Assembly: GCA_963666975.2 (NCBI GenBank)
Contig: CAXVYR010000003.1
Coordinates: forward strand, 448,001-512,000
Direction of reading: 5' to 3'
DNA length: 64,000 nucleotides
From: Terriglobia bacterium
GTDB taxonomy: Bacteria > Acidobacteriota > Terriglobia > 2-12-FULL-54-10
Shown: positions 1 through 64,000 of the stretch, piece after piece
Numbering within the stretch: position 1 is the first letter of the stretch
How the letters are laid out: each line of letters starts with the position of its first letter
Program-made: the position numbers and the translations under genes
The notes under the pieces: generated by a model
What the model was told of the DNA's origin: nothing
The model's input: the letters and a program-made list of their open reading frames with translations, nothing else
Database searches by the model: none

Positions 1-172
1 GCAAGGCCAAACCCGAGGAACCGCCCGTAAATTAGAAAAGATGGGGCAGGGCCAGAAAGGATTCTGATTATTTCGGTATGGGCCGACTCTGCGATCAAAG
101 TTCAAGCATATCACAAGGGCTTAGGATGATTCCCGCCAACCGGATGCATCGGCTGATTTGCCAGGAAGGGTC

Positions 173-901
173 TTAGAAAGGAAACAGCATTTTCATACAA
201 AACAGAAGTAAAACTCCCGCAAACACCACCACGGCCATGCGGATACCCGGCTCCCGGTTCACTTCCGGAATCAGGTCACTGGCCGCCACGTAGAGAGTCA
301 CGCCGGCGGAAACCGGCAGGGTATAAGCCACATAGTGGCTCAGCGGGGACATTGCCAGCACACCTGCCAGCGTGGCCAATCCCAAAAACAGCGAGGCCAG
401 CAAAGCCGTCCGTGGGCTTTTGCCCGATGCGAGCATCACGGAGCTTACCGCAAACCCTTCGGGCATTTTATGCATAAAGACGGCCAGGAAAATCACCCAC
501 CCCAGCCAATCCGAAATGAGAAAGCCGGTTGCGATGGACACTCCATCCATAAACGTATGGAGCATCAGCCCGATCAGCACCGTTTGACTGCGGTGGGAAC
601 TGGCGACTTCTTCCGCGTGGGTCTCTTCGCCGAAGTGAAAGTGTGCGGTGAGGGTGTGTTCAACGAAATGAATGAGCAAATATCCGGCGAGCAACCAGAC
701 CGCCGTTTGGCTGCCGAGCAGCTCATAGCTTGCCGGCAGCATCTCCAGCAGAGAAGCGGCCAGCATAAAGCCGGAACCCAGGGCGACAAAATACCTCAGA
801 TAAAGCGGATGCCAGGGGCGGCGCACTACGATAAAGCCGCCGCAAAGGTTGGCGGCAGCGGCCACTAAGCCCAGCAGCAGCCCGGTCCATTGAATCTGCA
901 T
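173..901 (-). CDS. ZIP family divalent metal (zinc) transporter
   Basis: 242 aa multi-pass membrane protein with His-rich loop (AHFHFGEETH) and ZIP signatures LHTFMDG and HKMPEG. Confidence 0.9.
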   Translation of the reverse strand: MQIQWTGLLLGLVAAAANLCGGFIVVRRPWHPLYLRYFVALGSGFMLAASLLEMLPASYELLGSQTAVWLLAGYLLIHFVEHTLTAHFHFGEETHAEEVASSHRSQTVLIGLMLHTFMDGVSIATGFLISDWLGWVIFLAVFMHKMPEGFAVSSVMLASGKSPRTALLASLFLGLATLAGVLAMSPLSHYVAYTLPVSAGVTLYVAASDLIPEVNREPGIRMAVVVFAGVLLLFCMKMLFPF

Positions 902-1036
902 GGTTGTTCAATCGTTACGATAGTTGAAAAGTTGCAAAATTACGAAGCCGCGAAATTGCGAAAAGGAGGAAGTCACCGCTTCTGTACGAAGCGGGTGTGC
1001 GCGGCACGAAACGTATGCGCGGCAGCGGTTTCTCGC

Positions 1037-2116
1037 TCATCCACTGTGGCGGATGTGGACGATCTCCCCATCCTGAACGATGTAATCTTTTCCTTCCAGC
1101 CGGACGAGGCCTGCCTGCCGGGCGGCAGGGAAGCCACCCTGCTCCAGAAGCGTGTCCCAGGGGATGACTTCGGCCCGGATAAAGTGTTTCACCATATCCG
1201 TGTGGATTGCACCCGCCGCTTGCTGTGCGGAAGTATTTTTCGGGATGCTCCAAGCGCGGCATTCCTTTTCGCCTACCGTAAAGAAGACAATTCTGCCCAG
1301 CAGCTCATTGAGGGTGCGCGTCAGGCGCTCGAGCCCGGACTCCCGCAGGCCGTAGCTTTTCCTGAACTCCGCTGCTTCCGCGTCCGCCATCTCCGCCAGT
1401 TCCGCTTCCACCTTTGCGGAAACCACCAGGGCCCTGCTGTTGGGATGCCGGCCCAATTGGTCTAAACCAACCGACTGCAGGACCTCGTCCATCTTCTCCA
1501 CTGCTTCCTCTCCCGCATTCAGCACCAGAAGCATGGGCTTTTCCGACAAGAACAGGAAACCTCGCAACCGCTTCTTTTCTTCCTCCTCCCATTCCACTTC
1601 CCGCAAGGGTTTTTCCGTCTCCAGCCACTTCCGGGCCCTTTCGAGCAACGCCGTTTCCTTTTCGAAGTCAGGATTTTTAATCTTCTTGTGTTCCTTTTCG
1701 AGCTTGGTCAAACGGTTTTCAATTACGCCTAAATCCGCCAGGATCAAGTCCAGCTCCACGCTGGAAATGTCGCGTTGCGGGTCGATACTGCCCTTGAGGT
1801 GAGGGACCGACTCATCGGGAAAGAGGCGGACGACGTGGGCCAGCGCATCCATATTACGAAGGTTGCCCAGGTATGTGCTCTCCTTCAAAGTATCCTTTCC
1901 GATGGCGGCAACGTCGACGCATTCCATCGTGGCATACGTTGTTTTTAAGGGAGTGAAAAGCTTCGAAAGGCGGTCCAAGCGCTCATCGAGCACGTGCGCA
2001 ATGCCGACATGTTGCGCCCCGGAGTGGCTGTGCGACTCCCGTGCAGGGAGACGCGTCAACATTCGGAAAAGGGTTGTCTTCCCGGCCTTAGGCAGGCCAA
2101 TAATTCCACACTGCAT
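1037..2116 (-). CDS. ychF: Redox-regulated ATPase YchF (Obg family)
   Basis: P-loop GLPKAGKTT, DALAHVVR, C-terminal TGS-like FFTVGEKECRAW...AAGAIHTD...FIRAEV...RLEGKDYIVQDG. Confidence 0.93.
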   Translation of the reverse strand: MQCGIIGLPKAGKTTLFRMLTRLPARESHSHSGAQHVGIAHVLDERLDRLSKLFTPLKTTYATMECVDVAAIGKDTLKESTYLGNLRNMDALAHVVRLFPDESVPHLKGSIDPQRDISSVELDLILADLGVIENRLTKLEKEHKKIKNPDFEKETALLERARKWLETEKPLREVEWEEEEKKRLRGFLFLSEKPMLLVLNAGEEAVEKMDEVLQSVGLDQLGRHPNSRALVVSAKVEAELAEMADAEAAEFRKSYGLRESGLERLTRTLNELLGRIVFFTVGEKECRAWSIPKNTSAQQAAGAIHTDMVKHFIRAEVIPWDTLLEQGGFPAARQAGLVRLEGKDYIVQDGEIVHIRHSG

Positions 2117-2143
2117 CGGATTAGAAAACTGCCGAACCGGGCC

Positions 2144-3133
2144 TCAAAAGGCCCAACGCACCAACGCTGTACCCACTGTGTAACCGGCGCCCGCTGCCGC
2201 GTAAAGGACAAGGTTCCCCTTTTTCAGCCTTCCTTGCTGGATTGCATCCGCAGTAGCCAGGGGGATGGTAGCGGCCGTTGTGTTTCCGTAGCGGTCAATG
2301 TTGATGAGGACTTTATTCGGGTCCATTCCCAGCCGGTCGGCGGCGGCCTCGATGATGCGCCGGTTGGCTTGGTGGGAAATAAAGATATCCAAGTCGGAGA
2401 CGGACAGAGAGTTTCGCTCCAGGATCGATTTGCACGCCTCAGACATCTTTCGTATGGCGTATTTGAAGACCTGCGACCCGTCCTGGTGGACATAATGTAA
2501 TTTTTTCTTCACGGTCTCTTCGGTGGAAGGCATCCGGCTGCCTCCCGCCGGCATTTGCAAAAATTGGCCTCCGGAGCCGTCAATTTCATTGAGGTAGTCG
2601 AGGATGCCTTCATCCTCCGATTCAGCCGGTTCCAAAAGAACTGCGCCAGCGCCGTCTCCAAAGATGACACAGGTGGCGCGGTCCTCGTAATTGATGATAC
2701 TGGACATCACGTCGGCTCCCACCACCAGTACGTTTTTCTGAGATCCGCTCGCGATCAATTGCGCCCCTGTCGTCAAAGCATAGAGGAAACCGGAGCAGGC
2801 AGCCGAAAGATCAAAACCCCAAGCCCCGCGGGCCCCGAGTTTGTCCTGCAGGATACAAGCTGTCGCAGGGAAAAACGTGTCCGGAGTGACGGTGGCCACG
2901 ATGATCGTCTCAATTTCCGCAGGGCTAATCCCTCGCTGGGCCAGCACCTTTTTGCAGGCTTCAAACGCAAGGTCTGAAGTGGCGATTCCATTGTCGACGA
3001 TGTGCCGCTCCCGGATGCCGGTTCGCTCCAGAATCCAACTGTCGGAAGTGTTCACCATTTTTTCCAGATCAGCGTTGGTGAGTGTCTTGGGTGGGGTATA
3101 ACAGCCCAGGGCCGAAATTTTTGCTCGCTTCAA
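2144..3133 (-). CDS. fabH: Beta-ketoacyl-ACP synthase III
   Basis: [12 protein letters not shown]; catalytic AACSGF, HQANRRI and GNT motifs. Confidence 0.96.
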
Positions 3134-3242
3134 TTAGGAATGCCTCAATCGTGCTAGTTGATTCTGTAATGGAGACCCACTACTGTATTTTTGTTTTGAA
3201 AAAAAAGCAAGATTCGTGGCCGGGGGAATCGCGAGGATCGTC

Positions 3243-4487
3243 TTAAGCTTCGGTTTCATCGAACACTCCCGCAAGTCTCAGTGCGATCAGCAATATCCGC
3301 TGCAAGCCCAGTTCGCGCCCCCGAGGGTGGTACCATTCGTTTGGGGTATGCGCGCCCCCGCCCGATCCTCCCCCGCCGGTTGCAACGGCCTCGATGCCGA
3401 GTGACAGCGGAATGTTGGCATCGGTCGAGGAACATTCCAGCCTGCTCTGGATTCCCAGACTCTGGTCCACTTCCCGAATTACTTCCAGGATGCGGGCAGA
3501 AGGGGGCAGCTCCGCCACTGGACGGTCGCCAATCTGTGCAATTCTTGCCTCCAAGCGGCCCGATCCGCGCTGACTCTCCTTTTCTACTCCCGCCTGAATG
3601 GCCGATTCCAGGGCCAGCGAGAGCTGCTGGATCATGGCGGCTTCGCCCGACCGGATGTCCACTTTCATCCATGCGGATTGCGGAATGGAGTTCACCGTCG
3701 TTCCGCCTTGGATCGTTCCGATGTTGAGGGAGGTCCGCGGGTTGGAAGGGAGATCGATTTCGTTCAATTGCGTAACCGCCAGGGCCAGCGCGTGTATGGG
3801 GTTTACGGCGCCAAAGTCGCTCCAACTGTGGCCACCCGGGCCGGTGATCTCAATCAAAAACCGGCGGCTTCCCAGGCCGGCTATCGCCGTATGGTTGATG
3901 CTGGCCCCATCCAGCACCAACATGCCCTGCACACGCTCGGACAGCTCCCGCTGAGCAAACAGGTGCCGCATACCGCACAGATTTCCTTCGCCTTCTTCAC
4001 CGACATTGGCCACAAACAAGAGCGAAAGGTCCGTCTCAATCCGGCTGCGCTGAACAGCTGCGGCGGTACCCAGCAAAGCTGCCAGGCCTGCTCCGTTGTC
4101 GGAGATGCCCGGAGCGCAAAAGCGGCCATTGTCCCGTTTGACCGTGATCGGCATGCCGGGAGGCGACACCGTGTCCAGATGAGCGGTGACGGCAATGAGC
4201 CCGCTGCTCGTCCCGGGCCTCTCCCCCAGCAGGTTTCCCGTTGAGTCGACGCGTACGCGCTCCAGCCCCAGTTCCCGGAACCGTTCGGTCATGTAGCTGG
4301 CTCGCTCTGATTCCAGAAATGTCGGGGCCGGTATTTCCGTCAGTTCAATATGGACCCGGTCCAGCCACTCTCGCTGCTCGTGCAAAGATCGGATCACTTT
4401 CTGCAAGCCGGGAAGCTCCGCGATCTCTCGCAAAGCGGAAATCCTCCGCCGACGGGTGGCGCCTGGACGTGTGAGGGGACTGGACAT
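3243..4487 (-). CDS. M20/M25/M40 family metallopeptidase/hydrolase
   Basis: AHLDTV, GISDN, GEEGEG, GPGGHSW, STDAN and AHTPNEW metal-binding motifs. Confidence 0.88.
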   Translation of the reverse strand: MSSPLTRPGATRRRRISALREIAELPGLQKVIRSLHEQREWLDRVHIELTEIPAPTFLESERASYMTERFRELGLERVRVDSTGNLLGERPGTSSGLIAVTAHLDTVSPPGMPITVKRDNGRFCAPGISDNGAGLAALLGTAAAVQRSRIETDLSLLFVANVGEEGEGNLCGMRHLFAQRELSERVQGMLVLDGASINHTAIAGLGSRRFLIEITGPGGHSWSDFGAVNPIHALALAVTQLNEIDLPSNPRTSLNIGTIQGGTTVNSIPQSAWMKVDIRSGEAAMIQQLSLALESAIQAGVEKESQRGSGRLEARIAQIGDRPVAELPPSARILEVIREVDQSLGIQSRLECSSTDANIPLSLGIEAVATGGGGSGGGAHTPNEWYHPRGRELGLQRILLIALRLAGVFDETEA

Positions 4488-4518
4488 GAATTCAGCCTGT
4501 CGCGGTTGCCTCTAGGGA

Positions 4519-4770
4519 TCAGTATTGCAAGGTTCCTGTTCGTCTTTCCGGATCGGCAGCGGGCAGATACAGCGTATGACAATGCTCGCAGCGATAAATT
4601 TCAGCATCGCTGCCATGCTGGCGCTTGATCTCCTCGCCGAATTGATACCGCCGTTTCAAATGGCCTGCGCAGAGCTTGCCCTTCGCATTCTTTTCATTGC
4701 AGGCGCGCTGATGGGGCATCCGGGTCTTTGCCTGGTTGGGTGTGGACGGAGTGGAAAAAGCCTCAGCCAT
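4519..4770 (-). CDS. Small hypothetical protein, possibly Zn-binding
   Basis: 83 aa with C..CAGH...CEHC; RBS-like GAGGAGG upstream; co-oriented between truA and the peptidase. Confidence 0.7.
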   Translation of the reverse strand: MAEAFSTPSTPNQAKTRMPHQRACNEKNAKGKLCAGHLKRRYQFGEEIKRQHGSDAEIYRCEHCHTLYLPAADPERRTGTLQY

Positions 4771-4845
4771 GAGATTATGTTTACCTCCTCATAGGGGACA
4801 CACAGCTCCCGACGTTTCGATAATCCAAGGATCCGTTTACCTACT

Positions 4846-5706
4846 CTATATTCTACCGGGAAGCTGCTGCTTGTCCAGAGGGGCGGAATCAGAGGGGCCG
4901 TCGTCCGCGTAAGTGACACGAAGCAGATGCAGGCCACGTGCCGGAGCCGTAGGCCCGGCTGCCGTACGCTGGCAAGCGGAAAGTATTTCAGAAATTTGTT
5001 GCGGGGCAGTTCGGCCCCTGCCCACCTCCAGCAGAGTCCCCACAATATTTCGCACCATGTGATACAGGAAACCGTTGCCTGTAACGGTGTAGACGAGTTC
5101 GTCCGCCTGCCGGTGCATCTGGGAGGCGGATACCGTGCGGACGAAAGAGGATTCGTCGGGATGCTCGCTTCTATCCGCAGCCGTAAAGGAGCGAAAGTTC
5201 TGGGTGCCCTCGAAATATTTTGCCGCCTCTTGCATGGCCTCCTCCTGGAGAGGATACGGGAAGTGATACGCGTACCGGCAAAGCCAGGGAGGGCAGATGG
5301 GCCCGCGAAAAATTCGGTAGCGGTAAGTTTTCGAGCAGGCGTTGTACCGCGCATGGAAATCTCCGGCTGCTTCCTGAACCGAGAGAACACGGAGGCTGCC
5401 CGGCAAATGGTCGTTCAAGGCCTTCACCAAGTTGGGACAGGGAATTCGTGAATCCATCCTTACGTTCGCCGCCTGTTCTTCGGCATGCACGCCCGCATCG
5501 GTCCGCCCGGCTCCATATACGGTAATCTTCTCCCCGCAGATCTCCTCCAAAGTGGAGACCAGCAAGCCCTGGATGGTGACCTGGCGGGGTTGAATTTGCC
5601 ATCCGCTGAAATCTGTCCCGTCGTATGCGACCTTCATCAGAAGGTTGCGTCGTGTGGCTTGGTATTTCTTGGGGGAATCCTCCGGGTCTTCCGATGTCCT
5701 GCTCAT
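4846..5706 (-). CDS. truA: tRNA pseudouridine(38-40) synthase
   Basis: AYDGTDFSGWQ, GAGRTDAGVHA, FHARY, GNGFLYHMVR, TAPARGL. Confidence 0.96.
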   Translation of the reverse strand: MSRTSEDPEDSPKKYQATRRNLLMKVAYDGTDFSGWQIQPRQVTIQGLLVSTLEEICGEKITVYGAGRTDAGVHAEEQAANVRMDSRIPCPNLVKALNDHLPGSLRVLSVQEAAGDFHARYNACSKTYRYRIFRGPICPPWLCRYAYHFPYPLQEEAMQEAAKYFEGTQNFRSFTAADRSEHPDESSFVRTVSASQMHRQADELVYTVTGNGFLYHMVRNIVGTLLEVGRGRTAPQQISEILSACQRTAAGPTAPARGLHLLRVTYADDGPSDSAPLDKQQLPGRI

Positions 5707-5982
5707 GATGTTCGCCCTGTCCGTGTCATTTCAGCCGTTTCAGTTGATTCCCCTGTGGCGGTGCAGGCGGCTTGCAATTGCAACTGCACCAGCCTAGCAA
5801 CTCCGCCGGAAAAAGCCCAGCGGCTTTTCGGAATGTCCATTCGATGAAATTCTTGTTGCACAACGGCACAGCGGATGATGAAATGGCTTGGGACATCCCT
5901 TAGACTTCCCGACGGAAGAATCGAACTGGATGAGAAACCGGCTTTTGCTGCACGGCGCGACGAGCCGGCGTATTCAAAGCCA

Positions 5983-6426
5983 ATGGCCGATCATTTCTTT
6001 GATTTAGAGCGAGCGGAAAAGCTTCTGCCGCAACTCCAGCGATGGCTGGAGATTGCCACCGGCGCGAGGAAAGAGCTGGTGGAGATTGAACAAGAATATG
6101 AGCGCTTGGTGGAAGAGATTTCATTGTTGGGGGGGCGGATGATTGATGTGCCGCACTTCTCCCGGCGCAAGCAGGAAAAGAAGGAGCGGATTTCCCAACT
6201 GCAGAATACAGCCCGCAAGATTGAAGACTCCGGGTGCCTGCTGAAGGATCTGGAAGAGGGTTTGGTGGATTTTCCTTGCCAAGTCGATGGCCGGGAGGTG
6301 TATCTTTGCTGGAAATCAGGCGAGCCGAGTATTCAATTCTGGCACAATACCGATGAGGGATTCGCGAGCCGCAAGCCGGTCGACGGCAAACTGCTGGAGC
6401 AACTGAAACACAGACGCCCGAGTTAG
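5983..6426 (+). CDS. DUF2203 domain protein
   Basis: FDLERAEKLLP...KDLEEGLVDFP...VYLCWKSGEPSIQFWH...GFASRKP; start trimmed to ATG 5983. Confidence 0.85.
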   Translation: MADHFFDLERAEKLLPQLQRWLEIATGARKELVEIEQEYERLVEEISLLGGRMIDVPHFSRRKQEKKERISQLQNTARKIEDSGCLLKDLEEGLVDFPCQVDGREVYLCWKSGEPSIQFWHNTDEGFASRKPVDGKLLEQLKHRRPS

Positions 6427-6495
6427 TAGCCCGAATTGAAAACCACGGCTTGAGAACCTTTTGGATAACGCCCAGCCGGAGTTGGGATAGAATAG

Positions 6496-7944
<1,449 letters not shown>

Positions 7945-8266
7945 CCCCCGCCGCAAAACGAGCGACCTGCGCCCACCGTTGGCCGGGGGCTGCAGTAGAG
8001 CGCCTGCTTTTCCGTTCGGCAAACTGGCAGTCAAATGAACCGCAGGCGAGAAATCGCCCGCGGCTGGTTTTCGATTTGCAACATTTCTGGAAAGGGCGTT
8101 TCTCAGGCACTATCCATCTGAGCCCATCTGAGCCTGGCGGAATAATTCGTAAACGGTAGGCGACCAGGCAGGATCAATCTGCTAACAGCGTGCGATTGAG
8201 CCGCGACGGCGCGGTCGGGCCCTTGTCCTGAAGAACCAGACCGACTTCCGTCTTCCGTCGGCGGCT

Positions 8267-8728
8267 CTAATCGCGTGTTAGCCAGGCTGTCTGGTACCGA
8301 CCCACGGCAATAGCGTCGAATCTCGCCAACGACTCTTCATAAATAAGGGCGCCTTCATTCGGATCACCAAAGCTCACATGCGGCAAACCTCCTGGGATGA
8401 AGAGATACTGACCTGGTCCTACACGTTTCTCCGTCCCGTCCTGAGATCTGTAAATGTAAGCGCCGCTGATACCTATCACTCGAGTGTCGTTCGTGTGAAT
8501 ATGGAGGATGGCGGTATCAGGGTTCCCGGGCCCAAACCTGACAAAGGCGCCAGACGGTCCCTCGCCTCGGTTCCCCCACACTGTGAGGGGCCCATTGGTG
8601 AAATCGTGCCTTGCGGAATCAAAAAAGATCGCTTCCCGGCCCCGCTGCGCCACAACAGCCACACCGGTAATGACAGTCACCACAGCCAGGCCTCCGGCGA
8701 TCAAAAGGACCTTGGCGAAACGTGTCAT
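8267..8728 (-). CDS. Exported cupin-domain protein (DUF4437-like)
   Basis: N-terminal signal/TM segment; cupin motifs LHIHT and GPGQYLFIPGGLPH; RBS AAGGAGG before ATG 8728. Confidence 0.7.
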   Translation of the reverse strand: MTRFAKVLLIAGGLAVVTVITGVAVVAQRGREAIFFDSARHDFTNGPLTVWGNRGEGPSGAFVRFGPGNPDTAILHIHTNDTRVIGISGAYIYRSQDGTEKRVGPGQYLFIPGGLPHVSFGDPNEGALIYEESLARFDAIAVGRYQTAWLTRD

Positions 8729-9208
8729 GATGTCCTCCTTCGACTTTCTGCGTGTTATGAAGATCCGTGAGCAAGCCACGGTCGTTCTGGCTAACTCTTG
8801 TTTAGGCTGACCTGCATAAAATCCTTCCCGGTCGGCCTAACGTGAATGCGCCATCGACTCGTTCCGGCCTTAACCGCCTGCTGTGTAGAGACTTCCCCTG
8901 CATACGGCAATTTGCCTCCGGAATGTTATGCGGACGCCTCGGTCCGCATAAGCCCACGGCTCAAAACGCGAGTATATATCGTCGAGGTATCACCACCAAC
9001 GCAAAAGTTACAATCTTAAATTGCGCGCCAGGTGCCCAATAGCTCCCCTGTAACGCAATAGTGTTTTCCGATCCATTGCCACATGGCCGTGTAGTCGGCT
9101 TTCCGGAAACTTGCCGTCGCCAGAAAACTGATCCGCCATCCCGATTCCAGAACGGGTCTCCCAAATCTATGATTCGCGTTATAATAAAAAAAGAAAGGTA
9201 GAGGAGAT

Positions 9209-10117
9209 ATGCCTGGAATTTGGAGTCAAGTCAGCAAGGCCTTTCGAGAGCTAAATCCGGAAGAGCTTGTTCGTGAGGCAGACCGGTCCCTCTCGCTGGC
9301 GCTCGTAGCAGGCACTCCGGAGGAGTTGAGCCAGATAGAAGCTTTTTTCCTGCCCGCCTCTCTTGGCCGGAACAAAGCCGAGCAGGTCCGTCAACGGCTG
9401 TTTCCCTTTCTCTATCCGCTTCGCCCGTCGCAGGAGCAGATGCTGCGCGAGTTTGATTTGGTGATCTGCTCGCAAGCCGTCACTGAAGGTGTTGGGCCTC
9501 TTTCGCCGTACGTCTATATTTTTGGCCGCGTGGATTCGCGGACTTTCGTAAAGGACATCTTGCGGGACAGATGGGACTTGGCGCTGCCTCTGGCCAAGAA
9601 CTTCCTGCCGTTTCGGAGTCCCGCACAACAGCGATGGATTCACTCGATAGCTTTCGAGAGCGCCCTGTTTGCGATGATGACGGCGGTCCCGAATGTATTG
9701 CCTACGCCCTTCTCCTTGCCCTGGGCGGCCACAGAGTTTGCTTCGAGCACCGTATTTCTGACGGCCAATCAAATGCGTCTCGCCTTTTTAATTGCCTCCT
9801 CCAGCGACTCCGCCGTTGGGTTCCGCGAGCAGAAAGGGCAGTTGACGGCGATTGCGGCGGCTGCGTTCGGCTGGCGGTCGCTGGCCCGCGAATTGGCCGG
9901 CAAGATTCCAGCAGGCCGCGGCCTGTTGAGTAAAGGGTTGATGGCTTACGCAGGGACCTATGTTACGGGAGTTACGCTGGAACAGATCCATGCCCTGGGC
10001 CGCACCCTGACACGCGAAGAAAAGCGTCAGGCCTTTGAAGATGCCTATCGTGCCGGACGCGCAGTGCTGGACAAAGCCTTGAGTGCCATGGGCTCCCCAG
10101 CCCATTCGGCCGCTTAA
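9209..10117 (+). CDS. Hypothetical protein with a C-terminal DUF697/EcsC-like helical region
   Basis: 302 aa ORF with strong RBS (AGGAG); C-terminal LTANQMRL...AAAFGWRSLAREL...YAGTYVTG resembles the DUF697 type. Confidence 0.65.
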   Translation: MPGIWSQVSKAFRELNPEELVREADRSLSLALVAGTPEELSQIEAFFLPASLGRNKAEQVRQRLFPFLYPLRPSQEQMLREFDLVICSQAVTEGVGPLSPYVYIFGRVDSRTFVKDILRDRWDLALPLAKNFLPFRSPAQQRWIHSIAFESALFAMMTAVPNVLPTPFSLPWAATEFASSTVFLTANQMRLAFLIASSSDSAVGFREQKGQLTAIAAAAFGWRSLARELAGKIPAGRGLLSKGLMAYAGTYVTGVTLEQIHALGRTLTREEKRQAFEDAYRAGRAVLDKALSAMGSPAHSAA

Positions 10118-10317
10118 AAAACCCACGGCAGGGCTCGGAATATGCCACTGGTTCGGGTCCAGAACGCTCCGTCGAACGCCCAGACAATCTTCCAGACTGT
10201 CGTGCCCATCCCCTTGGTATTTTTCTCCGTCGCTGAATTCTGCTGCCCGTCCCCTTCCTGTGATTTGAATGCAACTCGCTTACTCGACCCTCATACTACA
10301 TTCTCGGGAGGTCTGCT

Positions 10318-11313
10318 ATGCATGTACACTTCAGCTATCATCACGTTTCCCGAAACCCTCAGTTAGACCATGCGGTTGATTCGCACGTTCAGAAGTTGGG
10401 AAAATTCCTGGTTCGATTTTCGCCCGACTTGGTGCATCTGCGCGGCATACTGGAATTTAACTCGCCGCACCATGAGGCGGCCTGTTCTCTGAACATGTGG
10501 TTGCCAACCGCCCGGATTCATGCGAGAGAGAGCGGCGCTTCCGTATTGACGGTTATGCAGGCCTCTTTCAGCGAGTTGCTGGAGCAGGTGAAGCGGCACA
10601 AACGGGTCCTTCGGAGAGAAGGCGTGTGGAAGCGGCGGCGCTTCAAATTTCAGCACGAAGCGGAGAAGCTGCAAGCGGGCGAACTGCGAGTGGCCGACCG
10701 GCAGGAGATGCGCGATTATTTGGACCAGGTGCTTCCGCAACTGGAACATTTTATCGACCGCGAGCTGCGATACCTGGATCTGGCAGGCACGCTGAAACCG
10801 GGGCAGCCGCAGCTTACAGAAGTTGTGAATGAGGTTGTGGCCAGGTCGATGGAGAACGTGAAAGCTTCTTATGCGGAGTCGGTGCCCTTTCATCGACTGG
10901 TGAGCGAAGTAATACAGGTTCTGGAAAGCGCGCTCGCTCAACCGGCGACAGTTGCGACGGCTGATTCTGTCAAAACACCCGCCGCAATAAAGGAGGTTGT
11001 CGTCGCGCCGGAACAGAAAAGCCGTGCCGCAGCTCAGCGGATATCGAACAACTCCGGGGCAGGCGAGCCTGTGGCGCATTCGGCGGAACCATCTCCGGTG
11101 GAGCAATACCTGGCCGCCCTGCCAAAATTAGAGCGTCAGGTATATGTGCTGCATGCGTTGGAGGGATTCAATTGGGAAGAGACGGCGCAGGTATTAGGGC
11201 GTCCGGCAGGTGAGCTGCAGGAGCTTTTCCGGGGCGTGAGCCGGGAGGTTTCCGCGATCCTCCGGCAGGCAGAGGGAGAAGGGGAGGCATCACCACGCAA
11301 CGTACTGGCATGA
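10318..11313 (+). CDS. HPF/RaiA-like domain fused to sigma-70 region 2/4-like domains
   Basis: First ~100 aa show the HPF pattern; C-terminal LAALPKLERQVYVLHALEGFNWEETAQVLG is a sigma region-4 HTH; RBS GGGAGG. Confidence 0.75.
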   Translation: MHVHFSYHHVSRNPQLDHAVDSHVQKLGKFLVRFSPDLVHLRGILEFNSPHHEAACSLNMWLPTARIHARESGASVLTVMQASFSELLEQVKRHKRVLRREGVWKRRRFKFQHEAEKLQAGELRVADRQEMRDYLDQVLPQLEHFIDRELRYLDLAGTLKPGQPQLTEVVNEVVARSMENVKASYAESVPFHRLVSEVIQVLESALAQPATVATADSVKTPAAIKEVVVAPEQKSRAAAQRISNNSGAGEPVAHSAEPSPVEQYLAALPKLERQVYVLHALEGFNWEETAQVLGRPAGELQELFRGVSREVSAILRQAEGEGEASPRNVLA

Positions 11314-11353
11314 GACTTCAAAGGAAGGTGAGCGCGCCGGCAATTCGCTTCTT

Positions 11354-11668
11354 ATGAATCCAAAGATGACCCACTGGGACTCCGCCTGGGGTCCTTTGCG
11401 GGAAGAGACCATGCGGCAACGGCTGACTGGCGAAGGTTATGCCGTCGCAAAATATCACTACCCGCCGGGAACCTATTTCCCCTCGCATACCCATACCGTA
11501 AATAAAAAGGACACCGTGCTACAGGGGCATCTGCGGATCAGTTGGGAGGGAGGCGAAACGGTGCTCGACCCCGGCGATATGATAGAGATCCCGGCGGGCC
11601 TCCCGCACAGCGCCGAGGTGGTGGGATCGGAAACCGTCGTCAGCTTGGATGCAACCAAGCCTGCATAG
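11354..11668 (+). CDS. Cupin domain protein
   Basis: YPPGTYFPSHTH...LDPGDMIEIPAGLPHSAEV. Confidence 0.85.
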   Translation: MNPKMTHWDSAWGPLREETMRQRLTGEGYAVAKYHYPPGTYFPSHTHTVNKKDTVLQGHLRISWEGGETVLDPGDMIEIPAGLPHSAEVVGSETVVSLDATKPA

Positions 11669-11882
11669 GGGGTTAATACAGGTTGCAAGGTTGCTGAAGT
11701 TTCCGCTTTTGTTTGTGCCGGATCACGAGCGGAAATTCGCCACGCTTTGTAGGAGCGCCGATGGCGCTATCGCCGCTGTCTTGACTTTCCGCGCAGGATT
11801 GGATAATTTGGACAAAGCTTTCGTTTGGCGGCTGATTTCGGGCAAGGCTCAGCGGGCAAAGCAAATTGATTAAGGAGAATGG

Positions 11883-12443
11883 ATGCCGTACATCCAGAAC
11901 AAATTCGAGAAGAACTTCGTGATCAGCACGGTTGACTACATCTTCAACTGGGCCCGGAAATCAGCGATTTGGCCGGTGACGTTCGGCTTGGCCTGCTGCG
12001 CGATTGAGATGATCGCCAGCACAACCTCTCGCTTTGACATTGCCCGCTTCGGCGCCGAAGTCTTCCGGCCCAGCCCGCGGCAGGCAGATTTAATGATCGT
12101 GGCAGGAACGGTGACGCTCAAGATGGCGCCCGTATTGAAGCGCGTGTATGACCAGATGCCCGATCCCAAGTGGCTCATCTCCATGGGAGCCTGCTCGAGT
12201 GTCGGCGGACCCTTCAATACGTATGCTGTCCTGCAAGGGGTTGACCGGATCGTGCCTACAGATGTGTACGTAATCGGCTGCCCGCCCCGGCCGGAAAACT
12301 TGTTTTACGCGCTGTTAAAATTGCAGGACAAGATTGACCAGATGACTTTGGCGAAGCGGCCGACCGAGGTCCGCCTGGATGAGTCGATGGTGGAAAACTT
12401 CCGCAAGCAAATTATGATTGCCCAGACTCCCCAACCCAGATAG
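11883..12443 (+). CDS. nuoB: NADH-quinone oxidoreductase subunit B
   Basis: [37 protein letters not shown]. Confidence 0.95.
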
Positions 12444-12470
12444 CCTGCTGGAACCCCCGAGGAGAAAAAC

Positions 12471-12776
12471 ATGTCCGCTTATGTCAAGGTGGCGACCGTT
12501 TCTGATGTTGAGCCCGGCAAGGTGAAAGAAATCACGGTCAACGAAAAGATTATCGCGCTCTGCAACGTGAATGGGACCTTTTACGCCCTGGACAACATTT
12601 GCCTGCATCGAGGTGGCCCGCTCGGACAAGGATATGTGGAAGGGGAAAAGCTGGAGTGTCCCTGGCACGGATGGCAGTTCGAAGTAAAGACCGGCGCCAG
12701 CCCTGTGAATCCCGGCGCAAAGGTCCCCACCTACGAGGTGAAGGTTGAAGGCGCGGATGTGATGGTAGCCTTGTAA
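12471..12776 (+). CDS. Rieske [2Fe-2S] ferredoxin
   Basis: CLH...CPWHGWQF Rieske ligands; RBS GAGGAG. Confidence 0.93.
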   Translation: MSAYVKVATVSDVEPGKVKEITVNEKIIALCNVNGTFYALDNICLHRGGPLGQGYVEGEKLECPWHGWQFEVKTGASPVNPGAKVPTYEVKVEGADVMVAL

Positions 12777-13013
12777 ATTGCGAGTTGGCAGACCTCGGTT
12801 TTCGGAACGGTTCCCACCCTGTTACCCCTCCGAATGAACACCAATTCTCTTGTCCGCAACACCGGGCCGTTGCAAGTAGAAGTATCAAGGCAAGAAGCCG
12901 GTCACGGAGCGGAAATGCGTACGTCCGGGGAAAGGTTGGCAGGTGTTGTATACTGGCGACTACCCCGGAAAAGAAATCCCGGCTAAGGATCAACGCTTCA
13001 CGTAAGGATAACT

Positions 13014-14846
13014 TTGGCAACAACACAGCCCCATGCGCCGGCCACCCAGCTCGTCCGCAACGAAACCATCCGCAACATTGCGATTATCGCGCACGTCGAT
13101 CACGGCAAAACCACGCTGGTGGACGCCATGCTCCGGCAAAGCGGCATCTTCCGCGCAAATGAAACGGTGGCGGATCGCGTTATGGATTCCAATGAGCTGG
13201 AGCGCGAGCGCGGCATCACTATTCTGGCAAAGATCACCGGCGTGCATTACCACGGCGTAAAGATCAACATCGTGGATACGCCAGGCCACAGCGACTTCGG
13301 CGGTGAAGTGGAGCGCGCGCTGAAGATCGCCGACGGCGTTATGCTGCTGGTGGACGCCAGCGAGGGGCCGCTGCCGCAAACACGCTACGTGCTGATGAAG
13401 GCGCTCGAGGCTCGGCTGCCGCCGATCGTGGTCATCAATAAGATTGACCGGCCGGATGCGCGCATTTCCGAAGTCCTCGACGAAATCTACGACCTGTTCA
13501 TCGACCTGGACGCCGCAGAAGACCAGCTTGATTTCCCGGTGATCTACACCAACGCGCGCGCGGGAATCGCCCATAAAGCGCTGGACGACGGCTCCGATGA
13601 CCTGCGGACGCTCTTCGATGCCATCTTGAGCGACATCCCCGGTCCGGCCGGCAATCCCGAAAGCATCCTTCAGATGCTGGTCGCCAATCTGGATTACAGC
13701 GACTATCTGGGACGCCTGGCCATCGGCCGCGTGTTTGAGGGAACCCTGCGGCTGGGTGACACGGTCGGGATCGTCAAGCTGGACGGCTCGCTGCAAAAGA
13801 CAAAAATCACGAGACTCTATTCCTTCGAGGGTCTGAAGCGGGTGGAGGAAACCGAGGCACGGCCCGGCGACATCCTGACCATCGCGGGAGTGGAAGGCAT
13901 CACCATCGGCGAAACCGTCACCGACCCGGAAACGCCGCGCCCCTTGTCGCGCATCCAAATCGACGAGCCGACCATCAGCATGAACTTCACGGTGAACACC
14001 TCGCCGTTTGCCGGGCGCGAGGGCGCCTATGTGACTTCCCGAAATCTGCGCGAGCGGTTGCAGAAGGAACTGCTCACCAACGTCTCGATCAGAGTAGAAG
14101 AGGCCAGCGGACCGGATACGTTCAAGGTGATGGGCCGCGGGGAGCTGCAGCTTGCCATTCTCATCGAAATGATGCGGCGGGAAGGGTACGAGCTGGCGGT
14201 GGGCAAGCCGGAGATTTTGACCAAAGAAATTAACGGCACGCTCCACGAGCCGCTGGAGCTGCTGGAGATCGACTGTCCAGAAACCTTCCTGGGAGTGGTG
14301 ATAGAGAAGCTGGGAAGCCGCAAGGGCAAGGTCGCGAAGATGGTGAACCACGGCTCGGGGCGCGTACGGATGGAGTTCCACGTGCCGTCACGCAGTTTGA
14401 TCGGGTTGCGCAGCGAAATCCTTACCGCCACTCGCGGCACAGCCATCATGAACTCGCTGTTTCACGGCTACATCGAGTGGCAGGGCGACATTCCTTTCCG
14501 GCCTACCGGGTCGCTGGTGGCTGACCGGCCGGGCAAGGCTACAGGCTACGCCATTTTTAATATGCAGGAACGCGGAGAAATCTTTATTACACCGGGCACG
14601 GAAGTCTACCAGGGCATGCTGATCGGAGAAAACGCGCGCGACAAAGACATGGACGTCAACATCGTCAAGGAAAAAAAACTGACTAACATGCGCGCCTCCA
14701 CCGCCGACGACGCGATCCGCCTGGTTCCGCCGCGCATCCTCAACCTGGAACAGGCCATTGAGTTCATTCGGGAAGACGAGATGGTTGAGGTGACGCCGCA
14801 GTCGATTCGGCTGCGGAAGAAAATCCTGAACGCCAGTTTCCGGTGA
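13014..14846 (+). CDS. typA: Translational GTPase TypA/BipA
   Basis: [36 protein letters not shown]-terminal KKLTNMRAS and [11 protein letters not shown]. Confidence 0.97.
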
Positions 14847-14938
14847 GTTGAGTTGTTGCAACGAGGCCGGGGCAGCGCCGCAAAGGCAGGTTGTATTGCC
14901 GGGCTGTGGTTCCCACCTGAATCAGCATCCGGACATAG

Positions 14939-14976
14939 CATACCAACTGCACATACTAACTGAGGCATACCAACTG
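14939..14976. repeat. Three 11-bp direct repeats (CATACYAACTG)
   Basis: cataccaactg 14939, catactaactg 14952, cataccaactg 14966, between convergent genes. Confidence 0.75.
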
Positions 14977-15011
14977 CCAGCGACTTTTTGATTAGCAGTA
15001 CCTTCCGGGGA

Positions 15012-16181
15012 TCAGCAGCATCCTTCCGGGCCGCAGGAGGATTCCGAGGTGGGTTTGGTGGTTTTGCGGTACCGCTGCCCCTTGGTTTCCTTGGGGTTTC
15101 GCAGCGATGTTTCTTTGCAGGCGAACGGTTTTGCTTTTTTCAACGGAACTTCCTTCAATGGCTCGACCGGCAACACCTGTTCGGCGTAAGACTCTGAGGT
15201 GAGGATGCGGTAGGTCTTGTCGCAAACCGCCATCCGCTTGCCGCGGAACAGCACGTGGCCATCGTCATCTTCCACCTGCTTCCACGGGCCCTTATAAATC
15301 ACAGCCTGATTTCGCTCCCAGCAAGGCCCTTGCTTGCCCTTGCTCGCCGTGACGGTGACGGACCGGAACTCGATGCCACGGATGGTCTGCCATGGCTCCT
15401 GGCCGTACTTGTCAATCTGGACGGCGTGGAAACCGGCATTTTCAAAGGCCTCGATGAACTTGTCTTCCCGGAATGCGCCCGCAATGCACCCGGACCACAG
15501 TTTCGGATCGTTTTGCATGGAAGCGGGGACATCTTCATCGGAGACGATGTCGGAGACGGCGATCCGCCCGCCGCGCTTCAGCACGCGGAACATCTCTCCG
15601 AAAAGCTGTTTTTTATCCTCCTGGCGGATTAGATTCAGAACACAATTGGAGACCAGGATGTCCACCGAATCGTTGGGAATCAGGGGTGCTCCGTTGGCGA
15701 GGCGGGTCTGATAGGCCTCGAACTTTTCCAGTTCCCGGCTGGAGTGAATGGGATTGTTCCGCAGGTACGCATCGATCTCTTCGAGCGGCGATGCCAGGTC
15801 CTGAATCTTCGCGCGATAGAAGGAAACGTTGCTGTAGCCGAGACTCCGGGAGACTTGCGGCTGGTAGCGGCGCGCTAGCGCCAGCATCTCCTCGTTGAAG
15901 TCCACGCCGATGACCTTTCCCTCCGGACCGGTGACTTGCGCTGCGATGTAACAGATTTTTCCGGCTCCGCATCCCAGGTCCAGCACCGTGTCGCCCGGGC
16001 GGACATACCGCGACGGGTCGCCGCAGCCGTAATCCCTCTCCAGGATTTCCTTTGGGATGATCTTCAAGAAGTTGGGGTCATAGTCGACCGGGCAACAGAG
16101 CTCGCTGATTCTTTCCTTCGCAGCCTCAGCATAACGGTTGTAAACAGCAGCTTCCGTATTGACGGTTGAAGTTTTTGCCAT
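15012..16181 (-). CDS. ArsM-like SAM-dependent methyltransferase with C-terminal extension
   Basis: LCCP, YGCGDP, VLDLGCGAG, SNCVLNL, WSGCIAGA; ends in CGPEGCC. Confidence 0.85.
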   Translation of the reverse strand: MAKTSTVNTEAAVYNRYAEAAKERISELCCPVDYDPNFLKIIPKEILERDYGCGDPSRYVRPGDTVLDLGCGAGKICYIAAQVTGPEGKVIGVDFNEEMLALARRYQPQVSRSLGYSNVSFYRAKIQDLASPLEEIDAYLRNNPIHSSRELEKFEAYQTRLANGAPLIPNDSVDILVSNCVLNLIRQEDKKQLFGEMFRVLKRGGRIAVSDIVSDEDVPASMQNDPKLWSGCIAGAFREDKFIEAFENAGFHAVQIDKYGQEPWQTIRGIEFRSVTVTASKGKQGPCWERNQAVIYKGPWKQVEDDDGHVLFRGKRMAVCDKTYRILTSESYAEQVLPVEPLKEVPLKKAKPFACKETSLRNPKETKGQRYRKTTKPTSESSCGPEGCC

Positions 16182-16228
16182 GATTTCCTCTTCACAAAAT
16201 GGAACAGCTGCTCCCTACTGAAATAACC

Positions 16229-17338
16229 CTACTGGAATAGAAAGTAGAGTGCGGAGCCCAGCAGGCCTCCCATCGGCAGTGTAAATAGCCAAGCAAGCAG
16301 AATCTCGCGGACTTTCCTTCCGTTGGTGCGATCGGGTTGCGACAAGCCGACTCCGAAGATGCTGCCAACGGCAGTGTGGGTTGTGGAGACTGCCAGACCC
16401 AAAGGAGAAGCGAGTGTGACCAGCGCCGCCGTTACCAGGTTTGCTCCGGTGCCCTCTACCGGCTGGATGTCGGTTACGTCTTCTGAAACCGTCTTCGCCA
16501 CGCGACGAACCGCCAGCGTGCCTCCCAGCAGCATGGCAACGGCCACCCCGGCAAACGCCGTTCCGGTGGCAACACCCAGAGCAGGCAGCAGCAGGAGGGC
16601 GGCGATCTTCGGCGTATCATTCATGCCCCGGGAAAAACTGATCAGCCCTCCGGAAAACCAGTGTAACACCTCGTTCACATCGGTGCGCCATTTGGCTCCC
16701 GGCGAGTGTACGGCGCAGGCCGCTGCGGTGTCGATTGTGATCGACGGAAGAAGATCTCCAGGCGTTGGTTGAGAGGGCATCGCCAGTGTTTCTGCGCCGA
16801 CTAGGGCCGGGGACATTTGTGCAGGAGTCACGCAGATACAGGTTCGTGTCACGGAGAAAATACGGCGCAGCAGGGGAAACGTGGACCACGTCAAGCCCAT
16901 AGCCGCCAGGGGAGTGAGAAGCAGCGGCAGGAATACCGTCATTCCCAAAACTCCCGGATGAAAATTGCTCCACCCTCCGGCTAGCAGAGCCGTTCCTGTC
17001 AACGCACCCGCTAAAGCGTGCGTGGTCGAAATAGGCATCCCAATTTTCACTGCCACAAAAACGGTGAGGGCAGCTCCGCCCCCTACGGCCACAAGGAAGG
17101 ACTCGGCGTCTATGCCGGAGTGGATCAGCCCGGCACCGGAAAAAATAGGCAGCAGCTTGGCGGCAAACCATATCCCTGCAACGGAACCCAGGGCTGTCCA
17201 GACGGCCGCCCAGGTGACGGCGCGCCCAAAACTGTAGTAGCGGCTCTGGCGGAGCGTTGCCACTCCCTTAAAGTTATCGTTGGCCCCGTTGGAAAAAGCC
17301 AGAAAGAATACAGCCGCCAGTAAGATGAAGTCCATCAT
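16229..17338 (-). CDS. Inorganic phosphate transporter (PiT family)
   Basis: NGANDNFKG, PISTTH, GMNDTPK, VSTTH. Confidence 0.88.
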   Translation of the reverse strand: MMDFILLAAVFFLAFSNGANDNFKGVATLRQSRYYSFGRAVTWAAVWTALGSVAGIWFAAKLLPIFSGAGLIHSGIDAESFLVAVGGGAALTVFVAVKIGMPISTTHALAGALTGTALLAGGWSNFHPGVLGMTVFLPLLLTPLAAMGLTWSTFPLLRRIFSVTRTCICVTPAQMSPALVGAETLAMPSQPTPGDLLPSITIDTAAACAVHSPGAKWRTDVNEVLHWFSGGLISFSRGMNDTPKIAALLLLPALGVATGTAFAGVAVAMLLGGTLAVRRVAKTVSEDVTDIQPVEGTGANLVTAALVTLASPLGLAVSTTHTAVGSIFGVGLSQPDRTNGRKVREILLAWLFTLPMGGLLGSALYFLFQ

Positions 17339-17710
17339 CCGTGTACCTTGCTTAATTTCGACTACTGTTCATAGCCTTTGCCTGCTTCTCAAATCGTAAC
17401 GCACGCTCGTAGAAAGAGTTAAATAGCCCGCCGCTGGAGGAAGAGGAAGGTGAAACGGAAATCGCAAAAAATGCCACTTTTATGGTCTCATAAGCGCTGT
17501 TCCGCCGCAACTGTGCAGCCGGCCGGTCTGCGGAGACACCCATTAGATAGCTTGGAGAGCCTCCAGGGTGCAAAATACTTTCTTCCTTCCACTACCGCCG
17601 GCGCGAAATGCCGGTGCGCTTGTCCGTTTCGTCTGCTTAGAGGTTGTGATAGGCTGAAAGGTCCCGGCGAAACAGGAATTTTCTCGCAACGGACACAAAC
17701 GGATTGGCTT

Positions 17711-18625
17711 ATGCCCGAACTCCCGGAAGTCGAAAACGTCGTGCGCAGCGTGAAACCGCTGGTATTGGGGCGGCGGATTACGGGCGCCGAGTGGCGCTGG
17801 TCCGGCGCGGATAGCAAGGGTCAGCCCGTGGCGCCGCGAATATTTCAGACCCCGCTTCCGGAGTTTCACAAGGCGCTCTGCGGCGCGCGGATTGAGGATG
17901 TTTCGCGGTATGGAAAAAACATCGTGTTCCATCTCAGCCACGGTACTCGGGGAAGTGTCCCGTTATTTTTTTTGGTTCATTTGGGAATGACTGGGCGGTT
18001 GACCTGCGAGGGCACATCGGAATTTCTGAACAAGCATACACATCTGGTCCTGAGTCTGGATGAGCCGGGCCGCTGGCTTCATTACACCGATATTCGCCGC
18101 TTCAGCCGCTTACGCGTTACCAACCATCTCCAGCACGAGCTGGGCGGGTTGGGGCCGGACCCCCTGGAAGTTTCCTTTGAAGAATTTTTTCACCTGCTTC
18201 GCTCCCGGCGCGCGATGCTGAAGAGTCTTCTACTGAACCAGCACTTTTTGCGCGGGATGGGCAATATCTATGCGGATGAAGCTCTCTTTCGAGCGGGCAT
18301 CCACCCTGCCGCTTGCGCCTCCCGGCTGACCCGAAAGCGCGCCCTCGGACTTTATCAGGGAATACGGGAAATTTTGGGGATCGCCATTGAACAGGGCGGC
18401 TCCTCCATCGCCAATTATGTGGACTCTCAGGGACGCCCTGGAAAATTTCAACTGCTGCACCAAGTTTACCGCCGTACCGGGCAGCCTTGCTTCCGGTGCG
18501 GCGCACGCATCCGCAAGATGTTGATTGCGAGCCGGAGCACTCATTTTTGCCCCCGTTGTCAGCGGGAAACGCGCAGAGTAACCCTCCGGAGCAAATCCGT
18601 GGTGGAAAGGAAAAAGATACAGTGA
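17711..18625 (+). CDS. mutM: Formamidopyrimidine-DNA glycosylase
   Basis: N-terminal MPELPEVE (start 17711), HLGMTG, GMGNIYADE, C4 zinc finger. Confidence 0.96.
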   Translation: MPELPEVENVVRSVKPLVLGRRITGAEWRWSGADSKGQPVAPRIFQTPLPEFHKALCGARIEDVSRYGKNIVFHLSHGTRGSVPLFFLVHLGMTGRLTCEGTSEFLNKHTHLVLSLDEPGRWLHYTDIRRFSRLRVTNHLQHELGGLGPDPLEVSFEEFFHLLRSRRAMLKSLLLNQHFLRGMGNIYADEALFRAGIHPAACASRLTRKRALGLYQGIREILGIAIEQGGSSIANYVDSQGRPGKFQLLHQVYRRTGQPCFRCGARIRKMLIASRSTHFCPRCQRETRRVTLRSKSVVERKKIQ

Positions 18626-19587
18626 AACGGTTTTCTGTAGGGGCCGACCTGGGTGGAACCAACCTCCGCATTGCTGCCGTGGATGAATCGGGGAAGGTGT
18701 TTGAAAAAATCTCGCTGGCCACGCGCGCACAGCAAGGGCGCGATGCGGTGGTTCGCGAGCTGTGCCGGGCCATCAGGGAACTCACAAAAAAGCAGGAAGG
18801 GGCCGGTTCCTTCGCAGGGATCGGCATCGGGATTCCAGGTATCATCTACTTGAAGACGGGGACTGTGCGTCAATCCCCGAACCTGCCGGGGTGGGAGAAT
18901 TATCCCGTGCGGGATGAGATTGAATCGCTGCTGGGGGTTCGTGTATTTTTGGAGAATGATGCGAATGTTGCCGCCCTCGGAGAAAAATGGATCGGCCTGG
19001 GGCGGGACGTCAGCAGTCTCTGCATGCTGACCTTGGGCACAGGGGTCGGCGGCGGGGTGGTATTGGACGGAAAAATCTGGCACGGCTTTCTGGGCATGGC
19101 GGGCGAACTGGGACACATGGTTGTCGCCGAAAATGGTCTGGCGTGCCGCTGCGGCGGCCAAGGGTGCCTGGAGATGGAGGCTTCCGCAAGCGCAATTGTG
19201 CGCCAGGGAGAAGAGCTATTGGCTGCGGGACGCAGCCCGGCTCTGGCCGAGGCGCGATCCAAGGCCGCCAAACTGACGGCAAGGATGATCTACGAGACTG
19301 CAAAAGCAGGGGACCCGGCTTCCAAAGCGATCTTTGAATCGGTCGGGCGATACCTGGGAATTGGAATTGCCGGCCTGACGAATGCCCTGAATTTGCCGTT
19401 GTATGTGATTGGCGGGGGCGCGGCTGCGTCCTGGGACCTGTTTGCTCCGGCGATGATGGAGGAAGCACGCAAGCGGTCTTTTATTTTCCGCGAGGGAAGC
19501 ACCCGCATCGAGAAAGCCGTTCTGAAAGGAGATGCAGGACTCTGCGGGGCAGCCTATCTGCCCCTCCAAGTCTCCGCAGAGCAATAG
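18622..19587 (+). CDS. ROK family sugar kinase (glucokinase)
   Basis: DLGGTN, LENDANVAALGE, GTGVGGG, GELGH, CRCGGQGCLE; GTG start overlaps the mutM stop. Confidence 0.92.
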   Translation: MKRFSVGADLGGTNLRIAAVDESGKVFEKISLATRAQQGRDAVVRELCRAIRELTKKQEGAGSFAGIGIGIPGIIYLKTGTVRQSPNLPGWENYPVRDEIESLLGVRVFLENDANVAALGEKWIGLGRDVSSLCMLTLGTGVGGGVVLDGKIWHGFLGMAGELGHMVVAENGLACRCGGQGCLEMEASASAIVRQGEELLAAGRSPALAEARSKAAKLTARMIYETAKAGDPASKAIFESVGRYLGIGIAGLTNALNLPLYVIGGGAAASWDLFAPAMMEEARKRSFIFREGSTRIEKAVLKGDAGLCGAAYLPLQVSAEQ

Positions 19588-19644
19588 CAACGCCCGAGTC
19601 GGCTGCGAGATTCCGGCAACGCTGATTACGCAGAAACAGAACTC

Positions 19645-20949
19645 ATGAAATCCGAACACCTCCAACTGTTGAAAGACGCCATGCAGCGATTCGCCGGCCT
19701 GCCGCCGGAGGTGTTTTTCAAAGAGGACCTGCTTCGCCTCGGGCTTTCACTGGGTTCCTCTGGTTCTCCGGAGGGCTCCTATCAGAAAAAATCATATTTT
19801 ATTTTTTCTTTTGACCGAACGCCGATTCGTGAAATGCAACAGCAAGAAAACCTGCGCGCGCCGGAAGAGATTGCATTGATGGGCGGACCCTTCGGATTGC
19901 GCCGGACGATCGTTTCTGTGCGCCTGAATCCGGCGTCACCTTACCGCCTGGAGGGAACCGGTGACGGCATTGCTCTGCTGCTGGAAGGCGAGACGCTTTG
20001 CCGCGTGGAGTTTCCTCCCGAGCCTCCCCACTATCGCAAACGCCTGAGCAACGGTAAATCCGTATCGGAGATTGCCCCGACCATCGAGTGGGGCTATCTG
20101 ATTTATCTCACGGTTTTTCGGCGCTGCCAGTACGTGGGGTCAGCGCAAGAGTGCCAGTTTTGCGATATCAACAATAACTATGAACAGCAGCGGGCTGCTG
20201 GCCTTCCCTACACCTCGGTAAAGTCCGTGGAAGAAATATTGGAGGCGCTGGAAATCCTCGCCTCCACCGACACCCGCAGCAGGGCCTACACGCTGACCGG
20301 CGGCAGCGTCACCTCCACGCTGCGCGGCAAATCGGAGGCCGATTTCTATGTGCAGTATGCAGCGGCCATTGAGAAACGCTTTCCGGGAAAATGGATCGGA
20401 AAGGCTGTGGTGCAGGCGTTGCCGGAAGAGGATCTCCGGAAGTTTCACGATGCCGGCATACGCATCTACCATCCCAACTACGAAGTATGGGATGAGCGCC
20501 TGTTCGCGCTGCTGTGTCCCGGAAAGCAGCAGCACATCGGGCGGCAGAAATGGATGGACCGCATCCTGGCCGCGCGGGAGGTGTTCGGGGCTTCTTGTGT
20601 GATCCCGAACTTTGTCGCCGGAATTGAAATGGCGCGGCCTCACGGCTTTGATTCCGTGGATGACGCCATTCGCTCCACTGCGGAGGGTTTGGAGTTTTTT
20701 ATGTCTCAGGGAATCACCCCGCGCTTTACCACATGGTGCCCGGAGCCGACGAGCGAACTAGGGTCACAGGAACCCGCCCCGCTGGAATATCATCTCCGCC
20801 TGCTGGAAGTGTACCGCGATACAATAGAGAGGCATCGCCTGGACCCTCCGCCGGGTTACGGTCCCGCCGGCGCGGGGCAGGCGGTTTTTTCGGTTTCTTC
20901 TTTTATGGATGTTCTCCCCTCCGCTACGATGAGTGAAACGGCACAATGA
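19645..20949 (+). CDS. Radical SAM protein with non-canonical CX8CX2C motif
   Basis: CQYVGSAQECQFC at 20125-20163; TLTGG, HPNYEVWD, CPGK. Confidence 0.85.
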   Translation: MKSEHLQLLKDAMQRFAGLPPEVFFKEDLLRLGLSLGSSGSPEGSYQKKSYFIFSFDRTPIREMQQQENLRAPEEIALMGGPFGLRRTIVSVRLNPASPYRLEGTGDGIALLLEGETLCRVEFPPEPPHYRKRLSNGKSVSEIAPTIEWGYLIYLTVFRRCQYVGSAQECQFCDINNNYEQQRAAGLPYTSVKSVEEILEALEILASTDTRSRAYTLTGGSVTSTLRGKSEADFYVQYAAAIEKRFPGKWIGKAVVQALPEEDLRKFHDAGIRIYHPNYEVWDERLFALLCPGKQQHIGRQKWMDRILAAREVFGASCVIPNFVAGIEMARPHGFDSVDDAIRSTAEGLEFFMSQGITPRFTTWCPEPTSELGSQEPAPLEYHLRLLEVYRDTIERHRLDPPPGYGPAGAGQAVFSVSSFMDVLPSATMSETAQ

Positions 20950-21746
20950 CCCCGCCACTGTTGCGCGTTTCCGCCGTATCTTATCTGAACACGGCACCCC
21001 TGATCTGGGGGATGCTGCACGGACCCCAACGAGGCTATTTTGATCTGGACTTTACCGTGCCTTCAAAATGCGCCGACGCTTTGCGAACCGGACAGGCTCA
21101 GGCCGGCATCATGCCTTCCATTGAATACCAACGGATTGAAAATCTGAAAATTGTGCCCGGCCTCTCCATTTCCTCTTCAGGGCCTGTGCGCAGCGTCCTG
21201 CTGATATCCCGCTGTCCCGTAGGCCAGATTCAGAGCCTGGCGCTCGACACCTCCTCGCGGACATCTGCCTGTCTGGCGGAGATATTATTGAAACGTCACT
21301 ACAAAATTGCGCCCTCGCTCAAGCCAAGCGAGCCGAACCTCTCTGCGATGCTCCAAGAGTGCGACGCCGCCTTGGTGATCGGCGATCCCGCTTTGGCCTC
21401 GGAAATGCCCGGGCTTCACGTCCGCGACTTGGCCGAAGACTGGCACACGATGACCGGCCTCCCTTTCGTATTCGCGTTCTGGGCGGTGCGCAGCGAAGCG
21501 GCTTCTGCGGAACTGATCGCGCCTTTTCAGCAGTCGGCAGCCTATGGCCTGGAACACGTAGAGGAGATCGCTCAGTCGGAGAGCAAGCGGACCGGGTTGT
21601 CCGTCTCCCTGATCCGCGCTTATTTGACGGAAAACATTAAATTTTCTTTGGACGGGAACAACCTGCGGGGCCTGCAACAGTTTTATTCCCTGGCGCAGGA
21701 ACTGGGATTGACCAACGGCACCAAGCCATTGGAATTCATCGCTTGA
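20946..21746 (+). CDS. mqnA: Chorismate dehydratase (futalosine pathway)
   Basis: VSYLNTAPL, GPVRSVLL, SSRTS, LVIGDPAL, TGLPFVFAFW. Confidence 0.92.
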   Translation: MTPPLLRVSAVSYLNTAPLIWGMLHGPQRGYFDLDFTVPSKCADALRTGQAQAGIMPSIEYQRIENLKIVPGLSISSSGPVRSVLLISRCPVGQIQSLALDTSSRTSACLAEILLKRHYKIAPSLKPSEPNLSAMLQECDAALVIGDPALASEMPGLHVRDLAEDWHTMTGLPFVFAFWAVRSEAASAELIAPFQQSAAYGLEHVEEIAQSESKRTGLSVSLIRAYLTENIKFSLDGNNLRGLQQFYSLAQELGLTNGTKPLEFIA

Positions 21747-21798
21747 ACTGAACTGATGAACGGATTGCAACTTTTAATGTTGTTGGCGGAGGTGACCG

Positions 21799-22563
21799 GT
21801 GAAAAGAGAAATAGTTTTTGGATTGGCGGTTCTGGTGGGGATCATCTGGGGTGGAGGAAGCCTCCTCCGCGCCCAGCAGCCGCCGAACGCGAATCAACCG
21901 ATCAAAGCTGTGGTGTTCGATGCCTATGGAACGTTGTTTAACCCGCATACGGTTGTTCCGATTTCCGAGGAACTGTTTCCGGGGCACGGCGCCGAGTTGA
22001 GCAACATATGGCGCGCCAAACAACTGGAATACACATGGCTCCGCGGCTTGATGGGACAGTACGAAGATTTCTGGCAGGTGACCGAATCGGCCCTGTTGTA
22101 TGCCTGCAAGACTTTGAAGCTGCAGTGCGGGCCGTCCACGCACGAGCGGATGATGGAGTCCTACCTCAAGATCGACCCTTATCCGGAAGTCCGCCAAGCG
22201 CTCGGCAACCTCAGCGGCTACCGGCGGGCAATCCTCTCAAACGGCACACCGGACATGCTCCAGGCGGGGGTCCGGAGTTCCGGCCTCGATGGATTCCTAT
22301 CCCAAATCATCAGCGTGGACGAAGTAAAAACCTTCAAGCCCAATCCGCGCGTATACCAACTGGCAGTCGAGAAGCTCGGAGTCGAAAAGGGCGAAATTGC
22401 CTTCATCTCCTCGAATGCCTGGGACATCATCGGCGCAAAGGCGTTTGGTTTTTGGACCTGCTGGGTGAACCGCTCCGGAGCTACGATGGACGAAATGGGC
22501 TTCCGTCCGGATGCAACGGTCAGAAGCCTGGCGGATGTAGTGAATGTTCTGCCTGGCAGATAG
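21799..22563 (+). CDS. Haloacid dehalogenase type II with N-terminal signal peptide
   Basis: FDAYGTL, WRAKQLEYTW, LSNG, FKP, SSNAWD; hydrophobic leader after RBS GGAGG. Confidence 0.9.
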   Translation: MKREIVFGLAVLVGIIWGGGSLLRAQQPPNANQPIKAVVFDAYGTLFNPHTVVPISEELFPGHGAELSNIWRAKQLEYTWLRGLMGQYEDFWQVTESALLYACKTLKLQCGPSTHERMMESYLKIDPYPEVRQALGNLSGYRRAILSNGTPDMLQAGVRSSGLDGFLSQIISVDEVKTFKPNPRVYQLAVEKLGVEKGEIAFISSNAWDIIGAKAFGFWTCWVNRSGATMDEMGFRPDATVRSLADVVNVLPGR

Positions 22564-22633
22564 GCACGCCGCCTGACAGGAAAGCAGTGAGGACAGGGAA
22601 TTAGCCGCAAGCGGTTTCGCGCAGGCAGGCTCT

Positions 22634-24019
22634 TTACCCGCGGCGGCCCCGGATGCGACCCGCGCTGGGCGCGAACCCCTCGTAGTGCCGCATCAGCAGG
22701 TGAGACTCAATCTTGCTGACGAAGTCCATGGCCACGCCGACCACAATCAGCAACGAAGTGCCTCCGAAATAGAAAGTCACTCCGAGACCATCCAGTAAAA
22801 ATCGCGGGAAATTCTCATCGACCCATCCGCCCACATACGGGAGGTGGTGCAGATGGATCCCTGAGATCATCCACTCCGGAACCAGCGAGACCAGCGCCAA
22901 ATAACACCCGCCGACCAACGTTAAGCGCGTGAGGATGTTATTGAGATATTCCGCCGTGTTCTTGCCGGGCCGGATGCCGGGCACAAAACCGCCGTACTTG
23001 CGGATATTGTCGGCGATGTCATTCGGGTTGAAAATAATGGAGACGTAAAAGTAGGCGAAGAAGATGATGGCCGACACATAGAGCAGCGTGTACAGCGGCT
23101 CGCCCCAAGCCAGCGCCGCGAACAGACCTTGCAGGCGGGGACTCTCCGGCCCCATTAAGGCCAGCGTTTGCGGGAAGGTGAGAATCGAGGAGGCGAAGAT
23201 CACCGGCATCACGCCGCCCGCATTCACGCGAATCGGAAGGTGAGTGGACTGGCCGCCAAAGACCTTGCGTCCCACCATGCGGGTGGCGTATTGCACATTC
23301 ACCCGCCGCTCTCCCCTCTCCACCAAAACAATGCAGCCGACAGCCGCAATCATCAGGACCAGCAAGACGATCAACTGAACGAAACTCCATTCATTGGTGA
23401 CGAAAACTTTCGTCCACAGCTCAGCCCCGGCTCGCGGAAGGCCCACGACAATCCCGGTGAAGATCAGCAGGGACATGCCTTCGCCGATGCCGCGCTGCGT
23501 GATCTGTTCTCCCAGCCACATCACAAAGGTGCATCCGGCGGTGAGCGTCACAACGGTTGTGAACATAAACAGGGGACCGGGATCGTTGACAAAGCTTGAG
23601 CCCTGGAACGACTGCCGCTGGAGCGTCAGCGCGATTCCGAAGGATTGAAAAGCGCTGAGCACAACGGTCAGGTAGCGTGTGTAGAGGGTGATCTTCTGGC
23701 GGCCCATCTCGCCTTCTTTCCGCAGGCGGTCCAGATAGGGCCAGACGGGGCTGAGCAATTGCAGAATAATGGAAGCCGTGATGTAGGGCATGATGCCCAG
23801 GGCAAAGATGGTCAGCCGCCGGAAATTGCCGCCCGAAAAGATATCCACAAAGCCGAATACAGTGTCGCGATTGGCTTCAAAGAATTGTTGCAGCAGATCC
23901 GCGTTGATGCCGGGGGTCGGGACGTGGCCTCCCAGGCGAAAGACCGCCAGGATGGCCAGCGTAAAAAGAATGCGGTTGCGCAGCTCAGGGATGCTGAGGA
24001 TGTTGCGGATCGTGTTCAC
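22634..24019 (-). CDS. secY: Preprotein translocase subunit SecY
   Basis: IFALGIMPYITASII, WLGEQIT, GVMPVIFAS, VPGIRPG, FGGTSLLIVVGV. Confidence 0.97.
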   Translation of the reverse strand: MNTIRNILSIPELRNRILFTLAILAVFRLGGHVPTPGINADLLQQFFEANRDTVFGFVDIFSGGNFRRLTIFALGIMPYITASIILQLLSPVWPYLDRLRKEGEMGRQKITLYTRYLTVVLSAFQSFGIALTLQRQSFQGSSFVNDPGPLFMFTTVVTLTAGCTFVMWLGEQITQRGIGEGMSLLIFTGIVVGLPRAGAELWTKVFVTNEWSFVQLIVLLVLMIAAVGCIVLVERGERRVNVQYATRMVGRKVFGGQSTHLPIRVNAGGVMPVIFASSILTFPQTLALMGPESPRLQGLFAALAWGEPLYTLLYVSAIIFFAYFYVSIIFNPNDIADNIRKYGGFVPGIRPGKNTAEYLNNILTRLTLVGGCYLALVSLVPEWMISGIHLHHLPYVGGWVDENFPRFLLDGLGVTFYFGGTSLLIVVGVAMDFVSKIESHLLMRHYEGFAPSAGRIRGRRG

Positions 24020-24494
24020 ATGTTCTCCTGGATTTTAGAAACAACCAGTATATGCGACACAGGTCCGGTTGCCAAGCCTCTGTGCGAGGCATGCAGTTTT
24101 CCGAGCACGGCGATCAGATTCCCAGACCATGCTTCCCTATCCTTAAATACATCGCATGCGCTAATCTCCGGTGGAGCCTGCGCTTTTCCACAGTTGGCAA
24201 ATACCACCACGCCGTTACAGAGGTCACGATCATGAGATTATGGAAACCGACACAGTTTTCATAGGGGACCATGTTGCAACACACGGATTCTTTTCCATCC
24301 CGCAAGCAACTCCGCAGCCCTTCTCGCGGCCCTTCATTTGATTCCCGCATAGCAGTCCTGCATTTCGAGACCAAGGAAGGTGGATTTTCCAGTTGCATTT
24401 TGTGCTGAGCGTTGCTAGATTTTCTTAACCGCTGTCCTACTTAGGCTTGTCTGTTGCTCCGAAGGCAGACCCGAGGAAAATCTGTGAAACGAGG

Positions 24495-25032
24495 ATGAAT
24501 CCTGTGGAAACACTCAACACCTCGAGAAGTTCGCGGCGCAGCTCCCGAATCTCGGTCTCTATCCCAGTCGAAGTATATTACAGAGAGAGCGCAGGACGGG
24601 AAATTCGCGTGCATGCAAATAGCTCGCTTTACCGATCTCGTGAATAAACATGGTGCTCGCTTTACCTCGAAACATTCTTTTCCGATAGATTCCGAGGTTA
24701 TCCTGAGCATTCCACATATGCAGAAGCAACAACATTGCCGGGTGGCTTGGGTGAGTCAGGAGGCCGACAAGCAAAACAATTATGAAGTCGCAGTTGAGTT
24801 GGAGCATCCGGATAATTTTTTTGGAGTACAATTTCCTCCGGATGATTGGAACATTTTCCAACCGCTCCCGTTGCCAGGTGATCCCTCCGGCAACACCATT
24901 CCACAAAGTGAGATGCGCGAATACGAGCTGCAAAGGCTTAGCTCCGTCATGAACGCTCTGATCGCTCTGCTGGGCGAAAAAGGGGTGCTCACCCGTTCCG
25001 AGTTGGCCGAGACGCTCAAGCAAATAAACTAA
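24495..25032 (+). pseudogene. PilZ-domain protein, frameshifted near 24620
   Basis: RxxxR motif (RRSSRISVSIPVEV) lies in the 24495 frame and VNKHGARF...CRVAWV in the 24613 frame. Confidence 0.7.
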
Positions 25033-25124
25033 GCGGGATTTTATCCGTAAACCAGCCCGTTGCGAGAATAAGCGCTTCCTTCGGCAAGCTCAGGGAAGGC
25101 TGACCTCGGGGCATCATTCGGCTA

Positions 25125-25808
25125 TTATTCGACTGGCTTGCAGGCGGAGAGCAGCAGGGCGCCCAGTTCCCGGAAGCGGTGAAGCTCGCCCGGCTCCGAA
25201 AACGATGCGTCGAGTGAGCCTTCGGGAAGAGGGCTCCGGTCGGGAATCATGCGCTGGATAAAGCCTGCGTAGCCGCAGCGCCCAAAAAGCGCGCCATACT
25301 CCTCCGCGCTCAGCAACTGTACCGGCACCTTCAATTTCTGCACCCAGCGAAGCGAGAGTTCGTTCTCTTTCGAGAGATGGTTCACTACCCAAACCGATCC
25401 GCCCGGAGACAACACACGGTAAATCTCCCGCAACGCTTTTTCCGGGTCTTCGTAGTAATAGAACGATTCGACGCACAGCACCTTGCTGAAGAAGCTGTCC
25501 TGCCAGGGAATATCTTCGGCCTCTCCCAGAATAAACATCAGGTGTTCGCATGCCGCTGACTTTGCCCGTGCGTTGCGAACCATTTCATCGGAAATGTCCA
25601 GGCCCACCACAGAACCCTCCGGGACACGTTGAGCCAGCAAGCGGCTGGCCCAGCCTTCTCCGCAGCCCAGCTCCAGGCAGCGGTCACGGGGCTCAATCGC
25701 CATCATTTCGATGACGCTCTCGACAAAGGGAAGATGGTGCGACTCCATGGCCGCCCCGCGCCCGTCGAGAGCCCACTGGTTGAATTCTGTACGCAGTTTT
25801 TCACTCAT
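25125..25808 (-). CDS. Class I SAM-dependent methyltransferase
   Basis: LELGCGEGW, GLDIS, ESFYYY, RVLSPGG; start MSEKLR at 25808. Confidence 0.88.
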   Translation of the reverse strand: MSEKLRTEFNQWALDGRGAAMESHHLPFVESVIEMMAIEPRDRCLELGCGEGWASRLLAQRVPEGSVVGLDISDEMVRNARAKSAACEHLMFILGEAEDIPWQDSFFSKVLCVESFYYYEDPEKALREIYRVLSPGGSVWVVNHLSKENELSLRWVQKLKVPVQLLSAEEYGALFGRCGYAGFIQRMIPDRSPLPEGSLDASFSEPGELHRFRELGALLLSACKPVE

Positions 25809-27054
25809 CGGAATGCTCCGGCTCAACCGGACCAAGATGGCTTTCCAGGCGGCTCCACGCGAAGGGGGCGGAAATCACGAAAAGGTATAGCATTAACACC
25901 TCGGAATCGCCAAAATTGAACTCGAACAGGCCGGCCACCAGCAATCCCACGGTAGCGGCGACCGCTGCATGACCTAACACTTGTGTCTTAGCATCTGCAC
26001 TTCGCCCAGCCGTAATACCCTCATGTGCTACTTGATAAATTAACCATAACCATATTAACAAAAACGGAATACCTCTTTCAGCCGCAAGCTGCAAGTAGTC
26101 ATTGTGCAGATGGCCATACCATGCTGGGGGCACCGGTAGCGAGGCCGGCTTATAGCGGAAGAACTCCGCTCCCACCCGCTGCGGGCCCACGCCGAACCAT
26201 GGATGGGCTGCGATCATCTCCAAGCCTGTGTGAAGCATCAGTAGCCGCGAACGGTTCGAACTATCCGTCTGGGTGTCCAGGATGGAATGCGCGCGTTCCT
26301 GTAGCCATGGAGGCGCAACCAGATAGAGCAACAGGACCGCTGCCGGAAGTATCCACAACAGCCTGGGCCGGAAGCGCACCAGCAGATAAGTTGTTCCCGC
26401 GAAAGTGCCGAGCCACACCCCGCGCGTGAAGCTCGCTAGAAGCGCCAGCGCAATGGGAGCCAGGCAAAGCCACCACCAGAGGCTTCTCCTGTCCTGGCGG
26501 GGGAAGAACAGCACAGAGGCCAGCAGCAGCAGAAACATCAGCATTAATTCGCCGCTGAACGTCATCCAGTGGCCCATAAAGCCGGTGATCTGGTTCTTCA
26601 CCACATAGTTTTCGTAAAACGGCAAGCCCTGCCGCTGCAAAGCCATGTATCGATAAACAAACTGTCCCAGCCCATACAACGCCGCGAGGGTCCCCGCCAG
26701 AATCATTGCTTGCGAAGCCTGCCAGAGCTGCTGACGCTGCCGGTAGGCATTGTAAACAACCAGCAAAATGAAGAAGACAAAGAGCTTGCGAACCTGCGGC
26801 AATCCGGCCACCGGAGCAGTTGAGAAGGCCAGGGAAAGAAGCGTCCATCCAATAAAAGCCAGCAGCGGGAACCGCAGGCGGGCAGGGAACTCTATGGCAT
26901 GGCGGCTCAGGAGCAAGGAGAGCAGCGCCATGGAAAGCAGGATTTGAGCGGCAGCAATTGAAAACAGCGTTGCAACGGCTGCCAGGGCTGTCAGAAGCGG
27001 GGTGACTCTCTCCATTCGGCCAGAAAGGTCCCAGCGGCTGGTTGTGGTCTCCAA
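25801..27054 (-). CDS. O-antigen ligase family (Wzy_C) membrane protein
   Basis: Multi-TM protein; SFTRGVW, HPWFGVG, HLHNDYLQLAAERG. Confidence 0.88.
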   Translation of the reverse strand: METTTSRWDLSGRMERVTPLLTALAAVATLFSIAAAQILLSMALLSLLLSRHAIEFPARLRFPLLAFIGWTLLSLAFSTAPVAGLPQVRKLFVFFILLVVYNAYRQRQQLWQASQAMILAGTLAALYGLGQFVYRYMALQRQGLPFYENYVVKNQITGFMGHWMTFSGELMLMFLLLLASVLFFPRQDRRSLWWWLCLAPIALALLASFTRGVWLGTFAGTTYLLVRFRPRLLWILPAAVLLLYLVAPPWLQERAHSILDTQTDSSNRSRLLMLHTGLEMIAAHPWFGVGPQRVGAEFFRYKPASLPVPPAWYGHLHNDYLQLAAERGIPFLLIWLWLIYQVAHEGITAGRSADAKTQVLGHAAVAATVGLLVAGLFEFNFGDSEVLMLYLFVISAPFAWSRLESHLGPVEPEHSDE

Positions 27055-27206
27055 CGGGTCTCACTTTCCCGTGATAGTGTTTTGGAAACCAATCTACCGG
27101 AAGCGCAGCGATGGTTCAAGCGGAATGGGTCAAGCAGAATGGAATCGGTGCAATCGAGGTAATCTCCCTGCCCGACACAAAATCGTCCACAGTGTATGCT
27201 CGGGCG

Positions 27207-27893
27207 ATGAAGTTACCGACGGACTGGCTGGAAGCGGTTTTGCTGGCGGTCTTATTGGTGGGAATTCCGGCAATGGCGTTGCGGATGAGGCGAGCCAGGG
27301 AGGAATTGCTGCGGAGGCCGCGTGCGGAGTTATACCGGCACAGCATTCTGTGGCAGTGGTCGCTTACCGCGGCCGTGCTGGCGGCGATCTATTATGGCTC
27401 CGTCCCCGGCGGCTTGCCGGGTTTAACAGTTCCTTCGCTTCCGATTAGCCTCCTGGCGACGCTTGCGGTTTTGGTTGCGCTGCTGGGGATCGGAAGGGCC
27501 TTTGCGCGCCGGGAGGATGAATCACGGGCGATCGTGTTGAAATTGATTCCACGGACGTCCATGGAAAAAGGACTCTTTCTCGTGCTGGCGTTGACGGCAG
27601 GCATTTGCGAAGAATTCCTTTACCGAGGTTTTGTAATTTCCCGCCTGTCGTCGCTTTTTTCTTCAATTATCTGGCCGTCTTTGCTCTCCACTGCGGCCTT
27701 CGCGCTGACCCATGCCTATCAAGGAGGGTTCGGAATGCTGCGGGCATTTGTGATGGGATGGGCTCTGGTAGCTGCATACTTCTGGAGTGGCAGTTTAATA
27801 CCGTGCATGATCGGCCATGCGATGATCGACTTGCTGGTCGGTTTTTATCTCGGGCCGCAGCGACTGCGACACGATGATTATCAGGCCGAATAG
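27207..27893 (+). CDS. CPBP family intramembrane glutamic endopeptidase
   Basis: EEFLYRG, FALTHAYQG, HAMID motifs. Confidence 0.88.
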   Translation: MKLPTDWLEAVLLAVLLVGIPAMALRMRRAREELLRRPRAELYRHSILWQWSLTAAVLAAIYYGSVPGGLPGLTVPSLPISLLATLAVLVALLGIGRAFARREDESRAIVLKLIPRTSMEKGLFLVLALTAGICEEFLYRGFVISRLSSLFSSIIWPSLLSTAAFALTHAYQGGFGMLRAFVMGWALVAAYFWSGSLIPCMIGHAMIDLLVGFYLGPQRLRHDDYQAE

Positions 27894-28076
27894 CAACTTC
27901 CGGGGAGGGCCGCGATATTCCAGACACTCCCGTGCAGGCACAATGCTGACAGAGAGACCTTGCATGGCAAGCAAAGGAGCAGCATAATTCAGCCTAATAG
28001 CATTTCCCGTGTTTTGTTTTCGCCATGTTGATGAGCGCAAGAAAGCGCTGAGCAGCCAATATGCAAGGAGGATGAT

Positions 28077-28910
28077 TTGAAGAGGCCGTGGCGTGTAGGT
28101 TTTCAGGGAGAGCGAGGCGCGTTCCATGAGATTGCGGCAGGGAAATTCGTCCCGCGACGACGGGAACTGGTTCCGCTACCGAACTTCCGTGCCCTGTTTC
28201 ACGCTCTGGCTTCACGCAAGATTGACTATGCAGCCGTAGCCATTGAAAACACCTTAGCCGGGTCGCTTCATGAAAACTACGACCTCTTGCTGAAATATCA
28301 CCTGCCGATCCTGACGGAGACCAAAGTCCGGATCGTGCATAACTTGATCGCTCCTCCCAGAGTTCCCTTCAAGTCTATTCGGAAAGTGTATTCCCAATCC
28401 GTGGCGCTCGGACAATGCGTGAAATTTCTTGACAAGTACAAACGCCTCGAGCCCGTCCCCTTTTACGACACGGCGGGAAGCGTCAAGATGATCCTTGCAG
28501 AAAAGTTAACGGATGCTGCGGCTGTTGCTAGTGAAGCCGCGGCGGTGCTCTACGGCGGGCACATCTTGAAGCGGGATATTGGGGACCATAAACAGAATTA
28601 CACGCGATTTTTCCTTCTGGCACACCCTTCCATGGCTAAATCCCGCCCCCCCGGCACCAAAACCTCTATTGCTTTTGTGACACGGAACATTTCGGGGGCT
28701 CTTTTCCGCTGTATCAGCGTATTTGCCCTGCGCGATATCAACCTCACGAAGATAGAATCCCGTCCGCTGCCAGGCCGGCCCTGGGAATATCTGTTTTATC
28801 TGGACTTTATGGGCAATCCTGCTTCGCCTTCTGTCCGTAACGCATTGAATAATCTAGCTGAAATGACAGAATTTCTGCGTATTTTAGGCTGTTATTCGAT
28901 TGTTTCCTAG
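28077..28910 (+). CDS. pheA: Prephenate dehydratase
   Basis: FQGERGA, IENTLAGS, NYTRF, ACT domain NLTKIESRP. Confidence 0.93.
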   Translation: MKRPWRVGFQGERGAFHEIAAGKFVPRRRELVPLPNFRALFHALASRKIDYAAVAIENTLAGSLHENYDLLLKYHLPILTETKVRIVHNLIAPPRVPFKSIRKVYSQSVALGQCVKFLDKYKRLEPVPFYDTAGSVKMILAEKLTDAAAVASEAAAVLYGGHILKRDIGDHKQNYTRFFLLAHPSMAKSRPPGTKTSIAFVTRNISGALFRCISVFALRDINLTKIESRPLPGRPWEYLFYLDFMGNPASPSVRNALNNLAEMTEFLRILGCYSIVS

Positions 28911-29037
28911 TTCCCGCCTAAAGTTGTTCCCATAAGATGGCGAAAGACATTTCAGGGGGTGAGGATACCCCTGAAATCCTAATAGCCGGTATGAGGTCAA
29001 GTTCCCGATAGCGGGCCTATCGTTCAACTGAGGAGAT

Positions 29038-31455
29038 ATGCGCCAGCCAGAAATAGAAGCCGAAGCGAAACAACCTGTTGACCTCAAAGAAGTGTCTATC
29101 CTGCCGGTTCGCGATACGGTTTTGTTTCCCCACGCCGTGTTACCGCTCACCATAGGCCGGGAAAGCTCCATCGCTCTGATCCAATCGCTCGGCGAGGAGA
29201 AAATAATTGCGGTTGCAGCTCAGCAGGACCCTCATACAGATACTCCCCAGCCGGGTGATCTGCACGAAGTAGGAACATTAGCTCTGGTTCATAAAGTGAT
29301 CCGAATGCCGAACCAGACCTTGTTCATTTTCGTGGAGGGGCTCGAACGCATCCGCATCCAGAACTACACCCACAAAACACCTTTCCTCAAGGGTCAGGTT
29401 GAGAGGTTGCTGGAAACCGAAATAGAAAAAAAGTCGGATGAGGGGGCGCTCCATCGCAATGTAGTGGCTCTTTTCCAGCAGCTGGTGGCCGTTTCACCGG
29501 GGCTTTCCGACGAGTTGCAGACGATTGTGCTGAATATCGAAGAACCCGGAAGGCTGTCGGACTTTGCCGCGGGTTCATTAGGTTTTCTGACGACACCACA
29601 GCGGCAAGAACTGCTGGAAACATTGCATATTGGCGAGCGTCTCAATTTAGTGAATGGCTACATCAAGCGGGAACTGGAGCTTCACGACCTGCGCACGAGA
29701 ATCCAGTCGCAGGTGCAGGACCAGCTTTCGCAAGAGCAGAAGGAGTTTTATCTTCGGGAACAGATCAAAGTCATCCAGAAGGAATTGGGCGACGGCGAAG
29801 AAGGGCCGCGCGAGATTGAGGATCTGAAGAAAAAGATTGCCGAAGCGAAGATGCCGGAAGAAGTGGAGAAAGAAGCCCGGAAAGAGTTGAAGCGTTTCTC
29901 CGGAATGTCCCCCACCGCGCCCGAACACACCATCATCCGGACCTATCTGGATTGGATGGTGTCGATGCCGTGGAACCGGTCGAGTAAGCAGCAGATCAAC
30001 ATCTCCAAGGCTCAGGAGATTCTGGACGAAGACCATTACGATTTGGAAAAAGTCAAAGAGAGAATCCTGGAATATTTGTCTGTCCTGCAGCTCAAGCCTG
30101 GTATGAAGGGACCCATCCTTTGTTTTGTCGGGCCGCCGGGAGTAGGCAAAACCTCGCTCGGCAAGTCGATTGCCCGTGCCCTAGGCCGCAAATTCATCCG
30201 GCTTTCCCTCGGCGGCGTCCACGATGAGGCGGAGATTCGCGGTCATCGCCGCACATACATCGCCGCCATGCCGGGACAGATCCTGCAGGGCATCCGGCGG
30301 GCCGGGAGCAACGATCCGGTCTTCATGCTGGACGAGGTGGACAAAATCGGCCGGGACTTCCGCGGCGACCCGGCTTCAGCGCTATTGGAAGCGCTGGATC
30401 CGGAACAGAATTCCACCTTCCGCGACAACTACCTGGATGTGCCGTTTGATCTTTCCAAGGTCCTCTTCATTACTACGGCCAATGTGCTCGACCCCATCCC
30501 GGACGCCCTTCGCGACCGCATGGAGATGCTGGAGCTTCCTGGCTATACGGAAGATGAAAAAATCCAGATTGCCGTTCGCCACGTAATACCGCGCCAGGCT
30601 GAAGAGCACGGTATCCTGCTCGAGGAAAACATCCAGTTTACGGAGGTCGCTCTCCGGGAGTTGATCCGCAACTACACACGCGAAGCGGGACTCCGCAACA
30701 TGGAGCGCAACATCGCCGCGCTTTGCCGCAAGCAGGCACGGCGCATCGCCGAAGGAGGCGGGCAACTGCTGGTGGTGGACACGGACGGAATCCGGCATCA
30801 TCTGGGCGCTCCCAAAACGCCGCCGGAGAGTGAGATCGCCGAGCGCACCCAAAGGCCGGGCGTGGCGGTGGGGCTGGCATGGACTCCTACGGGGGGCGAC
30901 ATCCTGTTTATCGAAGCCAACCAGATGCCTGGCAAAAAGCAACTGATCATGACAGGACACCTGGGCCAAGTCATGCAGGAATCCATGCAGGCTGCCCTGA
31001 CTTGGGTGCGCTCACACTCCGAGCAATGGCGTCTGGGACCGGACCATTTCGACAAACGCGAAGTCCACCTGCACGTGCCCGCAGGAGCAATCCCGAAAGA
31101 CGGGCCTTCCGCCGGAGTCACCATGGCCACCGCGTTGGTTTCCATGCTGACCGGGAGACGGGTTAGGCAAAAGCTCGCCATGACGGGCGAGATCACCTTA
31201 AGCGGGATGGTGCTGCCGGTGGGCGGGATCAAAGAAAAAGTGCTCGCAGCGAAAAGGGCCGGAATCCTGGAGCTGATCCTGCCATTCCAGAACACTGTAA
31301 ACGTAGAGGAAGATATCAAGAAGGAGCAACTGGAAGGACTGACTCTCCACTACGTGAAAACGATGGAGGAGGCGATCCGCCTGGCTCTGGAGCCTTCGAA
31401 ACCACCGGCGCCCGCAACCGCGTCTTCCATGCCCTTTCTGGTCCGGGCAAATTAA
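29038..31455 (+). CDS. lon: ATP-dependent protease La
   Basis: LON N-domain, GPPGVGKTS, LDEVDK, PKDGPSAG, GGIKEK. Confidence 0.98.
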   Translation: MRQPEIEAEAKQPVDLKEVSILPVRDTVLFPHAVLPLTIGRESSIALIQSLGEEKIIAVAAQQDPHTDTPQPGDLHEVGTLALVHKVIRMPNQTLFIFVEGLERIRIQNYTHKTPFLKGQVERLLETEIEKKSDEGALHRNVVALFQQLVAVSPGLSDELQTIVLNIEEPGRLSDFAAGSLGFLTTPQRQELLETLHIGERLNLVNGYIKRELELHDLRTRIQSQVQDQLSQEQKEFYLREQIKVIQKELGDGEEGPREIEDLKKKIAEAKMPEEVEKEARKELKRFSGMSPTAPEHTIIRTYLDWMVSMPWNRSSKQQINISKAQEILDEDHYDLEKVKERILEYLSVLQLKPGMKGPILCFVGPPGVGKTSLGKSIARALGRKFIRLSLGGVHDEAEIRGHRRTYIAAMPGQILQGIRRAGSNDPVFMLDEVDKIGRDFRGDPASALLEALDPEQNSTFRDNYLDVPFDLSKVLFITTANVLDPIPDALRDRMEMLELPGYTEDEKIQIAVRHVIPRQAEEHGILLEENIQFTEVALRELIRNYTREAGLRNMERNIAALCRKQARRIAEGGGQLLVVDTDGIRHHLGAPKTPPESEIAERTQRPGVAVGLAWTPTGGDILFIEANQMPGKKQLIMTGHLGQVMQESMQAALTWVRSHSEQWRLGPDHFDKREVHLHVPAGAIPKDGPSAGVTMATALVSMLTGRRVRQKLAMTGEITLSGMVLPVGGIKEKVLAAKRAGILELILPFQNTVNVEEDIKKEQLEGLTLHYVKTMEEAIRLALEPSKPPAPATASSMPFLVRAN

Positions 31456-31662
31456 CTTTCCATTTCGCCGGAAACGTTTGGACTGGAACGCCACCGCCAC
31501 TCTGCAGATTCACTCCAATCTTTCGGTGGCCTCGCGCACTCCCATTTTATTGCCATCCACAAAAGCTTTCCTGGGATTCTTCTGCCCGGAGGAGTTCATG
31601 GTTTGACGGGAACAACAGACCGTTCTAATAATTACTTTCGGAACCACGCAAAGATAGGGATA

Positions 31663-32187
31663 ATGTTGGACTGGCGGCCATGCCGCCGGCACTCATGCAG
31701 GGAGGCGGCCATCAAAAAATTCACAACTCGGATTCGTGTGTACTGGGCTGATTGCGATTCGGCGGGCATTCTCTACTACGGCAATTTTTTTCGTTACTTT
31801 GAAATAGCAGAAGAGGAACTTTACTTCTCGCTGGGGCGCCCTCGCGTCGATATTTTTAACGGGTTGCAGGTGGGTTTTCCTCGCGTAGAGACGTGGTGCA
31901 AGTTCTTCAAGCCGGCCCGCCATGGCGATTTGATGGTAGTGACCGTGTGGATTGGGCGGCGGACGGAGAAAACGCTCCTCTTTCAATTTGAACTGCGCCG
32001 GGAGGGAGACACGGAGCTGGCTGCCGAGGGCGGCTACACCGTCGTTTGCGTGGACAGGAAGCGGTTTCAGTCCATCCCGTTGCACTCCCAGGTGCTGGAA
32101 ATTCTACAGGATTATCTCCCTCCGGCGACGGCCTCTACTGGCAAAGCATCTGGGAAAAGGGGTAGGGGAGGGAAGGGAAGCCCTTAG
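31663..32187 (+). CDS. Acyl-CoA thioesterase (4HBT/YbgC family); start uncertain
   Basis: [18 protein letters not shown] hotdog-fold motif; nearest ATG is 31663, but the RBS suggests ATC 31711. Confidence 0.85.
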
Positions 32188-33026
32188 CGGAGCAGATCTT
32201 CCAAACGGATGGACTGGTCGGTCTTCGAGTCGCGGTATTTGACGATCACCGGCGTGTACAGCGAAAGGTTCCACTGCTTGCCCCAGCCGCCCGGAAGCGC
32301 ACGCGATCCCGGAACCACCACAGCCTGCGGAGGAATCACCAGGGGGCTGTCGCCGTCGCGGCGGTAAATCTTTTCCCGTACCAAATCATAAACCGGCGTG
32401 GAGCCGGTCAGGATCGTTCCAGCGCCGACCACAGCCTGCTGCTTTACCACCGTGCCTTCATAGACGCCGCAGTTTCCCCCGATCAAGACATCGTCCTCAA
32501 TGATCACGGGAAGGGCCCCCACGGGCTCCAGAACGCCTCCAAGCTGGCTGGCGGCGCTGAGGTGGACCCGTTTGCCCACTTGCGCGCAGGAGCCGACCAG
32601 CGCGTGCGAGTCGATCATGGTGCCCTCATCGACATACGCTCCCACGTTGACATACATGGGCGGCATGCAGGTTACGCCTTTGCCGATATAGCAACCGTCT
32701 CGGATCGAAGACCCCCCGGGCACAATACGGACGCCGTGGTCAATTTCAAACTTTTTCAGGGGAAAAGTGTCTTTGTCGAAATAACGGAATTGCTCGTCAA
32801 TCGACATGTTCTCCAGCATGCCGATCCGGAATCCAAGCAAAATCCCTTTTTTGACCCAGGGGTTCACCTTCCAGCCGCTGGGTTCGGCTCCCTGGACGGC
32901 TGCCGCCGCGCGAATCTCACCGCTATTGAGTCCTTTTTTGAACTCCCGGAAGGTGTCGTAACATTCCTGCTCGTAGGAAGTCGTCTGCTGCTCGAAAAAC
33001 TGCTCAATCCGCTCCGCCAGCGGCAT
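32184..33026 (-). CDS. dapD: Tetrahydrodipicolinate N-succinyltransferase
   Basis: [31 protein letters not shown] and hexapeptide repeats. Confidence 0.95.
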
Positions 33027-33939
33027 ATTCCTTCTCCTTTTCCTTCTCCTTGGCCAGCAGCCCCAGATTCCGCAGAACTTGGGACAGCTTGGCTTGGTTG
33101 TCCGCATGGAGAGGAACCAGCGGCAGACGGTAAACAGGATCGATCCGGCCCATCAGGGCCAGGGCGGCCTTGACGGGGATAGGATTGCTTTCGATGAACA
33201 GTGCGTTGAACAGCGGAAGGAAACGGCGGTACTGGCTGCGTGCCGCAGTGAAGTCCCCGGCGTTCGCCTGGGAAACCATTTCGGTCATCTCCCGGGGAAT
33301 GACGTTAGCGGCCACCGAGATCACTCCGCACGCCCCGATTGCCATCAGCGGCAGCGTCATGGCGTCATCTCCGGAAAACACTCGGAAGTTTTCCGGGACC
33401 ATACTGAGGATCTTCTCGGTTTGCCCTACAGTGCCCGAGGCCTCTTTGACACCCATGATGTTGGGAATCTCCGACAGCCGTGCCAGCGTCTGGGGCTCTA
33501 TGTTCGAGCCGGTCCGTCCAGGAACGTTGTAGGTCAAAATCGGCAGGCGGGTGGAGGCAGCCAGCATCCGGTAGTGCTGAAAGAGGCCCTCCTGGGTGGG
33601 TTTGTTGTAATAAGGAGAGACCGAAAGGATGGCGTCGACGCCGAGCTGTTCGAGCGTCTGTATCCCTTCGCATACCCGGCGGGTGTTGTTGCCTCCCGCG
33701 CCGCCCATCACCGGCACGCGCCCTTTGGCCTCCTCCAGCGTGATCTCCACCACACGGAAATGTTCTTCCGAGCAGAGCGTGGGACTCTCGCCCGTAGTCC
33801 CGCAAGGAACCAGGAAATTAATCCCGGACTCGATCTGAAAACGCAGATGACGCCGTAAGGCGGCTTCGTCCAAACGCCCATTTTGGCTGAACGGCGTGAC
33901 GAGCGCCGTGCCGCAGCCTTTGATCTGATTTCGATCCAT
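33004..33939 (-). CDS. dapA: 4-hydroxy-tetrahydrodipicolinate synthase
   Basis: [40 protein letters not shown]. Confidence 0.97.
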
Positions 33940-34015
33940 ACAATCCTTCCCTGCCGATAAGCTTAGGATACAAGAACAGGGGCCGCTGTTTAATGTATTT
34001 GTTTAGAATATTTGT

Positions 34016-34200
34016 TCAGAACCTCTCCGGAAAATAATATGTCAGCACGCTGTTCAGGCGCATGTCGGCGACGATCAGTTCCTTGTGCTGGGGGTTCAAA
34101 GCCACGCCGCGCGGCTTTTTCATCAGGCTTTCCGGCCCCCCGATCTTCCACCGGGGCGGAACGTCGCCGTTATCGTTCACGCTCCAGACACCGCGCATCG
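34016..34200 (-). pseudogene. C-terminal remnant of an NHL/beta-propeller-type protein
   Basis: GVWSVNDNGDVPPRWKIGGP...PRGVALNPQHKELIVADMRLNSVLTYYFP looks like a single propeller blade with no credible N-terminus. Confidence 0.55.
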
Positions 34201-34340
34201 AAATCTCCTGCAATCCCGGTCGAAAAATGATTAAAACTCTTGTTTGAGAAGAATCATATGCCAAGCCTACTTTGGTTTCAAGCTCACCAGACGAGAGGGG
34301 CGAGACTCGAAACAACTGGCGCAGCGCTTCCGCTAGAGAG

Positions 34341-35273
34341 TCAGGATTGGAATTCCCGATAGGCTTGGCTCTTGGAAATGTGGCGTTCCCGAGCTACCGT
34401 CTTGAGGGCATCCATACGGCTCAATTTCTCCTCGCGCATCAGTTCTTCCACCCGTTCCCGAAGGGGTTGAGAGGCGAGGGTGGCGGGACCTTCATGCTCA
34501 TCCTCATCCTCATCCTCCGCCTGCCCGATCAGTAGAGTAATTTCCCCTTGAATGGAAGGGCGACCTCGCAAGTTTTCCAAGACTTCCGAGCAAGTTCCTC
34601 GCAGAAACTCTTCGTGGATTTTGCTGACCTCCCGGGCCAATACTGCCGGACGGTTTCCCATGACCTTCTGGACATCTTTGAGAGCCTCCACAATCCGATG
34701 GGGCGATTCAAAAACGATGGTAGTGCCGGCAAAATCCTTGAATTTCTCAAGCGTTTTACAACGGGCGTTTCTTTTGGAAGGGAGGAAGCCGGAAAAACAA
34801 AAGGAATGGGTAGGCAGGCCGGAAGCAACCAACCCGGCAACAAGAGCGGAAGCTCCCGGAACAGGCACAACCGGGATGTTGTGACGAATGCATAGATGAA
34901 CGAGACGGTATCCGGGGTCGGAGATGCCGGGCATGCCGCCATCAGAGACGAGGGCAATTCGTGCGCCCTCCTCCAAGGTCAAAACCAATTCGGCTGCCTT
35001 CGTCACCTCGTTGTGCTCATGATAGCTGGTCGTTCGGGTGGTAATCTGGTAGTGGTTTAGCAGTTTCTGTGTCTGCCGGGTGTCCTCGCAGGCAATCAAG
35101 TCTGCTTCACGCAAAACCCGCAACCCGCGCAGAGTGACGTCCTCCAGGTTGCCAATGGGAGTTCCTACCAGATAAAGCACCCCCTGCGAATTGCTTGGAA
35201 AGCCCCGAACTTCGGCGATGCTCTTGTCTTTCATGCGCTTTTTGCTCGCGTGCTCTTTATTTTCACAGGACAT
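34341..35273 (-). CDS. rsmI: 16S rRNA C1402 2'-O-methyltransferase
   Basis: LYLVGTPIGNLED, ACEDTR, SDGGMPGISDPG, FESPHR, REVSKIHEE; true start may be further downstream. Confidence 0.96.
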   Translation of the reverse strand: MSCENKEHASKKRMKDKSIAEVRGFPSNSQGVLYLVGTPIGNLEDVTLRGLRVLREADLIACEDTRQTQKLLNHYQITTRTTSYHEHNEVTKAAELVLTLEEGARIALVSDGGMPGISDPGYRLVHLCIRHNIPVVPVPGASALVAGLVASGLPTHSFCFSGFLPSKRNARCKTLEKFKDFAGTTIVFESPHRIVEALKDVQKVMGNRPAVLAREVSKIHEEFLRGTCSEVLENLRGRPSIQGEITLLIGQAEDEDEDEHEGPATLASQPLRERVEELMREEKLSRMDALKTVARERHISKSQAYREFQS

Positions 35274-35383
35274 GCCCCAGTTTTATTGAGCATAGCATAG
35301 TTGTCTGGCGCGAGGAACCGGCGGTTGTCGCGGGCATAGGAGAGTTTCAAGGGTCGGTGTTACACATTTTTCCCGCTCAGCAG

Positions 35384-35413
35384 TTGACAGCGAAAAAGAT
35401 GCCTTGTTAGGAT
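35384..35413 (+). promoter_or_regulatory. Putative sigma70 promoter
   Basis: TTGACA (35384), 18 nt, TAGGAT with extended TG, upstream of the TPR gene. Confidence 0.5.
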
Positions 35414-35477
35414 GCCATTAGCATTAATTGATAGACTGACTTCGATTTCCATTTCAAATGGGGAGCGAGAGGATTTC

Positions 35478-36238
35478 TTGACGCGCATAACACGGCAGGA
35501 ATTGAAAAAGAACGAATTTGCAATCCGGTTTGAGGAATTGCGGGAACTGTATCTCCGGCATCAGCGAAAATTAGCTCTTCTGGGCGGAGCGGTCCTGCTT
35601 GTCGCCGCCGTGGCTGCCGGGAGCCTGCTATATCTGAGGAGCCAGAAGGTGCTGGCTGGCGAAACCTTTGCACGCTATATCTGAGGAGCCAGAAGGTGCT
35701 GGCTGGCGAAACCTTTGCACGTGCCTTGGAGACCTACCATGCCCCGGTGATGCAGACCCCTCCGGCTAACATTCCCGATATGGTGTATTTCAAGACCAAC
35801 CAGGAAAAATATACAGAGGCATTGGAGCAGTTTCGGGAAGTTTCCGAGGGGTTCTCCTGGTTCGCTCAAGGAGAAATGGCGCGATACTATGCCGCCCTCT
35901 GCCAGCGAGGGTTGGGAAAGCTGGCGGAGGCAGAACAGGAACTGGCGTCCATCGCAGGAGGCGGAAATCGAGATCTGGCAGGCTTGGCCAAAATGACATT
36001 GGCGGATATATACGCGTATACAGGCCGCGAGGAAGAGGCCGGGAAGCTCTACGAAGAAGTGGGGAATAATCCCGCCAGCACGGTTCCCAAGGCTACGGCG
36101 CAACTGGCGTTGGCTGAGCTTTATCAGAAGACGCGGCCGGAGCAGGCCGTTGATCTGTACCAACAGATAGTGGATGATTACCCGGGCACGGGAGTCAGCG
36201 AATTGGCTACTCAACGCCTGGAAGAGTTAGCGGAATAG
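35478..36238 (+). pseudogene. YfgM-like membrane-anchored TPR protein, frameshifted by a 47-bp tandem duplication
   Basis: N-terminal TRITRQELKKNEF plus TM helix in one frame, TPR body in another; removing one repeat copy restores the ORF. Confidence 0.8.
35627..35720. repeat. Perfect 47-bp tandem duplication
   Basis: gctatatctgaggagccagaaggtgctggctggcgaaacctttgcac at 35627 and 35674. Confidence 0.95.
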
Positions 36239-36299
36239 CTCGGGCGGAAGACGGGCCGTTCCAGCCGGTGGCACCTGCCGGTCGTAGCAGGTTTTGAGC

Positions 36300-36377
36300 A
36301 GCTCTTTGCGGCAGGTCTTTGCGGGAGAGCTTTGCGCGAGATCGTTGAAAGAGATCGTTAAGAGAGAGCTTTGCGAG
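36300..36377. repeat. Degenerate 13-bp tandem array (6 units)
   Basis: agctctttgcggc / aggtctttgcggg / agagctttgcgcg / agatcgttgaaag / agatcgttaagag / agagctttgcgag. Confidence 0.75.
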
Positions 36378-36438
36378 TCCTTGTTTCAACCCATCTTCTA
36401 ACCTCCAACATTGATTCTAATCCTGGATTCCAATCCTG

Positions 36439-37602
36439 ATGCGGGAATTCGCCCTGAAACCGGAGCAAAGTCGCGGACGCAGGTTCGCGGAGCCTCCGCA
36501 TCCCTACCGCAATGACTACCAGCGGGATCGGGACCGGATCGTCCATTCCCGTGCCTTCCGCCGCTTGGAAGACAAAACGCAAGTCTTCACCACGCGGTAT
36601 TCCGATCATTTCCGCAACCGCCTGACCCACACCATCGAGGTGGCGCAGATTTCCCGGACCATTGCCGGCGTAATGGGCCTGAACGGAGACTTGGTGGAGG
36701 CCCTGGCTTTGGTTCACGACATTGGGCATCCGCCCTTCGGACACTCGGGGGAAAGAAGTCTGGATCAAATCATGCAGACGTTCGGGGACCGCTTCGAGCA
36801 TAACCGGCAGGCTTTGCGGATTGTGGAGAGTTTCGAGCAGCGCTACGCCGAGTTCCCTGGCTTGAACCTCACATTCGAGGTGCGGGAAGGCATTATCAAA
36901 CACTCTCGGGACTATCCGCCGGAGCAGTTCCCGGAGCTGTCCGAGTATCTTTTGGATCAGAGGCCGCCGCTCGAAGCGCAACTGATCGATTTAACCGATG
37001 AAATTGCCTACTACACCGCCGACCTGGACGACGGCTTTGAAGCCAAGTTGCTTTCGCTCGACTCGATGCGAGAGCAACTGCCGATTTTTGAGCAGTTTTA
37101 CTGTGAGGTGGAGCGCAGATATCCGCAGGTTGCTGTTAAGTTGAGGTTTAACGAGACGCTCAAGGGGATTTTGAACTTCTTGGTGACTAATTTGCTCGAA
37201 AACTCTCTGGCGCAAGTGGAAAAGCTCTCGCCGGAAACCGCAGAGCATGTTCGTGCGCATCCTCACCGGCTCATTGGCTTCAGCGAGGAAGCCGAGCAAT
37301 ACAAAAACCGTTTGAGGGAATATCTGTATCATCGGCTCTATCTCCATACCGCTTTTCAGGCGGAGAAGGAGCAGGGAATTCGGGTGGTGGAAACCTTGTT
37401 CCAATTTTACTTGGACCATCCGGAACGAATGCCTGCCTGGCATGCCGGGCAAGTCAAGCAGGTCCCGAAGCATCGGGTCGTCTGCGACTATATCGCCGGC
37501 ATGACCGACCATTATATTCAGAAGCTGCACCAAGAATTGATCGGCGGGCATTCCGCTGCCACCCCCTCTTCCAGTTCCGGAAGCCGCGATTCCCTGTTTT
37601 GA
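36439..37602 (+). CDS. dgt: Deoxyguanosinetriphosphate triphosphohydrolase (HD domain)
   Basis: RDRDRIVHSRAFRRL..KTQV, RLTHTIEV, HDIGHPPFGH, DYIAGMTD. Confidence 0.95.
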   Translation: MREFALKPEQSRGRRFAEPPHPYRNDYQRDRDRIVHSRAFRRLEDKTQVFTTRYSDHFRNRLTHTIEVAQISRTIAGVMGLNGDLVEALALVHDIGHPPFGHSGERSLDQIMQTFGDRFEHNRQALRIVESFEQRYAEFPGLNLTFEVREGIIKHSRDYPPEQFPELSEYLLDQRPPLEAQLIDLTDEIAYYTADLDDGFEAKLLSLDSMREQLPIFEQFYCEVERRYPQVAVKLRFNETLKGILNFLVTNLLENSLAQVEKLSPETAEHVRAHPHRLIGFSEEAEQYKNRLREYLYHRLYLHTAFQAEKEQGIRVVETLFQFYLDHPERMPAWHAGQVKQVPKHRVVCDYIAGMTDHYIQKLHQELIGGHSAATPSSSSGSRDSLF

Positions 37603-37672
37603 GTCCAATTGCCATCCGAGTGGCGTTTTCGCATATAATTGAAAAGGGGAGTACGCAGCGGAGGAGGGGAAT

Positions 37673-38185
37673 ATGTTCCTGAGTGTCCATGAATTGGAAC
37701 TGCAACCAATTGAATTTGCGGACACCCTGCCTCCGGGCAAAATCGATTTCGGCAGCGATGTGGTTCAGACGGAACCATTAGAAATTCGGGGTTCCGCGGA
37801 ACTGCTGGCTTCCGCAATCCGCTTGCGAGGCCAGCTTCGAACCGCAGTCGAAATCTCTTGCGCCCGATGTCTGGAACCGTGCCGGCGTGATATTGAGAAA
37901 GAGTTTGATCTGTTCTATAACCCGGTTGCCACGATCGCTCAAGAGGAAGTGATCTCTGTGAGCAAAGACGAACTCGAGATCGGCTTTTACCACGGCGACG
38001 GGCTGCTGCTGGAAGACGCCATGAAGGAGCAGGTCTTGCTGGATCTGCCGATAAAGGACATTTGCCGGGAGAATTGCTCCGGCCTCTGCCCTAGTTGCGG
38101 CCAAAATCTCAATCTCGCGGCTTGCGGCTGCAAAGCTTCTTTGGTGGACTCGCGCTGGGCTCCTTTGGCAAAATTGAAGAATTAA
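37673..38185 (+). CDS. yceD: DUF177/YceD family protein
   Basis: CARCL, CRENCSGLCPSCG, DSRWAPL; directly upstream of rpmF. Confidence 0.9.
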   Translation: MFLSVHELELQPIEFADTLPPGKIDFGSDVVQTEPLEIRGSAELLASAIRLRGQLRTAVEISCARCLEPCRRDIEKEFDLFYNPVATIAQEEVISVSKDELEIGFYHGDGLLLEDAMKEQVLLDLPIKDICRENCSGLCPSCGQNLNLAACGCKASLVDSRWAPLAKLKN

Positions 38186-38369
38186 AGGATTGAAGGTAAG
38201 CTGTTTCGAGCTAAGAAACGTTGATTATTCGAGCATGACTGCCAGCCCCGACAGCCTTTCAGACGGGCGGTTATACTTTCTAATAGGAATTTCCTGCCAC
38301 TTCCAGGTAAAATCAAAAGTTCTGTCGATACAACATGGCAGGGTTTGTATTTGGACCTGGAGGAAATGA

Positions 38370-38555
38370 ATGCCCAACCCAAAACGGAGACATTCTCATT
38401 CGAGACGCAGGAAGCGCCGGGCGCACGATTTTTTGAGGGCATCGCTCGTGGAAGATTGCCCCAAATGTCATGAGAAAAAGCTCTCCCATCATGCATGTAA
38501 GAAGTGTGGCTACTATAAAGGGCGGCCAGTGATTGAGATCAAAGAAGCCGAGTAG
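38370..38555 (+). CDS. rpmF: 50S ribosomal protein L32
   Basis: MPNPKRRHS...RRAHD, CPKC...HHACKKCGYYKG. Confidence 0.96.
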   Translation: MPNPKRRHSHSRRRKRRAHDFLRASLVEDCPKCHEKKLSHHACKKCGYYKGRPVIEIKEAE

Positions 38556-38613
38556 CGATACATCCTGACAGCGGCACTCGGCCGCTCGAAGAGCCAACCG
38601 GCCATTCTCGCGG

Positions 38614-39684
38614 ATGTCAACTCAACCAATTACAATTGCTGTGGACGCCATGGGGAGCGACACTGCGCCTCACTGTGAGGTGGAAGGCGCCGTATTGGCC
38701 GCCCGCGAGTTTGGTGTCGGCATTGTGCTGGTCGGCAACGAGGAGTTGCTGCGCAAGGAAATGAAGCGCCACTCCATCCGCCGCTTGCCGGTTGAAGTGC
38801 TGCACGCCAGCGAGACCATTGCTATGGATGAGGGCGCTGCCCGCTCGGTCCGGCAGAAGCGGGACTCCTCCATTCGAGTAGCCGTGCGTCTGGTGCGCGA
38901 GGGCAGAGTACAAGGGGTCATCAGCGCCGGCAACACGGGGGCTGTGATGGCTACGGCCAAGATCGTCCTGGGCACGCTGCCCAGCGTCGAGCGGCCCGGG
39001 CTGGCAGCTTTGTTTCCCACTTCCAGCGGAAGTGTTGCCGTTATGATCGACGTCGGCGCGAACGTCGATTGCAAGCCGGAACAGTTGCGGCAGTTTGCCG
39101 TCATGGGGGAAACTTACTCGCGCCTCATGCTGAACGTTTCCAAGCCCCGCGTGGGTTTGCTATCCATCGGAGTTGAGGAATCCAAGGGCAATGAGTTGAC
39201 ACGGGAGGCGCATCGGCTCCTGCGGCATTTGCCGTTGAATTTTGTGGGAAACGTGGAGGGCCGGGACCTCTACAACGGCAACGCCGACGTCATTGTCTGT
39301 GACGGCTTTATCGGAAACGTGGCGCTCAAGATCAGCGAGGGGATGGTGGAAGCCATCAAGTATTTGTTAAAAGATGCGCTTTCCAGCACGATCGCTTCCA
39401 AAGTCGGATATGTGCTATCCCGGCAGGCCTATGCGGATTTTGCCAAACGGGTGGACTACTCCGAATATGGGGGCGCTCCTCTGCTGGGAGTCAAAGGCAC
39501 CTGCATCATTTGCCACGGCAGTTCCAACTCCAACGCCATTAAAAATGCAATCCGTGTCGCCGCAGCGTTTGCTGCCGGTGGTATCAATGAAAAAATTGAC
39601 GCGGAGTTGAGGATGCTCAGCCACGCTTCGGGCCCCAAACACCGGGGCCACGCCGCACCCTCGACCGGGCGGACCCTGCGCTGA
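38614..39684 (+). CDS. plsX: Phosphate acyltransferase
   Basis: [40 protein letters not shown]. Confidence 0.97.
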
Positions 39685-39736
39685 GTGCCTCGCAGGGGAT
39701 GTCTTTCAATTCGTTTCCGCAGGTGAATGAATCACG

Positions 39737-40675
39737 ATGAGGCAATCAGCCTTCCTTTTTCCCGGACAAGGCTCTCAGGTTCCCGGGATGGGGCGAGAGT
39801 TGAGCGAGAAGTTCTCTGTCGCCCGCAAGACTTTGGAAGAAGCCGACCAGGCTCTGGGGTTTTCTCTCTCCCGCCTGTGTTGGGAGGGACCTGCCGAAGA
39901 GTTGCAATTGACGGCAAACACCCAGCCCGCGATTCTGGCCTGTTCGGTGGCGGCCTGCCGGGTGTTGCAGGAAAGGGGCATCTCGCCCGCCTATGTCGCC
40001 GGGCATAGCCTGGGAGAGTATTCCGCTTTGGTGGCTGCCGGGTCCATCGACTTCCCCGATGCGCTCCGCACCGTGCGCCATCGCGGGCAATATATGCAGG
40101 AGGCGGTTCCGGCGGGGACAGGCGCCATGGCCGCCTTGCTGGGCCTGACACAGGATCAGGTGGAGGAGTTGTGCCGGAATGCCGCCAACGGGGAAGTGGT
40201 GACACCGGCTAATTTCAATACGCCTGGACAGATCGTAGTTGCGGGAAATGCTGGCGCAGTCCAGCGGGTAATGGAGAGCGCCCTGGCGGCTGGGGCCAAG
40301 CGAGCGTTGCAGTTGCCGGTGAGCGCGCCATTCCATTGTTCGTTGATGCAGCCGGCCCAGCAGCGGCTGGCCCCGGAACTGGAATCGGTGTGCTTTTCCG
40401 ACTTGACGTTTCCGTTGGTGAACAACGTGCGCGCCGAGGAAGTAAAAACCGGCCCCCAGGCCCGTCAGGGCCTGATCGACCAAATCCCTTCTCCCGTCCT
40501 GTGGGAACAGAGCGTTCGCCGGTTGCTTTCCCTGGGAACAGAGCAATTTGTTGAGGTGGGGCCGGGCAGGGTGCTGACCGGAATGCTGCGGCAGATAGAC
40601 CGCAAGATTCCGGCGGTAAACGTAGAAGATGAGAAGAGCCTTGACAAAGCCCTCGCTGCCCTGGACGGTGGGTAG
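39737..40675 (+). CDS. fabD: Malonyl-CoA-ACP transacylase
   Basis: FPGQGSQ, GHSLGEY, VSAPFH, EVGPG. Confidence 0.97.
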   Translation: MRQSAFLFPGQGSQVPGMGRELSEKFSVARKTLEEADQALGFSLSRLCWEGPAEELQLTANTQPAILACSVAACRVLQERGISPAYVAGHSLGEYSALVAAGSIDFPDALRTVRHRGQYMQEAVPAGTGAMAALLGLTQDQVEELCRNAANGEVVTPANFNTPGQIVVAGNAGAVQRVMESALAAGAKRALQLPVSAPFHCSLMQPAQQRLAPELESVCFSDLTFPLVNNVRAEEVKTGPQARQGLIDQIPSPVLWEQSVRRLLSLGTEQFVEVGPGRVLTGMLRQIDRKIPAVNVEDEKSLDKALAALDGG

Positions 40676-40745
40676 CTCATTGGACGCCGATTCAGGCGGC
40701 CTTGCTATTGCCGGGTTCGGCATTTCTTGTGGGTGCTGATTTGTA

Positions 40746-41492
40746 ATGTCCTGGGATGACAAAATCGCCTTCGTTACAGGAGCTTCACAAGGCATCGGAC
40801 GAGCCTGTGCCTTGGTTCTGGCCGAGGCAGGCGCGCGTGTTGTCGTTGCCAGCAGGAACCTCGGCAAGTTGCAGAGCCTCGCCGGCGAGATCAACAAAGA
40901 GAACGAAACGGTTCGCGCTCTTCCGCTTGCTTTGGACGTTTCACGGGAAGATTCGATCAAGGAAGCATTTCAGAAGGCTGTCGAGCAATTCGGCAAGATC
41001 GACATTCTGGTGAACAACGCCGGCATTGCACGCGATGGGTTGGTGATGCGGATGAAGCGGCAGGCCTGGGATGAAGTGCTCGAAACCAACCTGACTGCTG
41101 CCTATCACTGCATCCAACAGGTTTTGCCGGGCATGGTGCGCCGCCGCCAGGGGAGGATTATTAACATCACTTCTGTCGTTGCCCAGATGGGAAATGCAGG
41201 CCAGGCCAATTATGTAGCCTCCAAGGCGGGGCTGATCGGGCTGACGCGGGCGGTGGCGCAGGAGGTGGCCTCCCGCAAGATTACGGTCAATGCCGTAGCT
41301 CCCGGCTTTATCGAGACCGCTATGACAGATGCCATTACTCCGGAGGTTCGTGATAAACTACTTTCCCGCATCCCGCTGGGCAGGCTGGGGCAAGGCCTCG
41401 ATGTCGCCCATGCCGTAAAATTTCTGGCCGCAGACGAAGCCGCCTATATCACCGGGCAAGTCTTGAACGTCAATGGGGGTATGTACCTGTAA
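40746..41492 (+). CDS. fabG: 3-oxoacyl-ACP reductase
   Basis: TGASQGIG, NNAGI, NYVASKAG, APGFIET. Confidence 0.95.
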   Translation: MSWDDKIAFVTGASQGIGRACALVLAEAGARVVVASRNLGKLQSLAGEINKENETVRALPLALDVSREDSIKEAFQKAVEQFGKIDILVNNAGIARDGLVMRMKRQAWDEVLETNLTAAYHCIQQVLPGMVRRRQGRIINITSVVAQMGNAGQANYVASKAGLIGLTRAVAQEVASRKITVNAVAPGFIETAMTDAITPEVRDKLLSRIPLGRLGQGLDVAHAVKFLAADEAAYITGQVLNVNGGMYL

Positions 41493-41542
41493 GGCAGTTC
41501 AGCAAGACCCTGCGAAACCGCTATCCAATTCCAGCCGGAAAA

Positions 41543-42682
41543 TCATCTCCGAATCTGCGTTGCGTGCGAAGCCAAAATGCGGGCGATCCGCTCGCTGGCC
41601 TTTCCATCGCCATAGGGATTGTGAGCCCGGCTCATCCGTGCATACTCGGCGGGGTCCTCCAGTAGCCGCGCCGCTTCCGCCACGATCCTTTCTTGCTCGG
41701 TTCCCACCAGCTTCACCGTGCCCGCGGTGACTGCCTCCGGGCGCTCCGTGACTTTCCGCATCACCAGCACGGGTTTGCCAAGCGCGGGCGCTTCTTCCTG
41801 AATGCCTCCGGGATCGGTCAAGATGAAATGCGCACGGTTCATCAGGGCGACAAAAGGGACATAGTCGAGGGGATCAATCAGAAAGACATTGGGAAGATTT
41901 CCCAAAATTTTCCTCACCGGCTGTTGCACTTTAGGATTCAGGTGCATCGGATAGATCATATCCACATCGCCTCGGAGGGCAATCTGCCGCAGTGCCTGGC
42001 AGATTCGCTCGAATCCTTCCTCGAAGTTTTCGCGCCGGTGGCCCGTCACCAAAATCAGCGGCTTCTCCCCCTTCCAGTTCTCCAGTCCCGGAGCGGCGGA
42101 AAGGGAAGGCATACAGCGCTCGCGCACGTAATAAAGAGCGTCGATGATCGTGTTTCCGGTGACGTGGATGCTCTGCTCGGAAATCCCCTCGCGCAGCAGG
42201 TTTTCTTTGGACTGCCAGGTTGGAGCGAAATGGAGATCGCACAGACGGGAAGCCAGGCGGCGGTACATTTCCTCAGGGAAGGGGCGAAACTTGTCCCCCG
42301 TGCGCAGGTCGGCCTCCACGTGAGCGACTCGAATCTGAAGATAGTAAGCCGCCAGCGCGGCTGCGAAGGTAGTTGTGGTATCTCCCTGGACCAGCACCCA
42401 GTCTGGATTTTCCTGCTCCAGGATAGGACGCAGCCGTTCCAGGCAACGGACCGTTACTTGAAACAGGTCCTGCGCGTCTTGCATTACTTGCAAGTCGTGC
42501 TGGGGAGTAATCTGAAAAGTGGCGAGCACTTGATCGAGCATGCTGCGGTGCTGCGCTGTGACGCAGACACAGGTCGAGAAATGAACGGGATCCGATTCGA
42601 GCGTATGGATCAACGGAGCCAGCTTGATGGCTTCCGGGCGCGTGCCGAAAACTGCCAGAATTTTTTGCCGGGAGGTTTTCAT
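41543..42682 (-). CDS. wecB: Non-hydrolysing UDP-N-acetylglucosamine 2-epimerase (several motif substitutions)
   Basis: [35 protein letters not shown]. Confidence 0.93.
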
Positions 42683-42779
42683 GTCAATTCACTGCGCGAG
42701 GCGTGCGGGTGCGCTGAGTTGCCGCGCTGCATGGAACAGCCTCGATTTTGTTGATGCGATGCGGGCAAGAGGGAATGGG

Positions 42780-43934
42780 TCAAGATCGAGATTTGGTCAA
42801 TGGCGAATTTTCCATGTCCGCTGAAAGTCGCTGCGGGTTGCTGCGCCCCAGCAGTTCGCGAAAGAGCCGCTCGTATTCCAGGGTCACTTGATCCCATCGG
42901 TAGTGCTTGCGAACACGGTCCCGGGCGCGTGTTTGGTGTTCCTCCCGCAGGCCGGGATTTCCGAGCACTGCATTAATCTTTGCAGCAAGATCCTCTGGAG
43001 ATTTCTGGAATGGCAAAGCGGCGTCACCGGCCACCTCGCGGTTCTCCACGGTGTCAAGATAGAGGACGCACCGCCCGCATCCCATGGCTTCAATCAAGGC
43101 AGGGTGTGTTCCGCCCACTTCGGTGGCGTGGATATAGCAAAAGGCATGGGACAACAACTCCCGGTATCCCGCTCCATATATAGCGCCGGGAAACAGGATA
43201 CGGGGATCGGAGGTGGATTTCAGTTCCCGAATATAGTCACGGGCATAAGGGGCGTCCCCTACGATCGCCAGTTTTTGGCCGGTCTGCACCTGCTCAAAAG
43301 CTTTGACGACCAGCAGAGGGTTGTTCTCCGGCTCGAATCGTGTCACGTAAAGAAAGTAGCCCTCCGGCTCCAGTCCGATGCGTTCCAGCGCAGCCCGGCT
43401 CGAAAGACGCCGGTCATCCGCGCCATAGGGAATGAAATAGGAATGTTTGCCGTAGCGCCGAAGGTAGTATTGCGCGATTGCTTTGGCGTCGGTCACCATG
43501 GCGTTCGGAAGGAAGGTGGAAAGCCACTCGGAAAGCAGATAATACGTTTTCCCCGCCCAGTTCCATTTCGACCGCTTGCGTTCCAGCCCGTCCACGTTGA
43601 CCACGGTTTTCTTCCCGGCCAGGCGGGGAATAAAAGAAAAAATGCTATTGGCGGAATTGCAAATCAGCACCACCTCCACATCTTGAAAAAGAACGTGCCC
43701 AATGGATAGGAAGGTGTGAGCGACGGTATCGAAATACTTGTGCGGGATGGTCGGCAACAATACGAGCCGAACGCCTTTGTAATAACTGTCTGCATGGCGG
43801 ATGTTATGGGTGCGCCCGTAGACAACCACGGCATGCCCGTTCTGAACCAGCCGGCAGGAGAGCTCTTCCGCAAAGGTTTCAAAACCGCCGTAGTTTGCCG
43901 GGATACCACGGGTGCCGATTATGGCGATCTTCAT
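42780..43934 (-). CDS. Glycosyltransferase family 4 (DUF1972)
   Basis: MKIAIIGTRGIPANYGGFE, RFEPENN, EVGGTHPALIEAM. Confidence 0.9.
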   Translation of the reverse strand: MKIAIIGTRGIPANYGGFETFAEELSCRLVQNGHAVVVYGRTHNIRHADSYYKGVRLVLLPTIPHKYFDTVAHTFLSIGHVLFQDVEVVLICNSANSIFSFIPRLAGKKTVVNVDGLERKRSKWNWAGKTYYLLSEWLSTFLPNAMVTDAKAIAQYYLRRYGKHSYFIPYGADDRRLSSRAALERIGLEPEGYFLYVTRFEPENNPLLVVKAFEQVQTGQKLAIVGDAPYARDYIRELKSTSDPRILFPGAIYGAGYRELLSHAFCYIHATEVGGTHPALIEAMGCGRCVLYLDTVENREVAGDAALPFQKSPEDLAAKINAVLGNPGLREEHQTRARDRVRKHYRWDQVTLEYERLFRELLGRSNPQRLSADMENSPLTKSRS

Positions 43935-43936
43935 GG

Positions 43937-45040
43937 CTAGAGTTGTGTGAGTTGGCCGGACTGTGCTCCGGCTGTCGGCAAGGGCAAAGCCGAACTCGAG
44001 AACTCGGAAACCTGTAATTGCTGGGAAAGAGAGTTTCCCACAGGGGCGGTGACAGGCCGGAATCGGAACCAATTTTGTAAATAGGAGTTTGAGACCCGGC
44101 GGCGCTTTTGAATAATCCGGCGTTTAGCAAGGGTGCGGCGCAAGTTACGGAGCACAAAGGAAAATGCTCCCAGCGATTTCCGCTCAGCCAGCAGACAGTA
44201 TGCCAAAATGCCGATGTCCCTTGCCGTAGCCGGCAGGAAGTTGCGTAGATACAGCGGAAGGGTGGCGTTCTTGATTCGCATCAGGAAACGGTTTTTAACA
44301 CAATGCCGGTTGATCTCTTCCGGAATCTCCTGCCGCCGGCCGGGAAAAACCCTTCGCACGTGATAGCCGACCGCCTCCGGAAGGTACAAGCACTGCCACC
44401 CCTGCAGTTGGGCTCGCCAGGAGACGTCGGCGTCTTCCCGGTAGAGGAAGAAAGCTTCGTCGAAAAACTCTCCTTCCACAGCGATGTCCTGAATCATGCG
44501 GCTCCGATAGAGAGCTGCAGCAGCCGTCGCGCCAAAGACAAAGGCGGCGTCATTGTATTCTTCTCCATCCGGCAAAAGCATTCCCCGGTCGAAATGACGG
44601 AACGTGGGAGTGAAGTAGATTCCCGCCGAATCGAGCCGGTGTTCGGGAGAGACTTCAAAATTGGGTGAAACGCTAAAGAGCTTGCCACAGACCGTTCCAA
44701 TGGCGGGGTCGTGATTGCCCGCATGGACCAGACGGGACACAAAGTCGGAATCCAGCACCACATCCGGGTTGAGCGCCAGGATCCAGTCCCCGCTTGCCTT
44801 TCGAATAGCCTGGTTTTGAGCGGCGGAGAAGCCTCGATTTTCGGAATTGAAGATAGTCTGCAGACGTGGCTTATAACCGGCCAGAATCGACGCGGTGCCG
44901 TCCTGGCTGGCGTTGTCCACTACGATCACTTCCAGCGGGGTCCAGTCCTGCGCCAGCAAGGAATCCAAGCAACGGGCAAGAAAGAGTTCGCTGTTATGCG
45001 TAACCACCGTCACCGAAACAGTATTTTTCTCTATGCCCAT
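43937..45040 (-). CDS. Glycosyltransferase family 2
   Basis: VVDNASQDG, NRGFSAAQN, LNPDV, YREDAD. Confidence 0.9.
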   Translation of the reverse strand: MGIEKNTVSVTVVTHNSELFLARCLDSLLAQDWTPLEVIVVDNASQDGTASILAGYKPRLQTIFNSENRGFSAAQNQAIRKASGDWILALNPDVVLDSDFVSRLVHAGNHDPAIGTVCGKLFSVSPNFEVSPEHRLDSAGIYFTPTFRHFDRGMLLPDGEEYNDAAFVFGATAAAALYRSRMIQDIAVEGEFFDEAFFLYREDADVSWRAQLQGWQCLYLPEAVGYHVRRVFPGRRQEIPEEINRHCVKNRFLMRIKNATLPLYLRNFLPATARDIGILAYCLLAERKSLGAFSFVLRNLRRTLAKRRIIQKRRRVSNSYLQNWFRFRPVTAPVGNSLSQQLQVSEFSSSALPLPTAGAQSGQLTQL

Positions 45041-46056
45041 CTTTTTTTATCCGAACCGAGGCGGGAAATAGATTCCCGGCCTTTGTGCTCCGCGGGTGCG
45101 ACGCCGGAATGGTGACGGGCACCCCCTTGCCTCCACCGCGAAAAGGAGAGCAGAGCCGCCCGAAAATAGGCGAGGAACCTCTCCCTGCGAGTGGAGACCA
45201 GAGCCTGTGAGGTTGGCGCAATACCCAGCAGGGTTGCAAAAAGCCGAAGGCCCATACCCCACATCAAGGTTGCCCGGATGGCCAGTGCCATCGTCCAAGG
45301 GAAATGCTTCCTCACATAATAAAGCAAATTGTGGTTCCAGTAAATCTGTCTTTCCAAAAAAGTTAAAGAATTTACCGAATGTCCGCCAGTGTGTTGGAAT
45401 GCAACTTTCGGCCAAAACAGGATTTCGCCTCCCTGCTGGCGCAGCTTTTTACAGAGGTCCACATCCTCAAACCACAAAGGAAAGAAGGCCTCATCAAAAA
45501 AACCGCAGCTCTCGAAGCTCTTGCGGCGCACCAGCAGGCAGGCTCCTGCAGGTTGCTCCACTTTCGCAGGCCGCTCCGGATCAAGGTCCAGGCAGCGATA
45601 CTTCCTGTTTACGGGGTTATTCGGAAAAAGGCGATTTAGCAATAATAGTTCAAATATCAAGGAAGCTGGAGTCGGCAGGCGGCGCACATTGAATCCGATT
45701 TGTGTTTGACCCTGTGTATCGACTAGCCGGCCCGCTACAGCAACGGTCTTTTCCGAGTTCCGGAGCGGCTCCTCCAAACATTGCAACTGCCCAAGACAGA
45801 CACAGTCCGGATTCAGGAACAGAAGCGAGCTGCCACTGCTCTGGCGGACCCCGAGATTGGACGCCGCCGCAAAACCCAGATTGCGGGGAGCTTGAATTAA
45901 TTTTACGGAGGCAGAAAATTGCCGAACCAGAACCGCCGTCCCATCCGTTGAGGCATTATCAACCACCACGACCTCTGCGCCGGAATTTTTCAGGGACGCT
46001 AAACACTGGCCAATTTGGCCTTCGGAGTTGTGAGTGACGATGATGACCGAGATCAT
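45031..46056 (-). CDS. Glycosyltransferase family 2
   Basis: VVDNASTDG, NLGFAAASN, FLNPD, FEDVD. Confidence 0.9.
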   Translation of the reverse strand: MISVIIVTHNSEGQIGQCLASLKNSGAEVVVVDNASTDGTAVLVRQFSASVKLIQAPRNLGFAAASNLGVRQSSGSSLLFLNPDCVCLGQLQCLEEPLRNSEKTVAVAGRLVDTQGQTQIGFNVRRLPTPASLIFELLLLNRLFPNNPVNRKYRCLDLDPERPAKVEQPAGACLLVRRKSFESCGFFDEAFFPLWFEDVDLCKKLRQQGGEILFWPKVAFQHTGGHSVNSLTFLERQIYWNHNLLYYVRKHFPWTMALAIRATLMWGMGLRLFATLLGIAPTSQALVSTRRERFLAYFRAALLSFSRWRQGGARHHSGVAPAEHKGRESISRLGSDKKRWA

Positions 46057-46113
46057 ATTACTAAGCCGAAAAACTGCGCTATGCACGTACTCCAAGAGCA
46101 AGCATCCTGCTCA

Positions 46114-47250
46114 TCAGCCGGAAAGATGTCCCAGGTCTGGATTCACGGAAGACTTGTGCCCTTGGGGCGGGGGGAAAAGAAAAAAATACAGCTTCCAAAA
46201 CGTATCCTGTCTGTCTCGGTCCGCAGCAGTGGTGTCTTCGTAGATTTCCCGTTCCGATTCCCGTAACAAAGCAACGAAATTTTGCAGCTCATCCAATCGC
46301 CACCGAGTGCGCTTCTGAACCGTTTTTCTGAAGCGCCAGAAGAAATGAGCCATTCCGGACAGGTAAGCGCCCATCCTGTTTTTGCGGATAGCCAGGGCTG
46401 CCCAAAGCATTTGTGACCAAGCAATGCGAGGGCCCATGCGCAGCAATAACCGCCATGGGTAGTGTTTCGTCAAGATCATCAGTTGGTTTTGGGTCAGAAG
46501 GCGAAACACTGCCGTGGGGTCGGTTTCTCCCAGGGATGCGCTTCCTTGATGCCTGCAAGTAGCCTGCGGCAGGTAGAGCCCTCGGCGGCCCAATCGTCCC
46601 GCCCGCAGAGAAAAGTCGATGTCCTCCAGATAAGCAAAAAAATCTTCATCCAATCCGCCAACCTGCTCGAACACGCTTTGCCGAAAGAGCACGGCGGTGG
46701 CGGGAGCCGCGAAAACTTGCCGGGGAGTGGCGAATGATTCCGAGTCTTTCCGCCCGAAGCCGAGCCGCCAGGCAGAGCCACCCAGCGACAGAGCGTCTCC
46801 CGCGTTGTCCAACAAGACCCCGTCGGATTGGTAGATTTTCCCGCAGCAGAAGGATACATCCGGACGTGCCTCCAGAAGAGCAGCGGTCAACTCCAGCCAG
46901 GTTTTTTCTAGCTGCACGTCATCGTTCAGCAGGGCAACATAGGAAGACCGGCTGAGCGCGATGCCCGCGTTCATTGCCGCCGCAAAGCCGCGGTTTTCCG
47001 GGAAGGCGATCAGGGTACAGCCGAACTCGCCGGCCAGTTTGTTCGCCCAGTTCCCGGCTCCGTTCGAGATAAGAATCGTTTCAAAATCGTGGAACGTCTG
47101 TTGCCGTAGGGATTCCAAACAATCCCGCAGCAAGTCGTCCCGCAACACGGTGGGAATGATGACAGAAACCTTCGGGATCGGGGCCTTTCCGCCCCGTTGC
47201 ACGTTTCCTGCGGTGACATGCAAATGTGACATTCGGAAACGATTATACAA
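46114..47250 (-). CDS. Glycosyltransferase family 2
   Basis: VSVIIPT, NRGFAAAMN, LLNDD, YLEDID; start uncertain. Confidence 0.88.
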   Translation of the reverse strand: MYNRFRMSHLHVTAGNVQRGGKAPIPKVSVIIPTVLRDDLLRDCLESLRQQTFHDFETILISNGAGNWANKLAGEFGCTLIAFPENRGFAAAMNAGIALSRSSYVALLNDDVQLEKTWLELTAALLEARPDVSFCCGKIYQSDGVLLDNAGDALSLGGSAWRLGFGRKDSESFATPRQVFAAPATAVLFRQSVFEQVGGLDEDFFAYLEDIDFSLRAGRLGRRGLYLPQATCRHQGSASLGETDPTAVFRLLTQNQLMILTKHYPWRLLLRMGPRIAWSQMLWAALAIRKNRMGAYLSGMAHFFWRFRKTVQKRTRWRLDELQNFVALLRESEREIYEDTTAADRDRQDTFWKLYFFLFPPPQGHKSSVNPDLGHLSG

Positions 47251-47335
47251 GCTTCCCCTTGATTTCTACGGTTTATGGATGCAGCCAAGCCGGAGAGATG
47301 TACGGCCAGAGACACTCTGGCTGGAAATACAGCAG

Positions 47336-47767
47336 CTAGCTGCGTTCGGCAAATAATTGGTGCAGCTTTTCTTTCAGTGATGGGAAGAGCTTGACACGGG
47401 GAAGAAAGGCATCGATCGGTATAGTCAGCAGGCGCAGAGCGCTCAGGGCTTTCACGCTAGCGGTTCGAACTCGCTCCGGGTCCACAAGCGCCATTTCGCC
47501 GAAAAGCGTGGGGGCCTGGAGCACAACAAGAAATTGAGGAGGGTCGGCCTCCCCACGGTAGATTCCTACCGAGCCCTCTTCCAGGAGATAAACATCCCTG
47601 CCGACTTGCCCTTGCCGGACCAGGATGGCGCCCGATTGAACAGTGACCTCGGCACAGTCCTGGGCAATTAGAGCGAGTTCCTCCTCCGTCAGCCCCGCAA
47701 ACAGATCAAAAGAGCGGAGGCGAGAGGTTGCGATCTTTTTTTTGGTGTCCATTTTCTCGCTATCCAT
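47336..47767 (-). CDS. Stand-alone cyclic nucleotide-binding domain protein
   Basis: LFAGL..EEL, RQGQVG, FGEMAL...RTASV; no HTH. Confidence 0.85.
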   Translation of the reverse strand: MDSEKMDTKKKIATSRLRSFDLFAGLTEEELALIAQDCAEVTVQSGAILVRQGQVGRDVYLLEEGSVGIYRGEADPPQFLVVLQAPTLFGEMALVDPERVRTASVKALSALRLLTIPIDAFLPRVKLFPSLKEKLHQLFAERS

Positions 47768-48120
47768 CTGACGCTGGCGAGAAGTGAATGTTAGCTCGAT
47801 TGGCCTGGGATCATCCGCACTGATTCTTCCCATTCTATTCTTGCATTGAAAAGACCAAAAAAGAAGAGTTTTGAATGTGTCGGTGCAAACAATTTGGCAT
47901 AACGAAGAGGGAAGCAGATCATTCCGGCAAAGAACCTCGGTGTATATTTGTTTAGTGAACATCCGTTGCAGATTGGGGAGGAGACTGACCCTCCGCTCCC
48001 CTCAGCTACTTTGAAAGCTTCGCGGAAGGGTATCTTTGCCAACCCGAGGCCAACCCGAGTGCTGGTGGAAATTCATACTGCTGGCGTATTATTGGAGGGT
48101 CAGAACTGAAAGGAGAATTT

Positions 48121-48450
48121 GTGGCGCTCACAACTGTGCAAGCACGCTGTCCCTCCTGCCAATCCGCCGAAGTTTTCTATTCCTGCACGCCCAACTGTTG
48201 CTTTAACCACGTTTGCAATGAGTGCCAGAGCAGCTTTGAGCTTTCGACATCCCCTTTGCCGGGTGCTGTCCCAGGTCTGGATATGGATGCCGCCGGGCTC
48301 CCGCCGGAGCCGGACGCCTGCTCGCCCACAGCTCCCTGTGCCAAATGTCAAGGTATCCGCGTATATCAGCTTTCCGGTGGCGAAACCTTGTTTTGTCTGG
48401 ACTGCCGCGCCCTGCTCCAACTCGACTACGAAAACGTGGCAGGCCCGTAG
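48121..48450 (+). CDS. Cys-rich multi-zinc-ribbon hypothetical protein
   Basis: CPSC, CTPNCCFNHVCNEC, CAKC, CLDC; RBS AAGGAG before GTG. Confidence 0.75.
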   Translation: MALTTVQARCPSCQSAEVFYSCTPNCCFNHVCNECQSSFELSTSPLPGAVPGLDMDAAGLPPEPDACSPTAPCAKCQGIRVYQLSGGETLFCLDCRALLQLDYENVAGP

Positions 48451-48493
48451 AAACTGGATTTGAAAGGTCGGTTTCCGCTAGAATTTATAACTT

Positions 48494-49687
48494 ATGAATG
48501 ATCGCGAGTTGGAAATTTTCTTAAACGACCTTGAATCTGACAGGGTGGAGCGAAAAGCTTCGATCTCTGACAGAAGTAAAATTAGTGAAGCTATCTGCGC
48601 TTTTGCCAACGATTTGCCTAATCATCGACAATCCGGAGTGATCTTTATTGGCGCTAATGACGATGGAACTTGCTCACAGCTAAACATCACCGATGAATTG
48701 TTACGAATACTTGCTGATATGCGGTCAGCTGGAAATATCTTGCCCATTCCAACCATGACCGGGGAAAAGAAAACCCTCGGGGGCTGTGAACTGGCTCTCA
48801 CCCTCGTAGAACCTTCCGATGCACCACCTGTGCGCTACGGGGGACGCACGTGGATACGCGTCGGACCTCGCAGGGCGATTGCTACGGTAGAGGAAGAGCG
48901 CCGTCTAACCGAGAAACGAAGTTCTCGAGACCTGCCTTTTGATATTCGGCCCATTTCCTCAGTTGACTTAGAAGCCCTCGATTTTAACCTCTTCCATCAA
49001 GTCTATTTGCCATCGAGCATAGCTCCAGATATTCTGGAGCAGAATCAGCGTACCGATGCAGAACAACTTGCTTCCCTGCGGTTCGCAACAGTCGAACCTA
49101 TGCCAAGACCTACCATTCTGGGTATCCTGGTGGTTGGAAAAGACCCGTGAGAATTCCTTGCCGGAGCGTACGTTCAGTTTCTCCGAATTGATGGCACCGA
49201 ACTGACAGACCCAATCAAGGATCAGAAGGAATTAGGCGGTCCGCTTTCGGACCTACTCAAGGCGTTGGACGAAATGTTCCTGGCTCACATTTCGGTCACC
49301 TCAGATATTACGTCAGAACCCGTGGAGATTCGTCGTCCCGATTATCCAGTAGTAGCGCTTCAGCAACTGGCACGGAATGCGGTATTGCATCGCACATATG
49401 AGGGAACAAATGCACCAGTCCGGATTACATGGTTTAACGACCGCATCGAAATTCAAAATCCGGGAGGTCCTTTTGGACAGGTCAATCGGGGAAACTTCGG
49501 CCAACCAGGGATAACAGATTATCGAAATCCTCATCTGGCCGAAGCAATGAAAAACCTGGGTTACGTCCAACGATTCGGAGTCGGTATACAGCTCGCCCGC
49601 GAGGAGATGGAGAAGAATGGCAACGCAGCACTAGATTTCGATGTTCAAGATGCCCACGTGTTGGTAATTTTGAGGAGGCGACCGTGA
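48494..49687 (+). pseudogene. AlbA_2 (Schlafen-like) + RecG_C/HATPase_c_4 protein with in-frame TGA at 49148-49150
   Basis: ESDRVERK, ICAFAND, GVIFIG; same frame continues past TGA to NAVLHRTY, DRIEIQNPGG, YRNP, VQRFGVGI. Confidence 0.82.
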
Positions 49688-50721
49688 GTACAACAGTGAT
49701 GGCGTTCTTTAACAACAAAGGGGGGGGTAAGACTTCGCTAGTGTATCACTTAGCGGGGATGTTCGCCGATTTGGGTGTGCGTGTTGTGGTTGCGGACTTG
49801 GATCCTCAAGCGAATTTGACTGCTGCGTTTCTTGATGATAATCGCCTGGAAGAACTCTGGCCTGACGGAGATCATCGAGAAACCATTTTTGGGTCTCTAC
49901 AGCCTCTCTTGAAAGGGCTCGGAGATATAGCCGATCCACACATGGAATACATCGAAGACAGGCTAAGACTCGTGGTTGGTGATCTGTCACTTTCCCGGTT
50001 TGAAGATCCGCTCTCAGAAGTATGGCCTAAGTGCATGGACCGTGACGAACGTTCATTCCGGGTTATGTCTGCCTTCTGGAGGATATTGCAGCGGGCTGCT
50101 GCAAACCACAAAGCGGATGTTGTTTTGATAGATCTAGGCCCTAATTTGGGGGCGATCAACCGTGCGGCGCTCATCGCAGCCCACTATGTTGTAATCCCGC
50201 TTTCGCCGGACCTGTTCTCCTTACAAGGCCTACGCAACCTTGGCCCTACCTTACGGCGTTGGCGTGCAGAATGGAAAGAGCGTTTGAAGAGAAATCCTGT
50301 GTCTGATCTGCCACTTCCTTCAGGAAACATGGAGCCTGTTGGGTACATCGTCATGCAGCACTCGGAACGGCTGGATCGGCCCGTAAAAGCATACGACCGT
50401 TGGATCGCGCAGGTCCCAGAGACTTACCGAGGCCACGTATTGAAGATTTCGGAGGATAACGGAATTTCCGTTAAGAATGATCCTTACTGTCTGGCCCTTC
50501 TTAAACACTATCGGAGTCTGATGCCTATGGCTCAGGAAGCCCACAAGCCTATTTTCCGTCTAAAACCTGCCGACGGGGCTATCGGAGCCCATTTTCAGGC
50601 TGTTAAGGGTGCCTACCGTGATTTTGAGTCGTTGGCTCGTGAGATTGCTAAACGAACTAATGTAAATATCACGGAACAATTTGCGCGCACCTCAACGAAA
50701 TTGCATTTCCCCTTCACATAG
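49684..50721 (+). CDS. ParA/Soj-family ATPase with shortened Walker A (KGGGKT)
   Basis: FFNNKGGGKTS, DLDPQANLT, LIDLGPNLG; GTGA overlap with the upstream gene. Confidence 0.85.
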   Translation: MSTTVMAFFNNKGGGKTSLVYHLAGMFADLGVRVVVADLDPQANLTAAFLDDNRLEELWPDGDHRETIFGSLQPLLKGLGDIADPHMEYIEDRLRLVVGDLSLSRFEDPLSEVWPKCMDRDERSFRVMSAFWRILQRAAANHKADVVLIDLGPNLGAINRAALIAAHYVVIPLSPDLFSLQGLRNLGPTLRRWRAEWKERLKRNPVSDLPLPSGNMEPVGYIVMQHSERLDRPVKAYDRWIAQVPETYRGHVLKISEDNGISVKNDPYCLALLKHYRSLMPMAQEAHKPIFRLKPADGAIGAHFQAVKGAYRDFESLAREIAKRTNVNITEQFARTSTKLHFPFT

Positions 50722-50831
50722 TAACGATTATTCGTTACAAAAAATCAAGACTCGCTTGCGCATTCGCAAACCCAATGCCATAATTCGCGCAGTTCTCAAC
50801 GCAGTTCTCAACTGGGCGCCATTGTAAAACG

Positions 50832-52368
50832 ATGTTTAGAACGCTGAGCGCGACCGTATTCGGAATTGACGCCCACCTCGTGGAAGTGGAAGTGGACCTG
50901 AATCCCTCCCGCAGCGACTGGAATTTCACCACGGTGGGGCTCCCGGATGCAGCGGTTAAAGAAAGCCGAGACCGTGTCCGCTCCGCCATTCGCAATTGCG
51001 GCTACACCTTCCCTGCACAAAACATCACCGTGAACCTGGCACCGGCTGACATGAAGAAAGAAGGCTCCGGGTTTGACCTTACCTATTGCACTGGGTCTTC
51101 TCGCCAGCATGCAGGAACTCGAAGCCGAGCATCTGGCCGACTACCTTTTTCTGGGAGAACTTTCCCTGGATGGTCTTTTGCGGCCTGTGAAGGGAGTTCT
51201 TTCTATAGCGGTAAAGGCGAGAGAGGTCGGGATTCCCAACGTGGTGGTTCCGGCAGCCAACGGGCGGGAGGCCGCTACTGTAGAAGGGATCAACGTTTTT
51301 GCTTTGAAGACGCTGCCGGAAGCGGTGGATCTGCTTCGGTCACCGGTCCACTTTGCTCCGCTGCGGCTGGATTCCCAGGCGCTTCTGGAACAGGAAACCA
51401 GCGCCAGCGTGGATTTTCGCGATGTTCGCGGGCAACCCTCGGCAAAGCGGGCGCTGGAGGTGGCGGCTGCGGGGTCGCATAACATCCTCATGATCGGTCC
51501 TCCGGGTTCGGGGAAAACGATGCTCGCCAAGCGCTTGGCTACAATCCTGCCTCGGCTGACCTTTGAGGAATCGATACAAACAACCAAGGTGCACAGTGTG
51601 GCCGGATTGCTCGACCCTGCACAGGGTTTGATTACCTGCCGCCCTTTTCGCTCGCCCCACCATACCATCTCCGATGCGGGCTTAATTGGAGGGGGCGCCA
51701 TACCCCGTCCGGGAGAAGTGAGCTTGGCTCACAACGGCCTCCTATTCCTGGACGAGCTTCCGGAGTTTCCTCGAAATGTTTTGGAAGTGTTGCGCCAGCT
51801 GCTCGAAGATGGGCATGTCACTATTGCACGCGCTTCGATGTCGCTCTCCTTTCCGTCAACATTTATGCTGGCGGCGGCAATGAATCCTTGCCCCTGCGGA
51901 TATTTCAACGACCCTGCGCATGAATGTATCTGCACGCCTCCCATGATCCAGCGGTATATCGCGAAGATTTCCGGTCCGCTGCTGGACCGCATTGACATCC
52001 ACATTGACGTGCCTGCCGTGAAATACCGGGAACTGCGCTCCAGCAATTCGTCGGAAAGTTCTGCAGAGATTCGCACACGGGTTGAGCCGGCCCGGCGATT
52101 TCAGCAGGAGCGCTTTGGAGGGGTGAAGCTTTATGCGAACGCCCAGATGACGCCGCGCCTGATCCGCGAGCACTGCCGGCTGGATGAGGCCTCCGAACAG
52201 TTGCTGGAGAACGCCATGCAGAAGATGGGCTTGACCGCTCGCGCGCACGACCGCATCCTCAAGGTAGCCCGCACCATCGCCGACCTGGAGGGCGTCCCGG
52301 ACATTGCCTCGAAACACATTGCCGAAGCCGTCCAATACAGGTCTTTGGACCGGACCTACTGGGCATGA
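50832..52368 (+). pseudogene. comM: YifB/ComM Mg-chelatase-like AAA+ ATPase, frameshifted near 51078-51081
   Basis: [31 protein letters not shown] in one frame; [32 protein letters not shown] in the next. Confidence 0.9.
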
Positions 52369-52467
52369 AAAAGCAATAGGGAGTTTTCCGGAAAAGAAGC
52401 CGGGGAGAAAGAGGAATACGATCGTGGGACTGGTTGTACCGTTGTTGGTATGAACCGTGTCGCAACG

Positions 52468-53922
52468 TTAGTGGGCCGATCTCGCAAACTTCACGAGGCG
52501 GTCCTCCTCGCCTATTTTGATTGGATGCTGGGGAGCAGTGGCAAGCGGCATTGTGGCCACGGTCGGGGCTTCGCCCTTCCAATCCCAATAGTCCTTCCCC
52601 CAGCGGTAATTGAGAGCGCCGTTCACGGCTAAATTTGTGATCCAGAGAATGAGGTCACCCCGGGTTTTCGGCATGCCCAGCCGTTTGAAGATGGAGCGGA
52701 AGGAGTAAAAGCGCCGCCATGCATGGTTCTTTTCAAAGTGCAGCCGCTTGGCGCTGAGCAGGGGATGGTTGAAAACGATCGTGCCAAGATCGTATTTGGA
52801 CCAATCCCTCAGATGTATCCGTTGCTCGTCCTCAAACTGCCGGTGCAGGGCCGTGCCGGGCAGCGGTGTCAGCAGCGAGAACTGCGCGTACTCCATCTTG
52901 GACTTTTCGATAAAATCGAGCGTTTCCCGAAAAACATCCAGGCCGTCATTGTCAAAGCCGAAGATAAACGATCCCCAAATCTTAATTCCGGCCTCGTGGA
53001 TGCGGCGGATGTCGCGCAGGTATTCGTCGGGGCGGTTGACACCTTTGCCGGCGTCTCGGATGCTCTTGTTGGAAAAAGTTTCAAAGCCGATGAACACCCC
53101 GTGACAGCCGCTCTGTTTGGCTAACTGCATCAGTTCCTTGTCGCGCGCGAAATTGATGGTGACTTGGGATGCCCAATTCAGCTTGAGCGGCAGAAATGCC
53201 TTGAACAACTCCTTAGCTCTCTTGGGAATCCCGATAATATTGTCATCGACAAAGTAAATGAAGCGGGTGCCCATGGAGCGGACTTCCTCCATCACGTTTT
53301 CTACGGGCCGAAATCGGTATTGAATACCTGACATGGTGGTGACCGAACAGAAGTTGCAATTGAACGGGCATCCCCGGGTGGTCTGCGCGGAGTTCACGAC
53401 CACGTAGCCATTCGGGTTAAACAAATCCCTGCGAGGCGGGACGATTTTAGCCAGATCGACGGGTTCCGGGTCGTGATAGCGCGACTTCATCGTTCCATTG
53501 GCAAAGTCCTGCACGATGTCGGGCCACAGGCGGTCGGCTTCGCCTAGCACTACTGCGTCGGCGTGTTCGGCGGCTTCATCCGGCAACATCGAAGGATGAA
53601 TACCACCAAGCACTACGGGTATGCCCTGGGCGCGGTATTTGTCGGCAAGCTCATAGGCGGCAGGAGCCTGGGCCGTCATCGCAGTAATGGCCACCAGGTC
53701 GGCATGCCTGCTCCCATCCAGCGGTTCCAGGCAGCCATCGTCAATGACCACATCGTGCTCGGGCGGCGTAAGCGCAGCCAGGGTCGCCAGGTTCAGCGGC
53801 GGGAAAAGCGCTCCATTCGCACTGAAATTCATGCTCTCCGATATCTTCGAGGCGTACCGGAAAAACTTAGGAGCCGCATACATGTTCGAGCCGTTGTGGG
53901 GATTCACAAACCGAATCTTCAT
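52468..53922 (-). CDS. B12-binding domain radical SAM protein
   Basis: PPLNLATLAA, VVLGGIH, RGCPFNCNFC, FVDDN, GFE, LTPLPGT; start MKIRFVNP. Confidence 0.9.
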   Translation of the reverse strand: MKIRFVNPHNGSNMYAAPKFFRYASKISESMNFSANGALFPPLNLATLAALTPPEHDVVIDDGCLEPLDGSRHADLVAITAMTAQAPAAYELADKYRAQGIPVVLGGIHPSMLPDEAAEHADAVVLGEADRLWPDIVQDFANGTMKSRYHDPEPVDLAKIVPPRRDLFNPNGYVVVNSAQTTRGCPFNCNFCSVTTMSGIQYRFRPVENVMEEVRSMGTRFIYFVDDNIIGIPKRAKELFKAFLPLKLNWASQVTINFARDKELMQLAKQSGCHGVFIGFETFSNKSIRDAGKGVNRPDEYLRDIRRIHEAGIKIWGSFIFGFDNDGLDVFRETLDFIEKSKMEYAQFSLLTPLPGTALHRQFEDEQRIHLRDWSKYDLGTIVFNHPLLSAKRLHFEKNHAWRRFYSFRSIFKRLGMPKTRGDLILWITNLAVNGALNYRWGKDYWDWKGEAPTVATMPLATAPQHPIKIGEEDRLVKFARSAH

Positions 53923-54109
53923 AAGCCCGCCAAGCCTCCAGACACAAAAGTTACTAATTAAAAGTCCCGCCAATCTAGCACAGAAGCTTGCTCCCGTATA
54001 TCGAAATAAATTCAAATAGTTCATTGCTTGGTTCAGTGGGGAGAATGAGGTCGGAGCGGCGCGATCTGGGGTCTTGGATTGTTCCGCTTTGTCGGTCGGA
54101 AGGGGCAAA

Positions 54110-54241
54110 GAGTCTGTGTGAAAACTCGGTTATTACGTCAGGGCATGGCTTCAGTCATGCCGTAACGCATTTTGGAATTAACGCCTTTTCCTTGCGGCTT
54201 CAGCCGCTGAGGTCCTCAAAGCCTGTTTTTCACACAAACTC
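54110..54241. mobile_element. Non-autonomous MITE/REP-like element (132 bp)
   Basis: Terminal inverted repeats gagtctgtgtgaaaa / ttttcacacaaactc (14/15 match); internal palindromes ggcatggcttcagtcatgcc and gcggcttcagccgc. Confidence 0.7.
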
Positions 54242-54517
54242 CAAAGCCCAGGCAGAAAGAGCCTATGGACCGTCGTTTTGGTGGGCAATACGCGCAATTT
54301 TGGGTCTGATTCGCCTGCGGTACACAGTTAAGCCCTTTGTTTTCGCCAAGCGGTGGCTTTGTTTTGCAAAAAATGTTTTTCCTTTCCCTATCCTGCTACG
54401 ACTTTCGTACCCGGATCCCTCCGCTAAAGACAGAACCTCTTGCCAAGTGTGGAGCGTAACTGCCCGTTAGTCCATCGAGAAAATACCGAAGATTCCGCAG
54501 TTGTGGATAGGAAGCGA

Positions 54518-54911
54518 TTATGGTCGAGGCCGCTTTTCCAGTTTGGCGACTCGCGCTTCGAGAACCGCCAATTCGTCGCGCCCTACTTTTTCTTTCAGGT
54601 CGCGCCGGATGATGGAAAGTTCCCCTTTCATTATCTCGATATCCACTTTCATCATTTCAATATCTTCGGTGTTCCTCGCCACCATATCCCGAATTGCCGT
54701 CAATTATTCCTATAGGCCCAGTTGTGCTTCGGCAACCAGTTTAATGTGGGATCGTAAGTCATCAGCAAGAACCTCCATATAGCGGCGGTCTTCCCGCGAC
54801 ACTTCCTCCACAGTATTGCTTGAAATCGTGCCTCAACTCATCCAGGTGTCGCTGGTATTTTTCCCGCTGGCGGGTGAGGATTTGTTCCAGGGTCTGCTCG
54901 TTGAGTTCCAT
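54518..54911 (-). pseudogene. Small coiled-coil protein, inactivated (one frameshift, two nonsense codons)
   Basis: MELNEQTLEQILTRQRE..., then after a shift VEEVSREDRRYMEVLADDLRSHIKLVAEAQLGL*E*LTAIRDMV...LEARVAKLEK. Confidence 0.65.
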
Positions 54912-55012
54912 GGGGGGAGATTATACCATCAGGGTTTGTCTGCTTGCTTGCGGTTCAGTTCCTGGAGCAGCCGGTAAAAATTCTTCTTGGGTTTCGTCCA
55001 GAATACGGGAAA

Positions 55013-56153
55013 TCAACGAGGTACGATTCGAACCGAATCGGTCCCAATAATCGGTGTGCCGGTAAACGTCTCGCCCTTCAGCACCCCCTCCGTGTCGCCC
55101 GACTGGAAACCTGTCTCCTGGGTATCGAAATGGCAGATCAGATCAAGGAAGCCATCGCCGTTCACATCTCCCGGACTGCCATTGCAAAAGGCCAGGCTCG
55201 TTTCGTCGCCCGTCCGACCGAAAGTTAGCGAGGTTGTATCCACGCTCGCCGGAGCGTCAAATGTGGGACCGGAGAGAATAGACACTGGAATTTCCCCTCG
55301 GCTTCTCAGGTTGATGCTGTTAGGATCGCTACCCGGCTTGATGTCGATGGCGACGGTCAAGAGTAGCGGTGGATTACAGGTGAGGTTTCTCGGATCGACG
55401 ATAAAGATTGTGCCGGGTATGTCCGGTGGGGTGAACGGATCGGGGTCAGAAACCTCCGCTATATATAACTTTGAGCCAACCATCGTCACAGCGCCAAGCC
55501 CCTGGATTCCGGGGTTCCGTGGTCCATCACATTCTCGAATAAGAACACCTTGCGTGGTGATCTCGGAAATTGTCATGTCGAACTGACTGCTCACCCAAAG
55601 GTGGTCGGTCGCGGGGTCAAAGGCCATGCCCGCAGGCCGCAGTCCCGTCAGGAACGTCCGAATAGGTGTCCCGGAGCGGTCCGTGACGAGGATCTCGCTC
55701 CCGTCGAAATTCCCAATGTAAAGATTCGTTCCGTCAAAGGCGATAGTTCCCCCCACGGAAGGGTAACGAAAAAGAGTTGAAGATCGTCGTCCCCGTGGAG
55801 TCGATCTCGTACACGATTCCGGCCCCAAAATTGCCAATGTCGCTGACAAACAAGCGACCAGCGCCATCGAAAACGATGTCGCTCGGGTTGCCTCTGCCAT
55901 CGAGGCCCGTCGGACTGGGCGCCAGGAATGAACCCATTATCCCACCTGTTGCCGGATCCAACTTGAAGATTGTCCGAAATCCACTCCCTTCCGAGACATA
56001 CAGGAAGGTCCCGTCATACGCCAAACCGCTTGGCTGAAAGCCAGGGGCAGGAATTGTGGTCTGCGCAGCCGCCCGTCCGGCAAGAGTGAAGAGAAGGAGC
56101 AAAACTCCTCCGCCTCCAAGTAGCGCGTTCGTCATTTTGCTTGTGCGTTTCAT
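55013..56153 (-). pseudogene. Secreted beta-propeller repeat protein with C-terminal IDIKPG..N domain, frameshift in a G6 tract (55749-55754)
   Basis: Signal peptide and repeats GLAYDGTFLYV / IAFDGTNLYI / MAFDPATDHLWV split over two frames; deleting one G restores the ORF. Confidence 0.8.
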
Positions 56154-56227
56154 TAGTTCTCCTTACTACGCCGCAGATTGCAATAATGCGGACGAAAGAG
56201 AAATCCCTCAGGATGGAAACCGAAAAG

Positions 56228-56391
56228 GAAAAACGCGGGTGCCACGGCGTCTTATTTCCTTTCATGCTTGATGGAACGGAGGAAGGATTAAGCCTACAGC
56301 GGAAGCCTAACACTGGTTGGAGGGGGGACAAGAACATTGTGAAAAACGCGGGTGCCACGGCGTCTTATTTCCTTTCATGCTTGATGGAACG
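56228..56391. repeat. Two perfect 51-bp direct repeats separated by 62 bp
   Basis: gaaaaacgcgggtgccacggcgtcttatttcctttcatgcttgatggaacg at 56228 and 56341. Confidence 0.92.
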
Positions 56392-56433
56392 ATGGAATAT
56401 GGCACGGCCACGCAATTAGCGGGGTCTCCCAAA

Positions 56434-56453
56434 GACAGGCAGGAATGCCTGTC
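56434..56453. repeat. REP-like palindrome
   Basis: gacaggca-ggaa-tgcctgtc, perfect 8-bp stem. Confidence 0.6.
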
Positions 56454-56469
56454 CCACTTTGCCACACAA

Positions 56470-56499
56470 TTGACGGCTCCGGGCTTCGGAAGGTATAGT
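56470..56499 (+). promoter_or_regulatory. Putative sigma70 promoter of valS
   Basis: TTGACG, 18 nt, TATAGT, ending 11 nt before the ATG. Confidence 0.55.
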
Positions 56500-56510
56500 C
56501 AAATCGCGAT

Positions 56511-59195
56511 ATGGCAGAGATACCCAAAGTTTACAACCCCTCCGAGATTGAACCAAAATGGGCGCAGGAATGGGTCGAGAAGCGCCTGTTTCAGGCTGCC
56601 ACAGACTCCGACCGGCCCATGTTTTCCCTGGTGATTCCACCGCCGAACGTCACCGGTTCGCTCCACATGGGGCACATGCTGGAGCACACCGAGATTGACA
56701 TCCTCATCCGTTGGAAGCGAATGCAGGGAATGAATACTCTGTGGCTGCCCGGCACCGACCACGCCGGCATCGCCACGCAGATGGTGGTGGAGAAGCAACT
56801 AGCCGAACAGGGTCTGGATCGCCGCAAGCTGGGCAGGGAGGCCTTTGAGAAAAAAGTATGGGAGTGGAAGGAGCAGAGCGGCGACACCATCAAAAAACAG
56901 ATGGTCCGCCTGGGAACCTCCTGCGACTGGTCGCGGGAGCGCTTTACGCTCGATCCGGGGCTTTCTCGCGCCGTGCGGGAAGTCTTTGTGCGCCTCTACG
57001 AAAAGGGTCTGATCTATCGCGGCAACTACATCGTCAATTGGTGCCCCCGCTGCCAGACAGCCATTTCAGACTTGGAGGTAGTGCACGAAGAACACCTCGG
57101 CAACCTGTTCCACATCCGCTATCCGGTGGCAGGCGCCGAGGACGCAGTTAGCAAGGAATGGGTGGTAGTGGCAACCACGCGCCCGGAGACGATGCTGGGT
57201 GACACGGCGGTAGCGGTGAACCCCAGCGATGAGCGCTACCGAAAATTCCATGGCCGCATGGCCCGGCTGCCGCTGATGAACCGTGAGATTCCCTTCATCA
57301 CCGACGAGCTGGCCGACCCTGCTTTCGGCACCGGCGTTGTGAAGGTGACTCCGGCGCATGACGCCAACGACTTCCAGGCCGGGCTGCGCAACGATCTGCC
57401 GCAGATTAACGTGATGGACGAGAGCGGCAAGATGAACGCCAATGCCGGCGCGTATGCCGGCCTCGACCGCTTTGAAGCGCGGAGCCGTGTACTGGCTGAC
57501 CTGAAAGAACAAGGCCTGCTCGAAAAGATCGAACCACATACCCATGCCCGGGGCCACTGCCAGCGGTGCAAAACGGTTGTTGAGCCGCGACTCTCGACGC
57601 AGTGGTTTGTGAAGGTGAAGCCTCTGGCCGAGAGTGCCATTCGCGCCGTCGAGGACGGCCGCACCCGTTTCCTTCCCGACAACTGGGCCAAGATTTATTT
57701 CGATTGGATGCGCAACATCCACGACTGGTGCATCTCGCGGCAGCTTTGGTGGGGACACCGCATTCCCGCCTGGCATTGCCAGGCTTGCAGCCATATCATC
57801 GTGGCGCGGGAAGAGCCGGGCAGTTGTTCCCACTGCCATGCCGGCAAGCTGGAGCAGGACCCAGACGTGCTCGACACATGGTTCAGTTCCGCGCTGTGGC
57901 CTTTTTCTACGCTCGGCTGGCCGGAACGCACCAAGGACCTGGAGACTTTCTACCCCACCTCCTTGATGATTACGGGCTTTGACATTTTGTTCTTCTGGGT
58001 TGCCCGCATGATGATGATGGGCGTGGAGTTCATGGGTGAGGCGCCCTTCCGCACGGTGTACATCCACTCCCTGGTGCGAGACGCGGAAAAACAAAAGATG
58101 AGCAAGACGCGCGGCAATGTGGTTAATCCGCTGGAGGTCACAGAAAAATACGGCACCGACGCGGTGCGCTTTACGCTGGCCATCATGGCGGCGCCGGGCA
58201 CCGATATTGCGCTATCGGAAGATCGCATGGCCAGCTACCGTGCCTTTGCCAACAAGATTTGGAATGCGGCACGGTTTCTATCTCTCAGCTTGGAAAAATC
58301 CGGCGCGGAGCCGTGGACGCCCCCGGCGGACGGCGTATGCCTTCCGCTCAGCGATTCCAACGGCCAGATGGCGCTCGAAGACCGCTGGATTTTTTCTCGC
58401 TTGACGCGTATCGCCGGTGAAATCGGGACGGCATGGGAAGCGTTTCGCTTCCACGAAGCCGCGCATCTCATTTACCACTTCTTTTGGCATGAATTTTGCG
58501 ACTGGTACCTGGAGCTCAAGAAACTGACCTTCGCGCCGCTTCAGGGGCCGCTTCCGCCTGCCTGGGAGAATCTGTGCCGCGCATTTGACCTGTCGTTAAG
58601 GCTGCTCCATCCCATGATGCCGTTTCTCACCGAGGAGTTGTGGCAGCGCCTGGGGCCGCGACAGCAGTCCATAGCGCTCGCTCCTTTCCCGAATTACAAC
58701 CCAACGATGGTGGATGAGTCTGCGGAAAAGGAGATGAATCTCCTGCAGGAGATTATTGGGAACATCCGCAACATGCGCGCGGAGATGCGCGTGGATGCGA
58801 AACGGAAAATCCCTGTAGAGCTTTTTGCCGCCAACGGAAATGTCAGCCGGTTGAGCGGGCAATACAGCCAGGCGATTGAGCGACTGGCAAACCTGTCCGC
58901 GCTGCAACTTGTGGCTGAACCGCTGACGGCGGAGGGCGGGGCAGTGCGGTCGCTGCCGGAGTTTGCGGTGAAGATCGCTTTGAACGACGCGGTGGACGTT
59001 GAGGCGGAACGCAACCGTCTAAAGAAGGAAGAAGAAAAATTGCAGCGCGACAGAAACGCTGTGAGCGCCAGGTTGCAGAACCAGGAGTTCCTTTCCAAGG
59101 CCCCGAAGGATGTTGTCGAATCGCTTCGCCAGCGGAAGGAAGAGTTGGACGTCAAATACTCGAAGGTTACCGAAACGCTCCGGAACCTGAATTGA
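56511..59195 (+). CDS. valS: Valine--tRNA ligase
   Basis: PPPNVTGSLHMGH, DWCISRQLWWGH, KMSKT, C-terminal coiled coil. Confidence 0.98.
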   Translation: MAEIPKVYNPSEIEPKWAQEWVEKRLFQAATDSDRPMFSLVIPPPNVTGSLHMGHMLEHTEIDILIRWKRMQGMNTLWLPGTDHAGIATQMVVEKQLAEQGLDRRKLGREAFEKKVWEWKEQSGDTIKKQMVRLGTSCDWSRERFTLDPGLSRAVREVFVRLYEKGLIYRGNYIVNWCPRCQTAISDLEVVHEEHLGNLFHIRYPVAGAEDAVSKEWVVVATTRPETMLGDTAVAVNPSDERYRKFHGRMARLPLMNREIPFITDELADPAFGTGVVKVTPAHDANDFQAGLRNDLPQINVMDESGKMNANAGAYAGLDRFEARSRVLADLKEQGLLEKIEPHTHARGHCQRCKTVVEPRLSTQWFVKVKPLAESAIRAVEDGRTRFLPDNWAKIYFDWMRNIHDWCISRQLWWGHRIPAWHCQACSHIIVAREEPGSCSHCHAGKLEQDPDVLDTWFSSALWPFSTLGWPERTKDLETFYPTSLMITGFDILFFWVARMMMMGVEFMGEAPFRTVYIHSLVRDAEKQKMSKTRGNVVNPLEVTEKYGTDAVRFTLAIMAAPGTDIALSEDRMASYRAFANKIWNAARFLSLSLEKSGAEPWTPPADGVCLPLSDSNGQMALEDRWIFSRLTRIAGEIGTAWEAFRFHEAAHLIYHFFWHEFCDWYLELKKLTFAPLQGPLPPAWENLCRAFDLSLRLLHPMMPFLTEELWQRLGPRQQSIALAPFPNYNPTMVDESAEKEMNLLQEIIGNIRNMRAEMRVDAKRKIPVELFAANGNVSRLSGQYSQAIERLANLSALQLVAEPLTAEGGAVRSLPEFAVKIALNDAVDVEAERNRLKKEEEKLQRDRNAVSARLQNQEFLSKAPKDVVESLRQRKEELDVKYSKVTETLRNLN

Positions 59196-59241
59196 AAACC
59201 TGAATTGGAAACCCTCGAATTGAAAATTAAGGTTGATTCCC

Positions 59242-60231
59242 ATGTCCGAGCCGACATTAGATCGGCGACTGGACCGGCTCATTGACCTGCTTGCCGAAAA
59301 GGCCACAGTCGTGGTGAGCGGGACACGGCTAGCCGCCGAATTGCGAGTTCCACATTCCACCTTATGGGGTTGGATTGACCGATTACGCAGCATGGGAGTG
59401 GAGGTGAGAGGATTGCCGGGGAGCGGCTTTCAACTTGTAAAGATGCCGGATGTTCTCACCCCGCAAGCCATACGGCGTAGACTGCACCGCGGGCAATTTG
59501 GATGCCGCATCTATCATCATTATAAGATCGATTCCACCATGAACGAGGCTGCGCGGCTGGCGGCTGCGGGCGCTCCGCACGGCGCCTTGGCCGTCGCCGA
59601 GGAGCAAACCGCCGGGCGGGGAAGGCTTGGCCGGAGTTGGTTTTCCGAGCGCACAGCAGGAATCTACTTTACGCTGATTCTCCGTCCGTCCCTTTCTCCG
59701 GCAGCAGCGCCTGTTTTGACGCTTTGGGCCGGGGTGGCGCTGGCCGAGGTGCTGGCAGAGACATCCGGCCTCTCGATGGACCTGCGCTGGCCGAACGATG
59801 TTTTGGTGAAGGGAAAAAAGTGCGCGGGTATTCTGGTGGAGATGACCGCCGAGCCGGAAAAGATCAGCCATGTCCTGGTGGGTCTGGGGATCAATGCGAA
59901 CCACCCGGAAATTCCCAGCGAACTGGCCGCCGAGGCAACTTCGCTGCGTCTCGAAGCGGGACGCGGCTTCTCGCGGCTGGAACTGTTAATTTCGGTGTTG
60001 GAGCGGCTGGAGTATTACTATAATCGTTTTCGGGAACAGGGAGCTGGAATCATTGTCCGGCGGTTCTGCGAAATCTCAAGCTACGCCCAGGGGAAGCGCG
60101 TAAAGGTCACCGACGGATCGGGCATCGTATCCGGTGTGACGGCGGGGCTCACGCCGGAGGGCGTCTTACTCCTCCGGCGCGACGACGGACGAATCGAAAA
60201 GATATTGAGCGGGCAGGTCCGTCCGGAGTGA
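59242..60231 (+). CDS. birA: Bifunctional biotin--[ACC] ligase / repressor
   Basis: N-terminal wHTH, DSTM, EQTAGRGRLGRSW, WPND, KCAGIL. Confidence 0.94.
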   Translation: MSEPTLDRRLDRLIDLLAEKATVVVSGTRLAAELRVPHSTLWGWIDRLRSMGVEVRGLPGSGFQLVKMPDVLTPQAIRRRLHRGQFGCRIYHHYKIDSTMNEAARLAAAGAPHGALAVAEEQTAGRGRLGRSWFSERTAGIYFTLILRPSLSPAAAPVLTLWAGVALAEVLAETSGLSMDLRWPNDVLVKGKKCAGILVEMTAEPEKISHVLVGLGINANHPEIPSELAAEATSLRLEAGRGFSRLELLISVLERLEYYYNRFREQGAGIIVRRFCEISSYAQGKRVKVTDGSGIVSGVTAGLTPEGVLLLRRDDGRIEKILSGQVRPE

Positions 60232-60299
60232 AGGATCTGTCGCCTGGGTATCGGTAAGCAGATCGTGCCAGAGGAAAATTCCGCAGGAGGGTTTCCTGG

Positions 60300-61070
60300 G
60301 TGAGCATGCTTTTGGCTATTGACGTCGGCAACAGCAACACCGTGCTGGGGGTCTTTGAAGACAAAAAGTTGCTGGCGCACTGGCGGCTGACCACTTTGAA
60401 CGAGCAGACAGTGGACGAGTGGGGCATCCTGACACGCAATCTTTTTGCGCTGGGGAAAGTCGATTCCTCCAAGATCGCCGCCATCATCATCGCCAGTGTC
60501 GTGCCGCCGCTGGAGTCTACCTTGGAGGAGGTGGCGGAGAGATATTTCCATCTGCCCGCCCTGTTTGTCCGTCCCAACAACTCGATGGGCATGAAGGTCC
60601 ATTACAATCCTCTTCAGGACGTCGGCGCCGACCGCATCGCCAACGGCATGGCCGCGTTTGAAAAATACGGCGGACCCTGCGTTGTGGTGGACTTCGGCAC
60701 GGCAATTACCTTCGATGCAATTTCGGACAAAGGGGAATATCTGGGTGGTGTGATTGCACCCGGTTTGGGGATTTCATCCGATGCGCTCTTCGCGCGAGCG
60801 GCGCGATTGCCTCGCGTGGACATTCGCCAGCCGAAGTCCCTCATAGGCACCACGACGGTTGGCAGCATGCAATCGGGGCTTTACTACGGCTATCTGGGAC
60901 TGATCGACGGCATCCTGGAGCGGATGGTGGCGGAGTTAGGAAACACATGCCGAGTGGTGGCCACAGGCGGACAGGCAGAGCTTCTGGCGCAGGCATCGAA
61001 GTATATTCAGCAAACCGACGAGTTCCTTACCCTGGATGGGCTTCGAATTCTTTGGGAGCAGAGCCGGTAA
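60300..61070 (+). CDS. coaX: Type III pantothenate kinase
   Basis: IDVGNSN, VGADR, VDFGTA, GGVIAPG, ATGG. Confidence 0.95.
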   Translation: MSMLLAIDVGNSNTVLGVFEDKKLLAHWRLTTLNEQTVDEWGILTRNLFALGKVDSSKIAAIIIASVVPPLESTLEEVAERYFHLPALFVRPNNSMGMKVHYNPLQDVGADRIANGMAAFEKYGGPCVVVDFGTAITFDAISDKGEYLGGVIAPGLGISSDALFARAARLPRVDIRQPKSLIGTTTVGSMQSGLYYGYLGLIDGILERMVAELGNTCRVVATGGQAELLAQASKYIQQTDEFLTLDGLRILWEQSR

Positions 61071-61246
61071 GGGCAGTCGGTGACGATTCTAAAGCGACCG
61101 TTGCTGATTTTTGAAGAGGGGAGCCAGCTGGACTATCGTGAACTCTTCCTGAAACAAAAAGAAGCTGCCCGCAAGCGAACTGGACCGGGTCGGGAAACTT
61201 CCGCCGGAGGCAGTGACAGGGCCCGGCGTTTGGTTGATCCTTCACA

Positions 61247-61942
61247 ATGGAGAACTACTTCAACTACTTTACCGAGATTGAGGAATACTTCTGGAAGAAG
61301 CGTGGCACGGCGCTGCTGATCTCGACGCTCGATTGGGCTTTGATCGACTCCTGGAAAGAGGCGCAGATTCCGCTGGAAGCAGTTCTGCAAGGAATTGATC
61401 GCGCCTTTGAGAAACAGGAGTCCCGGCGGAACAAGGCGCGCAAGGTGAACTCTCTGGCTTACTGCCATCAGGAAATCTTGGCGGCCACGGCTGAGAAGCA
61501 GCGCTCCACTCTTCATCACGGTTCGGAAGGGGAGCCATTTCCGCGCGAGGAACTGGCAACGTTCTTGGATCGCAATGCCGCCGCTTTGGAAAATGCCTCC
61601 CGGCAATTCGAGGAACAAGGAAGGCCGGAATCGGCGGCAACCTTTCGCTCGCTGGCGGGTTCCCTGGCTGAACTGGCAACGGCTGCCAGATCGAATGCGC
61701 CGATGAATCTGGAAGAGACCGAGCAAAGGCTCAGCGTTCTGGAGGAAAAGATGTTCTCGACCCTTCAGCAGGCTGCCGAAGAAAATGATTTGGTGGCGAT
61801 TCGCAGCGAGATGGACCGGGAATTGGCTTCCGTTCGGAGAAGGATGAGCGCGGAACAGATCGCGCTCATCCAAAAGCAGTTTCTGCAGCGAAAGCTGCTC
61901 GAAGCGGCAGCGTTGCCCCGGCTGAGTCTCTTCTATTTATAG
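61247..61942 (+). CDS. Hypothetical helical protein
   Basis: 231 aa ORF in operon context; MENYFNYFTEIEE...PRLSLFYL. Confidence 0.75.
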   Translation: MENYFNYFTEIEEYFWKKRGTALLISTLDWALIDSWKEAQIPLEAVLQGIDRAFEKQESRRNKARKVNSLAYCHQEILAATAEKQRSTLHHGSEGEPFPREELATFLDRNAAALENASRQFEEQGRPESAATFRSLAGSLAELATAARSNAPMNLEETEQRLSVLEEKMFSTLQQAAEENDLVAIRSEMDRELASVRRRMSAEQIALIQKQFLQRKLLEAAALPRLSLFYL

Positions 61943-62003
61943 AGTAAGTATTTATAGAGCAAGAAAATACTGTCAGGCGAATGATAATGATGAAAGATGA
62001 ATA

Positions 62004-63314
62004 ATGAATGATGTAATGATGAATAACGAAGCCGATTCACATGCCGTGGCGCGAACTCTGAACGTCTCCATCGAAAAATTGGTATATGGAGGCGAGGGGC
62101 TGGCGCGCACCGAGCAAGGCGTGCTGCTGGTGCCGGGCGTGTTGCCGGGCGAGAGCGTAGAGGTAGAACTCGGACCGCGCCAGCACGGAGTTCTGCGAGG
62201 CCGCTTGGTGCGCCTTGTGGAGCCCTGCCGGGAACGGGTTCCGCCCGACTGCCCTTACTTTGACCAATGCGGCGGCTGCCAGTATCAATTCATCAGCTAC
62301 GAGCAGCAGTTGCGGCTCAAGCAGGAGATTCTGCGGGAATGCTGCGAGCGGGTAGGCAAGTTTCGCATCGATGTTCCTGTCACAGTGCTGGCCGACGCGC
62401 CCTGGCACTACCGTAACCGCACTCGATTGCGGATTGAGAATCAATCGGGACGTTTTGAGATCGGATATTTTGAACCCTCCTCCCACCGTCTCTGTTCCAT
62501 TGAGCGCTGTCCCATTAGTGCGCCCGCCATTAATGACGTATTGAAAAGTCTTTGCGGCGGAGTCGGCGCGTCCTGTTTTCCGGAGGGCAAGGCGGAGATC
62601 GAGTTGTTTGCCTCCGACTCCGGCCAGGCGATTCTGGTGACGGTCTCCTCCTCTTTGGCTCCGCCTATGGATTTCGGGGAGAAACTGCGGAGCGCGTTAC
62701 CCGGTGTCGAATCTGTTTGCTGGCTGCAGGAACCTTCCGGAAAGAAAACGATCTGGGGCAGCGGATCGATTACCTACCATGTGGGCGAGTTCCATTATCG
62801 TGTAGGGCACGATTCCTTTTTCCAGGTCAACCGCTTCTTGCCGGACGAATTGATCCGTGCTGTAGTCGCGGACCTCGAAGGCGCTCGCGCGCTGGACCTC
62901 TATGCCGGCGTCGGCCTGTTCACCGTCCCGCTGGCTCGCCAGTTTCAGCGAGTAACGGCAGTGGAAGCCCAAGCGGCGGCTGCCAGGGACCTGGCCTCGA
63001 ACGTGGGTGTGGCGGGCACGCGAGTACGTTCTTATCACAGGGCAGTGGAAAAGTTTATTGCGAATACATCGCCCAGCTGGGAGTTGATCCTGGTCAACCC
63101 GCCTCGCAACGGCCTGAGCAAGATTGTGGTGGAGCATCTGCGACGGTTGCATCCGCGCCGCTTTGTTTATGTATCTTGCGATCCCACCACGCTGGCCAGG
63201 GATTTGGCTGCGCTCATCCATTCGGGATATCAGATACGGTCTGTTCATTTAGTTGACCAGTTTCCACAGACGTTCCATCTGGAAAGCGTGATTCATATGG
63301 AGCACGCTGGATAG
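62004..63314 (+). CDS. rlmD: 23S rRNA m5U1939 methyltransferase (TRAM + 4Fe-4S)
   Basis: GGEGL, CPYFDQCGGCQYQ, SFFQVN, DLYAGVG, YVSCDP, FPQTFHLE; start uncertain. Confidence 0.9.
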   Translation: MNDVMMNNEADSHAVARTLNVSIEKLVYGGEGLARTEQGVLLVPGVLPGESVEVELGPRQHGVLRGRLVRLVEPCRERVPPDCPYFDQCGGCQYQFISYEQQLRLKQEILRECCERVGKFRIDVPVTVLADAPWHYRNRTRLRIENQSGRFEIGYFEPSSHRLCSIERCPISAPAINDVLKSLCGGVGASCFPEGKAEIELFASDSGQAILVTVSSSLAPPMDFGEKLRSALPGVESVCWLQEPSGKKTIWGSGSITYHVGEFHYRVGHDSFFQVNRFLPDELIRAVVADLEGARALDLYAGVGLFTVPLARQFQRVTAVEAQAAAARDLASNVGVAGTRVRSYHRAVEKFIANTSPSWELILVNPPRNGLSKIVVEHLRRLHPRRFVYVSCDPTTLARDLAALIHSGYQIRSVHLVDQFPQTFHLESVIHMEHAG

Positions 63315-63329
63315 GAGCCTCCACAGGTG

Positions 63330-64000
63330 ATGCGGAACCCGCTCGTTCCCGTTACTGCCGCCTTTGCCGCCGGGATTTGGTTTGCTCCCCGGTTTTTCCT
63401 CTCCGCTTCGGAGCAAGTTTTCTTCCTCTCTCTAATCGTTTTTGGATCCATAGCTTTACTCGCTCTAAGGCGCTACGGGAAAGGCTGGCTCCTGGCATTG
63501 CTGGGGTTCTTTCTGTGCGGAGCGTTCCTGGCTGCGGAGGAGCAAGCGGTCCTGCCGGCGGAGCACATCGAATCGCTCGCCGAGCGGGGCTTGATCGATC
63601 CAGCGCAACCGATTCAAATCACCGGATGGGCCCGTACTCCTTCGGTCCGGCATCCCAGGGGACAATACTTTGACTTAGCGTTGACCGAGATCCGCCAGCA
63701 GGGCCGCGTTATTTCTGCAGAAGGCATCATCCGGCTCAACGAGTATCTGTACGATGATAAAGCCAAGCCTCTCGATATTGCATACGGGATGCGTCTTAGG
63801 TTTCCTTTGAAAGAACTCCGCAGACCCCGCAACTTCTTGACTCCGGGCTCCTACGATTGGGCAGGATATATGCGGCGGCAGGGTATTTATTTCACCGGGC
63901 TGTTGCGCGACCAGGAAACGGTGGCGACGCTGCCTGGCCGCGCTGGCAGCCGCTACTGGTCCATTCTCTATCGGGTTCGCAGCCGCTTGCTCTCCCATAT
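63330..64000 (+). CDS. comEC: ComEC/Rec2 competence protein, N-terminal part (runs off the window end)
   Basis: MRNPLVPVTAAFAAGIW TM segments, then a DUF4131-like region ...PRNFLTPGSYDWAGYMRRQGI. Confidence 0.78.
   Translation, partial: MRNPLVPVTAAFAAGIWFAPRFFLSASEQVFFLSLIVFGSIALLALRRYGKGWLLALLGFFLCGAFLAAEEQAVLPAEHIESLAERGLIDPAQPIQITGWARTPSVRHPRGQYFDLALTEIRQQGRVISAEGIIRLNEYLYDDKAKPLDIAYGMRLRFPLKELRRPRNFLTPGSYDWAGYMRRQGIYFTGLLRDQETVATLPGRAGSRYWSILYRVRSRLLSH

What the first reader, a model, noticed from the sequence alone, without database searches (positions are those of the whole stretch)
19645..21746. CX8CX2C radical SAM enzyme translationally coupled to mqnA: candidate alternative futalosine-pathway step
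Seen: a 434-aa radical SAM ORF with CQYVGSAQECQFC whose stop overlaps the mqnA start (ATGA, 20946-20949). It does not look like the CofH/MqnC/MqnE family, and no other mqn gene is in the window. Known: MqnA makes the enolpyruvyl ether 3-[(1-carboxyvinyl)oxy]benzoate, and the radical SAM enzyme MqnE adds the 5'-deoxyadenosyl radical to that vinyl group. NikJ/PolH are radical SAM enzymes that form C-C bonds on enolpyruvyl-UMP. Inference: from memory this protein resembles a widespread uncharacterised family related to NikJ/PolH (not verified). It may be a non-orthologous MqnE replacement or may divert the MqnA product into a new nucleoside-aryl metabolite.
Basis: partly seen in the sequence, partly recalled or inferred. 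Interest (0 to 1): 0.8.

Follow-up and report, generated by a model that had tools for sequence, protein, structure and literature searches.

The report
Likely stand-in for menaquinone enzyme MqnE
A highly conserved, uncharacterised radical-SAM enzyme with an unusual iron-sulfur motif sits fused end-to-start with mqnA and, by comparative genomics, most likely does the job of the missing vitamin K2 (menaquinone) enzyme MqnE.

Summary
A 434-aa ORF (19645-20949, +) carries CQYVGSAQECQFC (CX8CX2C). Its stop overlaps the mqnA start in ATGA (20946-20949).

The protein belongs to NCBIfam NF045502 'variant_rSAM'. Its AlphaFold model is a radical-SAM barrel (pLDDT 95). It is not a CofH/MqnC/MqnE-family member.

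Its own genome (98.9% complete) has MqnA, MqnC and MqnD. It has no MqnE and no MenD.

- **Acidobacteriota sample (121 genomes):** of 86 with MqnA, 75 have MqnE, 10 have this enzyme, none has both and 1 has neither.
- **Gaiellales-type Actinomycetota:** the gene sits in an mqnA - X - mqnC row.
- **MqnE relics in carriers:** six Streptomyces species, Paractinoplanes bogorensis and one acidobacterium hold only an MqnE relic whose Fe-S cysteine motif is deleted or broken. The futalosine genes checked alongside are kept.
- **Streptomyces sample (151 genomes):** MqnE was lost or reduced to a relic in 9 of 86 carriers and in 0 of 65 non-carriers.

Best reading (about 0.7): a non-homologous replacement for aminofutalosine synthase.

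Main caveat: 75 of 86 Streptomyces carriers keep both enzymes, and no biochemistry exists. Kinship to NikJ/PolH is not supported.

This scan reached the same reading before on other DNA (e1-2704357). I found no paper on it.

The parts
19645..20949 (+). Gene for the 434-aa variant radical-SAM enzyme (candidate MqnE stand-in)
   Evidence: ORF. NF045502 at 189.3 bits against a cut-off of 125. AlphaFold model with pLDDT 95.1 and a radical-SAM barrel. Orthologues are 58-91% identical across four phyla.
20125..20163 (+). Codons for C161-x8-C170-x2-C173, the presumed [4Fe-4S]/SAM cluster motif
   Evidence: Sequence read. The three Cys are invariant in A1 (14 sequences) and in A2 (53 sequences down to 23% identity).
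20946..20949 (+). ATGA overlap of the rSAM stop and the mqnA start
   Evidence: One 201-nt contig of a metatranscriptome run (100% identical) spans 20790-20990 across it. This is a weak hint of co-transcription.
20946..21746 (+). mqnA, chorismate dehydratase
   Evidence: PF02621 at 181.6 bits. PDB 7AHR/2NXO chorismate dehydratase at E 7.5e-33. The genome's other PF02621 gene is MqnD.

Best explanation
The 434-aa protein is a radical-SAM enzyme of a distinct, very conserved lineage. It takes over the MqnE step of the futalosine route to menaquinone.

Proposed mechanism:
1. C161, C170 and C173 hold a [4Fe-4S] cluster that reductively cleaves SAM.
2. As in MqnE, the 5'-deoxyadenosyl radical adds to the vinyl carbon of 3-[(1-carboxyvinyl)oxy]benzoate, which the co-translated MqnA makes from chorismate.
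3. Rearrangement and decarboxylation give aminofutalosine, or an equivalent that MqnC and MqnD can use.

Shown here: the motif, the fold, the gene linkage, the phyletic pattern and the decay of MqnE in carriers.

Inferred: cluster binding, SAM cleavage, the substrate and the product.
For: **1. Own genome** (98.88% complete).
- MqnA is in the window.
- MqnD matches PDB 2CZL at 2.4e-53.
- MqnC scores 422.5 bits on TIGR03699.
- UbiD and UbiX homologues are present.
- All four TIGR03700 matches are accounted for as CofH, MqnC, CofG and BioB.
- No MenD reaches the cut-off.

**2. Acidobacteriota sample** of 121 genomes at >= 90% completeness.
- Variant in 10, from 9 families. MqnE in 88. Both in 0.
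- Of 86 with MqnA: 75 have MqnE only, 10 have the variant only, and 1 has neither (G160, 410 contigs).

**3. The 80 best related loci.**
- Their genomes have MqnE over the cut-off in 22 of 80.
- The five best sub-cut-off hits I tested are MqnC, at 441-489 bits.
- Three of five well-assembled carriers have a single CofH-family gene.

**4. Gene linkage.**
- mqnA lies within the flanks in 18 of 80 loci and is directly adjacent in 9.
- Gaiellales-type loci read mqnA - X - mqnC. In L053 the downstream gene scores MqnC 294 against MqnE 183, and the neighbours are MqnA by PDB.
- UbiX, UbiD and Rieske/cytochrome b genes lie nearby.

**5. Natural loss experiments.**
- In six Streptomyces species the mqnE orthologue is an open frame that lacks the CxxxCxxC stretch.
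- It is only 42-69% identical between five of the species, and 95% between the sixth pair, which is near-identical. The variants of the same species pairs are 84-96% identical, and 100% in that sixth pair.
- Paractinoplanes bogorensis has an independent in-frame deletion of about 145 aa.
- Acidobacterium G026 has a relic with Pro at the first Cys.
- Four of the six Streptomyces and P. bogorensis keep two PF02621 genes and have no MenD. All seven have an MqnC-level match.

**6. Streptomyces sample of 151**.
- MqnE is gone or a relic in 9 of 86 carriers and in 0 of 65 non-carriers.
- Three carriers with a broken variant copy all keep MqnE.

**7. Co-occurrence with the pathway.** PF02621 is found in 53 of 54 non-Streptomyces carriers tested.
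Against: - There is no biochemical or genetic test of any member.
- In Streptomyces 75 of 86 carriers keep an intact MqnE, as do four of five Actinoplanes-group carriers and one Gaiellaceae genome. The two genes are therefore not simply exclusive, and the variant may have a role of its own there.
- Streptomyces neighbourhoods of the variant hold unrelated housekeeping genes.
- Most acidobacterial carriers do not have it next to mqnA.
- Related genomes are not independent. The nine Streptomyces losses may be few events. The Fisher values (7e-7 and 0.01) overstate the evidence.
- The structure searches give no specific likeness to MqnE. It is tied with LipA, HydE and PylB at Z about 16 and ranks 50th in Foldseek.
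- How adenine would be removed is unclear in this genome. There is no MqnB, and MTAP is the only PNP-family gene.
- Three of the genomes counted are unpublished: G128 (a carrier), G103 and G480. The counts keep their shape without them.
Confidence: 0.7

Rival explanations
1. It belongs to menaquinone synthesis and uses the MqnA product, but with chemistry or a product different from MqnE's. Examples would be another adduct or a condition-specific route. This would define a further branch of the pathway.
For: - The family is not homologous to MqnE beyond the superfamily.
- It has an extra N-terminal region of about 150 aa and a conserved C-terminal tail.
- 75 of 86 Streptomyces carriers keep both enzymes, which plain redundancy does not explain well.
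- MqnB is missing here.
Against: - MqnC and MqnD are kept in carriers, so the product must still feed them.
- MqnB is rare in Acidobacteriota whichever enzyme they have: 7 of 121 over the cut-off.
Confidence: 0.13
2. It has a function outside menaquinone synthesis, and the link with mqnA and with MqnE loss reflects lineage and chance. Some other, unseen enzyme replaces MqnE.
For: - Most loci (62 of 80) show no mqnA nearby.
- Streptomyces contexts are unrelated genes.
- It coexists widely with MqnE in Streptomyces.
Against: - There is zero overlap with MqnE in 121 Acidobacteriota, while all 10 carriers have MqnA.
- mqnA - X - mqnC rows occur in another phylum.
- MqnE decayed independently in three lineages, always in carriers.
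- 53 of 54 carriers tested have PF02621 genes.
Confidence: 0.1
3. It replaces MqnC (the cyclase), not MqnE.
For: Both are radical-SAM steps. In Gaiellales-type genomes the CofH-family neighbour is divergent: 294 bits against the MqnC cut-off of 428.
Against: - In every case tested the retained CofH-family gene scores best as MqnC.
- It is the MqnE orthologue that decays.
Confidence: 0.03
4. It is a NikJ/PolH-type enzyme of nucleoside-antibiotic synthesis acting on an enolpyruvyl nucleotide.
Against: - PolH has a canonical CxxxCxxC motif (PMC5365060).
- None of the neighbours I annotated is an antibiotic-cluster gene.
- The gene is single-copy in S. cacaoi NBRC 12748 and in this genome.
Confidence: 0.02

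Closest known systems
MqnE, aminofutalosine synthase (TIGR03700; Pedobacter heparinus structures 6XI9/6XIG)
   Same: - Radical-SAM barrel.
- Genomic partner of mqnA and mqnC.
- Present in futalosine-pathway genomes exactly where MqnE is absent or decayed.
- It is the top row of the fold search, but tied with others (Z 16.3, rmsd 3.5, 240 aligned).
   Different: - No sequence-model match.
- CX8CX2C instead of CX3CX2C.
- No CofH_C domain.
- An extra N-terminal region of about 150 aa.
- It is therefore an analogue, not a member.
NCBIfam NF045502 'variant_rSAM' and the RadicalSAM.org Megaclusters 4-6-x with CX8CX2C motifs
   Same: It scores 189.3 bits against a cut-off of 125. The motif type matches what PMC9477430 lists for Megaclusters 4-6-1, -3, -5 and -6 (passage read).
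   Different: These are sequence groupings with no assigned function. I did not map this protein to a megacluster number. The orthologue group here is a tight subset: one full-length representative at 50% clustering, then relatives at 40% identity or less.
HydE, BioB, PylB, LipA and ThiH (full-barrel radical-SAM enzymes)
   Same: They are the best structural neighbours: Foldseek E 4e-8 to 1e-5 and VIA Z 14.7-16.2.
   Different: Sequence identity is 10-15%, the substrates differ, and the auxiliary-cluster cysteines of BioB, LipA and HydE were not looked for. C291 and C365 are invariant only among the orthologues.
NikJ/PolH (octosyl acid phosphate synthase)
   Same: Radical-SAM chemistry on an enolpyruvyl ether. 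A long N-terminal region precedes the cluster motif.
   Different: PolH has a canonical C225xxxC229xxC232 motif and lies in an antibiotic gene cluster. Kinship was not tested by sequence.

Membership tests
Radical SAM superfamily | Three-cysteine motif for the SAM-binding [4Fe-4S] cluster (canonically CX3CX2C) | tested here: inconclusive
   The canonical spacing is absent. A CX8CX2C triad is invariant in 53 sequences. Such variants are accepted in the superfamily (PMC9477430). Cluster binding itself was not tested.
Radical SAM superfamily | (beta/alpha) barrel core fold | tested here: met
   The model has pLDDT 95.1. There are 168 PDB matches at E <= 0.001, and all 35 rows printed are radical-SAM enzymes. 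VIA Z reaches 16.3.
Radical SAM superfamily | Pfam PF04055 at its gathering score | tested here: not met
   26.3 bits against 29.5.
NCBIfam NF045502 variant_rSAM | HMM score over the curated cut-off | tested here: met
   189.3 bits against 125, covering residues 64-391.
MqnE / CofH / MqnC family (TIGR03700, TIGR03699, TIGR00423) | HMM match, CX3CX2C motif and CofH_C domain | tested here: not met
   No match at E <= 1 in NCBIfam. No PF19288. The motif spacing differs.
MqnE (by function) | Converts 3-[(1-carboxyvinyl)oxy]benzoate plus SAM to aminofutalosine | not testable with these tools
   Only comparative genomics bears on it.
MSMEG_0568 family (TIGR04043) | HMM score over the cut-off | tested here: not met
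   37 bits against 303.7.
NikJ/PolH | Canonical CxxxCxxC at about residue 225 and a setting beside an enolpyruvyl transferase (NikO/PolA) | tested here: not met
   The motif differs. The adjacent genes are a ROK kinase, mqnA and a HAD hydrolase. Direct sequence comparison was not done.

The most novel reading that the evidence does not exclude
The CX8CX2C family is more than an isofunctional spare. It is a mechanistically distinct second entry from the MqnA product into naphthoquinone synthesis. It could make a different adduct, use a different reductant or tolerate oxygen differently. Alternatively, in organisms that keep both enzymes, it could make a separate aryl-nucleoside metabolite. This would explain why more than half of the sampled Streptomyces keep it beside MqnE.
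Probability: 0.2. Interest if true: 0.85.

Novelty: new variant of a known kind. Interest (0 to 1): 0.75.

Why it matters
- **Annotation.** The futalosine pathway is the only menaquinone route in many bacteria and is pursued as an antibiotic target. Its radical-SAM step has been thought to rest on one enzyme family. A second, unrelated enzyme for that step would fill a 'missing MqnE' gap in many Acidobacteriota, Gaiellales-type Actinomycetota, and some Planctomycetota and Gemmatimonadota. Pathway-completeness calls from genomes would change.
- **Function.** It would assign a function to a large orphan radical-SAM family with an unusual cluster motif.
- **Enzymology.** It would give a second scaffold for the rare reaction in which the 5'-deoxyadenosyl radical is built into the product.
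- **Evolution.** The Streptomyces species with both enzymes, one enzyme, or a decaying MqnE form a ready-made series for studying non-orthologous gene displacement.

Tried and rejected
- **PDB by sequence:** no hit for the rSAM at E <= 1.
- **Crude ORF calling** by longest frame picked antisense frames in high-GC loci. I redid it with a GC3 rule.
- **Unbiased samples around other carriers gave too few carriers for a contrast:** 2 of 81 in the class of G010 and 1 of 71 in the phylum of G068. I did not follow them with MqnE searches.
- **MqnB as a discriminator:** it is over the cut-off in only 7 of 121 Acidobacteriota whichever enzyme they have, so it is uninformative.
- **Promoter and terminator scan of 17300-22800:** 0 promoter-like sites, and 9 terminator-like sites against 6.9 expected. 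Nothing usable.
- **Looking for a PolH-like paralogue in S. cacaoi with the broad profile A2:** only the one orthologue was found.
- **Literature.** These searches found no paper proposing or testing an alternative aminofutalosine synthase:
  - futalosine / MqnE / radical SAM / missing
  - aminofutalosine synthase / chorismate dehydratase / Acidobacteria
  - aminofutalosine from 2019 on
  - mqnE / mqnA / mqnC / absent
  - CX8CX2C / MSMEG_0568
  - SCO4494

  Subscription journals are mostly outside that library, and supplements were closed.
- **Protein Atlas:** only 'radical SAM protein' or 'hypothetical' clusters.
- **RNA run X22:** nothing laid.
- **Tree:** this is the quick IQ-TREE run, because the careful search did not finish. 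Three rows with a stop in the translated span (L014, L047, L066) were kept.
Full report
**What is there.**

One search lists an ATG-started ORF at 19645..20949 (+, 434 aa), followed by an ORF at 20946..21746 (+, 266 aa). One search shows the shared ATGA at 20946-20949. It also shows the codons for C161-x8-C170-x2-C173 at 20125-20163.

The flanking genes on the same strand are a ROK-family kinase (18487..19587) and a type II HAD hydrolase (21799..22563). Neither has an evident link to quinones. The consensus scan gave no useful promoter or terminator.

One 201-nt contig from a metatranscriptome run, 100% identical, covers 20790-20990. It bridges the junction with 156 and 41 bases on either side. 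This is a weak hint of co-transcription, because DNA carry-over cannot be excluded.

**What the two proteins are.**

ORF2 matches Pfam PF02621 at 181.6 bits. PF02621 covers both MqnA and MqnD. By PDB sequence search ORF2 is MqnA: chorismate dehydratase SCO4506, 7AHR/2NXO, E 7.5e-33.

ORF1 gave these results:
- It reaches only 26.3 bits on Pfam Radical_SAM, below the 29.5 cut-off.
- It scores 189.3 bits on NCBIfam NF045502 'variant_rSAM', against a cut-off of 125.
- It scores 37 bits on the MSMEG_0568 model, against a cut-off of 303.7.
- Nothing from the CofH/MqnC/MqnE models hits at E <= 1.
- No solved structure matches by sequence.

With a 53-sequence alignment, AlphaFold gives a confident model (pLDDT 95.1, pTM 0.94). 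Foldseek finds 168 PDB chains at E <= 0.001, and all 35 rows printed are radical-SAM enzymes. They are led by MgmA, HydE, LipA and BioB, with MqnE 6XIG at rank 50. The Foldseek-independent search puts MqnE 6XI9 first (Z 16.3, rmsd 3.5, 240 aligned). It is tied within 1 Z unit with LIAS, HydE, LipA, PylB and NifB. So ORF1 is a full-barrel radical-SAM enzyme with no specific structural likeness to MqnE.

The CX8CX2C triad is invariant in 14 orthologues. It is also invariant in 53 sequences reaching down to 23% identity. C291 and C365 are invariant only among the orthologues.

The RadicalSAM.org paper lists Megaclusters 4-6-1, -3, -5 and -6 as having CX8CX2C motifs, without a function (PMC9477430, passage read).

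**How widespread and how conserved.**

The word-indexed search found 2764 relatives at E <= 0.001 among 7999 scored candidates. Of the best 120, 119 are 61-91% identical and one is 57%. Where they carry a name it is 'radical SAM protein', 'hypothetical protein' or a bare locus tag. They come from Acidobacteriota, Gemmatimonadota and Planctomycetota.

At 50% clustering the orthologue group collapses to one full-length representative (64% identical). The next full-length relatives are at 40% or less. There are 765 hits at E <= 0.001.

In one-genome-per-species contigs, 505 of 596 candidate stretches were confirmed. The best 80 (L007-L086) come from Acidobacteriota, Streptomyces, Actinoplanes, Gaiellales/Thermoleophilia, Planctomycetota and Gemmatimonadota.

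I built a quick maximum-likelihood tree of 81 orthologues and 5 paralogues. The careful search did not finish.
- The orthologues are monophyletic (support 95).
- There are several acidobacterial clades and a Planctomycetota pair.
- One Actinomycetota clade (support 100) also holds the two Gemmatimonadota sequences.

**Own genome.**

The genome is 98.88% complete, in 4 contigs.
- It has two PF02621 genes: MqnA in the window, and MqnD (PDB 2CZL/3A3U, 2.4e-53).
- The MqnE model finds four places, none over the cut-off. They are CofH, MqnC (TIGR03699 at 422.5 bits against a cut-off of 428.1), CofG and BioB.
- MenD is not found over the cut-off; the best hit is 65.5 bits.
- UbiD-like (51% identity) and UbiX-like genes exist elsewhere.

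So the futalosine route is the only visible menaquinone route, and its MqnE step has no canonical enzyme.

MqnB is not found either. The only PNP-family gene is an MTAP. However, MqnB is over the cut-off in only 7 of 121 Acidobacteriota, so this gap is general and says nothing about ORF1.

**Phyletic pattern in the phylum.**

I searched the same evenly drawn sample three times. It held 121 Acidobacteriota genomes of at least 90% completeness, G000 included.
- The orthologue profile A1 at E <= 1e-60 matched 10 genomes from 9 families.
- MqnE at E <= 1e-112 matched 88, of which 84 are over the curated cut-off.
- The window's MqnA at E <= 1e-15 matched 86.

Set arithmetic on the printed rows gives:
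- No genome has both the variant and MqnE.
- Of the 86 MqnA genomes, 75 have MqnE, 10 have the variant and 1 has neither (G160, 410 contigs).
- 13 MqnE genomes had no MqnA hit with this single-protein query.
- 22 genomes have none of the three.

All nine sampled genomes of the window's own class have MqnE and lack the variant.

Fisher's exact value for variant against MqnE over all 121 is 7e-7. Relatives are not independent, so the nine families are the fairer count. One carrier (G128) and one MqnE genome (G103) are unpublished. Without them the pattern is the same.

**Are the carriers really without MqnE?**

Across the genomes of the 80 loci, MqnE is over the cut-off in 13 of 50 and 9 of 30. 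That is 22 of 80: 16 Streptomyces, 5 Actinoplanes and one Gaiellaceae.

The five highest sub-cut-off hits that I fetched are all MqnC, at 441-489 bits. Four are from Acidobacteriota and one from Planctomycetota. Three further lower hits are also best as MqnC (312-422 bits).

Five well-assembled acidobacterial carriers have either a single CofH-family gene (3 of 5) or that gene plus a CofG/CofH-like pair (2 of 5). The latter reading is inferred from its likeness to the pair I verified in G000.

In the Gaiellales-type genomes the second hit, of about 290 bits, lies in frames of 700-1400 aa. I take it to be FbiC, but this was not tested.

**Gene linkage.**

tblastn with the window's MqnA finds mqnA inside 18 of the 80 loci.
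- It lies 30-45 bp downstream in the two closest acidobacterial relatives (L007, L008).
- It lies 21-110 bp upstream on the same strand in L016, L036, L053, L073 and L084.
- It is divergent and adjacent in L078 and L081.
- It lies 1-8 kb away in nine others.

Two of these actinobacterial neighbours were checked and are MqnA, not MqnD (7AHR at 1.8e-27 and 8.3e-29, against 2CZL at 4.5e-5 and 8.2e-4).

In six loci a CofH-family gene follows the variant directly (cluster 26). The representative from L053 scores best as MqnC, 294.3 bits against 183.5 for MqnE. That gives the row mqnA - X - mqnC.

The same group of loci carries UbiX (13 loci), UbiD (12 loci) and Rieske/cytochrome b genes within 10 kb.

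By contrast, the Streptomyces neighbourhoods hold unrelated genes (RibD_C, BBE oxidase, YaaA, asparaginase, RsgA, Ada/AlkA). In the five acidobacterial carriers where both genes lie on one contig (G164, G188 and three of the loci genomes), they sit 1.2-2.1 Mb apart.

**Natural loss experiments.**

*Streptomyces, six species.* S. cacaoi, S. qinglanensis, sp. CA-250714, S. iconiensis, S. xiaopingdaonensis and S. sulphureus all carry the variant.
- In the four where both genes lie on one contig, the mqnE orthologue sits 25-45 kb from mqnC, against about 20 kb in a normal species.
- It is an uninterrupted frame, only 39-45% identical to a normal Streptomyces MqnE.
- The stretch holding CxxxCxxC is missing in all six (alignment).
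- Between five of the species these relics are 42-69% identical. They are 95% identical between S. xiaopingdaonensis and S. sulphureus, which are near-identical.
- The variants of the same species pairs are 84-96% identical, and 100% in that last pair.
- An intact MqnE from sp. ODS28, which groups with them on the variant tree, is 88.6% identical to the reference.

*Paractinoplanes bogorensis.* It has a different lesion: a 257-aa frame with an in-frame deletion of about 145 residues that removes the motif.

*Acidobacterial carrier G026.* Directly upstream of mqnC it has a gene that scores best as MqnE. The score is only 177.8 bits, and Pro stands at the first cluster cysteine.

Four of the six Streptomyces plus P. 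bogorensis were tested further. Each keeps two full-length PF02621 genes, and none has MenD at E <= 1e-20. Their MqnC-level matches are like those of normal relatives. These organisms therefore still depend on the futalosine route but lack a radical-competent MqnE.

**Streptomyces genus sample.**

I sampled 151 genomes of the genus. The variant is present in 86. MqnE is over the cut-off in 139. One of these, G480, is unpublished.

The 12 without a match at 1e-125 were re-examined:
- G353, the only non-carrier among them, has an intact gene that was reported as two stretches in one frame (530 bits).
- G458 has three pieces in different frames. This is either frameshifts or sequencing errors.
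- G483 has pieces in several contigs, at least one at a contig end.
- Nine have nothing or a relic: G004, G011, G365, G422, G424, G426, G428, G465 and G494. In G422, G424 and G494 the match starts at model position 80-86, as in S. qinglanensis (G005), one of the relics I read. I did not read those three sequences. G428 is a fragmented assembly.

So MqnE is lost or reduced to a relic in 9 of 86 carriers and in 0 of 65 non-carriers (Fisher 0.01; relatives are not independent).

Conversely, three carriers have a disrupted variant copy (G396 in two frames; G432 and G434 with one TGA each). All three keep MqnE.

This is what two interchangeable genes would look like. It also shows that most Streptomyces carriers keep both, which plain redundancy does not explain.

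**Association with the pathway.**

The miss is a 2.7-Mb MAG. Five of the genomes left out were covered.

**Interpretation.**

The simplest account of all this is that ORF1 is a non-homologous radical-SAM enzyme for the MqnE step. It would act on the enolpyruvyl ether made by the co-translated MqnA and feed MqnC and MqnD.

The chemistry is taken from what is established for MqnE: addition of the 5'-deoxyadenosyl radical to the vinyl group, rearrangement, then decarboxylation to aminofutalosine. This is my knowledge of that literature, not re-read here. Nothing here tests it.

I put 0.7 on 'does the MqnE step', somewhat less on 'same product', and about 0.13 on a different chemistry within the pathway.

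The replacement idea is supported. The NikJ/PolH recollection is not. No sequence test was possible.

After my own analysis I looked up earlier notes of this scan.
- One note (e1-2704357) had reached the same reading for a gene between mqnA and mqnC in another genome.
- Two notes (e1-2298949, e1-4886264) describe cluster-less MqnE or MqnC-like copies beside mqnA in Acidobacteria. They prompted.

These are not independent evidence.

The literature searches found no paper on such an enzyme. The library lacks most subscription journals, and supplements were closed.

**Verdict.**

The family is an orphan with a strong, testable functional prediction. Biochemistry and genetics are still needed.

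Noticed in passing
L087-L092 (six Streptomyces), L096 (Paractinoplanes bogorensis), L108:2107-3081 (acidobacterium G026): The mqnE orthologues have lost the CxxxCxxC motif, by deletion or by Cys-to-Pro change, yet remain open frames with conserved N- and C-terminal stretches. They may be decaying genes or may be kept for a non-radical role.
   Followed up: partly
G000:C4:1538047-1538769 (L094:1375-2268, minus strand): The genome has no MqnB and no MTAN. Its only PNP-family gene is an MTAP (TIGR01694 at 310.5 bits). MqnB is over the cut-off in only 7 of 121 Acidobacteriota. How adenine is removed from aminofutalosine in this phylum is open.
   Followed up: partly
Streptomyces genus sample: The variant radical-SAM gene is present in 86 of 151 sampled Streptomyces genomes, mostly beside an intact MqnE. 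Three copies are disrupted (G396, G432, G434), and those genomes keep MqnE.
   Followed up: partly
G043:C1:24079-25925: One Gaiellaceae carrier has a third PF02621 gene right beside its MqnE (435.7 bits). This is a second mqnA-mqnE pair in a genome that also has the variant.
   Followed up: no
L074 and L086 in the tree: The two Gemmatimonadota variant sequences nest inside the Actinomycetota clade (support 100), which suggests transfer between phyla. Only 1 of 71 sampled Gemmatimonadota genomes carries the gene.
   Followed up: no
G000:C4:1858.7-1861.2 kb (L001:50-2523): A CofG-CofH gene pair (FO synthase for coenzyme F420) is present in this acidobacterial genome. A similar pair appears in carriers G164 and G188.
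   Followed up: no
G000:C3:612234-613247 (L002) and C3:616.8-617.8 kb (L004): The genome's mqnC lies next to ORFs that look by eye like bioD and bioA (not tested). It is about 5 kb from bioB (TIGR00433 at 402.8 bits).
   Followed up: no
window 20790-20990: A 201-nt contig from a metatranscriptome run matches this stretch exactly and spans the rSAM-mqnA junction.
   Followed up: partly
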